DNA of 55,302 nucleotides. Origin: Candidatus Wolfebacteria bacterium RIFCSPLOWO2_01_FULL_47_17b (lineage in GTDB: Bacteria > Patescibacteriota > Minisyncoccia > UBA6257 > JAGOQP01). The notes beneath the pieces were generated by a model. The model made no database searches. It was not told the origin of the DNA and saw only the letters and a program-made list of their open reading frames with translations. Location of the stretch: positions 1-55,302 of the forward strand of contig MGIS01000010.1 in NCBI GenBank assembly GCA_001793865.1, given 5' to 3'. Positions within the stretch are counted from its first letter, which is position 1, and every line of letters begins with the position of its first letter. The position numbers and the translations under genes are program-made. Of this stretch, positions 1 to 55,302 are shown piece by piece.

Positions 1-2744
1 GGAGAAGGGCGGGGGCTGGGAGAGCGTTTGATGGGAGAGCCGCCTCCACCGCCACCTCCGCCCGATCCTCCGCCGCCTCCTGATGATTGAGTGGGGGTTG
101 GGGAAGCTTGCGGGGTGGGCGAAGGAGATACAACTGAAGCTGAAGATGTGAGCTCCAGAGATGCAAGCTGGATGTTATATTCACGACCGGTGATCGTAAG
201 CGTATGCGTACCTGCGGTGAGTGTCCAGACCATGGGATCAAATTCGTTTGTATCAAAAGTGCCGGTGCCACGCAGGGATGCCAGATAGGTTGTATACGAG
301 GTACTTTGGCGCAGGTCGGATGTGTGATAGTCGTCCGTTGCGATATCAGCATCCCAGCCCAGATACAAGGAATCCTTTCCCCCGTCGGGCGCAATGGTGG
401 TAATGCGAAGCCGATACTCTCCGGTTGCGGGGATGGAAAATCGATAGGTTGCTTTTCCTTCTCCGGTGGGTGTGGTGATGTAGCTGGTGTCTACAGCCGT
501 CATAGGGGCCGTGAGGGTTCCTTGGTGGGCGGGAATGGTGGTATTGATGGAAAATATGGGAGTATTGCCTTGTGTCGGCGAAGGTGTGGCTTGATACTGA
601 TTGATCGTAACAGCAATGCCTGCCGAGGTGGTTTGCGCGTTACCGTCATCAGTTGCTTTAGCGATGAGGGTGTAGCTTCCGGCGGGAGGATTGGACCAGG
701 TATACGTATAGGGGGATGAAGCGTCTTCTCCTAGTTTGGTGGATTCTCTGAAGAATTCTACTTTGGTAATGGTGCCATCAGAGTCGGATGCGGACGCGCT
801 CAGCGTAAGAGATGATCCTGCGGGATGGGAGGCATTATTGGTTGGGAAGGTTATAGATACAGAGGGAGGGGTATTTTGAGGAGAGGAAGATGGGGAGGGT
901 GGCGTATATGTAGCACCGTATTCATACGCGCCTATATCAGGCTTTGATCCTCCGTACGGAAGCGATACGCCTTGACCGGAACTCCACGAAAGAGACGTAT
1001 TGACCGTCAGGGTATTTGAACCGTAGTTTACGGATGTGATTCGAGCAGTTTGCGATCCAATCTGTATTTCATCTCCTTGCACGATCCTCCAGCCGTCCAT
1101 GAAATAGCGGGCATCTTGGACAGGGATGGATGTACCGCTACCAGCGTCTCTGGTGGTAGTAAGAAAATCTCCCGCATCTCGCGCCGGTGAGTTGCTTTGA
1201 ATTGCAAAATTGCCTGCTGAAGGATTTATAAATTGAGGATTGCCGCCTATGTTGTTGCTGAACATGAAGCGGGTAACCGCAGATGCGGCCTCTGCCATGG
1301 TATACTTGCTATTCAAGTACTCAAAAACCTTCTCATTACTGTTCTCCACGATGTTATTTGCCCACACGTCGCCTGAAGGAGCCGGAGGAACGGGTGACCC
1401 TTCCGCCCACTGGAAGTACTTTATGACAGTGTCCCCGTCCTTGTGCGTGCCTACGCCGTTGTTGTACAGTATGTTGTTCTTAAAGATGTTGTCCCCATAG
1501 ATGCCGAGCGTGGAGCCGGCAGGACGCCAGTAAATGCCCGCATTAATGACTATATTGTAATTATTATAGAAGTTATTATTGTAAACTGCGTTACCGTTGA
1601 CATTGTTGACAAGCAGTCCTTGTTCGGGATGCCAAGCGCCACCTTCGCCTCCCCAAACGGAGGAACTGCTCCAGTACTGCCTGTCGCCCGAAAGCTGGAC
1701 AGTGTTATGCCTATATATTCCATACGGCTGCTCGGCATGCCAGGCCTCGCCACTATCCCCTCTTCCGCCAGACGCGTCACTATAATCCCGGGGGTCTGTT
1801 GGATCTAGAGTATTTCCGCTGCCGCACTTTTCAAAATAGTTCCCGTCAAAAACGTTGTGGTGGGCCCCCACTTGCACCGCAATGCAGTGATGCCAGTCGC
1901 TTACCAAGTAGTTATTCTTCACGATGTTATGATGGGGGTCGCGGTCATCACCGTTGCCCAGTCCCCCTAATAGTATCAGGGTGTGCGAACCCTGCTCCAG
2001 CAGGTTGTTCTCTATCAGGTTATGGTGTGAAGATCTAAGTATCTCTATCAGATCCTGGTAGCCATCGTTCCAACCAACCAGCCTGTTATTTCGTATGATG
2101 GAATACGAAGTACCCGATCCTCCGCCAAGCTGTACAGCAGGGTTAGAGTTGCTTCCTGTGAACTCCCCGTTCTCAATTATTATGTGATCGCTGTTCCGCA
2201 TGTAGGCGTAGTGGGCGGCATTCATATTTATGCCGGACACCGTGATGTATGACCTGCCCTCCAGGTCCATCACGGTTGTCAGCACCACGTTTGCCCCTTG
2301 AGAAGCTTTGTAGGTTATCCTCGCGGATTCCGAGGAACCGCTCCTTGCAGGCTTTATCTGATTCGTCCAGTCGTATGTGCCAGAAGCCAGGAGCACCGTG
2401 TCCCCAGCTTGGAGTATGCTGTTGGCCTTGGAGATCGTCTTCCATGGCTGGCTCTGCGTACCAGGATTATTGTCATTTCCGGATGTGGAAATGTAATACA
2501 TATTCCCGCTACCAAGCGTAGCACCCGCTCCTCTGGTGCTTACATAATTCACATCCGCGGGGCAGGTTGAAACACGCTCGCCTGCTTCAATAATGCCGTT
2601 TCCGCACGCAGATCCTCCTATTTGTGCTGTTAGGGGGAAAGATTTGCTTTGAAACGAATCGGATGAAATATAGAGAAAGATATTCGCCGCGACAAAAGCC
2701 AAAATGCCTATTGAAGCAATAGTACGTGTATATTTGGGCTGCAT
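1..2744 (-). CDS. Large secreted protein, 3'-truncated by the window edge: N-terminal signal/TM, right-handed beta-helix (DUF1565-like), Ig-like domain, S/T/P and poly-Gly linker
   Basis: Absent from the ORF track because there is no stop in the window. ATG at 2744 reads MQPKYTRTIASIGILAFVAANIF...YYISTSGNDNNPGTQSQPWKTISKA..LQAGDTVLL. The same frame reaches GGGGGSGGGGGGGSPIKRSPSPRPS at position 1, matching the linker of the paralogs at 8635 and 11358. Confidence 0.85.
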   Translation of the reverse strand, partial: MQPKYTRTIASIGILAFVAANIFLYISSDSFQSKSFPLTAQIGGSACGNGIIEAGERVSTCPADVNYVSTRGAGATLGSGNMYYISTSGNDNNPGTQSQPWKTISKANSILQAGDTVLLASGTYDWTNQIKPARSGSSESARITYKASQGANVVLTTVMDLEGRSYITVSGINMNAAHYAYMRNSDHIIIENGEFTGSNSNPAVQLGGGSGTSYSIIRNNRLVGWNDGYQDLIEILRSSHHNLIENNLLEQGSHTLILLGGLGNGDDRDPHHNIVKNNYLVSDWHHCIAVQVGAHHNVFDGNYFEKCGSGNTLDPTDPRDYSDASGGRGDSGEAWHAEQPYGIYRHNTVQLSGDRQYWSSSSVWGGEGGAWHPEQGLLVNNVNGNAVYNNNFYNNYNIVINAGIYWRPAGSTLGIYGDNIFKNNILYNNGVGTHKDGDTVIKYFQWAEGSPVPPAPSGDVWANNIVENSNEKVFEYLNSKYTMAEAASAVTRFMFSNNIGGNPQFINPSAGNFAIQSNSPARDAGDFLTTTRDAGSGTSIPVQDARYFMDGWRIVQGDEIQIGSQTARITSVNYGSNTLTVNTSLSWSSGQGVSLPYGGSKPDIGAYEYGATYTPPSPSSSPQNTPPSVSITFPTNNASHPAGSSLTLSASASDSDGTITKVEFFRESTKLGEDASSPYTYTWSNPPAGSYTLIAKATDDGNAQTTSAGIAVTINQYQATPSPTQGNTPIFSINTTIPAHQGTLTAPMTAVDTSYITTPTGEGKATYRFSIPATGEYRLRITTIAPDGGKDSLYLGWDADIATDDYHTSDLRQSTSYTTYLASLRGTGTFDTNEFDPMVWTLTAGTHTLTITGREYNIQLASLELTSSASVVSPSPTPQASPTPTQSSGGGGGSGGGGGGGGSPIKRSPSPRPS

Positions 2745-2785
2745 ACATACAGTATAGCATACCAAACCCGAACTTTTATGTGTAT

Positions 2786-2820
2786 AAAAAAGACCGTGAG
2801 CGGGCAACGCACGGCCTTCG
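2786..2820 (-). terminator. Probable intrinsic terminator of the 2846-3793 gene
   Basis: Minus-strand GC-rich stem (GGCCGTG...CACGGTC) followed by a T-run. Confidence 0.55.
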
Positions 2821-2845
2821 GCGTTTTGTTAAAGTAAGAGAAAAC

Positions 2846-3793
2846 TCACTTTAACAACACCATTTTTTTAGTAATTTTACCTTCATTGGTTTCAAGCGTA
2901 TAAAAGTACGTTCCGCTTGAAAGACTTGAGGCATCAAACTGGATATCATATTCCCCGGCCGGCTTTTCTTCATTCACCAGAGTTACAATTTCGTTCCCTA
3001 AGACATTATACACCGTTATTTTTATTCGTCCGGTATACGGTATACGATATACGATATACGTATTCGGATTGAACGGGTTCGGATAATTCTGATGAAGCGC
3101 AAATTTTTCCGGTGTAGCGGTTGGGTCATCAACACCGGTAATGGAATCTCCAAACGAATCAACGATTGTTATGGTTCCATTATAGTCATATTGATAACGA
3201 ATATTATCAAGTATAAAACTGGATGTGGCTACGGCTTGCGTTGAAGATATTGCAAGAACATCTACATCAATATTCGCAATGGTTCCTTTCTGATGTTCCT
3301 CTGGGATATCAATAACGATAGTCTCCCATTCATTAATCGCTCTTCTAGTAACACTTACGTATACCAGATCCCCGATCTTGAGAACAAAATTGCGTTCACC
3401 AGCAAGTCTTTTCTCACTTGCAAATATCCGGATTTCATCAAAAGCAATTTTTGCTAGTTTCCCAAGTGAAGTTTGAATAATTATACCAACGGAGATACTT
3501 AGAGAATCAGCTCCAGTTAAACTTGTCAATCTTCCATCAAGTAATACAGCCATCGGAGTAGAATGCGAAGATCCTCTCCAATATTTCCCACCGGTAAAAT
3601 AATTGGCTAAACCGTTCCATTCACTGGAGCCAGATAAGCTGAAAAGCCCCGCGGAACTTCCGTGCGTTGCATAATCAGAAGTTATGGAATGGTTTACGGA
3701 AACATTTGTGCCATATTGTCCGGGTTGTGAATTCCACTGCCCGAAAACCTGTACAGGAATTAGAAAAACGAAAAGAAACGATAAAAGTTTCAT
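2846..3793 (-). CDS. Secreted protein with a C-terminal T9SS type A sorting (Por secretion tail)-like domain
   Basis: Signal peptide MKLLSFLFVFLIPVQVFG; C-terminus FALHQNYPNPFNPNT...VYNVLGNEIVTLVNEEKPAGEY...LSSGTYFY...TKKMVLLK. Confidence 0.8.
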   Translation of the reverse strand: MKLLSFLFVFLIPVQVFGQWNSQPGQYGTNVSVNHSITSDYATHGSSAGLFSLSGSSEWNGLANYFTGGKYWRGSSHSTPMAVLLDGRLTSLTGADSLSISVGIIIQTSLGKLAKIAFDEIRIFASEKRLAGERNFVLKIGDLVYVSVTRRAINEWETIVIDIPEEHQKGTIANIDVDVLAISSTQAVATSSFILDNIRYQYDYNGTITIVDSFGDSITGVDDPTATPEKFALHQNYPNPFNPNTYIVYRIPYTGRIKITVYNVLGNEIVTLVNEEKPAGEYDIQFDASSLSSGTYFYTLETNEGKITKKMVLLK

Positions 3794-3857
3794 TCGGACC
3801 TCCTATGTTTTGGTTATTAAATTTTTAAGCTTTTAAGCCCCTGTATATCTATGTGCT

Positions 3858-3886
3858 AATATAGCAAAAACAAAGACGTAAGTCAA
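3858..3886 (-). promoter_or_regulatory. sigma70-type promoter for the 2846-3793 gene
   Basis: TTGACT-17 nt-TATATT on the minus strand; GGAGG Shine-Dalgarno before the ATG. Confidence 0.55.
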
Positions 3887-3972
3887 GGTCTTGCCATACG
3901 CATAAAAAATGGCTATTTAAGGCACTTTTTTACTGGTCTGAAACCGGGTAGTGAAAGTTCTGCGAACTTCTA

Positions 3973-4317
3973 CTACCCGGCAAGCTCAAACGCCAGAATG
4001 CCGAATTTTTTGATTTTCTGTTTATACATTGGAAATCCGTCATACATATCGAAAAACTCCCGCTTTGAATGCACGAATGGGTTAATGTTCCTGAAATCAT
4101 ATTTCTGAATAAGTGCGGGAAGATTCGAAAATTTTTCTTTCCGAGAAACCGTTTTTTTCAATATCTCCCCTCCGCACGAAAACACAAGCGTATCCCCTCT
4201 TTTTATGTAAATATACCGTGGCGAAGCCGCGCGGGTCTCTACGGATTTGGTACCGTCTTTAATCGCGTCAAAAAAATCTTTGTTTTCTCTGCGGAATCGC
4301 AATATATACGTTGCCAT
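3973..4317 (-). CDS. ASCH/PUA-like domain protein
   Basis: FDAIKDGTKSVETR...IKRGDTLVF motif (GxKxxExR). Confidence 0.75.
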   Translation of the reverse strand: MATYILRFRRENKDFFDAIKDGTKSVETRAASPRYIYIKRGDTLVFSCGGEILKKTVSRKEKFSNLPALIQKYDFRNINPFVHSKREFFDMYDGFPMYKQKIKKFGILAFELAG

Positions 4318-4321
4318 GTTT

Positions 4322-5353
4322 TTATTGATTCATCTCAGTCCTTCTAATCATAAATAAAACATTCTCATTCGCATTCTCATACAAAACTTCCTTTCCAGGG
4401 TGGTTATTTTTCCATACCCTAAAAATCTCATCCGCAAACCCCTGTCCGACTGTATCTACATTTTTGAAATCCAACACAATCGTTTTAAATTTCTCCAGCC
4501 CGACAAGAACTCTCCGCGCCTGCGAGCGGGATATAAAAGCAGTGTCGATTTGGTATAAATGAACTTTTGTTCTTGTTTTGCTAAACTCAAACAAATTATC
4601 GGTATATTCCTTAAAAACATCCGCGAGTTTTTTCTTTGAATCGACAGCTATATAGAAAAACACTCTCGTTCCCTGAATCGGTTTCATGTCTTTTATAAAA
4701 ATATCGTTTATTTTATTGTTAAAGATAAGTTTCTTCCCGGAACCTCGTATGGAAAACTCATCCGCGATTTTGGACGTGAAAAAAATCCCTTCTCCGCTGT
4801 GTTTCTTTGGAAGCGTCGTTTGCTTGCCTTTTAATAAATCCTGAATCGCCTCCATTTCGTTGTGCAGCTTCCGTTTTGCGCGTATATTCTTAAAAATACC
4901 CACCCCACGGTCTGCAACCTCAAACCATACCGCTCCTCCATTTCTTTGCATCAACACGACTATTCCACTCGAGCGTGAATGCTCAATCGCGTTATTCAGC
5001 ATCTCGGTAAAAGCGTACGCAATGATATCTCTCACGTTTTTCGGCAATTTTATAAAAATGCCACTGCTGTTTTGTATATCTTGAAATATCCTATCTTCGG
5101 AAAGATTCTTGTTTTTTAGTACTTTTCTTATCGTCAAAATACTATTCTTCATCCCCCTTTCTTTCGACGCAAAAACATAGCGTGCCTTATTTGCCTTTCC
5201 AATAAGCAATATTTTTCGGTCTTCCACAAGTTTTTTAAAAAACGTATGTATATATGCGCGCGAAAAACCGGTTATCTTGACTATATCCGCAACCGTCACT
5301 TCTTTTTCTTTGGAGAGCTGGGATATGATTATTTCTTCTAGGTTTTTTTTCAT
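4322..5353 (-). CDS. HTH + HATPase (anti-sigma-like kinase) + STAS-like DUF4325 protein
   Basis: N-terminal wHTH; EMLNNAIEHS, DRGVGI and GEGIF boxes; C-terminal LDFKNVDTVGQGFADEIF. Confidence 0.8.
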   Translation of the reverse strand: MKKNLEEIIISQLSKEKEVTVADIVKITGFSRAYIHTFFKKLVEDRKILLIGKANKARYVFASKERGMKNSILTIRKVLKNKNLSEDRIFQDIQNSSGIFIKLPKNVRDIIAYAFTEMLNNAIEHSRSSGIVVLMQRNGGAVWFEVADRGVGIFKNIRAKRKLHNEMEAIQDLLKGKQTTLPKKHSGEGIFFTSKIADEFSIRGSGKKLIFNNKINDIFIKDMKPIQGTRVFFYIAVDSKKKLADVFKEYTDNLFEFSKTRTKVHLYQIDTAFISRSQARRVLVGLEKFKTIVLDFKNVDTVGQGFADEIFRVWKNNHPGKEVLYENANENVLFMIRRTEMNQ

Positions 5354-5360
5354 CGTATTA

Positions 5361-5399
5361 TTGACAACTTTAGTATATTCTCAAAATAAAAGTTGTCAA
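5361..5399 (-). promoter_or_regulatory. Promoter with overlapping 11-bp inverted-repeat operator
   Basis: TTGACA-16 nt-TATACT on the minus strand; TTGACAACTTT (5361-5371) / AAAGTTGTCAA (5389-5399). Confidence 0.6.
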
Positions 5400-5426
5400 C
5401 AAGTTGTATGCTTCACACCAAAAATA

Positions 5427-7874
5427 CTATTTTCCATGGCACTTCTTATACTTCAGACCTGAGCCGCACGGGCAGGGATCATTTCTGCCCACCTTTCCGT
5501 ACGGAGAACTGCGCTGACTAGACGCAGAACTGCGCTGAACGATGTCCTCCGTATGTTTCAGTGTGCCTTCCGCGTCGTTCTGTGATGTAAACACATGCTG
5601 TACCACCCACTCTTCCGCGTCTGCCAAAAGCGTCTTGAACATATCATAGCTCTCGCGTTTATATTCCACCAATGGATCCTTTTGCCCGTACGCCCGTATG
5701 CGTACCGACTCCAGCAACGCCTCAAGGTTTTCCAAATGATTCGTCCAAAACATATCAATAGCGGCAAGCATTCGTAGTGGCGTCTGCGGATCCCTGGAAA
5801 GTTCCGCAACTTTCGCCTTGTCCTCTTCGGAGAGCTCACCTTTGCCTGTTTGTGCCAATACACTTCGTTCAACCATACCTCCAAGCAGCTCCTCGGTTTT
5901 GCCCTGCTCAAGTTGTTCCATAAGATTTTGGCGCTTCCGATAGACTGCGGTTCGCTGCCTATTTAATACGTCATCGTAGTCCAGAAGGTGCTTGCGGGCA
6001 TCAAAGTTGAGCCCCTCCACCTTTTTTTGCGCTTCGTCTATCACCTTGCTTACAAGACGGGATTCTATCGGTTCGTTATCGGGAATATTCAAGTTTCCCA
6101 TGAGCGATTTGATCCGATCTCCACCGAATATACGTAGCATATCATCCTCAAGCGATAGGAAGAACTGAGTTATACCTGGATCACCCTGGCGTCCCGAGCG
6201 CCCGCGAAGCTGGTTATCTATGCGCCGCGCCTCGTTGCGCTGAGTGCCGAGTACAAACAATCCCCCCGCATCACGAACACGCTGCGCTTCCAACGGATCG
6301 GGCGGATTTCCTCCAAGCACGATGTCTACACCACGTCCAGCGACATTCGTCGCGAGCATCACCTTACCGGCCCTTCCCGCCTGCGCGATAATTTCTCCCT
6401 CACGTTCGTGGTTCTTCGCGTTCAGTGCCTCGTGCGCAATGCCTGCGCCCGAAAAAAGTCCCGAAAGCCTTTCATTCTCATCTATGGATGTTGTTCCCAC
6501 AAGAACCGGCTGGCCGTGTTCCATGCATACCTTTACTTTTTGGATAATCGCGTCGTATTTCGCATCCTTCGTTTTATATATTCGGTCTCCCACATCTTTG
6601 CGTATGCGCGGTTTATGCGTCGGCACCTGCATAACTTCAAGCCCATACACTTTCCGAAATTCTTCCGCCGATGTCGCAGCAGTTCCCGTCATGCCGGACA
6701 TCTTTTCATATAAGCGAAAATAATTCTGTATAGTGATCTGCGCGTATGTTTTTGATTCCTGCTGAACCTGCACACCCTCTTTTGCTTCAAGTGCCTGATG
6801 CAAGCCTCCCGAGTATCGGCGCCCATGCATAAGCCGTCCGGTAAATTCATCCACGATAACTACCTGGCCATCCCGCACAATGTACTGCTTGTCACGATGG
6901 AAAAGCGCTTTTGCCTTGAGCGATTCCTCCAAGTAATGCACGAGCCGCACATACTTCGCATCATACAAGTTTCCTATATTAAGAGATTTTTCCACTTTTT
7001 CTATTCCGGCATCCAAAATGCTTACCGCGTGTGCCTTTTCGTCAACCGTGTAATCCGTCTCCGGTTCCAAACCGCGAACCACGTGAGCAAAAACTTTATA
7101 GAATTGGGCGGATTCCGCATCCGGCGCGGATATAATAAGCGGCGTGCGCGCTTCATCTATAAGAATGCTGTCCACCTCGTCAATCACGGCAAAATAATGT
7201 CCTCTCTGCACCTGTTGCGCTTTCGTATAAGCCAGATTGTCCCGCAGATAATCGAAACCAAACTCATGGTTCGTGCCGTACACAATATCCGCTTCATACG
7301 CTTCTTTGCGAGTTATGGGCCTTAGAAACTCCCGTTGAATTTTAAAACTGCCAATTTCATCCCGCTTCTGGTCTTCTTCAGGTACGGCAACACTCGGATC
7401 ATACAAATATGCCGCATCGTGCACTATACAAGAAACCTTCATGCCGAGAAGATGGTAAATCTGCCCCATCCATACCGCATCGCGCAGAGCCAGATAATCG
7501 TTGACTGTAATGACATGCACTCCTCCGCCAGTTGGCGGAACCGTAAGCGCACGCGCAAACACCGGAGCGGTCGCCGCAAGCGTCTTTCCCTCTCCGGTTG
7601 CCATCTCGGCTACCATTCCATCGTACAGCGCAAGCCCGCCGATCAGCTGCACATCAAAGTGGCGCTGGTTCAGTACACGTTTTGCGGCCTCGCGCACCAA
7701 CGCGAACCCGCGTTCAATATACTCTTCGGGAAGCAAGCGCAACCGTTTTGTTTCCGCTTTGAGTTCGTCATCGGAATATTTCTCATACTCCGTCTCAAGT
7801 TCGTTGATGCGCTGAACCCGGCCTTCATACACTGAAGTTCCTGTGCGCGAAAATAATTTCGATAAAAAATTCAT
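5427..7874 (-). CDS. secA: Preprotein translocase subunit SecA
   Basis: MATGEGKT, DEVDSILIDEARTPLIIS, QLRGRSGRQGDPG, C-terminal GRNDPCPCGSGLKYKKCHG. Confidence 0.98.
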   Translation of the reverse strand: MNFLSKLFSRTGTSVYEGRVQRINELETEYEKYSDDELKAETKRLRLLPEEYIERGFALVREAAKRVLNQRHFDVQLIGGLALYDGMVAEMATGEGKTLAATAPVFARALTVPPTGGGVHVITVNDYLALRDAVWMGQIYHLLGMKVSCIVHDAAYLYDPSVAVPEEDQKRDEIGSFKIQREFLRPITRKEAYEADIVYGTNHEFGFDYLRDNLAYTKAQQVQRGHYFAVIDEVDSILIDEARTPLIISAPDAESAQFYKVFAHVVRGLEPETDYTVDEKAHAVSILDAGIEKVEKSLNIGNLYDAKYVRLVHYLEESLKAKALFHRDKQYIVRDGQVVIVDEFTGRLMHGRRYSGGLHQALEAKEGVQVQQESKTYAQITIQNYFRLYEKMSGMTGTAATSAEEFRKVYGLEVMQVPTHKPRIRKDVGDRIYKTKDAKYDAIIQKVKVCMEHGQPVLVGTTSIDENERLSGLFSGAGIAHEALNAKNHEREGEIIAQAGRAGKVMLATNVAGRGVDIVLGGNPPDPLEAQRVRDAGGLFVLGTQRNEARRIDNQLRGRSGRQGDPGITQFFLSLEDDMLRIFGGDRIKSLMGNLNIPDNEPIESRLVSKVIDEAQKKVEGLNFDARKHLLDYDDVLNRQRTAVYRKRQNLMEQLEQGKTEELLGGMVERSVLAQTGKGELSEEDKAKVAELSRDPQTPLRMLAAIDMFWTNHLENLEALLESVRIRAYGQKDPLVEYKRESYDMFKTLLADAEEWVVQHVFTSQNDAEGTLKHTEDIVQRSSASSQRSSPYGKVGRNDPCPCGSGLKYKKCHGK

Positions 7875-8200
7875 TTGCGCTTCTCCTGCATTTTTTCCTT
7901 ATACTGCTCAATTGCGACTTGCAGACGTTTTTTTGCGGCATCAACACCCTTGCGAACATCTTCGTCATACTGTTCAATCCGGATCGTCTTGCGAGGCAAT
8001 GCAAGCGTCACTTCCACGTAATACACCTTCTCGCCTTTGCGATGATGCCGAGTTGCGCGCGCGACCTCCACATGCAACGAATACTCGCCCTTTTCTTCAA
8101 GCCGCTTGAGAATTTTGCCGAGGGGTTCAAGACGCTTGTGTATATATTCGCGAAGCGCGTCTGTCAGTTCCAAGAGAGTACTCTTTAGTGATATCTGCAT
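7871..8200 (-). CDS. hpf: Ribosome hibernation factor HPF/RaiA
   Basis: LELTDALREYIHKRL...D..KGVDAAKKRL pattern; adjacent to secA. Confidence 0.85.
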   Translation of the reverse strand: MQISLKSTLLELTDALREYIHKRLEPLGKILKRLEEKGEYSLHVEVARATRHHRKGEKVYYVEVTLALPRKTIRIEQYDEDVRKGVDAAKKRLQVAIEQYKEKMQEKRK

Positions 8201-8244
8201 ATGTTTGTTTGACGGTTTTGATGGCAGTATAGCACACCAAAAAA

Positions 8245-8280
8245 CAACAAAAAACCCCTCACGTGTGGTTGAAGGGCTTC
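8245..8280 (-). terminator. Probable intrinsic terminator after the small basic ORF
   Basis: Minus-strand stem GCCCTTCA...TGAGGGGT followed by a long T-rich tract. Confidence 0.55.
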
Positions 8281-8295
8281 TTGAAAAGAATCAGC

Positions 8296-8376
8296 TTATC
8301 TCCTCTTCGATTTCTTTGCCTTTTTTACTTTCTTTGCCGATTTCTTTGCTTTCTTTGCTTTTTTCTTTGCTGGCAT
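8296..8376 (-). CDS. 26-aa Lys/Ala-rich basic peptide (MPAKKKAKKAKKSAKKVKKAKKSKRR)
   Basis: ATG at 8376, TAA at 8296-8298; TATAGT upstream and terminator downstream; too short for the ORF track. Confidence 0.65.
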   Translation of the reverse strand: MPAKKKAKKAKKSAKKVKKAKKSKRR

Positions 8377-8508
8377 TTTTTTGTATAGATTACTATACGC
8401 GCGCATCATTGTCGACGAATCAATGAACACGCACGCATTTATTCCTATGTACTAATTGTACCTCATGCAAAAAAAAATGAAATGAAAAATCTGTGGATAA
8501 CTTTCGAG

Positions 8509-8617
8509 GCGTACGGATATGCATTTCATTCAACTCGGGAGTTTTGCGTGCTCGCAAACTCCCTGCGCTCGGACCAGCCGTCCTGCGCGCGGTTTCATTC
8601 AATGCATATCCGTACGC
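8509..8617. repeat. Structured repeat element, copy 1 (17-bp terminal inverted repeat, internal hairpin, conserved core)
   Basis: GCGTACGGATATGCATT / AATGCATATCCGTACGC; core 8566-8595 recurs reverse-complemented at 20248-20277. Confidence 0.65.
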
Positions 8618-8634
8618 ACTCTCATTCAAAGATT

Positions 8635-11304
8635 TTAGCGATTTCGACTGATATACTCCCTCGTGAGCGGCCCAAAGTATCCCTGGGGAGGATTGATGTT
8701 GTTAGCTTGCTGGAATCTGGCTAGAGCTTGTTGAGTCCGTTGGCCAAAGAGGGCGATTTCATTGCCAGGAGATCCTGCTCCTGAGGTGGCAACCAGGAAT
8801 CCTTTCTGGTTGAGGTAGAGTTGCAGTTGTCTGACGTCTTCGCCTTGGGAGCCGATGGTCAGATTGCGTGAGAAAGTAGTGGGTAGTGGTCCGCCAGCTG
8901 GCGGATGGGTAGTGGGAAGAGACGGAGCAAATATATCCCCTCCACTCACACTACAGATACCATTGGGGCAAGGGTCGATGGCTTGCCCTGAGCTTGTCGA
9001 AGGGGTGGTGAGGATCGGAGCTGTTTGCAATGCCTTTTGCTGAGCTACCTTAAGGAAAAGTGATTGAAGTATGGAAAAGAGTGTTTGGATGCGGGATTGG
9101 AGATCGGACAGAGGATTGAGGGAATCGGAAGTCGGAGATTGGGTGGTGGAAGTTGGGGAAGGGCGGGGGCTGGGAGAGCGTCTGATGGTGGAGCCTCCGC
9201 CACCTCCGCCACTGCCTCCCCCGCCGCCTCCTCCGGTGTTGGTGGACGTCTGAGTAGGAGTGGGAGAGGGGGGTGGAATCACAGTTGCTGAGGGGGTCGG
9301 AGTCATGCTTAAAACAACAGTGGCTTTCATAGTATACTGGTTTGTATTAAAGCCAACCCCACTGCCAGAAGGATATTTCATAGGCAAAACCCCATACATG
9401 CTGTTATCAGCCCATCTGTGGGAATTGGCCGGCCTGTCCGTTTGATAACGAATTCCGTTATCATGTTGCAGGATATACGCGATCCAGTAATAACTATTCT
9501 GAAGAGATAGCACAGATGGAGCGGATACCCACCCATTAGACACAGTCGCTTCTCCAGCATCCAGCAGTAAATCACCCGGCACTCCATTGGCGTCCGCATA
9601 GACTCCCATTCTGACCATACCGGAAGGAGTAGCATCATCTACCAACAATTCCAACTTGGTCAATATGCCATTGCCAACTGTATTTTGAAATCGCATTGCC
9701 TGTAGAGCATTGGCATGCTGCATATAGGTACTATTTCCACTGACCAATCCGAATACGTTTTCTTGAGGAATAGGACTGGATGTTGTTTGTACCGAAGTGA
9801 CTGCAATAGTTACGCTTACTGAGGTTGTTTGAAAATTTTGATTATCAGTCGCTTTGGCGGTGAGGACGTAGCTTCCTGCGGGAGGATTGGACCAGGTGTA
9901 TTGGTAGGGAGCAGCAGTATCTTCGCCTAGTTTGGTGGTGCCTCTGAAGAATTCCACCTTGGTGATGGAGCCATCGGAATCTGAAGCTGATGCAAAGACT
10001 GTGAGCGGCAATCCCGCGGTATGGGAGGAATTGTTAGATGGAGAACCAATGGAGACGGAGGGAGGAAGATTGGATGGTGAGGGCGAAGGAGTGCCGGAAG
10101 ACCGTATGGTGGCCATAATCGCCTTAAATGCATTTGCCGAATTGAGCGCATATCCACTAAAACAAACGCCTTGATAACAAATTGTTTCCTCTGCGTATAT
10201 GGAAGAAGGAAGCGGAGCTCCATCCCCATATTTATATGCTTTTATAAAATCACCAACGTCAACCCATGTGGTTTGCAAGATGCCTTTCATATGCGGCGAA
10301 ATTGAAGAGTTGGCATTGATATGCCTGTTCAACTCTCCAAGCGCGACATCCTTTTTTGTCCACGGCGCGGATACGACATCGAATCCTTTGCTTGCGAAAT
10401 ATTCCGGTGTCGCCGGATTAACATAATAATGCCAATCGGCAATCATCACATTATCGCGTGAAATAGCATTGATCGCCGGAGAAGTCAATCTATAACCGGT
10501 CCCGACATCTGATTCATATTGAATTTCAGTAGAGGGCCAGGTGGGGTTTCCTTGCGAATCGCGTTCAACCCAATCGTCATACTTCAAAAGTTCATCTCCC
10601 CATATCCACATTTTTACTCCTTTTGACGCCAGATGTTGACGGATTATCTCATATTCATATGCGTACACTTCAGACCACGGCTGGCCATTGTAATACGGGG
10701 TTGCCGGATACTGCGGCGTAGCAAGTTCGGGGAAGGCGCGCACCTCGTCAAATCCCGCGAGAAAATCGGTTGCGCCGAAAACCGAAATAAGCTCATCCAC
10801 AAGATCAAACACGACATCGTGGATGCCCGGATAGTACGGATTGTAGCTGCGTGTTTCACTCACAGGCCGTCCGGGATTTGCATCAAACTGCGGGTATACA
10901 CGCAACAACCCAGGTATATAGTTGGTATAGGACTGATGAGTAAGAAGCTGCATCCCGGGTATGCAGTTCATTCCAGCCTCATGACACACGGCAACCAGCT
11001 GCTGCGTCTGGGAGAGAGTCGGCTTGATCGATTCGCTGATATCCGGATGCGACAAATATGGATAGTGATATCCTATATTGAATACTATCGTGTTTACTCC
11101 CTCATTTTTCAAATCATAGCGGATGAAATCAAGCGTTTCCTGAGTTATATTATTTCCTCCAATAGTAAGCACGATGCCCCGTATGGGAAGTGCCCGCGCC
11201 GCGGAGATATCCGGCGCATACATGGTCAAAAGCACGCCTGCGATGGATGCGCTGAAAAGAACGCATACAAAGATGGCAATGAAATGGGCGTGTTTGTATC
11301 TCAT
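8635..11304 (-). CDS. Secreted GH20-like TIM-barrel + Ig-like + linker + peptidoglycan-binding domain protein
   Basis: GFDEV (GH20 DE motif) and ADWHY; Ig repeat ASASDSDGSITKVEFF; C-terminal NLTIGSQGEDVRQLQ...FGQRTQQALARFQ...GYFGPLTR. Start moved to MRYKH, which has TATAAT 7 nt upstream. Confidence 0.8.
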   Translation of the reverse strand: MRYKHAHFIAIFVCVLFSASIAGVLLTMYAPDISAARALPIRGIVLTIGGNNITQETLDFIRYDLKNEGVNTIVFNIGYHYPYLSHPDISESIKPTLSQTQQLVAVCHEAGMNCIPGMQLLTHQSYTNYIPGLLRVYPQFDANPGRPVSETRSYNPYYPGIHDVVFDLVDELISVFGATDFLAGFDEVRAFPELATPQYPATPYYNGQPWSEVYAYEYEIIRQHLASKGVKMWIWGDELLKYDDWVERDSQGNPTWPSTEIQYESDVGTGYRLTSPAINAISRDNVMIADWHYYVNPATPEYFASKGFDVVSAPWTKKDVALGELNRHINANSSISPHMKGILQTTWVDVGDFIKAYKYGDGAPLPSSIYAEETICYQGVCFSGYALNSANAFKAIMATIRSSGTPSPSPSNLPPSVSIGSPSNNSSHTAGLPLTVFASASDSDGSITKVEFFRGTTKLGEDTAAPYQYTWSNPPAGSYVLTAKATDNQNFQTTSVSVTIAVTSVQTTSSPIPQENVFGLVSGNSTYMQHANALQAMRFQNTVGNGILTKLELLVDDATPSGMVRMGVYADANGVPGDLLLDAGEATVSNGWVSAPSVLSLQNSYYWIAYILQHDNGIRYQTDRPANSHRWADNSMYGVLPMKYPSGSGVGFNTNQYTMKATVVLSMTPTPSATVIPPPSPTPTQTSTNTGGGGGGGSGGGGGGSTIRRSPSPRPSPTSTTQSPTSDSLNPLSDLQSRIQTLFSILQSLFLKVAQQKALQTAPILTTPSTSSGQAIDPCPNGICSVSGGDIFAPSLPTTHPPAGGPLPTTFSRNLTIGSQGEDVRQLQLYLNQKGFLVATSGAGSPGNEIALFGQRTQQALARFQQANNINPPQGYFGPLTREYISRNR

Positions 11305-11357
11305 ACAAAAAATTATACCACAACAACACCAAACACGACAGCCGTTTGATAATAAAA

Positions 11358-14186
11358 TCATCTGTCCCTGTTGATAAACTCCCTGCTCACCGGCCCAAAG
11401 TAGCCCGAAGGAGGATTGATGTTGTGTGCCTGCTGGAATCTGGCTAGGGCTTGTTGGGTTCGTTGGCCAAAGAGGGTGGTTTCATTGCCTGGAGATCCTG
11501 CTCCTGAGGTGGCAACCAGAAAGCCTTTCTGGTTGAGGTAGAGTTGCAGTTGTCTGACATCTTCGCCTTGGGAGCCAATGGTCAAATTTCTGTTGAATCC
11601 TGTGTTTGCTTGCCCTGAACCTGTTGAACCCGTCGAAGGGGAAGTTGGAGGAACGGTGTTTCCTCCGCTAAATATGTCCGTGCCTCCGATTGTGCATATA
11701 CCACCAGGGCAGGATTGGGTAGGAACAGTGGGAGTCGTATTGATGATGGGAGCTGTTTGCAATGCCTTTTGCTGAGCTACCTTGAGGAAGAGCGATTGGA
11801 GTATGGAAAAGAGGGTTTGGATGCGGGATTGGAGATCGGAAAGGGGGTTGATGGAAGGAGCCTGCCCTGCTTGTGGTGAGCTTGTCGAACCAAGCGTTGG
11901 ACTCGGGCTTGGAGAGCGCCTGATCGTAGAACCCCCTCCGCCGCCTCCGCCACTGCCTCCCCCGCCGCCTCCTCCTGAGGTCTGTGTGGGAGATGATGCA
12001 GGTGGTGTCGGAGTTGCCTGAAGATCACGGTAGTAACATTGTTTTACAAAACCTGGATATGGATCTCCAAATATGCTGTTGTCACAGAATACCCCTTCAG
12101 TAAATATGTCTGTAGCGTATAGACTGTTCAATCCATAAAGCACCTCCTTGGTGCCGGTAAAGATGCACTGTTCATATTCATCAGAACAGAAGGTCCAGCC
12201 AGTCGGGACAATGGGTGTGGGAGAGGGAGATGTTTGAGTAGTCGGTGTGAGAGTCGGACTCTGTTGGGGAGTGGTGATGGTGATGGTGATGGGAGCAGAG
12301 GTGGTTTGGGCGTTATCATCATCGGTTGCTTTGGCGGTGAGAGTGTAGGTGCCTGCGGGAGGATTTTGCCAGATGATAGTAAAAGGGGAGGAAGAATCAG
12401 ATCCAAGAGAGGTGCTACCTCCTCTGAAGAACTCTACAGTGGTGATAGTGCCGTCAGGGTCTGATGCGGATGCGGTTATGGCAAGAGGTGTTTGTGCGGT
12501 ATAGGAGGAGTTATTCTGGGGTGAAGTAAGAGAGATGGTGGGAGGGGTGTTTTGAGGGGTGGAAACAGAACCTTGGTATTCATACGAGCCAATGTCGGGA
12601 AGACCAATAATGGAGTTGCCTAGGAAATCACTCGTGCGGCCGTTGATGGCAGTGCCCTTGTTTATGGCGGGAGAGGAAGATTGGAGATTGAAATTCTTGG
12701 CCCCTGCATTAATAAACTGCGGGTCGGCCGTGATGCCGTGGGATTCTTCGCCAAATCCGGTATGGGACGGATAGAATACGCCGCCAATCTTTACAGCTGA
12801 CCCGACCACGGGACGATACAAATTGTAGTCAAAATCTATGTTGGACAAATTAGAGGAAGAACCTACTTCTACCAGCGTTCCGGAAGAGTATTGATTATTG
12901 TAAAGTATATTGTTTTTCACAACATTGTTTGAATAACCGTTACTACTTTCAAAAAATATTCCTTTTATATTGTTGTAAAAAGTGTTGTTCGCGAAAACGG
13001 CATTATTTAATTGATATATCTGTTCAATCATCAGTCCGGCATAATCATCGATTGAGTTGATAACATTATCTCTTATGGCAAGATTGCTTATGACCGAGGT
13101 GGATCTCGAAGCCACGGGAGAATAGGTTTTTACGTTAATTCCTATCGGAGCGTTATAAATCAAATTTCCTTCTATTACCACTCCATCAAGCAAATCACGG
13201 TACCCGCCGTAGTTCCTGGCACCAGTAGCAATTGCGGACCAGGTAAAATCATGCAAGGTATTGTTCCTTACGATAATATTCCGCCCGTTTGGTATGGAAA
13301 TAGCATTGTTGCCGTCGTAAAATAAATTGTTTTCAATCAACACATTCGTTGTGTCAGAAAAATAAATCCCGTGCATATGCCCATTGTCATAGGTATGGGC
13401 AAACACCGAATCGGTGACGGTGAGACCATCAATATCAGCAAAAATGCCGGAACCCGGGAAACCAAGATTTTGGGTAGTGCAGTCGTTCAACGTAATGTTG
13501 TGAGACGCGTCCTGAAATTGATACCCCGTTATCATATTGTCTATGTCAACACCTGAGAATTTTATATGGTGTGCCCCACCGTTTATGCTACCGATTGCAT
13601 GAAATACCCAATAGGGTCTGTTTATATACGCGTTAGGGACTGTTGCCTCATACTCGGAATATGTACCGGTTGTAAAATCGGAACAGGTAAAGTGTATATC
13701 TTTAATATTTGTATATGTGCTTCCCTCGAGTTGCACAACTGCATTTTTCCCATTGTTTATTCCATTGGAATCACAAATATCAAAAGTTGGTTTATTACCA
13801 CTTCCGTACGCGCCTATGGTTATATAATTTCCTGAATTGCCATCAACATTCTTGAAATCAAGCGCAACAATACCGGAGTATGGAGTAGAGATATTTGCTC
13901 CCGTGGTCCAGGTATCGCCTCTTTTGAGAAGAAACTGGTCTCCGGGTTCGGAGATGTTCAACAAGGCCTGCAGGGCGGCAAGGGATTTTCTGGGAGAGCT
14001 TGCGGAAAGCCCATTATTGGAATCATTACCGCTGGTGGAGAAATAGTAGGTGGTCGGCGAGCCGGCGATCTGAGCAGTGAGGGGAAGTTCGTCAAAGAAA
14101 GCGGGGTTTGAAGTGATGAACAACAAGGCGTTTGCGATCACAAATAAGGCTATCAGCCCGGATATGAGATGGTGTTTTGGACTCAT
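11358..14186 (-). CDS. Secreted right-handed beta-helix + Ig-like + linker + peptidoglycan-binding domain protein
   Basis: YYFSTSGNDSNNG, PGDQFLLKRG, Asn-rich beta-helix repeats, DIGSYEY, and the same C-terminal PG-binding module as 8635. Confidence 0.85.
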   Translation of the reverse strand: MSPKHHLISGLIALFVIANALLFITSNPAFFDELPLTAQIAGSPTTYYFSTSGNDSNNGLSASSPRKSLAALQALLNISEPGDQFLLKRGDTWTTGANISTPYSGIVALDFKNVDGNSGNYITIGAYGSGNKPTFDICDSNGINNGKNAVVQLEGSTYTNIKDIHFTCSDFTTGTYSEYEATVPNAYINRPYWVFHAIGSINGGAHHIKFSGVDIDNMITGYQFQDASHNITLNDCTTQNLGFPGSGIFADIDGLTVTDSVFAHTYDNGHMHGIYFSDTTNVLIENNLFYDGNNAISIPNGRNIIVRNNTLHDFTWSAIATGARNYGGYRDLLDGVVIEGNLIYNAPIGINVKTYSPVASRSTSVISNLAIRDNVINSIDDYAGLMIEQIYQLNNAVFANNTFYNNIKGIFFESSNGYSNNVVKNNILYNNQYSSGTLVEVGSSSNLSNIDFDYNLYRPVVGSAVKIGGVFYPSHTGFGEESHGITADPQFINAGAKNFNLQSSSPAINKGTAINGRTSDFLGNSIIGLPDIGSYEYQGSVSTPQNTPPTISLTSPQNNSSYTAQTPLAITASASDPDGTITTVEFFRGGSTSLGSDSSSPFTIIWQNPPAGTYTLTAKATDDDNAQTTSAPITITITTPQQSPTLTPTTQTSPSPTPIVPTGWTFCSDEYEQCIFTGTKEVLYGLNSLYATDIFTEGVFCDNSIFGDPYPGFVKQCYYRDLQATPTPPASSPTQTSGGGGGGGSGGGGGGGSTIRRSPSPSPTLGSTSSPQAGQAPSINPLSDLQSRIQTLFSILQSLFLKVAQQKALQTAPIINTTPTVPTQSCPGGICTIGGTDIFSGGNTVPPTSPSTGSTGSGQANTGFNRNLTIGSQGEDVRQLQLYLNQKGFLVATSGAGSPGNETTLFGQRTQQALARFQQAHNINPPSGYFGPVSREFINRDR

Positions 14187-14211
14187 GCAAAAAGTATATC
14201 ACAGCCGCTCA

Positions 14212-14310
14212 TCACAGAACAAACAACAGGTCCGAAAGACCTATGATGGTCATGAGCACGACCAGCACCACAATGACTATAGTCATCCTTTTTCGCGTTT
14301 TTGCGGTCAT
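14212..14310 (-). CDS. 32-aa single-TM membrane peptide (MTAKTRKRMTIVIVVLVVLMTIIGLSDLLFVL)
   Basis: Starts 7 nt after the SIMPL stop; basic N-terminus followed by a hydrophobic helix. Confidence 0.55.
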   Translation of the reverse strand: MTAKTRKRMTIVIVVLVVLMTIIGLSDLLFVL

Positions 14311-14316
14311 TTTATA

Positions 14317-15081
14317 TTACCGTATTTCAAACACCATATTGACCGTCACCTCAACTTCGCTCGAGCCGGGTTCAATGGTTGGAGGCGTAACCGACATTTC
14401 CGCGCCGCCCATACCAACCGCGGATACTTTATCATACATCGGATACGGAGAGCCGCCGTATTCGCTTACACTCACAACCTTGCCGAGTGTAAATCCCCCA
14501 TCACGAGCCATACGCTCCGCTTTCTCGCGCGCTTTCGCAAGCGCTTCAGCACGAGCTTCTTCCATAAACTGCTCGGGGTCATCAATCGTAAATGACACAT
14601 TGCTCATCTGGTTTGCTCCAAGCGTTACCAGCTGGCTGAGTATGGGCGAAATCTTGGAAAAGTCCCTGATCTTTACCTGTACCGATTGGTGTAAACTGTA
14701 ACGGGAAATGGTAGGTGTAAATGGCGCACCTGTTAAAGATGACCGCTGCGTATACACCGGCGAAAGATTATAACCAGTTGTCTTGATATCTGCCTCATCA
14801 ACATTCTGCTCTTTGAGGTACGAAATAATCCCATTCATCTTCTGATTGTTATCATCAACCACTTGTTGTGTATTCGTTCCTTCAGTCACAACGGCAAACG
14901 AAATAGCCGCGACGTCCGGCTTAGTGACGGTGCTGCCCGAAGCGGCAACAACAACAGTGCGCGCCGGATAATCCGGCCCGATCTGCTTCAATGGGCCCCA
15001 AAAGACCGAGTAAATTAACAGCACCGTAACAACTAACAGAAACAACGACAGCACTCCCTGCACTGGATTTTTATTTTCCAT
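14317..15081 (-). CDS. SIMPL/DUF541 domain protein
   Basis: N-terminal TM; KPDVAAISFAV, DIKTTGYNLSP, AREKAERMA, IEPGSSEVEVTV. Confidence 0.9.
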   Translation of the reverse strand: MENKNPVQGVLSLFLLVVTVLLIYSVFWGPLKQIGPDYPARTVVVAASGSTVTKPDVAAISFAVVTEGTNTQQVVDDNNQKMNGIISYLKEQNVDEADIKTTGYNLSPVYTQRSSLTGAPFTPTISRYSLHQSVQVKIRDFSKISPILSQLVTLGANQMSNVSFTIDDPEQFMEEARAEALAKAREKAERMARDGGFTLGKVVSVSEYGGSPYPMYDKVSAVGMGGAEMSVTPPTIEPGSSEVEVTVNMVFEIR

Positions 15082-15087
15082 ATTTGA

Positions 15088-15813
15088 CTATTGTATATTG
15101 TTAATTGTGTCTATAAGACACACAACTGACTCCTTCCGAAGCCCGGCGGATCCGACTAGAAATCCGTCCTTTCCTCCGGATTGTACCAAAGAAGAAATAT
15201 TTTCACAATTCACACTTCCACCATAGAGAGTTGGCGCCCCTCGGTATTTCTGTATGCCCGCAATAACCTCGGAGACATACGTCGGATCCACTTCCTTATC
15301 TCCGCCTATTGCCCATACCGGCTCGTAGGCGACGACAAAATTCTCGGAAACAATTCCTTCTATAGCAAGCGACAGCTGATTGAGCGATTCCTGAATCGCG
15401 CGCTTGGCATCAACTTTTTCGCGCTCCCCCACACACACGATAGGTATAATGCCCGCGCGCAAAGCGGCACGCATTTTTTCATTGATAAACGCATCGCTTT
15501 CTCCAAGCACATAACGCCGCTCCGAATGACCGATAATAACATACGTCACCCCCAGATCCCGAAGCATGTCCCCGCTTACCTCTCCCGTAAGAGAAGGAAG
15601 GCCGATATCCTGCACTCCAAGCAACACCGATGTGCCTTTCAACATGTGCGCCACAACGTCCAAATGCGCAAAAGACGGAGCTATGACGCATTGTATCCGA
15701 AGCCGAGCTTCGGTCTGGGGAAGCTTGGCTTCGGATTCCAAAACAGTCTGCGCGAGCTTTTGCGCCTCTATACGCGTCTTGGGATTCGACTTCCAATTGA
15801 AGACTAATAGCAT
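15088..15813 (-). CDS. tpiA: Triosephosphate isomerase
   Basis: NWKS, IIGHSERR, AYEPVWAIG, YGGSV. Confidence 0.97.
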   Translation of the reverse strand: MLLVFNWKSNPKTRIEAQKLAQTVLESEAKLPQTEARLRIQCVIAPSFAHLDVVAHMLKGTSVLLGVQDIGLPSLTGEVSGDMLRDLGVTYVIIGHSERRYVLGESDAFINEKMRAALRAGIIPIVCVGEREKVDAKRAIQESLNQLSLAIEGIVSENFVVAYEPVWAIGGDKEVDPTYVSEVIAGIQKYRGAPTLYGGSVNCENISSLVQSGGKDGFLVGSAGLRKESVVCLIDTINNIQ

Positions 15814-15904
15814 AGTTGTGGTTGTAGGTATCGCGACCCGTTTCGTCTGTGGGTTTGATTATACGTATGACTATACCAAATAACGACACGGGTAGCTACA
15901 CCCA

Positions 15905-16522
15905 TTAACCATTCCTTTTTACCCTGAAGTGCCTGTACGCCCACCACGCGACACCCGCTCCGATGAGCACCGCAACCACAATGTCGAATCGATGGAAGTA
16001 GTCCCGAATATGTTCCCAATTCTCGCCAAGTATCCATCCGATATACGTAAGAAAAATCGACCACATCAACGAACCGGCGATCGTGTAGTACGTAAACTTT
16101 CGAAACGGCACACGTCCCAGTCCCGCCGGAAGCGAAATAAACGTCCGTACGATCGGAATGATGCGCCCGAAGAAAATCGACGCCGACCCGTATCGCACAA
16201 ACCAGGCATTCGCCTCCTCCAAAAACGCATCGTTTAATATGAAGTGTAAAAATAATTTTTTCCTGTTCGTAATGAGCCACCCCGCAAGGTAATACGAAGC
16301 AACCGAACCGATGTAACTGCCAACGGTGCCAGCCAACACCACCAGCCAAAACGAAAAGCTCCCCTTCGACGCCAAAAAACCGGAAAACGGCATGGTAACC
16401 TCCGAAGGAATCGGGATATTAAAGCTATCCAATACCATCAATAAAAAAATGCCTACGTAACCAATCGCATCTATAACGGATATAACAAGACTCGCTAACC
16501 ATTCCAAGATTGTAGCAACCAT
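15905..16522 (-). CDS. DedA family membrane protein
   Basis: IPIPSEVTMPFSG, FFGRIIPIVRTFISLPAG. Confidence 0.93.
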   Translation of the reverse strand: MVATILEWLASLVISVIDAIGYVGIFLLMVLDSFNIPIPSEVTMPFSGFLASKGSFSFWLVVLAGTVGSYIGSVASYYLAGWLITNRKKLFLHFILNDAFLEEANAWFVRYGSASIFFGRIIPIVRTFISLPAGLGRVPFRKFTYYTIAGSLMWSIFLTYIGWILGENWEHIRDYFHRFDIVVAVLIGAGVAWWAYRHFRVKRNG

Positions 16523-16530
16523 AAGGTTAA

Positions 16531-16620
16531 TTATGAATTTCGAATTATGAATTTCGAATCAATTTTTAAATTCAAAAATTAGAAACTGAATCAAAATTAA
16601 AAATTTATAATTTAAAATTA
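16531..16620. repeat. AT-rich heptamer-built inverted element (family also at 25305, 26691, 33380, 50131)
   Basis: (AATTTCG)-like units followed by (CRAAATT)-like units. Confidence 0.6.
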
Positions 16621-16625
16621 CGTTC

Positions 16626-18089
16626 TTACCCTGTAAGAACGTTTATATCCGCTTGGAATTCCTGCGCACGGGCTACGACGCGCGCGCCGTACGTTTCAAG
16701 GTAGTTCTGCCAATTTCCTCCAGCATAATACTTGGCCGCAGCCATTTTCTCGCTTGCAATATTCCCATTAACCGCTCCCGCGCTCTTGAGGTACAACGCG
16801 GTCGCCACAAACGCATCAAGATTCCTCCACGGGCTTGCCGGCTTATTCCCAGTTATCTGGGCTATGCGATCTTTATACCCCACCCACGTGGATGGAATGA
16901 ACTGCGCGGGCCCCATAGCACCTCCGTAGGCGCCATCTCGTGGGATCGGGCAGGAAACAAACACCCCCGCGGGATCAAGCCCGAGTTCTTTGGTGATCGC
17001 CAAAAAGTGCGGGATATCCCGCGTCGGGTGCATGGTTGTTTTATTCGTCGCTTGCGCCGGATAGTAAGGATTTACATCATATTTGCATTTTCCCACATTG
17101 CGTCCGAGCGCGGATTCACGGTCAAGCACCGCCAAGACCAAGGCCGGCCGCACCCCGGTCGCATCCGCGGAAATCTTTGCAAGGTTGTACGCTTCCCCGA
17201 ACGAAAGCTCGCCTCCGCCCAGAAGCTCATACAACCGGCTCCGAATCTGCGCAGCGGTTTTTTTCTGTTCAGCAACCACCGTCTGGTATTTCGACTCCTG
17301 TCCCTTGGTTACGGCAAGCAAGTTCTTTTTTTCGCTTTCAACGCCCTTGGCACTCTGCTGTTGCTGCTGCTGATACAATCGGAGCTGTTCAGCATCTTCG
17401 TATTGCAGCGCGAGCGACTCCTTTTGATTTAGAAGCTGATTTTTAAGGTCGATCACCTTAACCAAAGTTTGACGCAAGCTGTCCTGAAGAGCAAGCAAGT
17501 TATTCACATCCAAGAAGAAATCTGAAAATTTCGGATTCGCCATAACCAGTTCGAGCATACTTTGATTGTCATGCTCGTACAACGTCTGCAAAATAGAAGA
17601 AATTGAATCTTTATATTCCAGGATGCTTGTCTCAGTGGTCGTTATCTCGGACTTCGTACTTTCTATGTCAGAGTCAAGCCGTTGAAGCGTCAGGGTTACC
17701 GCTTTTATCTGAGCATTAAGTTTGGCGATCTTGGCATTCAACGTATTAATTTCGGATTGCAATGTCCTGCCCTGGCTCTGATATCTTGCGATTTCCGCCT
17801 CGTTCTCGGCTATTTCAGCCTCAAGCCGTTTCAGTTCCGCCTCAAGCTCAGCCCGCTCTTTTTCGGTGGGAGCCGCGGCAAAAAGCTCTCCCGTGCGGTC
17901 GATCGGCGCATGCGCAAGGCCGAATAAAAAGGAAAGAATTGCTACGGAATACAAAGCATAACGCAGTATCTTTTTCGCGGGAACCGAAAACACGCGCATC
18001 TCACGAAGCTCCACCCGCTTGGGGAACCGCTCCGGCTCAATAACGGCGTTTTTTCGGCGAACATCAAACAAAGGCTTTCCGTCTGTCAT
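16626..18089 (-). CDS. Coiled-coil (PcsB-like) protein with C-terminal lytic transglycosylase (SLT_2/MltB-like)
   Basis: Long heptad coiled coil; catalytic ES motif; GAMGPAQFIPSTW; DAFVATALYL. Confidence 0.88.
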   Translation of the reverse strand: MTDGKPLFDVRRKNAVIEPERFPKRVELREMRVFSVPAKKILRYALYSVAILSFLFGLAHAPIDRTGELFAAAPTEKERAELEAELKRLEAEIAENEAEIARYQSQGRTLQSEINTLNAKIAKLNAQIKAVTLTLQRLDSDIESTKSEITTTETSILEYKDSISSILQTLYEHDNQSMLELVMANPKFSDFFLDVNNLLALQDSLRQTLVKVIDLKNQLLNQKESLALQYEDAEQLRLYQQQQQQSAKGVESEKKNLLAVTKGQESKYQTVVAEQKKTAAQIRSRLYELLGGGELSFGEAYNLAKISADATGVRPALVLAVLDRESALGRNVGKCKYDVNPYYPAQATNKTTMHPTRDIPHFLAITKELGLDPAGVFVSCPIPRDGAYGGAMGPAQFIPSTWVGYKDRIAQITGNKPASPWRNLDAFVATALYLKSAGAVNGNIASEKMAAAKYYAGGNWQNYLETYGARVVARAQEFQADINVLTG

Positions 18090-18258
18090 ATCACTACTCT
18101 ATATAACGATAGTATAGCACAAATGTTTTCGGCGAGCTACTGCCCACCGAAAATAGTCTAAGGTTAAAGGGTATAGAAGCTAGTATGGATATGAGTTAAG
18201 AGTGGATGGTTCTTGCGGACACCAAGCCATAACCTCTAAACCATACAAGCATCCACAC

Positions 18259-18912
18259 CTACTCCTTCTCGCTCGCCTGCTTCTCTTCCGCAGGCAACTC
18301 TTCCGCTTTCTCCTCTCCCTCGGTCGGAACCTCGCTTGCTGGCGGCGTCACTTCCACCACTTCTTCCTTTTGCTCGGTAACCGACGCCACCGGCGTTTCG
18401 AGATCAGTTATGAACCGAACCCGCTCGATCAGGGGGATATCTTTCACGTATATCGTCTGGTTCAACTCCGCAAGATCACTCAAATCAACAACAATAGACG
18501 CTGGAAGGTCGGCTGGTAGCGCCTCCAGTTCGATCTCATCAAGCGCTTTAACCAGAATACCGGCATATGCTTTTACCGCTGGGGCTTCGCCCGTAAACTT
18601 AATCGGAACTTCGGTACGCACCTTCTCGTCCATCCGCACCGCGTAAAAATCAACATGCGTATACGTGTCCTTTAACGGATCCCTCTGTATGTCATAAATA
18701 AGCACTGGGTGCTTTTCGCCATCAAGCACCACTTCGATAATAGTGCTTTCGCCGGCTTCCTTCAAAACCTTATCGAAATCCTTCGCCAAAACAGACACAT
18801 GCAGGTTTTCCTTGCCGTGTCCGTATATCTCGGCAGGGACAAGTCCTTGCGCGCGAAGCATATTGGTCTTCTTGCCGAATATGTCTCTTTTTTGAGTCTG
18901 TAATTGCAACAT
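18259..18912 (-). CDS. rplY: 50S ribosomal protein L25/CTC
   Basis: LRAQGLVPAEIYG, QRDP...HVDFY. Confidence 0.95.
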   Translation of the reverse strand: MLQLQTQKRDIFGKKTNMLRAQGLVPAEIYGHGKENLHVSVLAKDFDKVLKEAGESTIIEVVLDGEKHPVLIYDIQRDPLKDTYTHVDFYAVRMDEKVRTEVPIKFTGEAPAVKAYAGILVKALDEIELEALPADLPASIVVDLSDLAELNQTIYVKDIPLIERVRFITDLETPVASVTEQKEEVVEVTPPASEVPTEGEEKAEELPAEEKQASEKE

Positions 18913-18999
18913 AGTGGGTACAAGCTAGCAAAATAAAAGCTCTATGTCAAAACATTATACAGCAGACCCTTCACTTCGTTCAGGATGACAACTTCGTTG

Positions 19000-20334
19000 T
19001 CATCTCCCCACCTTGTACAATGCCTGTATTTCAGCTTCCGAAAGAGAACGAGCATAGAAACGCGTTTCATCTATAGAGCCGTCAAAATATTCTGAACTGT
19101 CATTAGCGCGCCCTATACCTACCGGCCGATTTGATGAGTACGTAGATTCTGCCGTAACAGTTGTCTGCGACTGCGGGTTGCCATCCAGATACATACGCAT
19201 AGTGGTTCCATCCCATGTCCCCGCAATATGATGCCAGTTTGTATCGGTTAATATTGAATTTGATGACACAATATAATCATTTGATCCAAGGGTCATGCGA
19301 AATTTAAGTTTTCTGTCTCCACTATATTGTGTTCCATATTTCTTTATCATAATCTTGTCGCCGGTCCCGGGTGTATAATATCTGTCAAAAAAATTCGCAT
19401 ACCCGACCGGAAAGCCGGCCCACACATCGCCCTTGAACCAAAGTGAAATTGTTAATCCCCCTGAACTTTCAGAAGTAATGGCATCTGTTACAGAAACATA
19501 GTCGTTTGACCCGTCAAAACTCAGACATTTTTTTATCCTGCAATTTTCAGATGTCACCCAACTAGGCCCATTAACAAGCGTCCCCAGATTATCATTCCCT
19601 GACTCGTCATATGCATACCCCCCACTCCCCTCATCAAGCGGCCAATACCCAACAAGTCCCGACGCTTGATTCCATATGTTGGAGCCCACCCCCACCTCAT
19701 ACCTCGCGTCATCCGCTCCTTCATCGCCGGCGGCGACATCTTTCAGTTTCTTTTCCGACTCAAACAGCGCCGTGAGCGCGTAGTTTCCTCCCGTTCCAAG
19801 CGCGTACGCGTAATAATAATCCTCGTCGTTCGTGGGGTCTATCGGCAGTGTACCAAAAGCTTTTTTTTCGGATACGTTCACCGGCAGCCACCCCGTGCCG
19901 TCGATATTACGCAGGTTCGCCTCGGTTACGCACGAATACGACCAGCCGGCCGCAAGCGAAGGCAACGAAAGGTTTGCGCATGTGCTCGTAGAATCCGCAA
20001 GCGACACATAGACCATATTCGGACTTCCTAATGTCGTTATCCGTTTTCCCTCATATTTAACCTCGGCAACAAGTGTCTGCAGGCTATCAAGGTCCGCTTG
20101 CCTTGCGGTATCCCGCCCCTGCCGTATATATTCCACCGGGTTCAGCACGAGCACCGCCGCCCCGGCAAGCACAATCACAATCCCCACTACGATCACCACT
20201 TCCAGCAGAGTAAAAGAATAATTTGAAATGGAGGAAATTGTTTCGAAAAACCGCCGCGCAGGACGGCGGTCCGAGCGAGAAGAAAAAATCCAGCAGGATT
20301 TTATTCTGTGTTTTGAGAAACAATTATCCTCCAT
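19000..20334 (-). CDS. Type IV pilin-like N-terminus fused to a LamG/ConA lectin domain
   Basis: S|FTLLEVVIVVGI; LPIDP; GLVGYWPLDEG, FDGSNDY, WHHIAGTWDG, FDGSIDE. Confidence 0.85.
   Translation of the reverse strand: MEDNCFSKHRIKSCWIFSSRSDRRPARRFFETISSISNYSFTLLEVVIVVGIVIVLAGAAVLVLNPVEYIRQGRDTARQADLDSLQTLVAEVKYEGKRITTLGSPNMVYVSLADSTSTCANLSLPSLAAGWSYSCVTEANLRNIDGTGWLPVNVSEKKAFGTLPIDPTNDEDYYYAYALGTGGNYALTALFESEKKLKDVAAGDEGADDARYEVGVGSNIWNQASGLVGYWPLDEGSGGYAYDESGNDNLGTLVNGPSWVTSENCRIKKCLSFDGSNDYVSVTDAITSESSGGLTISLWFKGDVWAGFPVGYANFFDRYYTPGTGDKIMIKKYGTQYSGDRKLKFRMTLGSNDYIVSSNSILTDTNWHHIAGTWDGTTMRMYLDGNPQSQTTVTAESTYSSNRPVGIGRANDSSEYFDGSIDETRFYARSLSEAEIQALYKVGR
20236..20325. repeat. Structured repeat element, copy 2, inside the pilin-LamG leader
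   Basis: AATTGTTTC/GAAACAATT ends, internal hairpin with TGCT loop (minus strand), core shared with 8566-8595. Confidence 0.6.
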
Positions 20335-21199
20335 AAAACAACTTCACTTTTCGTTCCACCACTTTTTTCACTTCCTCAACCGCCTCGGGCAATATTTTAT
20401 AGGGCACCAGCTCATTCGGATGTGACACAAGCGCCAAATCAAACCCGTGTCTCCACGCTGCCCGCAACTCGGTATTCACATGCACGATGCGGACTCCCGC
20501 TTCCACGGAAATCCGCACTTGCTCATCGCTCAAGCCCGACGCCCCGTGCAGAACCACGCCCGCCTCTGTCGCGCCGACAAGTTCCTTGATGCGGTGTGTA
20601 TCCAAGTGCGGATTTCCGCCCTTAAGCATCCCGTGTATATTTCCAACCGCTGGCGCAATCAAATCAACACCCGTTTCATCAACAAACCGCGTCACGTCCG
20701 CGACGGTTGTCAGCTGTGCCGCATCCACAGCGGCTCCCACGGGAAGTTCATCAAGCATGACCGAGCTGGTCCCGATATACCCAAGCTCCCCTTCCACCAA
20801 AATATCCGTGCTATGCTTTTCGTTGTACGCCCGCACCCACGACACCACTTCTTTCGTTTTTTCTATATTTTCGTCCAGAGGCGCGGCTCCCCGATCAAAC
20901 AGCACCGCGTCATATCCCGCCTCCACGGCTTCCTTTATTTTCTCAAAGCTCTTCGTATGATCCGCATTCAAGAACACGGGGATTCCCCGCTTTTCGCGCA
21001 TCGCCCGAATCAGCGCGGCAATCTCGTTCACGCCTAAAAACTCCCGTTCCCCTTCGGAGGTGCCAATGATGATCGGGGTATTTTTCTCAGCCGCAACAGC
21101 ACCAATCGCTCTCAGCGCGACAAGATCAGACACGTTAAAATGCCCCACCGCATGGTGGTTCTTTTTCGCTTCCCGCAAATATTCCCGAAGCGTCTTCAT
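20324..21199 (-). CDS. fba: Class II fructose-bisphosphate aldolase
   Basis: NADH, VEGELG, AVGNIHG, VLHGASG, VNTELR. Confidence 0.93.
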   Translation of the reverse strand: MKTLREYLREAKKNHHAVGHFNVSDLVALRAIGAVAAEKNTPIIIGTSEGEREFLGVNEIAALIRAMREKRGIPVFLNADHTKSFEKIKEAVEAGYDAVLFDRGAAPLDENIEKTKEVVSWVRAYNEKHSTDILVEGELGYIGTSSVMLDELPVGAAVDAAQLTTVADVTRFVDETGVDLIAPAVGNIHGMLKGGNPHLDTHRIKELVGATEAGVVLHGASGLSDEQVRISVEAGVRIVHVNTELRAAWRHGFDLALVSHPNELVPYKILPEAVEEVKKVVERKVKLFYGG

Positions 21200-21255
21200 T
21201 GGCTATAGTATACCACACCATAGTTTCCCTGAAAGTGTATAAAACTCCCACAGTC

Positions 21256-22128
21256 AATCTTTATGAGGCTTAGCCTCGTAAAGATTGCGATTTGCACTAA
21301 AAACAAAGAAAATATATACTACGCACATTATGTGGCTGTCGAACCACTCCATTTCAAATTTATTTATTATTCACGAGGCTAAGCCTCGTAATTCCTTATG
21401 AAAAAACCTTCCTTTGTAAATGAAGGCATATACCATGTGTATAACCGCGGCGTTGAAAAAAGGGCTATATTCCTTGATGATCACGATTATTTCAGATTCC
21501 TATACGGGTTGCATGAATTCAATGATAAACACCCGGCATACAATTCCTACTATAAAGAATCGTCTCCAGAACTTTACGAGGCTAAGCCTCGTAAAGAATA
21601 CATTTTGAAAGATAGGGAGCAAATTGTGCATATTTTCGCCTTTACTCTCATGGACAATCACTTCCATCTATTCCTCCAGCAAATACAAGACGACGGTATT
21701 GTCAGATTTATGCATAAACTGGGAACCGGCTATACTGGATTTTTTAATAAGAAATACGATCGGGTTGGACACCTTTTTCAAGGTCCATTCAAAGCCGTGT
21801 TGGTTGAAAAAGAATCACAGCTTCTATATCTACCGCACTATATCCATTCAAACCCACTCGATCTTACTTTCCCTTTTTGGAGGGAAAAAGGAATTGGGGA
21901 TTCTATACAAGCAGAACACATACTGGAAGGCTATCCATACAGCAGTTATTCTGCATATACGGGAAAAAATGATCTTTCTTTTATTTTAGAAAAAGAATTT
22001 CTTTCCAAAATACTCGGCGGTCCAGAACAACATAAAAAAGACATGCAAAAATGGCTGGCTGAGCGAAGTCCGACGGACGGCATAGAAAATATCGTCCTTA
22101 AGTAATTTACGAGGCTAAGCCTCGTAAA
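21256..22128. repeat. REP palindromes TTTACGAGGCT-A-AGCCTCGTAAA (4 copies: 21256-21286, 21373-21389, 21572-21596, 22106-22128)
   Basis: Directly visible; they flank the RAYT gene and one lies inside it. Confidence 0.88.
21398..22105 (+). mobile_element. REP-associated tyrosine transposase (RAYT, Y1 HUH family)
   Basis: YHVYNRG, MDNHFHL (HUH), GHLFQGPFK, YIHSNP, YPYSS. Confidence 0.92.
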
Positions 22129-22526
22129 GATCTCATATAAAACCACGCGAGGATAGTGAGAGTAAAAATAAACAACGCGGACAAAAGGCACGAAAAACAG
22201 AATGCCTCTATAACAAATGCCTGTAGGTACAGAAACACAAGCGACGCGGCAGTCCCCACGCACATATACGCAAAAAAAATGTTTCTTGAAATTTTTTCTT
22301 TAGAAGCCAGCGCGAGCAACAGCAAACCGAGTGCGTAATATACAATCCCCCATATATACAGCGGCACGCCCGCAAGATACGCGTAGGGCGAGGAAAGCAC
22401 CCGGTCGCACCCGTCCACGATATAGCACGCCACCGTTCCGCCGGAGCTTTTTTCAGCCGACACATACGCGGCATTCCCCAACCCCACCAACAGCAGTATG
22501 ACGATAATTATAAATAATTTACCCAT
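22107..22526 (-). CDS. Vitamin K epoxide reductase (VKOR) family protein
   Basis: C..VDGCDRVLSSPY, FCFSC motif; start taken at MGKLF. Confidence 0.9.
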   Translation of the reverse strand: MGKLFIIIVILLLVGLGNAAYVSAEKSSGGTVACYIVDGCDRVLSSPYAYLAGVPLYIWGIVYYALGLLLLALASKEKISRNIFFAYMCVGTAASLVFLYLQAFVIEAFCFSCLLSALFIFTLTILAWFYMRSLRGLAS

Positions 22527-22578
22527 AATAAGATTGGCTATAAGAATTTTATTCCGTGTTTTGAGGGGTACACACAAA

Positions 22579-25299
22579 TCACGAACATCCGCCTGAGCTC
22601 CCCCCGCACTGCAAACACGTCATGCACGTGCCGGTGCGCACCATCATGCCTCCGCAATTGCGGCATACCGTACCAGCTTGTACGACATTTTTCTTCGGAA
22701 CGCTCATTAATGTCGCCGTAACCGGAGCTTTTTCTCGCTCCTCTTTCTGCACCACCTTTCCTTCCGGCGCTTGTTCAGTCAGAAGTTTCGGTCCCATGCC
22801 GAATTCAAACAGATCCTCCGCAGAAAGGAACGTAAGCGCCAAATAGCGAAATATATAATCAACAATACTCGTGGCAATGCGGATATCGGGATTTTCCGTA
22901 AAACCAGCGGGCTCGAACCGGCTATGGATGAATTTGTGCGCGAGCGCCTTTAACGGCACCCCATACTGCAAAGCCATCGAAACAGAAATTGCGAACGCGT
23001 CCAAAAGTCCCGACAGCGTGCTCCCTTGCTTCGCCATACGGATAAATGTTTCCGCAAGCGTGCCGTCCTCGTACGTGCTGTAGGTAAGGTAGCCCTCGTG
23101 CCCCGCGATGACAAACTTATGCGTCTGGGACATACGAGTCGCGGGCAGCCGCCTGCGGGCAATCCCTTTCGCCTGCGCGGATCCCTTTGTATCTTTCGAT
23201 GTATTGCCCGAGGTGCTCAGCGGCTGAGCCGCTTTCGAGCCGTCCCGATACACCGCAAATGCCTTAATACCCAGTTTCCATGCCATCACATACGCCTCTT
23301 CAATCTCCTTTTTGGTTACGTCGTGGGGCATATTGAATGTTTTGGATATCGCGCCCGAAATAAATGGCTGTACCGCGCCCACCATTCGCACGTGGCCTTT
23401 CCACGATATCGAGCGTGTTCCCTTTTCGGGCCGTACCGCGCAATCAAATATCGACAAATGTTTTTCTTTAAACTTTGGCGCTCCTTCCACCGTTCCTTGT
23501 TCGGCAATATACGCAACAATATCTTTTGCTTCCGACTTCGTGTATCCCAGCCGGCGAAGCGATTCCTCGACGCTCGCGTTTACGATCTTCATCCAACCGC
23601 CGCCGACAAGCTGTTTCATTTTTATGAGCGAAAAGTCGGGTTCAATCCCCGTCGTGTCGCAATCCATCATAAACGAGATGGTCCCCGTCGGCGCGATCAC
23701 GGTTGCCTGCGAATTTCGAAATCCATATGCCGTTCCCGTTGCCAAAGCCTCGTCCCAAACTCCCTGCGCTTCTTTGGCGAGTTTTGTATCATCCACATGA
23801 CCCGATTTTATTTTCCCCGCCTCGAGGCCATGTTGTTTGATAACCTCAAGCATCGGCGCGCGATTCTTGGCATATCCGCTGAACGGCTTCATACGGCGGG
23901 CAATCTCCGCGGAATAGCGGTACGCCTCTCCGGACATCAACGACGAGATTGATCCCGCCCACGCGCGAGCTTCCTCCGAGTCATACGCGATACCCTTCGT
24001 CATCAAAAGCGCACCGAGGTTGGAAAATCCGAGCCCGAGTTCCCGGAATGCAATCGCGTTTTTTGTTATGAGTTCGGTCGGATAGCTGGATCGTCCCACG
24101 ATAATTTCCTGCGCGAGTATGAATATATCCACCGTATGCTTGAACCCTTCCACATCGAACGTACCGTCCTCGCGCAAGAACTTCATCAGGTTGATGGATG
24201 CGAGATTGCACGCCGAATTGTCCAGATGCATGTACTCAGAGCAAGGATTGGACGCGTTGATCCGCCCCGTGTTCGGACACGTGTGCCATTTATTAATAAT
24301 CGTATCGAATTGCACTCCGGGATCGCCGCATTCCCATGCAGCCTCCGCAATGTCGCCCAGAAGCGTACGGGCTTTGTATGTATCGGCTGGTTTTCCGTTT
24401 TGTATATATTTTGTTTTCCATTCTTCGTCCTCTTCCACGGCACGCATAAATTCATCGGTGAGCCGCACCGAGTTGTTCGCGTTCTGGAATTGGATGGAAT
24501 TCCATGCTTCGTTATTCAAATCAGACATATTGTATCCCGCTTCTATAAGCGCGCGTATCTTTTTCTCTTCATCCGCTTTGGATCGGATGAAATCCATCAC
24601 ATCCGGATGATCGATCCCCAGCACAACCATTTTCGCGGCCCGCCGCGTGGACCCGCCCGATTTAATCATCCCGGCGACCGAATCGGCTCCGCGCATAAAC
24701 GAAACCGGCCCCGACGCGTATCCGCCAACCGACAATTGTTCTTTTCTGGACCGAAGATTTGAAAGACTCACGCCCGCTCCAGATCCTCCTTTAAATATCA
24801 TCCCTTCGGTTCGTATCCAATCTAAAATAGAAGGCATCGTATCCTCAACCGCCAGAATAAAGCACGCCGAGCACTGCGGATGCTCCTTAATGCCGACATT
24901 AAACCATACCGGCGAGTTGAACGACCCCTTCTGGTGCACAAGCACGTGCATCAATTCGTCTTCAAATGTTCTGGCTTGCGCGGCACCGGCAAAGTAGCCG
25001 CCTTCCTCACCCCAGCGGCGAATCGTCTGAGTCACGCGCGAAAGCAGCTGCTTGAGGCTTTTCTCACGCTCCGGCGTACCGAGCTTGCCTCGAAAATATT
25101 TGGATACCGTAATATTGACCGCGTGCAATGACCAAAAATCGGGAAATTCAACTCCCTTTTGCTCAAAGACCTTCGAACCACCCACGGCTGCATCCCGCTG
25201 TACCCAGCGGACCTCGTCAAACGGATGCAAACACAATTTTGTAAACATTCTCTTAATCGGCAATGTATACACATTTTTCTTTTTCAAGATTTTTTGCAT
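22579..25299 (-). CDS. nrdJ: Class II (adenosylcobalamin-dependent) ribonucleotide reductase
   Basis: FNSPVWFN, CSACF, SNPCSE, IAPTGTI, C-terminal CxxC...CxxC. Confidence 0.95.
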   Translation of the reverse strand: MQKILKKKNVYTLPIKRMFTKLCLHPFDEVRWVQRDAAVGGSKVFEQKGVEFPDFWSLHAVNITVSKYFRGKLGTPEREKSLKQLLSRVTQTIRRWGEEGGYFAGAAQARTFEDELMHVLVHQKGSFNSPVWFNVGIKEHPQCSACFILAVEDTMPSILDWIRTEGMIFKGGSGAGVSLSNLRSRKEQLSVGGYASGPVSFMRGADSVAGMIKSGGSTRRAAKMVVLGIDHPDVMDFIRSKADEEKKIRALIEAGYNMSDLNNEAWNSIQFQNANNSVRLTDEFMRAVEEDEEWKTKYIQNGKPADTYKARTLLGDIAEAAWECGDPGVQFDTIINKWHTCPNTGRINASNPCSEYMHLDNSACNLASINLMKFLREDGTFDVEGFKHTVDIFILAQEIIVGRSSYPTELITKNAIAFRELGLGFSNLGALLMTKGIAYDSEEARAWAGSISSLMSGEAYRYSAEIARRMKPFSGYAKNRAPMLEVIKQHGLEAGKIKSGHVDDTKLAKEAQGVWDEALATGTAYGFRNSQATVIAPTGTISFMMDCDTTGIEPDFSLIKMKQLVGGGWMKIVNASVEESLRRLGYTKSEAKDIVAYIAEQGTVEGAPKFKEKHLSIFDCAVRPEKGTRSISWKGHVRMVGAVQPFISGAISKTFNMPHDVTKKEIEEAYVMAWKLGIKAFAVYRDGSKAAQPLSTSGNTSKDTKGSAQAKGIARRRLPATRMSQTHKFVIAGHEGYLTYSTYEDGTLAETFIRMAKQGSTLSGLLDAFAISVSMALQYGVPLKALAHKFIHSRFEPAGFTENPDIRIATSIVDYIFRYLALTFLSAEDLFEFGMGPKLLTEQAPEGKVVQKEEREKAPVTATLMSVPKKNVVQAGTVCRNCGGMMVRTGTCMTCLQCGGSSGGCS

Positions 25300-25304
25300 A
25301 GATA

Positions 25305-25395
25305 TTATAATTTTAAATTATGAATTTTTAATTTCGATTCAATTTCGAGTTTCTGAATTTCAAAATTGATTCAAAATTCAAAATTCGAAATTCAT
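25305..25395. repeat. AT-rich heptamer inverted element
   Basis: Same units as 16531; fills the ftsZ-nrdJ intergenic region. Confidence 0.6.
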
Positions 25396-25397
25396 AC

Positions 25398-26669
25398 TTA
25401 CTTGCGTTTCTTTTTTCTAAGAAACGCAGGAATATCCCATATGCTCTCGGACGACTCCTCCTCCGACGCCTTATCCCCCGACGCTTCGGTCGGGACCTCG
25501 ACCTCGCGTCGAGGCTCGTTCTCAAACTTTGGTTCCAGTCGCTTCAGCTCAACCTCCCGCTCCAGAGGCGGCTCCTCCATGGAAAATATCTGTTTTTGTG
25601 ACATGCCAAGCGAACCAAATTCGCCAAATAAGCTCACATTCTTGGCGTACGAGGACCCAAATCCGGTCGCGATAAGCGTTACTTTGATCTGGCCCTTATT
25701 GAGCTTACGATCGTAATACGTGCCGAAAATGATCCGCGCCGACGGATCGGCCTGCTCGGCTATCTGTCGCGCGATTTCATGCACTTCGTTGAGCGTCATA
25801 TCGCGCCGCCCCGACACGCTGAATAGCACTCCCCTCGCTCCTTCGATCGATGCCTCCAGAAGCGGCGACTGCAGAGCGGCCGTCGCCGCGGCTTGCGCGC
25901 GCCCTTTGCCGTGGGCCGACCCCACGCCGATAATGGACGTGCCGGAGTTTTGCACGATCGCCTTGATGTCAGCGAAATCAACATTGATCACGCCCGGCGT
26001 CATAATGATTTCGGTAATACCAAGTACCGCGTTTTTGAGTATCTCGTCTATCGTCTCGAACGCCCGTGCAAGAGATGTATCTTTGGTGATGATTGAAAAT
26101 ACTTTATCGTTGGAGATGGTTATATACGTATCAACCCGGTCTTTGAGCTTTACGATCGCGTCTTGAGCGATCTGCGCACGGTGCACGCCCTCGAATGAAA
26201 ACGGCTTGGTAACAATAGCCACTGTCAAGATGCCGAGCTCCTGAGCAATCTCCGCAACCACCGGAGTCGCGCCGCTCCCCGTGCCGCCGCCGAATCCAGC
26301 CGTCAAAAAGATGATATCCGCGCCGCTCAGCGCCTGAGCGATCTCCTCCCTGTTTTCCTCCGCAGCCGCGCGACCCAGCTCAGGATTCATACCTGCTCCG
26401 AGTCCGCGGGTAATTTGCTTTCCGATGTAGAGCTTCTTGCGCGCATGACATTGCTCCAGATCCTGTATGTCCGTATTGATGGCAATAAGTTCCACACCCC
26501 GCGGGAATACCTGGCTCATCCGAGTTACCGCGTTGCCTCCGCCGCCCCCCACGCCAACCACTTTTATTTTGGCGATGGGGCTGTTCTTCTCGTGGCGCGT
26601 GGCATGACGTGTTGTTTTGTGTACCATTTCACGCTTTTCCTTTTTTTTATGTTTTATTTTTCTCTTCAT
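25398..26669 (-). CDS. ftsZ: Cell division protein FtsZ
   Basis: VGVGGGGGNA, GGGTGSG, INVDFAD, C-terminal DIPAFLRK. Confidence 0.98.
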   Translation of the reverse strand: MKRKIKHKKKEKREMVHKTTRHATRHEKNSPIAKIKVVGVGGGGGNAVTRMSQVFPRGVELIAINTDIQDLEQCHARKKLYIGKQITRGLGAGMNPELGRAAAEENREEIAQALSGADIIFLTAGFGGGTGSGATPVVAEIAQELGILTVAIVTKPFSFEGVHRAQIAQDAIVKLKDRVDTYITISNDKVFSIITKDTSLARAFETIDEILKNAVLGITEIIMTPGVINVDFADIKAIVQNSGTSIIGVGSAHGKGRAQAAATAALQSPLLEASIEGARGVLFSVSGRRDMTLNEVHEIARQIAEQADPSARIIFGTYYDRKLNKGQIKVTLIATGFGSSYAKNVSLFGEFGSLGMSQKQIFSMEEPPLEREVELKRLEPKFENEPRREVEVPTEASGDKASEEESSESIWDIPAFLRKKKRK

Positions 26670-26690
26670 AAAATAATTTAAGACCTAAAA

Positions 26691-26792
26691 TAATTTCGAA
26701 TTTCGAGTTCTGAGTTTCGAATCAAATTCGAATGTTTTAATTTTAGAAATTCAGTCATTTAAAATTGAATCGAAATTAGAAATTCGAAATTA
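26691..26792. repeat. AT-rich heptamer inverted element
   Basis: TAATTTCGAATTTC...GAAATTCGAAATTA terminal inverted repeat between ftsA and ftsZ. Confidence 0.65.
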
Positions 26793-26794
26793 TC

Positions 26795-28057
26795 TTATTC
26801 GTTTGCGCGTAATATTCGAATAATTCGCTTGAACCACGACTCATTGACATCCAGCGGCGTATGCGCAAACGACCGCGCAACATACTTTTTATTGGTCTGA
26901 TCACTGCGCTGCAGTACAAGCCCGCACACCGCCGCGTACGACGGATCGTCCGTTTCGGCAAGGCCGCTATGCGCCTTCTCGAATTCATCCGTATTCGGAA
27001 ATCCTATTTTTACCGGGCTTTTAAGCTCCTCGCGCGCGATATCGGCCAGTCCTTTCAGTTTTGCTCCCCCGCCAACCAGCACCACCCCTGCAGGTAGTTT
27101 CCCAAAAACACCCAAAGATTTCAACTCATCCTGCACAAGTCCAAAGACCTCCCGCACCCGAGCTTCAATGATCTCCGCTACAAACTTCAACGATGTCTGT
27201 GAACTGAGCTCGGGTTCGTACTGCGACATATCAAGCTTGTCCCGCACCGACACGTCTCGCGCATTCGCGTTGCCGTATTCTATCTTTATCAGTTCCGCCG
27301 TGAGGATCGTACAGCGCAAGCCAACCGCAAGATCGTTGGTAATGTGTCCCGATCCAATCGGAAGTACTTTTGCCACAAGCAGGCGCCCGTCCTGAAACAC
27401 AGCGACGCCCGTCGTGCCATAACCGATGTCCAGAAGCACCGCGCCCAATTCCTTTTGACTCTTCGTAAGTGTCGCACGTTCGCTCGCAAGCGGCGTGAAT
27501 ATCACACTGCCCAGAAAATCCCCTTTCTTGCCCAGCACCAGATCGGTTACCCTGCGAAAATTACGATACACCGATGAAAAAGCCGAGATCAGAACCACGT
27601 TTGCCTCCAGCTTTTTACCCGAAAGCCCAACCACGTCGGTGCCTTCCACTTCGATACCGTCAATCACAAATTCGCGCGGGAATGAATGAATAATCTGCCA
27701 TCCAGCGGGAATCTGTATCGCCATAGATTCCTGTATGACGCGATCCACGTCCTCGCTTAAGATTTCAAAATCAGGACGCGGGATAGAAATAGCGGCGCGC
27801 GACAGATGAAATTGCACCCGCGTGCCTGAGATGCCGAACACGATGTTGCGCAAACATTTCTTATCGAACTGCTTGATGATCGAAAGCACTTCAAACAGAC
27901 CCTTGACTGTTTCTTCCGGATACACGATCTCACCTTTTTTAATTCCCTTCGATTCCCGCTTGATCGTCTTTACTAATACCAGCGAACCGTCTTTGCGCTG
28001 CTCGGCAATAATGCCCTTGATATATGCGGATCCCAGATCTATAGCGGTAATAAACAT
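26795..28057 (-). CDS. ftsA: Cell division protein FtsA
   Basis: AIDLGS, LDIGYGTT, GHITNDLA, VLVGGGAKL; directly upstream of ftsZ; start moved to MFITA. Confidence 0.95.
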   Translation of the reverse strand: MFITAIDLGSAYIKGIIAEQRKDGSLVLVKTIKRESKGIKKGEIVYPEETVKGLFEVLSIIKQFDKKCLRNIVFGISGTRVQFHLSRAAISIPRPDFEILSEDVDRVIQESMAIQIPAGWQIIHSFPREFVIDGIEVEGTDVVGLSGKKLEANVVLISAFSSVYRNFRRVTDLVLGKKGDFLGSVIFTPLASERATLTKSQKELGAVLLDIGYGTTGVAVFQDGRLLVAKVLPIGSGHITNDLAVGLRCTILTAELIKIEYGNANARDVSVRDKLDMSQYEPELSSQTSLKFVAEIIEARVREVFGLVQDELKSLGVFGKLPAGVVLVGGGAKLKGLADIAREELKSPVKIGFPNTDEFEKAHSGLAETDDPSYAAVCGLVLQRSDQTNKKYVARSFAHTPLDVNESWFKRIIRILRANE

Positions 28058-28194
28058 TGAATGTATTGTACGCAAAACAGCTCGTATGCGCAAACACAAT
28101 ACTTTGCATTATTGTCCTTTCGGGTCATAATGTTTTTATACACTTTCATCCCCGCCTGCCATTCCCGCGAATGCAGGAATCCATCCCTATTCCG

Positions 28195-29169
28195 TCATTC
28201 TGAATGAACATGAAGAATCTTTAGTTGTAGTTTGTGTGCATTCCCATGCTTCAATAACCCCAGATACGAATTAAGTGTTTCGGGAGTTGGTGATTTCTGT
28301 ATGCGTTTCAACATTCGTCTCTTTGTCGCCGTCCGCAATACGCGATGGTCGGGGAAATGCACCCAGCCGAGGAAATCCACTCCTGATCCTATGGTCTTAA
28401 TGAACAGCTTGTTTTCATGTAGCGAAAGCTTTAGTTTTTCTTTGAAAAACTTTTGTATTGTGGGAATTATATTCTCTAAATCTCTTTTTTCATTTGATAA
28501 AAACGCAAAATCATCCGCATATCGTATGAAGTATTTTGCTTTGAGCGCGTGCTTCACAAACTGGTCAAATTCGTTCATATACACGTTCGCGAATAGTTGG
28601 GAGGTAAGATTGCCAAACGGAAGTCCTTTTCTAGCCCCTTTTTCAGTTTCAAAGCTTCTGATAATCCCCTCGCAAAGCCAGACAATATCTGTGTCTACAA
28701 TGTACTTTTTGAGAATCGAAAGTAAAATATCATGGTTAATATTCGCAAAGAACTTTCTGATGTCACATTTGAGAACCCAACATTGTTTTTTATTGTTTTT
28801 ACTCACAATGTACACAAATTTCCGAAATCGATTCATTGCCTTATGAATGCCCTTTCCTTTACGAGATGAGAATGAATCACATTGAAACTTTCGGTTGAAA
28901 AATGGGTATAAAATTCTGTGCACCGCATGGTGTAGAAATCTATCTCTGACCGGAGCGATGTGCAGAATGCGAGGTTTCGGGTCGGATATTTTTCTGACTT
29001 TGTATCCACCGTGTTTGTATGTTTTGTGCACTAGATCGGTATGCAGACTGATAAGATTGTGCATAAGATATTGTCCAAATCGTAATACATCACCTCGTGA
29101 TCTCTTGCCGCACAGAAATTCTTTCCATGCATCAAGCATATTTTCGAGAGAAGTGATAGAATCGTACAT
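28195..29169 (-). CDS. DGR reverse transcriptase
   Basis: KPR...VRDR..HHA, LKCDIRKFF, GLPFGNLTSQ (DGR-type xGxxxSQ), RYADD, GVDFLG. The start could lie further upstream, since the frame is open to 29298. Confidence 0.95.
   Translation of the reverse strand: MYDSITSLENMLDAWKEFLCGKRSRGDVLRFGQYLMHNLISLHTDLVHKTYKHGGYKVRKISDPKPRILHIAPVRDRFLHHAVHRILYPFFNRKFQCDSFSSRKGKGIHKAMNRFRKFVYIVSKNNKKQCWVLKCDIRKFFANINHDILLSILKKYIVDTDIVWLCEGIIRSFETEKGARKGLPFGNLTSQLFANVYMNEFDQFVKHALKAKYFIRYADDFAFLSNEKRDLENIIPTIQKFFKEKLKLSLHENKLFIKTIGSGVDFLGWVHFPDHRVLRTATKRRMLKRIQKSPTPETLNSYLGLLKHGNAHKLQLKILHVHSE
29154..29162 (+). promoter_or_regulatory. Extended -10 (TGATAGAAT) 7 nt before the avd ATG; likely a leaderless promoter
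   Basis: Same spacing as many other genes in this window. Confidence 0.55.
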
Positions 29170-29580
29170 ATGAAAAATATATTTACAAACGTTTCCTTGA
29201 CCCCCCCCCCGAAGCTTCTTCCGGTACTGCAGAAACTGAAAACGGTATATAGTCAGTGGTATATATATTACCACATCCTTCCAAAACCGCATCGGCATTC
29301 GTTGGGGTGGCGAATTGATTCGTTATTTATTGAAACAATAGAAGCGGTAGCGACCGCGGGATTTCTTGCGAGAGAAGAGAAGTTGCCGTATGTGCGATAT
29401 GCAATACGGAAACTGGATACAATACAAGTGTTGTTGCTTGTGTTGTGGGAGAATAAGTCGCTTACGAGTAAGCAGTATATTCTAATTGCGCAGGGAGTAG
29501 AAGAGGTTGGTAGAAATCTTGGAGGATGGAGCGGAAAGCTCAGAAAAGAAAACTCTCCCACAAAGCAGGAGAGAAAATGA
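29170..29580 (+). CDS. avd: DGR accessory variability determinant (Avd/bAvd-like four-helix bundle)
   Basis: 136 aa, basic; LPKPHRHSLGWRID...KLDTIQVLL...EEVGRNLGGW; lies between TR and RT. Confidence 0.88.
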   Translation: MKNIFTNVSLTPPPKLLPVLQKLKTVYSQWYIYYHILPKPHRHSLGWRIDSLFIETIEAVATAGFLAREEKLPYVRYAIRKLDTIQVLLLVLWENKSLTSKQYILIAQGVEEVGRNLGGWSGKLRKENSPTKQERK

Positions 29581-29586
29581 AGTGAG

Positions 29587-29720
29587 TTGCGCGGACGGCA
29601 GAACACCCAGCGGTTATTGCCATTCCAGAAGTTGTCAGGGTTGCCGTTGTTGCCATTCAGCCAACGTCCATCGTCATTGCATTCGACGTTGAACACGTTG
29701 AGATTGCCATCGGAATCGGT
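29587..29720 (-). ncRNA. DGR template repeat, TR copy 1 (followed by the IMH*/spacer side)
   Basis: 134 bp; differs from the VR only at TR adenines; 12 AAY codons. Confidence 0.93.
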
Positions 29721-29963
29721 TTTATATGCGGCATCTTCCATACCTTCATAACCATCCCTTGATCCCCCGATAGGCGGACTCTCAGGATTGTATCGCATTC
29801 GGCATCTTAAATGCCTTAATGCCGCATACCAAATAACTTCATTTTTTGTTGAAGTGTCTGCATACACCACCCTATCCGAAACCGTGATCGCGGATATTCC
29901 CGATGTATGGATACTGGGTTCGGCAGCGGGAAACCGTGATCGCCCGCGTATGCGCCTAGTTCC
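29721..29963 (-). ncRNA. Structured 5' leader of the DGR template RNA (second copy at 30202-30444)
   Basis: Several stems, including TATGCGGCAT/ATGCCGCATA (29725-29734 / 29819-29828) and twin hairpins with an identical 12-nt insert. Confidence 0.6.
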
Positions 29964-29969
29964 ATTGCT

Positions 29970-29978
29970 ATTCTAGCA
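29970..29978 (-). promoter_or_regulatory. Extended -10 (TGCTAGAAT), candidate promoter of the TR/RT transcript (second copy at 30451-30459)
   Basis: Lies just downstream of the post-VR hairpin and upstream of the structured leader. Confidence 0.5.
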
Positions 29979-30067
29979 TACAAAAAGCTCCGCAACTAAG
30001 TTGCGGAGCAGGGTTAAGGACTAAGGATCTAAAAGGTTTAAGACCCTAAGTTCTTAGTTTTAATTAC

Positions 30068-30201
30068 TTGCGCGGACGGCAGAACACCCAGCGGTTATTG
30101 CCATTCCAGAAGTTGTCAGGGTTGCCGTTGTTGCCATTCAGCCAACGTCCATCGTCATTGCATTCGACGTTGAACACGTTGAGATTGCCATCGGAATCGG
30201 T
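30068..30201 (-). ncRNA. DGR template repeat, TR copy 2 (TR sequence with a VR-type 3' flank)
   Basis: Identical to TR1, but followed by ...CGCAAGTAA and the post-VR hairpin. Confidence 0.8.
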
Positions 30202-30467
30202 TTTATATGCGGCATCTTCCATACCTTCATAACCATCCCTTGATCCCCCGATAGGCGGACTCTCAGGATTGTATCGCATTCGGCATCTTAAATGCCTTAA
30301 TGCCGCATACCAAATAACTTCATTTTTTGTTGAAGTGTCTGCATACACCACCCTATCCGAAACCGTGATCGCGGATATTCCCGATGTATGGATACTGGGT
30401 TCGGCAGCGGGAAACCGTGATCGCCCGCGTATGCGCCTAGTTCCATTGCTATTCTAGCATACAAAAA

Positions 30468-30490
30468 GCTCCGCAACTAAGTTGCGGAGC
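30468..30490 (-). terminator. Post-VR hairpin: intrinsic terminator and/or DGR cruciform (duplicate at 29987-30009)
   Basis: GCTCCGCAAC-TTA-GTTGCGGAGC then TTTTTG, about 55 nt after the target stop. Confidence 0.7.
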
Positions 30491-30544
30491 AGGGTTAAGG
30501 ACTAAGGATCTAAAAGGTTTAAGACCCTAAGTTCTTAGTTTTAA

Positions 30545-31174
30545 TTACTTGCGCGGACGGCAGAACACCCAGCGGTAATCGCCACCCCAGAAGTAGTCAG
30601 GGTTGCCGTAGTTGCCATTCAGCCAACGACCATCGTCATTGCATTCGACGTCGAACACGTAGAGAGTGCCATCGGAATCGGTAATGGGCTCCATGGCTAC
30701 GAGAAGCCATTCTCCGAGAGGTTGATCCGGATACTGCAATCTGAGCTGTGGACCGACTTCTGCTGGACAGAATTCCAGACCGAGCTGTAGCGCACGATCA
30801 TAGATATCTTTGCGAGTTGCTCCCTTTTTGAAACCGAGTTCAGCAACGGATATATTCACTAGATCAATCTCTTCCTTGATTTCCGCGGTTTTGAATTCTG
30901 GTTTGCCTAGAATATCATTTCCCCAATCACCGATTTTACAACCTGCTTTTTTGAGAGCTTTTCTGAAATCGTCAGCGGTTTTGATACCCGTGCCGATTTT
31001 TATGGTTTTCCAGATTTTGAGTTCGGGAATATTCGGTTTTATGATCCACTCGCCGGAATTAACCAATCGAACTGCCTCGTTCGGATCTTCCGATCCTGTT
31101 TGAGACATAATGTTTTTTACCAGGGCATTTAATTTTCCCGGCAATACATCGGCAATAACAAACTCGTTTTTCAT
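30545..31174 (-). CDS. DGR target protein with C-terminal variable region (probable C-type-lectin-like fold)
   Basis: C-terminal 44 aa match the TR translation with Asn replaced by T/Y/D/G; AAGGAG SD; no signal peptide. Confidence 0.92.
   Translation of the reverse strand: MKNEFVIADVLPGKLNALVKNIMSQTGSEDPNEAVRLVNSGEWIIKPNIPELKIWKTIKIGTGIKTADDFRKALKKAGCKIGDWGNDILGKPEFKTAEIKEEIDLVNISVAELGFKKGATRKDIYDRALQLGLEFCPAEVGPQLRLQYPDQPLGEWLLVAMEPITDSDGTLYVFDVECNDDGRWLNGNYGNPDYFWGGDYRWVFCRPRK
30549..30682 (-). repeat. DGR variable repeat (VR)
   Basis: 124/134 identical to TR; all 10 mismatches are at TR adenines. Confidence 0.95.
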
Positions 31175-31270
31175 TTCTAACTCCTTTCCGCTCAGTTGCG
31201 GATTTTTTGTTTCCTCTCACCCGAGGCAGGTGGCTCTTTAAGCCGTTATTTTAATGTAAGGTACTCCATA

Positions 31271-31299
31271 AGTATATCACACTCGTTTCAAAATGTCAA
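31271..31299 (-). promoter_or_regulatory. Near-consensus sigma70 promoter of the DGR target gene
   Basis: TTGACA-17 nt-TATACT overlapping the ybeY 3' end. Confidence 0.7.
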
Positions 31300-31714
31300 T
31301 CTCCTTTTTCTCCATCTTTTCGGCGTCTTTCTTGGTTATATGATCATACCCGCACAGGTGCAGCAACCCATGCACCACCATGTGTTCGAGCGATTGATTA
31401 TTCTTTTTTATATAATCGGGAGCAATATATATTTCCCCCAACGAACGCCGAGGGCGTCCAAGGTTAAACTTCGGCCAAAGTGACCGAGGTTTAACCTTGG
31501 CCTCTTTCTCCACAAACGACAGCACATTTGTCGCTGTATCTTTCCCCCACGTCAGCTTGTTGATCCGCCGCATCTCCGAATTAGAAATCAGGAATACTTC
31601 AATAAAGACACTTTTTTTCTTTAACGCGCGAAAAACCGTTCGAGCGGTTTCTCGCACTCCCTTTTCCAAAGAAGCATATTTCCCCAACTGCGAAAAAACA
31701 GAAACGGAGTTCAT
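31277..31714 (-). CDS. ybeY: rRNA maturation RNase YbeY (with an in-frame palindromic insert)
   Basis: TNVLSF, LGEIYI, HGLLHLCGYDH. Confidence 0.95.
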   Translation of the reverse strand: MNSVSVFSQLGKYASLEKGVRETARTVFRALKKKSVFIEVFLISNSEMRRINKLTWGKDTATNVLSFVEKEAKVKPRSLWPKFNLGRPRRSLGEIYIAPDYIKKNNQSLEHMVVHGLLHLCGYDHITKKDAEKMEKKEIDILKRV

Positions 31715-31966
31715 CTACTGCTGGAAAACAAGCGGTCGAAGAATCCACCGCGAACCCTGTTTATGCGCTTCCACAAATTTTCTGTTCGGCCGTTTCGAAT
31801 GCTCGGCAAGCGCTATGTTGCTTTCGTTGAATTTCTTATCACCCTTGACAGTAATTACAACATACGCTCCTCTCGGAATTTTTTTATACGCACGAGGACT
31901 GCGCACCATATACGAGTCAAATTCGGTTGAAAGTTTTAAATTTTTCTTTATATATTGTTCACCCAT
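31715..31966 (-). CDS. Small hypothetical protein (DUF5647-like; possible antitoxin)
   Basis: 83 aa, KNLKLSTEFDSYM...IPRGAYVV; paired with 32000-32305. Confidence 0.5.
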   Translation of the reverse strand: MGEQYIKKNLKLSTEFDSYMVRSPRAYKKIPRGAYVVITVKGDKKFNESNIALAEHSKRPNRKFVEAHKQGSRWILRPLVFQQ

Positions 31967-31999
31967 ATTTTTGCTATATAAGACACTTTCAAAATAATT

Positions 32000-32305
32000 T
32001 TATTTCGAAAAAACAAAATTTTCTTTGATCTTCTCAAATTCGGTAGAAATATACGTTTTTGCTTCGGTAAACGCCTTATTACTATCTTTATTCAATAATA
32101 CTCTATGCTCCCTCCCATGTAAATAGTAAATATGTTTATGCGCAAAACCATGATAATTATCCACACGCATTATTGTTCTCCATTTCAAACCAAAAAGAGC
32201 ATAATATTGGACAACAAATTGGAGGACTTTCCCTCTATTGTGAACAAGACGAACATACATCTTGTCTTCACTTGTTAAATCCTGATAGTATTCAACTTTT
32301 TTCAT
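32000..32305 (-). CDS. Small hypothetical protein (R-x-D-N-x-H-G-x-x-H-x-H motif; possible toxin)
   Basis: FVVQY...WRTIMRVDNYHGFAHKH; AT-rich. Confidence 0.55.
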   Translation of the reverse strand: MKKVEYYQDLTSEDKMYVRLVHNRGKVLQFVVQYYALFGLKWRTIMRVDNYHGFAHKHIYYLHGREHRVLLNKDSNKAFTEAKTYISTEFEKIKENFVFSK

Positions 32306-32320
32306 AGACAGCCATGGAAA

Positions 32321-32770
32321 CTACCCTAATTTAGCTTTTATAAGACGGCTCACCGTCCCTCCATCCGCCTGCCCTCCGATTTTTGCCATCACTTCCTTCA
32401 TCACTTTCCCGAAATCCTTAGAGCTAACCTCGCCGATTTCTGCGAATACCTCATCTATAATAACGAGTATCTCTTCATCCGATAACTGCGGAGGCAAAAG
32501 CGTCTCAATGTATGCCGCTTCGGCTTTTTCTTTTTCGGCCATTTCTTTCCGATCTGCTTGTTCGAAAGCGAGCGCCGCTTCTTTACGCTTCTTAAGTTCT
32601 TTTTTCAGCACATCCAGAGCATCGGCATCGGTAAGATCCTGTCCTTTCCCATGCAACTCTATTTCTTTATTATGCAAAGCCGAAACAAGCATCCGTATCG
32701 TGGATGCTTGTACATCATCCTTTGCTTTCAAAGCATCTTTAAGTTGAGAACTAAGGTCGTCAAGAATCAT
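32321..32770 (-). CDS. GatB/YqeY domain protein
   Basis: LKDALKAKD...KELKKRKEA...LPPQLS...FGKVMK; follows rpsU; start moved to MILDD. Confidence 0.9.
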   Translation of the reverse strand: MILDDLSSQLKDALKAKDDVQASTIRMLVSALHNKEIELHGKGQDLTDADALDVLKKELKKRKEAALAFEQADRKEMAEKEKAEAAYIETLLPPQLSDEEILVIIDEVFAEIGEVSSKDFGKVMKEVMAKIGGQADGGTVSRLIKAKLG

Positions 32771-32976
32771 TTTCCTATTTTCTTCAAACGAGTGATTTCT
32801 GTCTTCTTCGCGCTCCGAAACAACGCCGATTGCTTTCGCGCGTGCTTGTTCTGACTCCGCGAATGAAAACGCTTTCGCTTCGCCTCCTTCAGCACCCCCG
32901 ACTGCTGCACCTTTTTGGTGAAGCGATACATGAATGCGTTGGGAGATTCTCCTTCCTTTCTTTTTATCTCTATCAT
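32767..32976 (-). CDS. rpsU: 30S ribosomal protein S21
   Basis: IEIKRKEGES...RFTKKVQQSGVLKEAKRKRFH. Confidence 0.88.
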   Translation of the reverse strand: MIEIKRKEGESPNAFMYRFTKKVQQSGVLKEAKRKRFHSRSQNKHARKQSALFRSAKKTEITRLKKIGK

Positions 32977-33374
32977 AGTAATTTTTTATACACTTCCTCA
33001 AGCGACTCCCCTCCCGGGGCATTCACCACACTATGCAGTGACCCCCCTTCATCCCCTTCGTATCGGGGCATAATATGTATGTGGAGATGTTCGATTGCCT
33101 GCCCCGACACCTTACCATGGTTGATACCGATTGTAAATCCCTGCGGCGTGAGTTTTTCCTCAAGCAGCTTTATAACGTTCCGCACCACCTGCCACAGTGG
33201 ACCGATTTCTTCGTCGGTTAATTCCAATATGGTTTCTACGTGCCGCCGTGGAAGTACGAGCACATGCCCCTTGGCGCGCGGAAACACATCCAATACCGCC
33301 ACCGCAGCAGAGTCTTCGTACACAATAAGTGCTTCCTTACGTTTTTGAATGATATCGCAAAAAAGACAAGACAT
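32973..33374 (-). CDS. HIT family hydrolase
   Basis: CLFC, GHVLVLP, HLHIHIMPR. Confidence 0.95.
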   Translation of the reverse strand: MSCLFCDIIQKRKEALIVYEDSAAVAVLDVFPRAKGHVLVLPRRHVETILELTDEEIGPLWQVVRNVIKLLEEKLTPQGFTIGINHGKVSGQAIEHLHIHIMPRYEGDEGGSLHSVVNAPGGESLEEVYKKLL

Positions 33375-33415
33375 AATGCTAATTTCGAATTTTAAATTTC
33401 GAGTTTCGATTCAAT

Positions 33416-34735
33416 TTATAATTTCTTCCTGAGTACTTCCACAATTTTTTTCATGGGCACGCTTTCTTGGTTGCCGTTCTTCATATCCCGCACGAGCGCC
33501 ATCTCTTCAAAAACTTCCCGCTGTCCAACAATGACCGCGTACGCGGCCCCCTCCTTATCCGCCGCTTTCAACTGCGCCTTAAGCGACTCTTTGGCAAACG
33601 CCTCATGCGCGGGGATGCCTGCTTCAAAAAGTTCCTCTCGCAGGCTCAACAATCGTTTCTTTGCCTGATCTCCCATATACACCAGAAACACCCGCGCGTT
33701 TACTCGCGGCGCGGGAGCAACTTCCTGCAGTTTCATCGCTTCGATAATGCGCTCAATCCCAAGCGCGGATCCCACGCCGGGCATCCTGGGTCCGCCGAGC
33801 GTCTCGGACAAATAATCGTATCCCCCTCCGCCGCCCAGCGCGATATCGGTGCCTTCGATGAACACCTCAAACACCGTACGCGTATAGTAGTCCAGACCCC
33901 GCACAAGCGTGGTATCGAGCATATACGGAACTTTCATTTCATCCAGATATTCGAGCACCTGTTTGAAGTCCCGTTTACAAACAGAACAGAGATGATCCAA
34001 AGACTGCGGCGCCTCCGCTTTATACGGAGCACACTTCTCCTGCTTGCAATCCAGCAGCCGAAGCGGATTATCTCCATATCGCTTCACGCATTCCCGGCAT
34101 ACTTTGGAAAGTTTCCCGCGATAATACTCCTTAAGTTTCTTCGTATAATTTGGCCGGCACTGCCTGCACCCGATGCTGTTTACCTTTATATGCACCTGCT
34201 TAAGCTTGGATTCGGTGCATGCCCGTAGCGACGCCTGAATGATCTGCGCGTGGTACACTGGATCGTTGCTGTTCAGCACTTCGAACCCGCACTGATAAAA
34301 CTGCCGGTATCGTCCAGCCTGCGGCTGCTCATGTCGGAACATCGGTCCCCAATAATAAAATTTTCCCGGATTAAACGTATAGGCAAGTCCGTGCTCGATG
34401 TATGCCCGCACCACGCCGGGTGTGCATTCCGGCCGAAGCGCAAGCGCGTCGCCCCCTTTGGTCCGAAGCGTATACATCTGCTTGGATACCACCTCGGATG
34501 AAAGCCCTGTCCCCCGCTCGTATAATTTGCGATCTTCCAGCATCGGTGTTTCGATCCGCTCGAATCCGTAAAAAAGAGAGATTTTTCTCACCGCCTTTTC
34601 GATCTTCTCGCGATACGCGAATTCATCGGGCAGAATGTCGTGCATGCCCTTCACCGACTGAAATCCGAACTTCCGCCCGCGTTGAACCTGCTTTTTTTCC
34701 TGCTTTTTGGGCGCGCGTGGAATCTTAATCGGCAT
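33416..34735 (-). CDS. hisS: Histidine--tRNA ligase
   Basis: LRPECT, FRHEQPQAGRYRQF, LVRGLDYY, GGGGYD, GIER. Confidence 0.97.
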   Translation of the reverse strand: MPIKIPRAPKKQEKKQVQRGRKFGFQSVKGMHDILPDEFAYREKIEKAVRKISLFYGFERIETPMLEDRKLYERGTGLSSEVVSKQMYTLRTKGGDALALRPECTPGVVRAYIEHGLAYTFNPGKFYYWGPMFRHEQPQAGRYRQFYQCGFEVLNSNDPVYHAQIIQASLRACTESKLKQVHIKVNSIGCRQCRPNYTKKLKEYYRGKLSKVCRECVKRYGDNPLRLLDCKQEKCAPYKAEAPQSLDHLCSVCKRDFKQVLEYLDEMKVPYMLDTTLVRGLDYYTRTVFEVFIEGTDIALGGGGGYDYLSETLGGPRMPGVGSALGIERIIEAMKLQEVAPAPRVNARVFLVYMGDQAKKRLLSLREELFEAGIPAHEAFAKESLKAQLKAADKEGAAYAVIVGQREVFEEMALVRDMKNGNQESVPMKKIVEVLRKKL

Positions 34736-35288
34736 ATTGTACTGCATTAAAAAATGAAACATCATCGAGCGGCCACAAGCGCAGCTTCACCAATCCTACG
34801 ATCATACTCTCTTCAAGCGGCCCCCAGAAGCGCGAGTCGTAGCTGTTGATCCGGTTATCTCCCAGCACAAAATACTGCCCATCTTTGAGCGTAATAATGA
34901 TCGGACTGCCCTGCCATTCTTGCAGGTTAAGATCGCGAAGATACGGTTCCTCAAGCTCAAGCCCCTGTGGGTGCTCATTGGAATACAAGCGAATCATATC
35001 CCCTTGTATCTCAACCCGCTCACCCGGCAATCCAATAACCCGCTTGATATAATACGTCGAACCGTCCTGCGGAGACTTAAACACCACGACGTCGCCCCGC
35101 TCGGGATTTTTGAAATGATACGAGAGTTCGTCTATCAGAAGATAATCGCCATCATAAAACGTCGGCTCCATACTCGCGCCGTTCACGATGAACGGCTGCA
35201 CCAAAAAGTACTTTATCGCCACTACCGCGATAAGCGCAATAAAAAAAACTTCAGCTATTTCCCACACCGTATACAGAAATTTTTTCAT
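34725..35288 (-). CDS. lepB: Signal peptidase I
   Basis: GASMEPT, YIKRVIGLPG, GDNRINSYDSR. Confidence 0.96.
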   Translation of the reverse strand: MKKFLYTVWEIAEVFFIALIAVVAIKYFLVQPFIVNGASMEPTFYDGDYLLIDELSYHFKNPERGDVVVFKSPQDGSTYYIKRVIGLPGERVEIQGDMIRLYSNEHPQGLELEEPYLRDLNLQEWQGSPIIITLKDGQYFVLGDNRINSYDSRFWGPLEESMIVGLVKLRLWPLDDVSFFNAVQYAD

Positions 35289-35311
35289 GAATGTGATAAT
35301 ATTACAGCACT

Positions 35312-35902
35312 ATGAAGCACCTGTCTAGTGCGTTTGACCCAGCCGGAAAGCTGTTTTTAGGGCTTGGAAATCCGACCGAAGCGTATGAGCATACCTACCA
35401 TAACATAGGAGCAATGGCGCTTTTATTCCTGTCGGGTACTACTCCAAAAGGGTTCATGCGGCCATCCCGCAAGCATTTTTTGTTCGTAGAACCCGGAGCG
35501 GGACAGAGGTTTGGCCTTGGTTTGGGAAGGCCGAACCTCGGTCCCGTTTTTGCACTTTCTGAAACTTTTATGAACGAATCAGGCATAGCGGCTCGTGAGG
35601 CGCTCGCCTACTTCAAAAAAGACGCCCAGCAGCTGGTCGTCGTACACGATGACAGCGATATGGCCGTTGGGACGTACAAGCTGACGTATAACCAGCGATC
35701 AGCGGGACACCATGGGATTGATTCCATTATTACGCATCTTAGCACCGCGGAGTTTTTTAGGCTGAAAATCGGCGTCCGCCCGCAAAAAGAACGGGTCCGC
35801 AAGAAAGCGGACGAGTTCGTGTTGAAATCGATAACTCCGACGCACAAGAGACTTTTTGACGAAACGTTCGAAAGAATCAGGCAATCGGTTTTCCCCGAAT
35901 AA
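35312..35902 (+). CDS. pth: Peptidyl-tRNA hydrolase (with an in-frame palindromic insert)
   Basis: GLGNP, HNIG, FMNESG, VHDDSD, GHHGIDS, RLKIGV. Confidence 0.93.
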   Translation: MKHLSSAFDPAGKLFLGLGNPTEAYEHTYHNIGAMALLFLSGTTPKGFMRPSRKHFLFVEPGAGQRFGLGLGRPNLGPVFALSETFMNESGIAAREALAYFKKDAQQLVVVHDDSDMAVGTYKLTYNQRSAGHHGIDSIITHLSTAEFFRLKIGVRPQKERVRKKADEFVLKSITPTHKRLFDETFERIRQSVFPE

Positions 35903-36138
35903 CCCTAACAAGAACAAGCACAATGGCGATAAAGAAAATACCCCTTTCGGGGTACTTGTTTGCAGCGCGGGCGACCGGAATTTCACCCCCGATGTTCATC
36001 GGGGTTAAAACCCTGCGGTTTTAATGTTTCCGCCACGGGACATTTACAAAATGTCCCGACCCCCAAAGATTCAAGTCCGGTGCCACACGCCTCATCAGTA
36101 AAACAAAACGCCCATATTGGGACGTTTTATTTTACCGG

Positions 36139-36212
36139 CGCGGGCGACCGGACTTGAACCGGCAACCTTCCGCGTGACAGGCGGATGCTCTAACCAATTG
36201 AGCTACACCCGC
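36139..36212 (-). tRNA. tRNA-Asp (GTC)
   Basis: GCGGGTGTAGCTCAATTGGTTAGAGCATCCGCCTGTCACGCGGA...GGTTCAAGTCC cloverleaf; CCA not encoded. Confidence 0.95.
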
Positions 36213-36285
36213 AATTACTTTCTTATAATCGCGAGTAGATTGTATACGTTTCCTTCGAATAAATCAAATTAAACATTCTCGGAAA

Positions 36286-36792
36286 TTATCTTTCTCGGAC
36301 CACAATAACCCGGCGTTTCCAGCCGTGCAAAAAGGTATCCAACGGAATTTTTTTGGAAATCTTTTCAGAATCGGTTTCCGCAGGATCGTTTACAAGTATA
36401 GCGCCGGCATCAATTCCCCACACCACGATAAGGTGTCCGCCGTTGCCTGGCATGAATTTATTATATATGGACGCGATTACCGGACCGCTTTTCAGTTCTT
36501 TTTTCAACTTTTCAAACGCGTCCTCCGAGGACTCACTAAACCAATCATACGAAACACCAAGGAATCCGAATACTTCGGCTGTCTGAGCGAGTTCTTTATG
36601 CTTCCAGCCAATGTTCGGAATATACCCATTCAAAGAAAGGCATTTTTTTAATATATCATCGGCCGTGATATTGGTATGCGGATCGAGAGCGCGAATAACC
36701 ATATAAAGAGACGCGATGCCGCACACCGAGGTATCCCAATTCGATTCATACACCAACCCATGCTGCGAAATTGGAGGAACTTTGTGATTCAT
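36286..36792 (-). CDS. Peptidase C39-like protein
   Basis: CGIASLYM, GHLIVV, NDP catalytic triad pattern. Confidence 0.8.
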   Translation of the reverse strand: MNHKVPPISQHGLVYESNWDTSVCGIASLYMVIRALDPHTNITADDILKKCLSLNGYIPNIGWKHKELAQTAEVFGFLGVSYDWFSESSEDAFEKLKKELKSGPVIASIYNKFMPGNGGHLIVVWGIDAGAILVNDPAETDSEKISKKIPLDTFLHGWKRRVIVVRER

Positions 36793-36893
36793 CCCGTTAG
36801 AAATTTCATAAATGTGAATTCATAATAATTGACGCTAATTACACTGAACATAGTGTGAACAACACCACAAAGAATTCCAAATTTCTAACGGGA
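36792..36893. repeat. About 100-bp MITE-like element with 15-bp terminal inverted repeats
   Basis: TCCCGTTAGAAATTT (36792-36806) / AAATTTCTAACGGGA (36879-36893). Confidence 0.65.
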
Positions 36894-36894
36894 C

Positions 36895-37335
36895 TCATAG
36901 AAACCTTTTTATGATTTGCGTCCTATAATTCGGATTTTGCTGCAATTCGGAAAGTTTTTGAAGCACGACTCCTCCAAGCGATTTCTTGGAATGTAAAATC
37001 GTCCCGTCTCCGCAATACATCCCCACATGACCTATATACAGCTTTCTCCCGTCGAACGATTCATCGTCATAGTATCCTTGATCGCTTCGCATAAATACAA
37101 GGTCTCCGGGCTGTATGTCCGATTCCATAACCTCATGGCCAGCAGGATCTTTTGCCTGCAAAATGCTGCTGCGAGGGATTTCAATACCGCTGTATCTGAA
37201 TAAAAACTGCATAAAGCTTGAGCAGTCAAAGCTTTGCGGATTCTCTCCTTTCATAGGAGTCGCGGCTCCGCGTTCATAGGGTATACCTATGAACTTTTTC
37301 CCGAACTTAATACGTTCTTCTATGTGTGTATGCAT
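36895..37335 (-). CDS. NlpC/P60 family peptidase
   Basis: GIPY..G, FDCSSF, PGDLVF, GHVGMY, LHS; start uncertain. Confidence 0.9.
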   Translation of the reverse strand: MHTHIEERIKFGKKFIGIPYERGAATPMKGENPQSFDCSSFMQFLFRYSGIEIPRSSILQAKDPAGHEVMESDIQPGDLVFMRSDQGYYDDESFDGRKLYIGHVGMYCGDGTILHSKKSLGGVVLQKLSELQQNPNYRTQIIKRFL

Positions 37336-37336
37336 A

Positions 37337-37792
37337 CTATTGGACATCGAGCACCGTATACGTCGCGTCCCCGAATGAAAATAATTCTCCAGCCCGCTTC
37401 CCATGCATTTCCCTAAAAATCGGAGACTGCGGCGAAAGCACCATCGTCGTACCCACCTTTTCTCCTTCCGCGAACGGGAGAATCAAAAAATGAGAAATAG
37501 CGCCTTTTGAAGTCTGTACTTTTGCAAATGCTCCGACCTCAACCTGGTCGCACGGAAGCATAGTCGGTATAAACGTGGATACCCGCTTAATAGACTGTTC
37601 AAGAATGGCTATTCGCTTCTGTATTCTATTGGCCTCGTAGCTTAATTCTTGCTTGGTAGTATCGTGCTGAGACTCCCAAAAACTCGCTGCTTGTATTGCC
37701 GTCTTTGAAAGGCGCTCATACTCAGACTTGAGATTTTCAACCTCGTTTTTAATTGTTTCAACGACTTCCTCGGCAATTTTCCGTTTTAACAT
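37337..37792 (-). CDS. GreA/GreB family protein
   Basis: Coiled-coil N-terminus; VLSPQSPIFREMHGKRAGE C-terminal Gre motif. Confidence 0.75.
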   Translation of the reverse strand: MLKRKIAEEVVETIKNEVENLKSEYERLSKTAIQAASFWESQHDTTKQELSYEANRIQKRIAILEQSIKRVSTFIPTMLPCDQVEVGAFAKVQTSKGAISHFLILPFAEGEKVGTTMVLSPQSPIFREMHGKRAGELFSFGDATYTVLDVQ

Positions 37793-37868
37793 ACATAATT
37801 ATAGTACTGCAATTTACATAAGTTGCAAATAATAAAGAAACATATTACAATACCATACGTCGTAATAC

Positions 37869-37940
37869 CGCGGGATGGAGCAGCGGTAGCTCGTCAGGCC
37901 CATAACCTGAAGGTCGTCGGTTCGAATCCGGCTCCCGCAA
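37869..37940 (+). tRNA. Initiator tRNA-fMet (CAT)
   Basis: CGCGGGATGGAGCAGCGGTAGCTCG..., C1:A72 mismatch, CAT anticodon. Confidence 0.93.
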
Positions 37941-38010
37941 CACTTCGGCAAGCTCAGTGCGAGCATTGCGAGCAGAGATTGATGAAGTGCCCTGAGTTTA
38001 CCGAAGGGCA
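37941..38010. repeat. REP pair of the CTTCGRCAAGCTCAG / CCTGAGYTTRYCGAAGG type (related copies in-frame at about 8985, 11610 and 11875)
   Basis: Seen directly; translates as PSTSSGQ/GSTSSPQ inside the surface-protein linkers. Confidence 0.55.
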
Positions 38011-38089
38011 TTTTTTATATCTTGTACTAGGGGAGAGAATTAAACTCTCGATCTTAGCGTTACTTGCCCCGCACTAAACATTTTAGATG

Positions 38090-38163
38090 TAGCGGCGGGT
38101 GGAATTGAACCACCGACCTCAGCGTTATGAATGCTGTGCTCTAACCAACTGAGCTACGCCGCC
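38090..38163 (-). tRNA. tRNA with CAT anticodon (elongator Met most likely; Ile2 not excluded)
   Basis: GGCGGCGTAGCTCAGTTGGTTAGAGCACAGCATTCATAACGCTG...GGTTCAATTCC. Confidence 0.9.
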
Positions 38164-38197
38164 GAACTTTATACTTTATACTTTATACTTTTTCCTT

Positions 38198-38680
38198 TTA
38201 CAAGTATCCCATCCCCTGGAACACCGTTCGGTATTCCCGCAGAAGATCTTTCACGTGTGCTTGGTCAAGCTGTTCATCCGCGTTAATGGCCGAAAATACA
38301 CCGCTGCGCAATTCTCGCAGCTGATCGATTGTCGGTATCTGCGATGCGTCCACGCCCGCGAGCCGTTCCACCGCTGTCGCGCCGCCGTAGTTTGCTATCT
38401 TCAGCATGTCATCAAACATCTCGTCCGCGTACAAAACCGCCTGCTTCCAGTCTTCCGGCTCGCTTGATTGCACCAGCTTGAGCACGCGTTTCCATCGGGC
38501 AGGTATCCGCTTTTTCTCCTCCCCGCCATACTTATAGATATCCAGTTTATATTTTCGAAATCCTCCCAACGCGTCCGTTACGATAAGGTACCGTATCACC
38601 ACGAATAAAAACACAACAGAGATTATTGCCGAAATAACCTTATAGGTGCTGAAAATTTCTGCTAGCTGATCAAAAATCAT
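38198..38680 (-). CDS. Hypothetical membrane-anchored protein
   Basis: N-terminal TM; stop/start overlap with gatA. Confidence 0.7.
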   Translation of the reverse strand: MIFDQLAEIFSTYKVISAIISVVFLFVVIRYLIVTDALGGFRKYKLDIYKYGGEEKKRIPARWKRVLKLVQSSEPEDWKQAVLYADEMFDDMLKIANYGGATAVERLAGVDASQIPTIDQLRELRSGVFSAINADEQLDQAHVKDLLREYRTVFQGMGYL

Positions 38681-40110
38681 ACTTGTTCATAGTGTTTCCC
38701 CAACATAAATAAATCTCCCTCATGGAAGTGTTTGCCGACAAGCTGGAAATTCACCGGCATACGATCTTTCGAATACTCCGAACGTTTGCGAACCGGAATA
38801 GACAAAGCCGGTACGCCCGCAAGGTTTGCCGGAATTGTGAATATATCCGACAGATACATTGCGAGCGGATCGGACGCCTTTTCGCCTATGCCAAACGCCG
38901 TGAACGGCACGACGGGAGTAAACAACACATCGACTCCTCCACCTGACGGACTAAAAACACTATCAAAATCCTCCTGAATTTTTCTACGAACCTTCTGCGC
39001 TTTCGCGTAGTACGCGTCATAGTACCCCGCCGAAAGAACAAATGTGCCCAAAAGAATTCTGCGGGTCGCTTCTTCTCCGAATCCCTCCCCTCGATTACGC
39101 ATATATGTCTGTACTAATCCCTGATCACTAAGCCCTAATCCCTGCCTGCCGTACCGTAACCCATCATATCTTCCCAAATTCGAGCTCGCTTCAGCCGGCA
39201 TAATAATGTAGTAGCACGAAAGCGCGTACTTCGTGTGCGGCAATGAAACCTCCTTTATTTCATATCCCTGCTTCTTAAAAACGTCCAGCGCGTCAAGAAT
39301 CTCTTTTTCCACATACGGATCCATGCCTTCAACAAAGTATTCTTTCGGAACCCCTATTTTTAATTTAGAGGTTGGAGGTTGGAGGTTGGAGGTTGCAAAC
39401 TCGGCAGAGGTAGGATCAAACCGATCCCCTCCCTTAATCGCGTCAAAAATATATTCCACATCTTCCACAGTCTTAGCGAACGGACCGATCTGATCCAAAC
39501 TCGAACCCAATGCCGCAACTCCGTGCCGTGAAACTGCGCCATAGGTGGGCTTCATACCAACCACGCCACAGAAAGATGCCGGCTCGCGTATCGATCCTCC
39601 CGTATCAGAACCCAAAGATCCGAGCGCCATATCGGCCGCGACCGCCGCCGCCGATCCGCCGGAACTTCCTCCGGCGACTTTCGTATCGTCGTAGGGATTT
39701 TTCGTTACGCCGAACGCCGAGTTTTCAGTGGAAGACCCCATCGCAAATTCATCAAGATTCACTTTCCCCAAAAAAATCGCGTCCTGCGCTCGCAATTTCT
39801 CCACCACCGTTGCGTCATACGCGGATTCGTATGTTTCAAGTATCTTTGACCCTGCGGTCATGCGCGTTCCTCGTATCAAAATATTGTCCTTTATTGCCAT
39901 GGGAACGCCAAACAGCGGCGTCTTCGGCGTTTCATCGTCAAGTTCCCGTGCCTTTTTTTTCGCCTCATCCGCAAACACATCCAAAAATACGTTAAGCCGC
40001 CCGTTTTCTTTTTCGATCTGCTTGATGGATTCGCTAACAATATCCGTCACCGAGAATTCCTTCTTGAGAAGACCTTCGTGAAATTTTTTTATAGTTAAAT
40101 CATGCATCAT
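38677..40110 (-). CDS. gatA: Asp/Glu-tRNA amidotransferase subunit A
   Basis: AIKDN, DEFAMGSSTE, GGSSGGS, GSDTGGSIR. Confidence 0.97.
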   Translation of the reverse strand: MMHDLTIKKFHEGLLKKEFSVTDIVSESIKQIEKENGRLNVFLDVFADEAKKKARELDDETPKTPLFGVPMAIKDNILIRGTRMTAGSKILETYESAYDATVVEKLRAQDAIFLGKVNLDEFAMGSSTENSAFGVTKNPYDDTKVAGGSSGGSAAAVAADMALGSLGSDTGGSIREPASFCGVVGMKPTYGAVSRHGVAALGSSLDQIGPFAKTVEDVEYIFDAIKGGDRFDPTSAEFATSNLQPPTSKLKIGVPKEYFVEGMDPYVEKEILDALDVFKKQGYEIKEVSLPHTKYALSCYYIIMPAEASSNLGRYDGLRYGRQGLGLSDQGLVQTYMRNRGEGFGEEATRRILLGTFVLSAGYYDAYYAKAQKVRRKIQEDFDSVFSPSGGGVDVLFTPVVPFTAFGIGEKASDPLAMYLSDIFTIPANLAGVPALSIPVRKRSEYSKDRMPVNFQLVGKHFHEGDLFMLGKHYEQV

Positions 40111-40193
40111 AATCCTAATCTACAAATGTATTCGAATGCTCCAAATATTCGCGGCATTCGCATTCTGCATTCGTATCATTCGCATTATATACT

Positions 40194-40469
40194 CTAAAAT
40201 ACCGAAGGCACTTTCAAATGCCCCGGCTCGCAATAGCCTGTATCGCCGCAACCCGGCTCCGGCATATCTTCCCGTGAAATATTCGACAAAAAGCCACCCC
40301 CTGCAAGCGGCTCAACATCAGTTGTATCAACCTCCTGCAGCTCCTCGAAGTGCTTTAAAATAGCGGTCATATCCGAAAGAAGTTTTGTGCGCTTTGCTTT
40401 ATCGGTTTCTGGCTCTATCCGCGCGAGCGCGTACAAATGCTCAAGCGTCTTGTTATTAATATCCGCCAT
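40194..40469 (-). CDS. gatC: Asp/Glu-tRNA amidotransferase subunit C
   Basis: LEHLYALARI...ILKHFEELQEVDT.DVEP...RED...KVP.V; upstream of gatA. Confidence 0.92.
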   Translation of the reverse strand: MADINNKTLEHLYALARIEPETDKAKRTKLLSDMTAILKHFEELQEVDTTDVEPLAGGGFLSNISREDMPEPGCGDTGYCEPGHLKVPSVF

Positions 40470-40525
40470 GCGGATATTCTATAACACAATTCCACGAATG
40501 TACACGATCCTCTCTCTCATTCATA

Positions 40526-40561
40526 TATCCATACTTCACGCTATAGCGTGAAGTATGGATA
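40526..40561. repeat. 36-bp perfect palindrome (left flank of the PaaX/Cas2-like gene)
   Basis: TATCCATACTTCACGCTA|TAGCGTGAAGTATGGATA. Confidence 0.92.
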
Positions 40562-40599
40562 AGACAACGTCCTTAACAAACCCGGTCAATAATTCCCAA

Positions 40600-41322
40600 C
40601 TAATCCAGATGGTAAAATTTCCGTATTTCTCGTGCTCTATCACAGCCGCCCAATTCCCTCAGGTTTTTCGTTTCACTAATACAAACATAGCCAAGAATGC
40701 CGAAAATTGAGGCAAAAAATAAAATATCTTTTGTGCACTCATACGGAAAAACGAGAACACTTTTCTGCAACCAATAATATCCCGCTCGCATGAGCTGCGC
40801 TCGAAATGCGTCCCGAAAAGATTTTAATTCATCGGGAACGTCAAAAAATATTATACGATATAAACCATCCCACACAGCGGGTTGTCCTGTTCTGTAATTA
40901 ATAAAGGATTCCCAAAATATATATCGATCACCAAGTTTCGTGCTTTCTACTTTCCTGATATCGCTTCGCTCATCGTATGTAACTATTACAAATTTCCTAT
41001 ATGTGAGGCGCGCGCATTCCCTATCAAGCTGCTTTTTATCAAAATAGAACCATTCTCTTCTCCCAGGCGCCATAACAGCGGCGACCCCCGGAGCAACCAT
41101 AACAATCGTAAGTATACCGCCGATAAGAGCCAACTTTAAAAGTAACTTTCCGATCACAATGCCCTTGTCAGCAGTTTTATCGATAATCTCTTTTCTTTTC
41201 TTTGCGCGAGCAATTTTCCTCCATTCTTCCTTGATTTTTTCAAGTAAAAACTCCTCGTTTTCTTTTTTAGCGAGGTTTTCACGAACTTTTTTGCCTAATA
41301 TTCGTTTAGATGCAACAGCCAT
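40600..41322 (-). CDS. PaaX-like protein with a Cas2/VapD-like ferredoxin-fold C-terminal domain
   Basis: WDGLYRIIFFDVPDE...RDAFRAQLMRAGYYWLQKSV motif. Confidence 0.8.
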   Translation of the reverse strand: MAVASKRILGKKVRENLAKKENEEFLLEKIKEEWRKIARAKKRKEIIDKTADKGIVIGKLLLKLALIGGILTIVMVAPGVAAVMAPGRREWFYFDKKQLDRECARLTYRKFVIVTYDERSDIRKVESTKLGDRYIFWESFINYRTGQPAVWDGLYRIIFFDVPDELKSFRDAFRAQLMRAGYYWLQKSVLVFPYECTKDILFFASIFGILGYVCISETKNLRELGGCDRAREIRKFYHLD

Positions 41323-41398
41323 AACAACCGAGAATTAACTAATTTCCAGTGCACAACAAGTATATCACACAATAATATCGAGCAACCACCTTTTGTCA

Positions 41399-41434
41399 TA
41401 TCCAGATTTCACGCTATAGCGTGAAATCTGGATA
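41399..41434. repeat. 36-bp perfect palindrome (right flank of the PaaX/Cas2-like gene)
   Basis: TATCCAGATTTCACGCTA|TAGCGTGAAATCTGGATA. Confidence 0.92.
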
Positions 41435-41448
41435 CAGGAACATATCTT

Positions 41449-43512
41449 CTAGAATGTTTTCTTCAATCGAGATAAAAAATCTTTTTCAAACCATATCTCA
41501 ACACCCTGCTCCCGGGCTTTTTGAAGCTTGGAGCCAGGATTATCGCCCACGATCACAATCTGCGTCTCCTTAGTGAACGACAAATCAAAATGTCCGCCCT
41601 CCTTTTCTATGATCTCCTTGGCCCGCTGGCGAGACATACTCGAAAGTGTTCCTGTCAGCACGATGCGCTTTCCTGCAAACACGCCCGCGGATCCCTTTGT
41701 TTTGGACATTGTTATTTTCAAACCCGCTTCTTCCAGCATGTGTATGAACTCCTTATTTTCTTCAGCACGGAACCAATCATATATACTTTGCGCCACCTTC
41801 GGACCGACGTCTTGAATTTCCTGCAGGTCATCTAACGTCAAAGCGCGAGCGGCTATTATGACCTCCGAAACAGAATCGAGATTACCTCGCTTCGCTCGCA
41901 ATGACGGAAGCAGCACACGCGCGGTTTCTTCGCCCACATGCGGAATGCCGAGCGCGTATATGAACTTCACCGCGTCAACCATGCGAGCCTGTTTAATTTG
42001 TTTCATCAGGTTCTGCGCCGATTTTTCACCGAAGCGCTCAAGCGCGGCGATGTCGCCTTCTTCTAAAAAGAATATATCTCCCGCGTGCGATATGAGTCCC
42101 TCATCTATGAACCTGTCAACCACTTTCTTGCCAAGTCCCTGAATGTTCAACGCTCCGCGAGATACGAAATGAATGATTTGATTGCGATTCCGTGCCCCGC
42201 ATCGAGGATTGGAACACCGCAAAAATACTCCGTCACGCTTCACCGGCGAATGATCTACCGGGCACTTCTCGGGCACTTTGATATTTTTTTCCTTGCCGGT
42301 GCGCAGATCCGTGATTACGGATAGTACTTTCGGAATCACATCTCCCGAACGCGCCACCACGACCGTATCGCCTATCTTTACCCCAAGCCGCTTGATTTCA
42401 TCAAAGTTATGCAGAGTCGCGTGCGATATCGTCACGCCCGACACTTCTACCGGTTTAAGCAATGCAACAGGCGTAATCACGCCTGTCCGGCCGACTTGGA
42501 ACTGCACGTCCTGCACGACCGTTGTCGCCTCTTTGGGAGAAAATTTATACGCGATCGCGCCCCGAGGAGATTTGCCTATGGCACCCAGTTGTTCAAATAT
42601 TTCATTATCCTGCACGAGCACTACCACACCGTCTATTTCATAGTGCAATTTTTCCCTTTTTTTTACCCACTCGTCACGAAACGCGAATACACCATCCAAA
42701 TCCTTCACCGCCTTCGTGTACGGATTCACCGAACACCCCCATGACGCTAGCACCTTGTGTTTTTCTTCGTGCCTCTTGATGTCTTTGGGAATCCCCGCGA
42801 CCAGATCATACTGAAACGACTTCAGGTTGCGCGAAGCGGCTATCGCGGGATCCAATTGACGGATTGACCCAGCAGCCATATTCCGTGTATTCGCATAGAG
42901 GACTTTACCCTCTCTTTCGCGTTCTCTATTAATACGCACAAGCTCTTTGAGAGATATGAATATTTCACCCCGCATCACGCAGTGATCGGGCACGGGCCAT
43001 TTTCCAAGTTTTTCAAGTCGTTGCGGCACGTCGGGAATCGTTTTCACATTCTGCGTTACATCCTCGCCGATGACACCATCCCCACGCGTCGCCGCCGTCA
43101 CCAATTTTCCCTTCTCATACACCAATTCAATAGCAAGCCCGTCTATTTTCAACTCACAAAAATATACAGACGCATTCCGAGGTTGAACCTCGGAATTCCC
43201 TAAGTATTTCCATATACGCTCCTCCCACTCCCGCATTTCCTCCTCAGAAAATGCATCGTTAAAAGACAACATCGGCACCTCATGCGGCACTTTTACAAAC
43301 TTATCCAACGGACGTCCTCCCACTTTCTGCGTGGGAGAATTTTTGCTCGCAAACGCAGGGTGTTTCAATTCCAATTCTTCAAGCTCGTTTTTGAGCGTAT
43401 CGAACGCCGCGTCGGAAAGCTCCGGCGCGTCAAACGTATGGTAGAGCGTGCGATGATACTCTACGAGTTTGCGCAGCATCTGTATGCGCTGTTTTACATC
43501 CTCACTTTTCAT
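41449..43512 (-). CDS. ligA: NAD-dependent DNA ligase
   Basis: ELKIDG, TRGDG, VGRTG, Zn finger, HhH and BRCT domains. Confidence 0.98.
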   Translation of the reverse strand: MKSEDVKQRIQMLRKLVEYHRTLYHTFDAPELSDAAFDTLKNELEELELKHPAFASKNSPTQKVGGRPLDKFVKVPHEVPMLSFNDAFSEEEMREWEERIWKYLGNSEVQPRNASVYFCELKIDGLAIELVYEKGKLVTAATRGDGVIGEDVTQNVKTIPDVPQRLEKLGKWPVPDHCVMRGEIFISLKELVRINREREREGKVLYANTRNMAAGSIRQLDPAIAASRNLKSFQYDLVAGIPKDIKRHEEKHKVLASWGCSVNPYTKAVKDLDGVFAFRDEWVKKREKLHYEIDGVVVLVQDNEIFEQLGAIGKSPRGAIAYKFSPKEATTVVQDVQFQVGRTGVITPVALLKPVEVSGVTISHATLHNFDEIKRLGVKIGDTVVVARSGDVIPKVLSVITDLRTGKEKNIKVPEKCPVDHSPVKRDGVFLRCSNPRCGARNRNQIIHFVSRGALNIQGLGKKVVDRFIDEGLISHAGDIFFLEEGDIAALERFGEKSAQNLMKQIKQARMVDAVKFIYALGIPHVGEETARVLLPSLRAKRGNLDSVSEVIIAARALTLDDLQEIQDVGPKVAQSIYDWFRAEENKEFIHMLEEAGLKITMSKTKGSAGVFAGKRIVLTGTLSSMSRQRAKEIIEKEGGHFDLSFTKETQIVIVGDNPGSKLQKAREQGVEIWFEKDFLSRLKKTF

Positions 43513-43545
43513 ATGCGTGTATCGAGGGCGGGTCTCGATAATTCT

Positions 43546-43950
43546 TCACTCCGCGCCGAATATGCGTAGATCAATTCTTAACTGCCTAGAAACCTTACTT
43601 CGGCTGTCTTCATAACTGCCTGTGGAGCTTAAAATAAATCCTCCAACCGACTCACTATATTCACGATTTGACTCAAATTCCGCGCCGCCGGGAATGTTCG
43701 ATCTATTAATCGGTTCAGAGCTTTGTGATTCATACCCGGGATTGGGGCCGTTATATCCGCCCCTAAAGATGTCGTACAACTGCGCTTCGATTCCGGCATC
43801 CGCAGCATATATGGCCCGAGTAGATTTGGTTATATCCACCGAAGTACGCAACCGCTGGGTAAACAAGAAGCCTGAAATAACGGAAATGCCAAGCATGATC
43901 GCTCCCATAAACACCACTACTATAAGCAATGCTTGGCCTTTATTATTCAT
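43546..43950 (-). CDS. Minor pilin, PilX-like
   Basis: KG|QALLIVVVF; AIYAADAGIE. Confidence 0.8.
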   Translation of the reverse strand: MNNKGQALLIVVVFMGAIMLGISVISGFLFTQRLRTSVDITKSTRAIYAADAGIEAQLYDIFRGGYNGPNPGYESQSSEPINRSNIPGGAEFESNREYSESVGGFILSSTGSYEDSRSKVSRQLRIDLRIFGAE

Positions 43951-44461
43951 AAAATCTTGGACTTACTGATGTTTGTATAACCGAGGGATACTCGATTCCT
44001 CGCCTGTCCGTAACTACCGTTTCAACCGTCATAACCAGCCGCTTGTATTCAGTTCCTTGCGTCCCCGGTGCGAGTCCAACACGGAATCCCCGAATTTCAA
44101 TATTTTGATTTTCGGACGTAATCACTGTTCCATCTCGTTGTATAGATTTACTGCCATTGTCAAATGTGTATGTGATTGGCACACCATACTGATTCGTAAA
44201 CGACAACGTACCACCAGAGGCAGTAAGTGTCTCAACGTCGCTTGTGCGGACCTCGCGGGAGATTTGTTCAAACACAAGCCCCACCGTATCATGCGCTTCC
44301 ATAAGAAGCGCGGAAAGCTGCTGCAATTCAAGCGACTGCTTGAAGCTGGACACGGTAATCGCGATAAGTATTCCAAACACAGAAAACGCTATCATCATCT
44401 CCACAAGCGTAGTCCCCCTCCTTTCTCGTATTTTTCTAAAAATATTTCTTAAATAATCCAT
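43943..44461 (-). CDS. Minor pilin (PilW/PulJ-like)
   Basis: RG|TTLVEMMIA; EQISREVR. Confidence 0.85.
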   Translation of the reverse strand: MDYLRNIFRKIRERRGTTLVEMMIAFSVFGILIAITVSSFKQSLELQQLSALLMEAHDTVGLVFEQISREVRTSDVETLTASGGTLSFTNQYGVPITYTFDNGSKSIQRDGTVITSENQNIEIRGFRVGLAPGTQGTEYKRLVMTVETVVTDRRGIEYPSVIQTSVSPRFYE

Positions 44462-44471
44462 ATGCCATATA

Positions 44472-44963
44472 CTACTCTCCCCACCACTCGGTGAATCGAT
44501 CCCCCAATACTATTTCAAAATCACCACCTTTGCCTGTCCACATTACACGGCTTTCAACCTCAATGGATACAGGACTGCCTGGTGAATTCCGAATAATAAT
44601 GTCCCGCTTGAAAGCCGTCGGCGTCCCGCCTCCTCCATACTGGTATTTCATCGAACCCGCGTTATAGTTCAAAAATATGTCCCCCGCGCTCCCGGATCCG
44701 GAAGTGGATCGCCAATCAAAATGATATGTATCATTTGCTAAATTTGCATTAAACGCCGCTCCCTTAAAATAATTCTCGTCTATCATATTCTTTACGATTT
44801 CTATTCCCTCCGCGGCAAGGTAGGTCCCAATGTATTGGTTTGATATGGTACGAGTGAGTCCTACGGACGTGCCCAGCAAACTCAAAGCTCCGCTGAATGC
44901 GATAACGACCACACTTAGCGCTACAATGACTTCTATAAGAACTTGTCCTCTATTTCTTCGCAT
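44472..44963 (-). CDS. Minor pilin (PilV-like)
   Basis: RG|QVLIEVIVA; YLAAEGIEIVK. Confidence 0.85.
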   Translation of the reverse strand: MRRNRGQVLIEVIVALSVVVIAFSGALSLLGTSVGLTRTISNQYIGTYLAAEGIEIVKNMIDENYFKGAAFNANLANDTYHFDWRSTSGSGSAGDIFLNYNAGSMKYQYGGGGTPTAFKRDIIIRNSPGSPVSIEVESRVMWTGKGGDFEIVLGDRFTEWWGE

Positions 44964-44967
44964 ATTG

Positions 44968-45561
44968 TTAGCAACTTGGTGCCGTTGTAACCTGACCAAA
45001 CCTGTTTATCCGTATCGCGCCCGATGCGGTACCCGATGAAATATTTATACACGCACTGCTTCCTGAACTAAACTTTACAAGCGGAGACGGAGCTATGAAA
45101 TACACCTGTATCGAACCCGACATACTCGTTTCTTCTAACGTATAATTTAAATCCGAATACGAATTCGTTTGGACAGCATTAGACTCATGATAGAGCTCGC
45201 AGTTACCTCTAAATTGTTCATCGAATGAAGACGAGGAAGGTTTCCGAATTTCAAGACCCGTGATCGTACTGCCACTTAACCGAACACCATACCCGCACAC
45301 CTCACGGCTTCCTTCTTGTGTCGCAACCGCAAGAGCTCTGGCCTTATAGATTTGCGCGATGATTACCTGCTGGTCACGATAGAATGCCAGTTGGTCCTTT
45401 ATGGTGTTACCGCTCGTCAGTCCAATCCCTAAAAAGATGGTAAGCACAACCACCACCACCATAACTTCCACCAAAGTGAAACCCGAGGATCGTCTAACGG
45501 AGTCGGTATCGCTACCCGTATCGTCTTTTCTTCTGTCATTCTGACACAGGTCAGAATCCAT
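44968..45561 (-). CDS. Minor pilin (FimT/GspH-like); start uncertain because of REP insertions
   Basis: SG|FTLVEVMVVV; C-terminal IRINRFGQV. Confidence 0.75.
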   Translation of the reverse strand: MDSDLCQNDRRKDDTGSDTDSVRRSSGFTLVEVMVVVVVLTIFLGIGLTSGNTIKDQLAFYRDQQVIIAQIYKARALAVATQEGSREVCGYGVRLSGSTITGLEIRKPSSSSFDEQFRGNCELYHESNAVQTNSYSDLNYTLEETSMSGSIQVYFIAPSPLVKFSSGSSACINISSGTASGAIRINRFGQVTTAPSC

Positions 45562-45950
45562 CTCTTTCGTCATTCCGAACTCGATTCGGAATCTATTTTT
45601 ATAAATATTTGTATAAGTCATCCCATTCAGGATTATCTCTTTCAATTAAATTTATTTTCCATTCGCGCCTCCAATTTTTTAACTGCTTCTCGCGTTGAAT
45701 TGCCGCGTATGCATCACTCGTCTGTTCATAATATACAAGCGCATGCACCTTATATTTTTTCGTAAATCCTTCAATCAAACCTTGTTTATGCTGATGTATC
45801 CTTTTCTTTAAGTCAGACGTTACACCGATATACAGTGTACCGTTCCGCTTGCTTGCAAGGATATATACATAAAAAATTTTCACAGCCATGTTTTTGGGTT
45901 CCGGACCAAGTCCGGAACGACAGCTGGATCCTGACTTTCGTCAGGACGAC
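45535..45950. repeat. Four GTCRTTCY-N-RGAATC (dRS3-like) palindromes, two on each side of the GIY-YIG gene in inverted orientation
   Basis: 45535-45559 and 45569-45594 forward; 45896-45921 and 45926-45950 reverse. Confidence 0.75.
45599..45889 (-). CDS. Small GIY-YIG nuclease
   Basis: YVYILAS..NGTLYIGVT.DL..RI.QH, AIQREKQLKNWRREWK. Confidence 0.93.
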   Translation of the reverse strand: MAVKIFYVYILASKRNGTLYIGVTSDLKKRIHQHKQGLIEGFTKKYKVHALVYYEQTSDAYAAIQREKQLKNWRREWKINLIERDNPEWDDLYKYL

Positions 45951-45962
45951 ACACTGTGTCGC

Positions 45963-46931
45963 CTACAACGACAACCCTTCTATTATACCAAAATATCCCT
46001 GTAGTATGCGAGTGCCGAAGAAGAATACCAAAAATGACGCAAGTACAATGAACGGGCCGAACGGCAGCATGCTTTTCATTCCTTTTTTGCCCATTGCAAG
46101 CAGGGGAAGCGCATAGAGCGTACCTAACACGAACGAAAGCACCATAACAATAAGTATATCAGGGTATCCGAACAAAAGCCCGAGTCCCGCCATCAGCTTT
46201 GCATCGCCAAGTCCCATCCCCTTGCCACGGGTAATAAATATAACAACCAAAAAGAAACCCGCGCCCAAAACCATGCCAAGGATGTGGTTAAGAACAAGCC
46301 CCACTTCGGAGGCTGAGCCCCCGAAACTAAATAGATCAGCATAGCTCCCAAGAAATGACCCCATCCTCACTACGGTCCATACTATACCGGCTATAAAAAT
46401 CGAAAGATTCAAATAATTTGGAATCACGTAATGCCGCACGTCTATAAAAAACGCCGCCATGAGCATCAAAAATACAAGTATCCAAAAAGCGGAAAAACCA
46501 TACAGCATCCACATATCTCCTGTCATTCCCGCGAAGGCGGGAATCCATTCTCCTGTTTGAAAAAGAAGCCATTCCACCGCCCACGGCACGAACACAAACA
46601 AAGCGGCGGACGCAAGTTCCACCACAGGATATTGAAGCGATATATATTTTTTGCAGTTTCGGCATTTTCCGAGCTGTATAATCCAGCTCACCACCGGAAT
46701 AAGTTCGTACCAGCGAAGCTGGTGCCCGCAATGCAAACAGCGGGAGCGTCCTCCCGCCGTTTTGAGAAATGTAGGCGTTGTCATCCTGAGGTAAAACCGA
46801 AGGATCTTCTTACCACCATTGGATTCTTCACTTCGTTCAGAATGACCATCCTTATCCGGATCATACCGCAGTATGAGCACATTCAGAAAACTTCCGACCG
46901 CAAGACCGAGCAAAATCAGTAGAACAGTCAT
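45963..46931 (-). CDS. pilD: Prepilin peptidase (with in-frame palindromic inserts)
   Basis: GSFLNV, RSRCLHC...CRNC, MGLGDAKL, PFGPF. Confidence 0.93.
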   Translation of the reverse strand: MTVLLILLGLAVGSFLNVLILRYDPDKDGHSERSEESNGGKKILRFYLRMTTPTFLKTAGGRSRCLHCGHQLRWYELIPVVSWIIQLGKCRNCKKYISLQYPVVELASAALFVFVPWAVEWLLFQTGEWIPAFAGMTGDMWMLYGFSAFWILVFLMLMAAFFIDVRHYVIPNYLNLSIFIAGIVWTVVRMGSFLGSYADLFSFGGSASEVGLVLNHILGMVLGAGFFLVVIFITRGKGMGLGDAKLMAGLGLLFGYPDILIVMVLSFVLGTLYALPLLAMGKKGMKSMLPFGPFIVLASFLVFFFGTRILQGYFGIIEGLSL

Positions 46932-46951
46932 AATAAAAACTTATTCTTCCT

Positions 46952-47287
46952 CTACTCACGGCACAGCTCATAGTCGGCCGCACCGATGCTGCTCAACCCC
47001 GTAGCTCCACTACAGCTACCATTTGAATAATAGCTAATATCACTTCTCGGTGGAGTAGGTCCGCCTCCCTCTAAATCACCCTCACTGCCAGCATAGTCTC
47101 CGTTTAATGTGTAATACAGCTCCTGCAAGGCTTCCATTTTTTGTACATCAGCTTTTACCCGAGAAAGGACTGCGGCGGCACGAAACTGTCCAGATCCGAC
47201 CAAAAATATCCCAGCCAAGATCGCGATGATACCCACCACGATCATGACCTCAACGAGCGTAAAACCTTTATTATTTTTAGTAAACAT
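46952..47287 (-). CDS. Type IV pilin (candidate major pilin)
   Basis: KG|FTLVEVMIVVGIIAILA. Confidence 0.88.
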   Translation of the reverse strand: MFTKNNKGFTLVEVMIVVGIIAILAGIFLVGSGQFRAAAVLSRVKADVQKMEALQELYYTLNGDYAGSEGDLEGGGPTPPRSDISYYSNGSCSGATGLSSIGAADYELCRE

Positions 47288-47378
47288 ACGTATGTTTGAT
47301 TATTTTTTCGACCAATTTTAAAATTATGTATAGTATATCACATTATGGACGCCTTGTGTGTATAACCCCTGTGAAGTG

Positions 47379-47805
47379 AGAGGTTAGAAGTAAGAAGTTG
47401 GAAAGAGAGACACTAAAACCATTTTTCCCTAAGACGGTATATTCGCTTCCCCAGAACGGTATATGTACCAAGCAAATACAGAACCTCGCTCGTATCTCCA
47501 TAGCGAACATTTAAAGAATCTTGAAGATGGGTAACAACTTCATTACAGGAGCCAAGAGATCTTGTAAGGTATAGCTTAAACTCAGCATTCGATCTACCAA
47601 ATCCTTCAGCAATATTCGCTCCAATTGAATTTGCAGCTCTGCATAATTGATTCTTAAGATAAAAACCCTCTCTAGGAAATACTTTCGAAAATCCAACGAC
47701 TTGTGGGTACAGTCGCTGGGCTTCTTTATACACTTCAAGATCCTTGTATGTCTTAATCATAACAGCCCGTTTTTTCTAACTTCTAACCTCTAACTTCCAA
47801 CTTCT
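47379..47805. repeat. Inverted heptamer arrays flanking the four-helix-bundle gene: (AGAAGTT)n at 47379-47404 and (AACTTCT)n at 47774-47805
   Basis: Seen directly; degenerate units. Confidence 0.7.
47413..47760 (-). CDS. Four-helix bundle protein (23S rRNA intervening-sequence protein family)
   Basis: YKDLEVYK...FP.E.F.LKNQLCRAANSIGANIAEGFGR...GSCNE. Confidence 0.9.
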   Translation of the reverse strand: MIKTYKDLEVYKEAQRLYPQVVGFSKVFPREGFYLKNQLCRAANSIGANIAEGFGRSNAEFKLYLTRSLGSCNEVVTHLQDSLNVRYGDTSEVLYLLGTYTVLGKRIYRLREKWF

Positions 47806-49013
47806 CATAGTGCAAACGACTGCGCCAGATTGAATATCGGAAGCAGTATGGAAGCAAATAAAAGTCCCACGAATACACCCATCACCACCAAAAGTATCGG
47901 CTGCAAGAGTTCCGAGAGGGTGCCCACCACGGTATTCACCTCCCGTTCATAAAAATCCGCGATTTTGACCATCATATCATCCATACGGCCGGTTGTTTCA
48001 CCTATGGCGGTCATCTGGCCGACCATAGGATCAAAGTACTGCGGGTATCGCAGTAAAAGCTGTGAAAACTGTTCTCCTTCTTTTACGCCCTGCGACATCT
48101 GTTTAAACAGCGTCCGGTACACAAAGTTAAGTATGGTATCGCCGGAAATTTCGATCGCCTGCGCGACCGGGATGCCTCCCTGCAGAAGAATGCTGAACGA
48201 CTGCGCGAACCGCGCAATGTACATCTTCTGGTACATCGGCCCGAATATGGGCAGCTTCAACAATATCTGTCCGCCAACTTGCCGCCCCTCGGGACTCTTG
48301 AAGTAGTCGTACAGTATGTACCAGATAATAAACAGAATAAATAGAACCAGCCACCATTTGGTCTGCACGAACTCTCCCGCGCCGAATACAATCTTGGACA
48401 CCAGCGGCAGTTCGGCTCCCGATTCTTCAAACAGCGGCTGAATCTTGGGAAATACAACCACCACCATAATTCCCGCCACAATGAAGAACAGCACCACCAG
48501 AATCATCGGATACATCATGGCATTGATGATTTTTGACTTCCACTGCACCTCCTTTTCCAAATACGATGCGAGGAACGTAAGCGCGTGCTCAAGCCCGCCG
48601 GTCACCTCCGCGGAGCGGATCATATTGATGTAAAAATCGGAAAATATACTGTTCTGCCGCTCGAGCGCCTGTGAGAGTGCCAACCCCGATTCAATATCCT
48701 GAAACACCTGAAACACCGCCTCCTTAAGCGCGGGGCTCTTGGTCTGCTCGTGCATAATCTTCATCGATCTGCCAAGCGGCAATTCCGACTCGATAAGCGT
48801 GGCAAGCTGGCGCGTAAACACCATCAAATCCTTGAGTTTCACGCGGTTGAAAAAAGCAAATAGATTGCTCTTCTTCTGTAGAACCGCCTCCATACTCAGC
48901 ACATACAGCTGGTGATTGGCAAGCGTTTGCAAAGCATTCGGCTTATCCGGCGATTCAATGTAGCCGACTTGCAGTTCCCCTGTTTTTGTCCGTGCTTGGT
49001 ACTTGAATTTCAT
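47805..49013 (-). CDS. pilC: Type IV pilus platform protein PilC (T2SS F family)
   Basis: FTRQLATLI, AMMYP, IGETTGRMD, LLQP; start moved to MKFKYQAR. Confidence 0.93.
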   Translation of the reverse strand: MKFKYQARTKTGELQVGYIESPDKPNALQTLANHQLYVLSMEAVLQKKSNLFAFFNRVKLKDLMVFTRQLATLIESELPLGRSMKIMHEQTKSPALKEAVFQVFQDIESGLALSQALERQNSIFSDFYINMIRSAEVTGGLEHALTFLASYLEKEVQWKSKIINAMMYPMILVVLFFIVAGIMVVVVFPKIQPLFEESGAELPLVSKIVFGAGEFVQTKWWLVLFILFIIWYILYDYFKSPEGRQVGGQILLKLPIFGPMYQKMYIARFAQSFSILLQGGIPVAQAIEISGDTILNFVYRTLFKQMSQGVKEGEQFSQLLLRYPQYFDPMVGQMTAIGETTGRMDDMMVKIADFYEREVNTVVGTLSELLQPILLVVMGVFVGLLFASILLPIFNLAQSFAL

Positions 49014-50077
49014 CTCTCTAAAATTATTCTCAATTCCGATGGATTTGTCGAATATAATTGAGCCGCTTCCATGCTTATCTCCCTTCGCACCACCAAATCC
49101 GCCAACGAGCGATTTAGCGTAATCATACCTTCCTGCACGTTCGTTTCGATAATGAGGTCGATCTGGTAGGTCTTGCGTTCGCGGATAAGGTTCCGCACCG
49201 CGGGATTTGCGAATAGTATCTCGCACGCCGGTATGCGCCCGCCGTCTATGCGCGGCACAAGCCGCTCCGAAACAATCGCCACCAATGTCGCCGCGAGCTG
49301 AGACGATACCTGCCCCTGCTGGCCGGAAGGAAAACTGTCTATAATACGGTCAATGGTTTGCGACGCCGAGTTCGTATGTAAAGTAGAAAATACCAAATGC
49401 CCGGTTTCCGACGCGGTCAGCGCGGTTGATATGGATTCCGGATCACGCATTTCCCCTATCATGAGTACGTCCGGATCCTGCCGCAGAACCGACTTGAGGC
49501 CTTTTATAAACGTGCATGTGTCGCTCTCCACCTCCCGCTGGGATACAATGCTCTTGTCCTGCACGAACGCGTACTCAATTGGATCTTCGATGGTTACAAT
49601 GTGCTCCGTGCGCGTGTGGTTGATCTCATCGACAAGCGCCGCAAGCGTGGTGGACTTCCCATGCCCCGCCGGCCCTACCACAAGCACGAACCCCTGTGAA
49701 AGCTTCGTAAGGTCATGCAGTACCGGAGGCAGGCGCAGTTCTTCGATGGTGCGGATATGCGCGGGGATGAGCCGCAATGCCGCCGCCATAAAACCCCGCT
49801 GGTAGTATACATTCACGCGGAACCGCGCCTTGTCTTCAAATGTATACGAAAGGTCTAACTCCCGCTCCTCCACAAACCGTTTCTGCTGTTCTTCGGTTAA
49901 AAGCGCGAATACGAGCCCTTCCGCGTCCCTGGGAACCAGTATGGGCTCTGAGGTAAGCGGCACCAGCGCGCCATCTATCCGCAGGGTCGGATGCCGCCCA
50001 ACCGCGATATGCAGATCAGACGCGTCCTGCCGAGCACAGAGTAATAATAAATCTTTAAGTTTTTGGGCGTATTCCAT
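49010..50077 (-). CDS. pilT: Type IV pilus retraction ATPase PilT
   Basis: ASDLH, GPAGHGKSTT, LRQDPD, GHLVFSTLHT. Confidence 0.95.
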   Translation of the reverse strand: MEYAQKLKDLLLLCARQDASDLHIAVGRHPTLRIDGALVPLTSEPILVPRDAEGLVFALLTEEQQKRFVEERELDLSYTFEDKARFRVNVYYQRGFMAAALRLIPAHIRTIEELRLPPVLHDLTKLSQGFVLVVGPAGHGKSTTLAALVDEINHTRTEHIVTIEDPIEYAFVQDKSIVSQREVESDTCTFIKGLKSVLRQDPDVLMIGEMRDPESISTALTASETGHLVFSTLHTNSASQTIDRIIDSFPSGQQGQVSSQLAATLVAIVSERLVPRIDGGRIPACEILFANPAVRNLIRERKTYQIDLIIETNVQEGMITLNRSLADLVVRREISMEAAQLYSTNPSELRIILER

Positions 50078-50130
50078 ATATATATGTGTATTATAGCACA
50101 GTCATTGTACAATGGTGTGGGTATCGAACT

Positions 50131-50224
50131 AATTTCGAATTTCGAGTTCCGAATTTCGAATCAAATTCTAATGTTTTAAAATTCATGAATTCAAAATTGA
50201 ATCGAAATTAAAAATTCAAAATTT
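50131..50224. repeat. AT-rich heptamer inverted element
   Basis: Near-copy of 26691-26792, between pilB and pilT. Confidence 0.65.
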
Positions 50225-50225
50225 T

Positions 50226-51965
50226 TTATATACTTTCTGTTTCTCTGAGTACCGCTTCCAGCGAAACAAGTCCTTCAATCGCTTTCAGAACGCCGTCCTG
50301 CCGCATTGTAACCATCTTCTGCCGTTTCGCTTCTGCGACAATCGTGCTCTCGCTCGCGTTCTTTGCGACAAGGTCTTCCAGTTCCCGTGTCATTTCCAGC
50401 GCTTCATACAGCGCCATGCGTCCGCTGATTCCTTTGCCGTTGCACACGTCACAGCCCGGCGATTCATAGAATTGGTATGGCTTCTGAACATTGCGGGATT
50501 CCAGCTCCGGAGGATCAACGGATGCAAGCTCCTCTTCGGCTTGCTTCATAAGTTCGGCTGAAATTTCTTTCTTTCTACGGCACTTTTGGCACAGCCGCGG
50601 CACAAGCCGCTGGCCGATCATCAAATTTACCGAAGCCGGCAATAGAAACGGTTCCACCTTCATATCCACCAGGCGCGGGATCACGCCCAACGCGTTGTTC
50701 GTGTGTAGCGTGGAAAGCACGATGTGTCCCGTAAGCGCCGCGTGCACGGCAAGGCCGGCAGTTTCACCGTCCCGGATTTCACCGATCATAATAACATCCG
50801 GATCCTGTCGCAGAATCTGCCTAAGTCCCGACGCGAAATCATATCCAATCTCCGGATGCACCTGCGACTGGTTGAGTCCGTCCATATAGTATTCCACCGG
50901 ATCCTCCAAGCTCACGATATTCACTTGCTCCGTATTGAGTATCTGCATAAGGGCGTACAGCGTCGTTGTCTTACCCGACCCGGTTGGCCCCGTGATGAGT
51001 ATCATGCCGTATGGGTCGTCTATCGCCTGCTTGATAAGCCGCTCGCTTCTCCCGCGCAAACCAAGATCATTAAGTCCGCGCAAACCCACAATCGGGTCCA
51101 ATACACGGATCGCGACTTTCTCGCCTACCGGTGTGGGGAATGTGGCTACGCGGAAATCGATATCCCGTCCCATGAGCACCGTACGGAATCGTCCGTCCTG
51201 CGGCACACGGGTTTCATCTATTTTCAGATTCGATAAAACTTTCACGCGCGATACGATCGGCTGGTGCAACTCTGCCGGCAGGACCGCGGCTTCCTTGAGT
51301 TCGCCATCCAAGCGAAACCGGATCCGCATGCTGTTACGCTGAGGTTCAATGTGCACATCGGATGCCTTTTCCCATACCGCTTCTTTGAGTGTGGTTGCCA
51401 CGATGCGGATGATGGGCGCGTCCTCGCTCCCGCCTCCGCCGGCTTCCAACTGCACGACTTTGGCGCTGGGGGTTTTCTGCTGGGCCGATACCGAGGTAAT
51501 GGATTTCACTGCCGCCTCCACCTCACTGCGATAGGGTGAATACTTGCGCATGACCGCTTCCCATAGCGACATACTCACCAGATATATGCCTAAGCTTACT
51601 TTAAGTTGACGGGCTATAAACTTCAGCGCCTCCTGCGCGCGCGGGTCTTCCGGCGAAACCATGCCGATGACCAGAAGTTCCTTCGTGTACGAAAGCGGCA
51701 CCACGCGGTAGTTGCGCACCATTTCTTCGGGCACAATCTTAAAAAGCTGCGGAGGGATCTCCTCAACCGTAAGCTTCTTGAACGGCACATTGAGCATCTC
51801 GCTTTTTAGCTTGAGCAAAACATCTTCTCCCACCAGTCGCCGTTCATATATAAGATCTTCAACCGTCCGTCGCGCGTACGACGCCTCCTGCAAAAGCTTC
51901 TGAGCCGCATTGTGCTCCAAAGCTTGTTGCTCAACCAGTTTTGTTATAAGTACTTTATTATCCAT
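50226..51965 (-). CDS. pilB: Type IV pilus assembly ATPase PilB/GspE
   Basis: ASDVHIEP, GPTGSGKTTT, LRQDPD, CxxC...CxxC. Confidence 0.95.
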   Translation of the reverse strand: MDNKVLITKLVEQQALEHNAAQKLLQEASYARRTVEDLIYERRLVGEDVLLKLKSEMLNVPFKKLTVEEIPPQLFKIVPEEMVRNYRVVPLSYTKELLVIGMVSPEDPRAQEALKFIARQLKVSLGIYLVSMSLWEAVMRKYSPYRSEVEAAVKSITSVSAQQKTPSAKVVQLEAGGGGSEDAPIIRIVATTLKEAVWEKASDVHIEPQRNSMRIRFRLDGELKEAAVLPAELHQPIVSRVKVLSNLKIDETRVPQDGRFRTVLMGRDIDFRVATFPTPVGEKVAIRVLDPIVGLRGLNDLGLRGRSERLIKQAIDDPYGMILITGPTGSGKTTTLYALMQILNTEQVNIVSLEDPVEYYMDGLNQSQVHPEIGYDFASGLRQILRQDPDVIMIGEIRDGETAGLAVHAALTGHIVLSTLHTNNALGVIPRLVDMKVEPFLLPASVNLMIGQRLVPRLCQKCRRKKEISAELMKQAEEELASVDPPELESRNVQKPYQFYESPGCDVCNGKGISGRMALYEALEMTRELEDLVAKNASESTIVAEAKRQKMVTMRQDGVLKAIEGLVSLEAVLRETESI

Positions 51966-51984
51966 ATCCTGACAGGAGGTTCAT

Positions 51985-52018
51985 AAGGTTCGGCCTTGGT
52001 TCGGGAAGGCCGAACCTT
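51985..52018. repeat. 34-bp REP-like hairpin (near-copy inserted in pth at 35506-35539)
   Basis: AAGGTTCGGCCTT-GGTTCGGG-AAGGCCGAACCTT. Confidence 0.75.
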
Positions 52019-52115
52019 GGTTCTACGAATCTCGTGCACCATTCTAATTGAATAATTATATCACACATTCACCTTTCTACCTTGTGGATACCGGCTATGG
52101 TGTTAGAATAACGTC

Positions 52116-52820
52116 ATGCAGATCATCGGCATTAAAACCCCCATCTTCAAGGAAAAACAATCGCTTCTTCCGTTTCTCATACGGCATCTACCTCCCTTGC
52201 AAGAAGGCGATATTCTCGCAATCACCTCAAAAATCGTTTCCCTGTCACAAGGAAGAGCCGTTTCTCCAAAACAAAAAGTAGCACTAATAAAAAAAGATTC
52301 GAAAAAAATAATCGAGACGCCTTGGGCACAACTTGTGCTAACAGAAGACGGATGGTGCATAAACGCTGGCGCGGATGAATCAAATGCAAACAAAAAAACC
52401 ATTCTCATGCCCCGTAATCCTTTCCAGGTCGCCAAACATATTCGTATGCAGCTAAAAAAGAAATTTGGCCTCAAAAAAATAGGCATTCTTATTACCGACA
52501 CGAAGAGCATCCCTTTGCGGAAAGGAACAATGGGCAGATCGGTCGCGTACGCAGGTTTTGAGCCCCTCATAAACTACATTGGAAAAAAAGATTTGTTCGG
52601 CAGAAAAAGCCGCCTCACGCAAAGCAATGTTGCTGATGCGCTCGCCGCAAGCTCGGTACTTGTTATGGGAGAGGGAGACGAACAAACGCCGTTGGCGGTA
52701 ATACGAAATGCTTCGGTTCGGTTCACAAACAAAAAAAATCTGGCGCGTCTACCCTTCTCTCCAAAGAAGGACATCTACGCCAGAGTTTATCGGGACATTC
52801 CTTTCAGCACCTCCAGATAA
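52116..52820 (+). CDS. Coenzyme F420:gamma-glutamyl ligase (CofE)-like protein
   Basis: GDILAITSKIVS, NAGADESN, ILITDT, DLFGR, DALAA...MGEGDEQTP. Confidence 0.85.
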   Translation: MQIIGIKTPIFKEKQSLLPFLIRHLPPLQEGDILAITSKIVSLSQGRAVSPKQKVALIKKDSKKIIETPWAQLVLTEDGWCINAGADESNANKKTILMPRNPFQVAKHIRMQLKKKFGLKKIGILITDTKSIPLRKGTMGRSVAYAGFEPLINYIGKKDLFGRKSRLTQSNVADALAASSVLVMGEGDEQTPLAVIRNASVRFTNKKNLARLPFSPKKDIYARVYRDIPFSTSR

Positions 52821-53794
52821 AGTTTTTCTACAATCTTTTCTTGAGCCTTCCCTGATCGAGCATAGTGATCAAGACCGGGAGCCGCGTTAACTTCAAGAAT
52901 CCGGTAATTCTCTTTGGCTATATCGGAAATAGATTCTTGTACAAGAAGATCAACTCCGCACAAACGAAGTCCCATATCTTTCGTAAGCCGAATCGCGAGT
53001 TTCTTAAACGACCGATGAATAATGCCAGTTACATCCAAGGACTCTCCCCCTGAAGAAAGATTTGCATTATCAAGAAGCTGTACTAGATCCCCTTTTTTTG
53101 GAATTGATTTGAGAGTCAACTTTTGATTTTGCAGTTTTTCCACAATACGAGGATCATCTATCTTTATCTTCGTATCTCTGCTTGAAACAACAAACTGCTT
53201 TTGCTTTTTTTCAAGCAATGCCTTAATAGTTGACCGTCCATCACCGATTACATATAAAGGAATGCGCTGATATGCCGAAATGATTTTATCATCCAGAACT
53301 ACAATCCGATAATCATTCCCTTTGATCGGCTTCTGTACAAGCGCGACACGATCCCGTTTGAATATGTGTCGCATGGCACGGTAAAACTGCCTCCGTGTCC
53401 TGACACTCGCAACGCCCGAACCTTGGCTTCCGCTGTTTGGCTTCACTATAACCGGAAACCCGATTTTTTGCGCATATCGATACGCCGCGTGTACATCCTT
53501 CCGTGAACCTATTGCTTCTGCCCAATGGTCAGAATAAAAGGTCTTTCCAGGAATAACTCTATATCCCATCCGCTTCATAAAGAAATTCGCGTAATCCTTG
53601 TCTTTTGCAATGTCCGCCGCCCCGACAGTATTTATATCAATCGTCGAATACCGAAAATAACGTCTGCGTCCGTTTCTGTAGGTAATCTGCCCGACAATTC
53701 CCCACTCAGGCTCAAGTAGCACACGCACGCCTATGCGACGAGCGATTTTCTTTAGTATCTGTCCCAAAATTGGAGTTGGTTTTTTCTTTTTCAT
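52787..53794 (-). CDS. ATP-grasp ligase (similar to the cyanophycin synthetase/GshAB ATP-grasp domain)
   Basis: KDK, PVIVKP..GSQG.GV, DYRIVV, ANLSSGG, GVD, EVNAAPG. Confidence 0.85.
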   Translation of the reverse strand: MKKKKPTPILGQILKKIARRIGVRVLLEPEWGIVGQITYRNGRRRYFRYSTIDINTVGAADIAKDKDYANFFMKRMGYRVIPGKTFYSDHWAEAIGSRKDVHAAYRYAQKIGFPVIVKPNSGSQGSGVASVRTRRQFYRAMRHIFKRDRVALVQKPIKGNDYRIVVLDDKIISAYQRIPLYVIGDGRSTIKALLEKKQKQFVVSSRDTKIKIDDPRIVEKLQNQKLTLKSIPKKGDLVQLLDNANLSSGGESLDVTGIIHRSFKKLAIRLTKDMGLRLCGVDLLVQESISDIAKENYRILEVNAAPGLDHYARSGKAQEKIVEKLYLEVLKGMSR

Positions 53795-53848
53795 AATATA
53801 TTTCCTTTCAATATACTGAATATAAAATACATAAAGCCGTTCAAATTG

Positions 53849-54379
53849 TCAAGAACGGCTTTTTTGCAATGCATGCGCTATAAATACATCAACCACTTTT
53901 TTAAATCTCTCACGCATACCACTCTCCCGCATAAGCCGATCACGCATGCGCGTGGCAACCTCTATCTGTACACCTCGTTTCAGAATCCCTCTATTGCAAA
54001 TATTGTTGGGATGCACACCCGCAAGAAGAGGATATCGCTCGGCCGATTCAGCCTCAAATCCCGATTCCCTCAGACGATCTATAAGAAGTTCACTATCGTA
54101 CAACCCCCCGATTACAATCTTTTCGGAATTTTCCCGCATGCCGTGGATAGCGATCACCAGCAATGATTTTTGGACAAGTTCCACACACCGCGGTTCATCA
54201 AATAAATGACTAGGTTTATGATTGGGTGCGCTAAGCGAGTAGAACGAATATCGATCACCCGCAAGAAAACTGGCTATCTCAGTCGTCCCAACTTCGATAT
54301 TCCCGCCATGCGGAGCAAGAATAAGAACATCCGACGCGCGAAAAACTGCTTCAATAAAAAGTTTTGGACTTTTATGCAT
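53849..54379 (-). CDS. Poly-gamma-glutamate hydrolase family protein (PghP/YjqB-like)
   Basis: APHGGNIEVGT.E, FDEP, IHG, G..P.NICN, GVQIE. Confidence 0.8.
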   Translation of the reverse strand: MHKSPKLFIEAVFRASDVLILAPHGGNIEVGTTEIASFLAGDRYSFYSLSAPNHKPSHLFDEPRCVELVQKSLLVIAIHGMRENSEKIVIGGLYDSELLIDRLRESGFEAESAERYPLLAGVHPNNICNRGILKRGVQIEVATRMRDRLMRESGMRERFKKVVDVFIAHALQKSRS

Positions 54380-54446
54380 ATATAACCTCCGTATAAATAA
54401 CTGGCTGTAAGTATACCCTCCTTACTCCTTCTCCACAAACTCCGCT

Positions 54447-54863
54447 TCAGCTGATATGCTCAAAAACCACTTTCGTATACTGCCGATACGGATCAATGCT
54501 TTCTTTCGCGGCGGCATAAAACTTCACATAATCCTCCTCAAAATCATATTCATGCACAAGGATATTCCGGACTCGCGCTGTATTGGAAAGTTTTTGTGCG
54601 AGGGAATCGTCCAAAATCCCTATTTTTGCCATATCAAGAAAAGATTCTCTATAGCTGTCTGGTGTTTTTGATGTTTTCGCAAGCACGAAAAAGGCGTTTA
54701 TGTCCGACGCAAGATCAACAATGAGCTGAAAGTCACGCTCGGCCGCGCGGATATGCACGCTGTTTTTTGTGAACGTACCAACCGAAGGGTCAAGCAGTTT
54801 TTCAAGCTCGCTTAAAAGCGAAAGGATTTGCTCAAGTTTTTTTGCGACAACGAGATTGCTCAT
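54447..54863 (-). CDS. HepT/DUF86 HEPN ribonuclease toxin
   Basis: AAERDFQ, RNILVHEY (Rx4H). Confidence 0.88.
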   Translation of the reverse strand: MSNLVVAKKLEQILSLLSELEKLLDPSVGTFTKNSVHIRAAERDFQLIVDLASDINAFFVLAKTSKTPDSYRESFLDMAKIGILDDSLAQKLSNTARVRNILVHEYDFEEDYVKFYAAAKESIDPYRQYTKVVFEHIS

Positions 54864-54867
54864 AGTC

Positions 54868-55233
54868 CTATGTGAATGTTTTCATTTTTTCAGCAAGATG
54901 CGTAAATCGCATTCGATACAGCTTTTGTGCACCCATAAACCGTTTCCACGCCCGGATTTTAAACCCCACAAACTGCCCTTCGATCCCCTGAAGAAGCTTC
55001 CCGTGCGTAGCGGCTTCATGCCAAAGAAGCGGTGAAGCGTCAAAAAGATCAACAAGGTCGATTCTGTCATACGGCATATGAAATTTTTCAGACATAAATC
55101 GCAACATATCCCCAAATTCTGAACCGAAATAATCAATCGGATGGTCTTTTAAAACAGCAACATCAAAATCGGACGATTCACGCGCCGTTCCTTTTGCCCG
55201 CGATCCGAACAATATAATCAATGCCTCATCCAT
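54868..55233 (-). CDS. MntA-like minimal nucleotidyltransferase antitoxin
   Basis: LFGSRAKG...SDFDVAV, IDLVDL; upstream of HEPN; start moved to MDEAL. Confidence 0.88.
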   Translation of the reverse strand: MDEALIILFGSRAKGTARESSDFDVAVLKDHPIDYFGSEFGDMLRFMSEKFHMPYDRIDLVDLFDASPLLWHEAATHGKLLQGIEGQFVGFKIRAWKRFMGAQKLYRMRFTHLAEKMKTFT

Positions 55234-55302
55234 ATATGCACTATACACCACATTTCTCCTTTTGTCACCCAATAGTTGAGCTCAGCACATTTTGGACATA
55301 GA

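Follow-up and report, generated by a model that had tools for sequence, protein, structure and literature searches.

A Patescibacteria-type diversity-generating retroelement, apparently working and with a conserved leader RNA, in Candidatus Wolfebacteria

The diversity-generating retroelements (DGRs) closest to the locus described here are those of CPR bacteria and that of Bordetella phage BPP-1. In the passages concerned, Wu et al. 2018 (PMC5758913) assign 90% of CPR DGRs to the B3 layout, TR-(avd)-RT, and Roux et al. 2021 (PMC8144416) describe CPR DGRs as "DGR clade 2", with the location of the clade-2 targets as an open question. The CPR DGRs of these two sources can occur several to a genome, and their targets are proteins without a recognisable domain, transmembrane segment or signal peptide. 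The BPP-1 DGR (mtd-avd-TR-brt) combines an adenine-specific transfer from an AAY-rich TR to a VR located C-terminally in a CLec-fold protein, an Avd, and an RT with GxxxSQ and YxDD motifs. Its TR and VR share a G+C-rich 3' end, after which the flanks differ, and part of Handa et al. (bioRxiv 10.1101/2023.10.23.563531) describes a stem-loop just 3' of TR together with a duplex formed by stretches that lie upstream of TR and downstream of it. The DGR RT signature is given in a passage of Handa et al. (PMC7826257) as [I/V/L]GxxxSQ, the first residue of which corresponds to Ile 181 of bRT, and the I181N substitution is stated there to lower misincorporation.

The features of the BPP-1 element listed ahead of this signature recur, with the CLec fold as a prediction and with Phe in front of GxxxSQ, in the window examined here, the whole stretch of 55,302 nucleotides of Candidatus Wolfebacteria DNA that was analysed. 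The locus is very probably a complete DGR of the Patescibacteria type with architecture B3, target/VR-TR-(avd)-RT, and it is apparently working; its type, its layout and domain-less targets are already in print. TR is followed by avd on the opposite strand and then by RT, and the target gene lies upstream on the strand of TR and RT, an arrangement also seen in two other cassettes of the genome (C12 and C23). An earlier note on this DNA had called a DGR, and this call is correct, as the RT is closest to PDB chain 8ub7_A, avd matches the DivGenRetAVD model, the mismatches are purely adenine-specific, and a second VR allele differs at TR-adenine sites. The order that it gave in sense direction (target, VR, hairpin, TR, avd, RT) holds for position, but avd is encoded on the plus strand, opposite to target, TR and RT. 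Likewise, its assignment to the BPP-1 type stands for the adenine-specific TR-to-VR signature and not for the layout, which is B3 with an inverted avd. Order and strands, the host type, the presence of several DGRs per genome and a target devoid of recognisable features agree with the CPR DGRs in the passages of Wu et al. 2018 and Roux et al. 2021; measured against these sources on these points, no essential difference from B3/clade 2 elements was found. Unlike the phage-borne BPP-1 DGR, the element is cellular, within an apparently complete host genome of 0.73 Mb.

The VR (30549..30682, minus strand) forms the last 44 codons (165-208 of 209) of the target gene and is followed by a final Lys and the stop codon. 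It differs from TR at 10 of 134 positions, all of which are adenines in TR, as had been claimed. Since TR contains 35 A in 134 nt, the hypergeometric chance of 10 out of 10 falling on adenines is about 5e-7, and no difference between TR and VR falls on any of the 99 non-adenine positions. Read along the 209-aa ORF, the mismatches give the 8 Asn changes reported earlier (N to T, Y, D, Y, Y, G, D, Y) together with a silent GGA to GGT; 9 of the 10 VR changes are non-synonymous, and the count of 12 AAY codons in TR was recovered as well. Beyond the last variable site, 28 bases of a G+C-rich 3' end (ACCGCTGG...CGCGCAA) are the same in TR and VR, and the flanks part thereafter, a pattern that, as judged from the letters, would correspond to IMH and IMH*.

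TR is present twice in the window, inside an exact tandem repeat with a period of 481 (509 identical bases at that offset). TRa (29587..29720, minus strand) has a 3' flank of its own and is taken as the functional TR; TRb (30068..30201, minus strand) is an identical copy with a VR-type 3' flank, and the repeat also includes a duplicate of the terminator hairpin (29987..30009, minus strand). The earlier note had chosen as TR the copy nearest to VR, TRb, which carries the 3' flank of VR and is without the stem-loop that follows the other copy. TRb is probably an assembly artefact, and the 481-bp tandem repeat is likely to be an assembly loop that arose because of VR heterogeneity. A real duplication, in which VR on one sister chromosome recombined unequally with TR on another inside the common 28-nt 3' end and so added a spacer+TR unit, is possible if doubtful. 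The breakpoints lie exactly where such a crossover would place them, and unitigs of runs X1-X3 end at 30068 and 30576, as both real junctions would predict; however, the same breaks can be explained by minority VR variants. Depth was taken from Logan contigs and unitigs, of which contig depth is a poor measure of copy number and contigs drop rare variants; zero-difference unitigs over TR and spacer have depths of 11.6 and 9.55 against 10.3 in X1, 16.8, 15.9 and 17.5 against 15.6 in X2, and 10.3, 10.8 and 15.6 against 15.2 in X3. The depth of TR and spacer is thus about 1x rather than 2x in three public runs, which argues against a real second copy. So do the complete identity of the two units over 481 nt and the middle TR, which has no adenine changes despite its acceptor-type flank. 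An independent contig (L046) has the same VR-spacer-TR-spacer-TR topology with a period of 523, but only 7 identical VR/TR bases adjoin the flank there, too few for homologous recombination, and its pattern fits a wrong turn of the assembly through TR-like minority VR variants. Relatives do not settle the matter, since none of forty genomes is near-identical (10 of the 40 gave some DNA match). Were the duplication real, the middle copy with its VR-type flank could be a gene-less acceptor or a decoy for homing. A third origin, as a product of long-cDNA homing, was rejected because the 481 nt are rich in adenines and were copied without one change.

Upstream of TR lies a structured RNA of about 250 nt, present as copy A (29721..29975, minus strand) and as an exact copy B (30202..30456, minus strand). 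Each copy includes a TAGAAT -10 box on the minus strand (29970-29975 in copy A, 30451-30456 in copy B). This covarying RNA is conserved: covariation alignment A4 contains 53 pairs with compensatory changes in 44, and 97.1% of its cells are paired, compared with 78.6% for shuffles and 38-47% after sliding the partners. In runs X1-X3 the target gene has a summed contig depth of 10-16, and two leader bins (30331-30416) reach 2000-3600. In contrast to BPP-1, avd is inverted here, which makes the RNA 5' of TR a non-coding leader dedicated to this role rather than avd mRNA. Directly 3' of TRa, the strand CTCACTTCATTTT (29574..29586, minus strand; inverted repeat I7) is complementary to AAAATGAAGT in the leader, and the duplex between leader and 3' flank covaries (TAAAG/CTTTA) in the loci L025, L061 and L079. 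Because the strands are A/T-rich, the duplex energies give weak z-scores relative to shuffles (-2.4 to +1.5), and the duplex is argued instead from its covariation at the three loci. A stem-loop of 9 bp, ending in a U-run (29553..29573, minus strand), follows 13 nt after TRa, in antisense of the 3' end of avd, a position unlike that in BPP-1. It may serve to bind Avd or to terminate the DGR RNA, and an equivalent hairpin was found in the other cassettes that were folded. Besides the 3' stem-loop, the leader-TR-stem-loop RNA includes two hairpins with conserved loops and the strand AAATGAAG.

The accessory variability determinant, avd (29170..29580, plus strand), encodes 136 aa and is inverted relative to TR and RT, such that its ATG abuts the ATG of RT. 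The protein matches NCBIfam DivGenRetAVD over 102 of 104 profile positions (7.2e-15) with 55 bits (cut-off 80), and Pfam bAvd with 37.1 bits (cut-off 40). Within the 5' end of the gene is a homopolymer of ten C (29204..29213, plus strand; codons TPPP). A C run of 6-13, with a mode of 10, occurs at the same site of avd in 30 of the 36 cassettes examined. Read through the C10 tract, avd keeps the frame of its upstream ATG here; in the C12 and C23 cassettes, where avd has the same orientation, it does not, so that one of the three is in frame.

The target gene (30545..31174, minus strand) encodes a protein of 209 aa with two N-terminal helices followed by a predicted CLec-type fold over residues 51-209. 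The promoter-like TTGACA-17-TATACT pointed out previously is present (31271..31299, minus strand) with 11 of 12 matches and a TG ahead of the second hexamer, as is the hairpin between VR and TR (30490..30468). The latter reads as an intrinsic terminator of the target (30468..30490, minus strand) with a 10-bp stem, 7 G-C pairs and a following TTTTTG. Ahead of it, directly after VR and the stop codon, is an array of CTTNR pentamers at 7-8-nt spacing (30495..30544, minus strand). This array is conserved after VR, with a mean of 4.6 CTTNR per 70 nt across 38 cassettes compared with 0.84 in shuffles. In contrast to BPP-1, the post-VR hairpin is a terminator at a distance of about 55 nt, with the CTTNR array in front.

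The target falls into a family without a name that counts at least 1941 proteins; searches of Pfam and NCBIfam gave no match, and the protein atlas returned unnamed clusters only. Its structural model has a pLDDT of 92, and among the structural matches listed (VIA) domains of the C-type lectin, FGE/EgtB and Link-module types predominate, the best match with a Z of 6.7, where Z scores of 5-7 fall under the safe level of the tool. They include 2y3c (Treponema denticola variable protein 1; rmsd 3.8 over 134 residues, Z 5.7) and 1yu0 (Major Tropism Determinant P1 Variant; rmsd 3.6 over 116 residues, Z 5.2), which we take to be TvpA and Mtd, respectively. The part aligned with these two is model residues 51-208/209, and VR supplies the final strands of the modelled fold, as it does in both; sequence identity is 5-8% and the target is much smaller. 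A Foldseek search of the model against PDB gave nothing at E <= 0.001. For the CLec fold proposed as a check on the target, the model and the nature of most matches speak in favour, and the Z scores of 5-7 and the Foldseek result do not. Taken together, the target models as a small lectin-fold protein with a hypermutated C-terminal tip. TvpA occurs in the context of a lipoprotein and Mtd in that of a tail fibre; unlike them, the target has no lipoprotein signal or tail-fibre context that could be seen, and it is a 209-aa soluble-looking protein rather than a tail-fibre tip as in BPP-1. A signal peptide is missing, as the earlier note had stated, but the description "cytoplasmic" that it drew from this does not follow.

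The RT (28195..29169, minus strand; Pfam RVT_1, 1.3e-28) has 324 aa when read from MYDS..., and its ORF extends to 29298. The start is most likely at 29169 (MYDS...) rather than at the first ATG of the ORF at 29298. The YADD motif is intact, as previously read, in the context RYADD. The best PDB match is 8ub7_A ("Reverse transcriptase"; 2.4e-37, 132 bits, residues 2-291), which is presumably the bRT of Bordetella phage, and LTSQLFANVY and KPR align with this chain. The next-best chains are group II intron and "retron-type" RTs at about 85 bits. Full-length matches to the RT were found in 128 phage records, including ANMV-1 virus, and Bordetella phages make up 5 of the 181 records that match. 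In the motif FGNLTSQ the GxxxSQ is kept and the first residue is Phe, versus I/V/L in the DGR signature; the RT of the sister cassette C12 has LGNLTSQ.

Natural variation of VR was compared at the level of Logan contigs from runs X1-X4. The 5.5-kb contigs of X2 and X3 show 5 differences from the window between 30621 and 31300. The 4 listed differences at 30651, 30652, 30666 and 30672 all lie in VR at TR-adenine sites (P about 0.003), and the rest of the target gene has no listed difference. The contigs of X1 and X4 carry the VR allele of the window. X2 and X3, which have the same allele, possibly belong to one campaign, and the documented alleles number two. The polymorphism check proposed earlier thus came out in favour of the element at contig level and for two alleles, with 4 of 4 listed differences at TR-adenine sites.

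It is very unlikely that the element is a recently silenced relic in which homing no longer occurs and the pair of VR alleles reflects standing variation of old date. That reading could draw on the small number of TR adenines at which VR differs (10 of 35, where the sister cassettes have 24 and 17 mismatches), on the Phe at the position of bRT Ile 181, where I/V/L would be expected, and on the documentation of two alleles only. Against it, all ORFs are open and avd stays in frame across its C10 tract, the non-adenine positions of TR and VR have not drifted apart at any of the 99 sites, and the alleles differ at adenine sites only, with no other listed difference in the backbone. Furthermore, every run has unitigs that break within VR, a pattern in keeping with alleles beyond those listed.

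The genome contains three paralogous cassettes and a fourth RT. The mismatches in the three cassettes are of the A type in 10/10, 24/24 and 17/18 cases, and a genome-wide scan for repeat pairs biased to one base returned these three cognate pairs only. A BLAST search of TR against the whole genome for remote VRs gave only TRa, TRb, VR and the TR of C12 (74% identity). In 40 of 80 related loci a repeat pair was found in which one template base accounts for at least 80% of the mismatches, and this base is adenine in all 40; the record titles of the relatives are Patescibacteria/Parcubacteria. The exact TR pattern had 0 matches in metagenome contigs, a set that may omit the records of this genome. 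A search of 28000-31400 against Rfam at E <= 1 gave three chance-level rows only and no group II intron or retron RNA family. That VR and TR are an ordinary duplicated gene fragment beside an unrelated group II intron or retron RT, with a chance adenine pattern, is extremely improbable: the best NCBIfam RT model is a group II intron RT/maturase, but its 155 bits are far under the cut-off of 300, and the reading is contradicted by the structural ranking of the RT, nearer to 8ub7_A than to group II intron RTs, by a mismatch spectrum so improbable by chance, and by the recurrence of that spectrum in two sister cassettes and half of the related loci.

The data show the parts of the DGR, the adenine-only spectrum, the covariation of the RNA and a second natural VR allele; from these we infer transcript ends, priming, homing steps and a role of the target along the following lines. 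First, the target gene would be transcribed from its own promoter and transcription would stop at its own terminator. The conserved -10 box just behind this terminator would then give rise to a separate DGR RNA, made up of the structured leader of about 250 nt, the 134-nt TR, the strand pairing back to the leader, and the 9-bp stem-loop with its U-run, which would lie antisense within the end of avd. Next, RT and Avd would copy TR into cDNA with misincorporation opposite adenines. Finally, the cDNA would replace VR up to the G+C-rich 28 bases common to TR and VR, which would recode as many as 12 Asn codons on the C-terminal face of a protein with a predicted C-type-lectin fold. A more far-reaching joint reading, which we consider unlikely, is that Patescibacteria clade-2 DGRs use an undescribed design of RNP and control. 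In this design a dedicated, covarying leader of about 250 nt would replace the avd mRNA segment that serves the Bordetella phage, a leader strand would pair just 3' of TR, a stem-loop/terminator would lie antisense in avd, a slip-prone C-tract would turn avd on or off in each cassette independently (1/3 in frame), and a CTTNR array would mark the acceptor; the VR-spacer-TR-spacer-TR order would be a real, recurrent by-product containing a gene-less acceptor, and the 209-aa lectin-fold protein would be an intracellular sensor. No description of the leader RNA, C-tract or CTTNR array was found in the passages of Wu et al. 2018 and Roux et al. 2021 cited above.

As a DGR the locus adds little to what has been described, and its value lies in being a clean example, with three cassettes, a fourth RT and a natural second VR allele. 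The duplicated TR is a warning that assemblers can be misled by active DGR loci. The leader RNA and the repeat array on the acceptor side offer concrete handles for the reconstitution of CPR DGRs.

With the exception of avd (accessory variability determinant), the parts of the cassette read on the minus strand. The promoter-like site TTGACA-17-TATACT, previously assigned to the target gene, was located at 31299..31271, upstream of the 209-aa target ORF (31174..30545), whose final 44 codons ahead of a Lys-stop align with the template repeat (TR) and form the variable repeat (VR, 30682..30549). Between the stop codon that follows the VR and the terminator, a 10-bp hairpin followed by TTTTTG (30490..30468), lie ~50 nt that are rich in CTTNR pentamers, mostly 7-8 nt apart (30495-30544; copy at 30014-30063). 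A non-coding stretch leads to TRb (30201..30068), which repeats the VR over 134 nt, and the same 481 bases then recur and bring a second 134-nt copy, TRa (29720..29587). Profile matches identify avd, an Avd-like 136-aa ORF on the plus strand (29170..29580) with a C10 run in its 5' end (29204-29213), and the reverse transcriptase (RT, 29169..28195). The earlier note had listed target, VR, hairpin, TR, avd and RT in sense order; these parts are all present, except that avd lies on the opposite strand and the TR occurs twice. Judged from their translations, the ORFs that flank the cassette (25398-28099, 31277-31714) resemble ftsZ and ftsA at one end and ybeY at the opposite end. A small hairpin (TCCGCTCAGTTGCGGA on the plus strand) lies in the 5' UTR of the target (31187-31208); its sequence shows 83% complementarity with the terminator region of the same gene (30464-30481).

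Alignment of the VR with both TR copies reproduces the 10 mismatches in 134 positions reported earlier, all 10 of which are A in the TR. As the 134-nt TR contains 35 A, the chance of all 10 mismatches falling at TR adenines is 5e-7. The 8 Asn replacements (N to T, Y, D, Y, Y, G, D, Y), the 1 silent change and the 12 AAY codons of the TR (by codon count) were likewise recovered. Four RT loci were identified in the genome by tblastn of the cassette parts, with the RTs on contigs C12, C23 and C24 sharing 83%, 73% and 38% amino acid identity, respectively, with the window RT; the C12 and C23 cassettes likewise have an inverted avd. When the whole genome was scanned for repeat pairs whose mismatches are biased toward one base, only the three cognate pairs emerged (adenine mismatches 10/10, 24/24 and 17/18), with no adenine-biased pair for the C24 RT (C24:70736-71728, locus L086). 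The earlier note had also suggested a genome search for remote VRs; BLAST of the window TR and the repeat-pair scan, both covering the whole genome, found none beyond the cognate VR. Scattered between genes is a repeat of ~100 bp that matches in either orientation and is therefore palindromic; dozens of copies are spread over the 0.73-Mb genome (26690-26792, 50127-50223, 25273-25400 and 16528-16631 in the window, and many sites on C4, C12, C23, C24 and C25).

Natural variation in the VR was probed in four public sequencing runs (X1-X4) at the level of Logan contigs, in which rare variants stay hidden. A 5586-nt X1 contig is identical to the window over 30583-31300, as is an X4 contig over 30399-30702. 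Over 30621-31300, the contigs of 5565 and 5548 nt from X2 and X3 depart from the window at 5 places. The four that are listed (30651, 30652, 30666, 30672) all fall in the VR at TR-adenine positions (P ~0.003, with 16 such positions in the 62 nt), in agreement with the expectation that variation be limited to these sites. One other difference listed in the target gene, 30985, comes from a separate X1 contig that has another depth (38.7) and carries a joint. Because the listed X2/X3 differences are all at TR-adenine sites of the VR, at least two VR alleles exist on the same backbone at the contig level, although the two runs that show the second allele may not be independent of each other.

The second TR is likely an assembly artefact, a loop created by the element's own VR heterogeneity. 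Both TR copies belong to a perfect tandem repeat, which has a period of 481 and 509 bases that are identical at this spacing; TRb, the middle copy, bears the VR 3' flank and TRa, the outer copy, bears its own. Positions 30068 and 30576 coincide precisely with unitig ends. If a minority of VR variants retained the TR base at the variable sites that come first, unitig branches would arise at these two positions, and the assembler could stray from the VR flank into the TR, such that the loop is traversed twice. A crossover within the 28 bases common to VR and TR fits the structure equally well, as the unit is exactly the expected product of such an exchange; however, the depth of the TR and spacer unitigs suggests ~1 copy rather than 2, with contig depth being a poor measure of copy number. 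For zero-difference unitigs, these depths are 11.6 and 9.55 versus 10.3 for the flanking long contig in X1, 16.8, 15.9 and 17.5 versus 15.6 in X2, and 10.3, 10.8 and 15.6 versus 15.2 in X3. Furthermore, the related locus L046 (925-2107) has the same VR-spacer-TR-spacer-TR topology (period 523, exact run of 530 bases) with just 7 bases shared by VR and TR beside the flank, which favors an artefact bridged by variants over homologous recombination. A long cDNA product is an unlikely source of the duplication, as 0 adenines are changed in 481 nt. In another related locus, L009 (4361-4801), an exact 216-nt repeat at an offset of 225 lies downstream of the target gene. Assemblies with duplicated units seem to arise readily at DGR loci.

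Summed contig depth reaches 2000-3600 in two bins at 30331-30416 (X1-X3) versus 10-16 in the target gene, and the non-coding stretch preceding the TR is therefore common to very many elements in those communities. This leader was aligned over 255 nt upstream of the TR in 36 cassettes, namely those of the window, C12 and C23 together with 33 related loci out of the 40 that have a TR/VR pair (omitted: L027 and L071, short spacers; L046, L013, L080 and L081, several pairs; L009, duplicate only). RNAalifold predicts 53 pairs in 9 helices, and 44 of the 53 pairs have compensatory changes. The cells are paired in 97.1% of cases versus 78.6% in 500 shuffles (0/500 reach it) and 38-47% with partners slid, figures that are somewhat favored, as this alignment also served to derive the structure. 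Two leader hairpins contain the conserved loop CGRYYACGGYTT, a 12-bp helix closes beside the TR, and an upstream TAnnnT -10 box has its T, A and last T invariant in 36/36 sequences. Directly 3' of TRa lies CTCACTTCATTTT, which is complementary to AAAATGAAG, a leader motif that hardly varies; in L025, L061 and L079 these strands are replaced by TAAAG paired with CTTTA. A 9-bp hairpin and U-run follow CTCACTTCATTTT, and they are antisense within the end of avd. TRb has neither the 3' pairing strand nor the hairpin, and consequently TRa is taken as the putative functional template. Handa et al. (bioRxiv 10.1101/2023.10.23.563531), who examined 40 nt upstream of the TR, describe stem-loops just downstream of the TR and upstream/downstream duplexes in 207/278 DGRs. 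The leader had no match in Rfam 15, and a title-level literature search found no published description of this leader.

The avd site that holds the C10 run in the window carries a run of 6-13 C in 30 of the 36 cassettes with enough sequence (mode 10, in 13 cassettes); six cassettes are without the run and two further loci are too short. Among the window, C12 and C23 cassettes, avd is in frame with an upstream ATG only in the window, the ATG frame differing from the Avd frame in C12, which has a TTG further in, and in C23. These observations would be compatible with a slipped-strand switch at the tract. CTTNR pentamers average 4.6 per 70 nt versus 0.84 in shuffles (first 70 nt after the VR, 38 cassettes). 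Because this array sits where the DGR of Bordetella phage BPP-1 has its IMH flank and hairpin, it may, by analogy, mark the acceptor site.

The RT contains the intact YADD noted previously (as RYADD) and matches Pfam RVT_1 (1.3e-28). Its closest solved relative is 8ub7_A ('Reverse transcriptase'; 2.4e-37, 132 bits), which we take to be the Bordetella phage bRT, and the next best are group II intron and 'retron-type' RTs (~85 bits). Pairwise alignment reveals KPR and LTSQLFANVY in both the window RT and 8ub7_A. The DGR RT signature is given as [I/V/L]GxxxSQ in Handa et al. (PMC7826257), where the Ile 181 position of bRT is described as modulating adenine misincorporation. Since the window RT reads FGNLTSQ and the sister C12 RT reads LGNLTSQ, the motif is, on sequence comparison, retained save for Phe at this position. 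Among the three cassettes, that of the window RT, with Phe (Leu in C12), has the VR least altered at adenines (10 changes vs 24 and 17). The avd product matches NCBIfam DivGenRetAVD (7.2e-15) and Pfam bAvd, both below the cut-offs.

A word-indexed search recovered at least 1941 relatives of the target protein (E <= 0.001, near-length band). Among the 120 listed, none has a precomputed Pfam domain and few carry a source name, every name shown being 'hypothetical protein'. In an alignment of 42 proteins, residues W55-P163 form a conserved core, and the tail is hypervariable apart from the fixed W184, L185, W196 and F204. The AlphaFold model (pLDDT 92.2, pTM 0.78) was compared with 48,161 chains using VIA-align, and the listed matches to residues 51-209 are mostly C-type lectin, FGE/EgtB-type or Link-module domains. 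These include 8oks_B (Z 6.7), 2y3c (Treponema denticola variable protein 1, Z 5.7) and 1yu0 (Major Tropism Determinant P1 Variant, Z 5.2), all middling by the tool's scale, while Foldseek against the PDB returned nothing at E <= 0.001; a C-type-lectin-type fold of the model is consequently considered probable. The usual Kyte-Doolittle threshold is 1.6, and as the highest 19-residue mean in the target is 1.1, no signal peptide or membrane helix is evident by this measure, consistent with the earlier note. Targets of DGR clade 2 in CPR are typically of this kind, and their true non-membrane status 'remains to be established', according to Roux et al. (PMC8144416). The proposal of a cytoplasmic ligand-binding protein is therefore only a fair guess.

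The host genome comprises 729,804 bp in 25 contigs with a completeness score of 100%, and most of the related loci are stated to come from Patescibacteria groups. In Roux et al. 2021 (PMC8144416), DGR clade 2 is described as cellular, mostly aquatic and confined to Patescibacteria. The earlier designation as 'BPP-1 type' holds for the adenine-specific signature (10/10 mismatches) but not for the layout: in contrast to BPP-1, and as in the CPR DGRs described by Wu et al. 2018 (PMC5758913), an inverted avd separates TR from RT. The window element is thus an ordinary CPR DGR in its layout; it belongs to a known Patescibacteria type, is genuine and complete, and is probably active.
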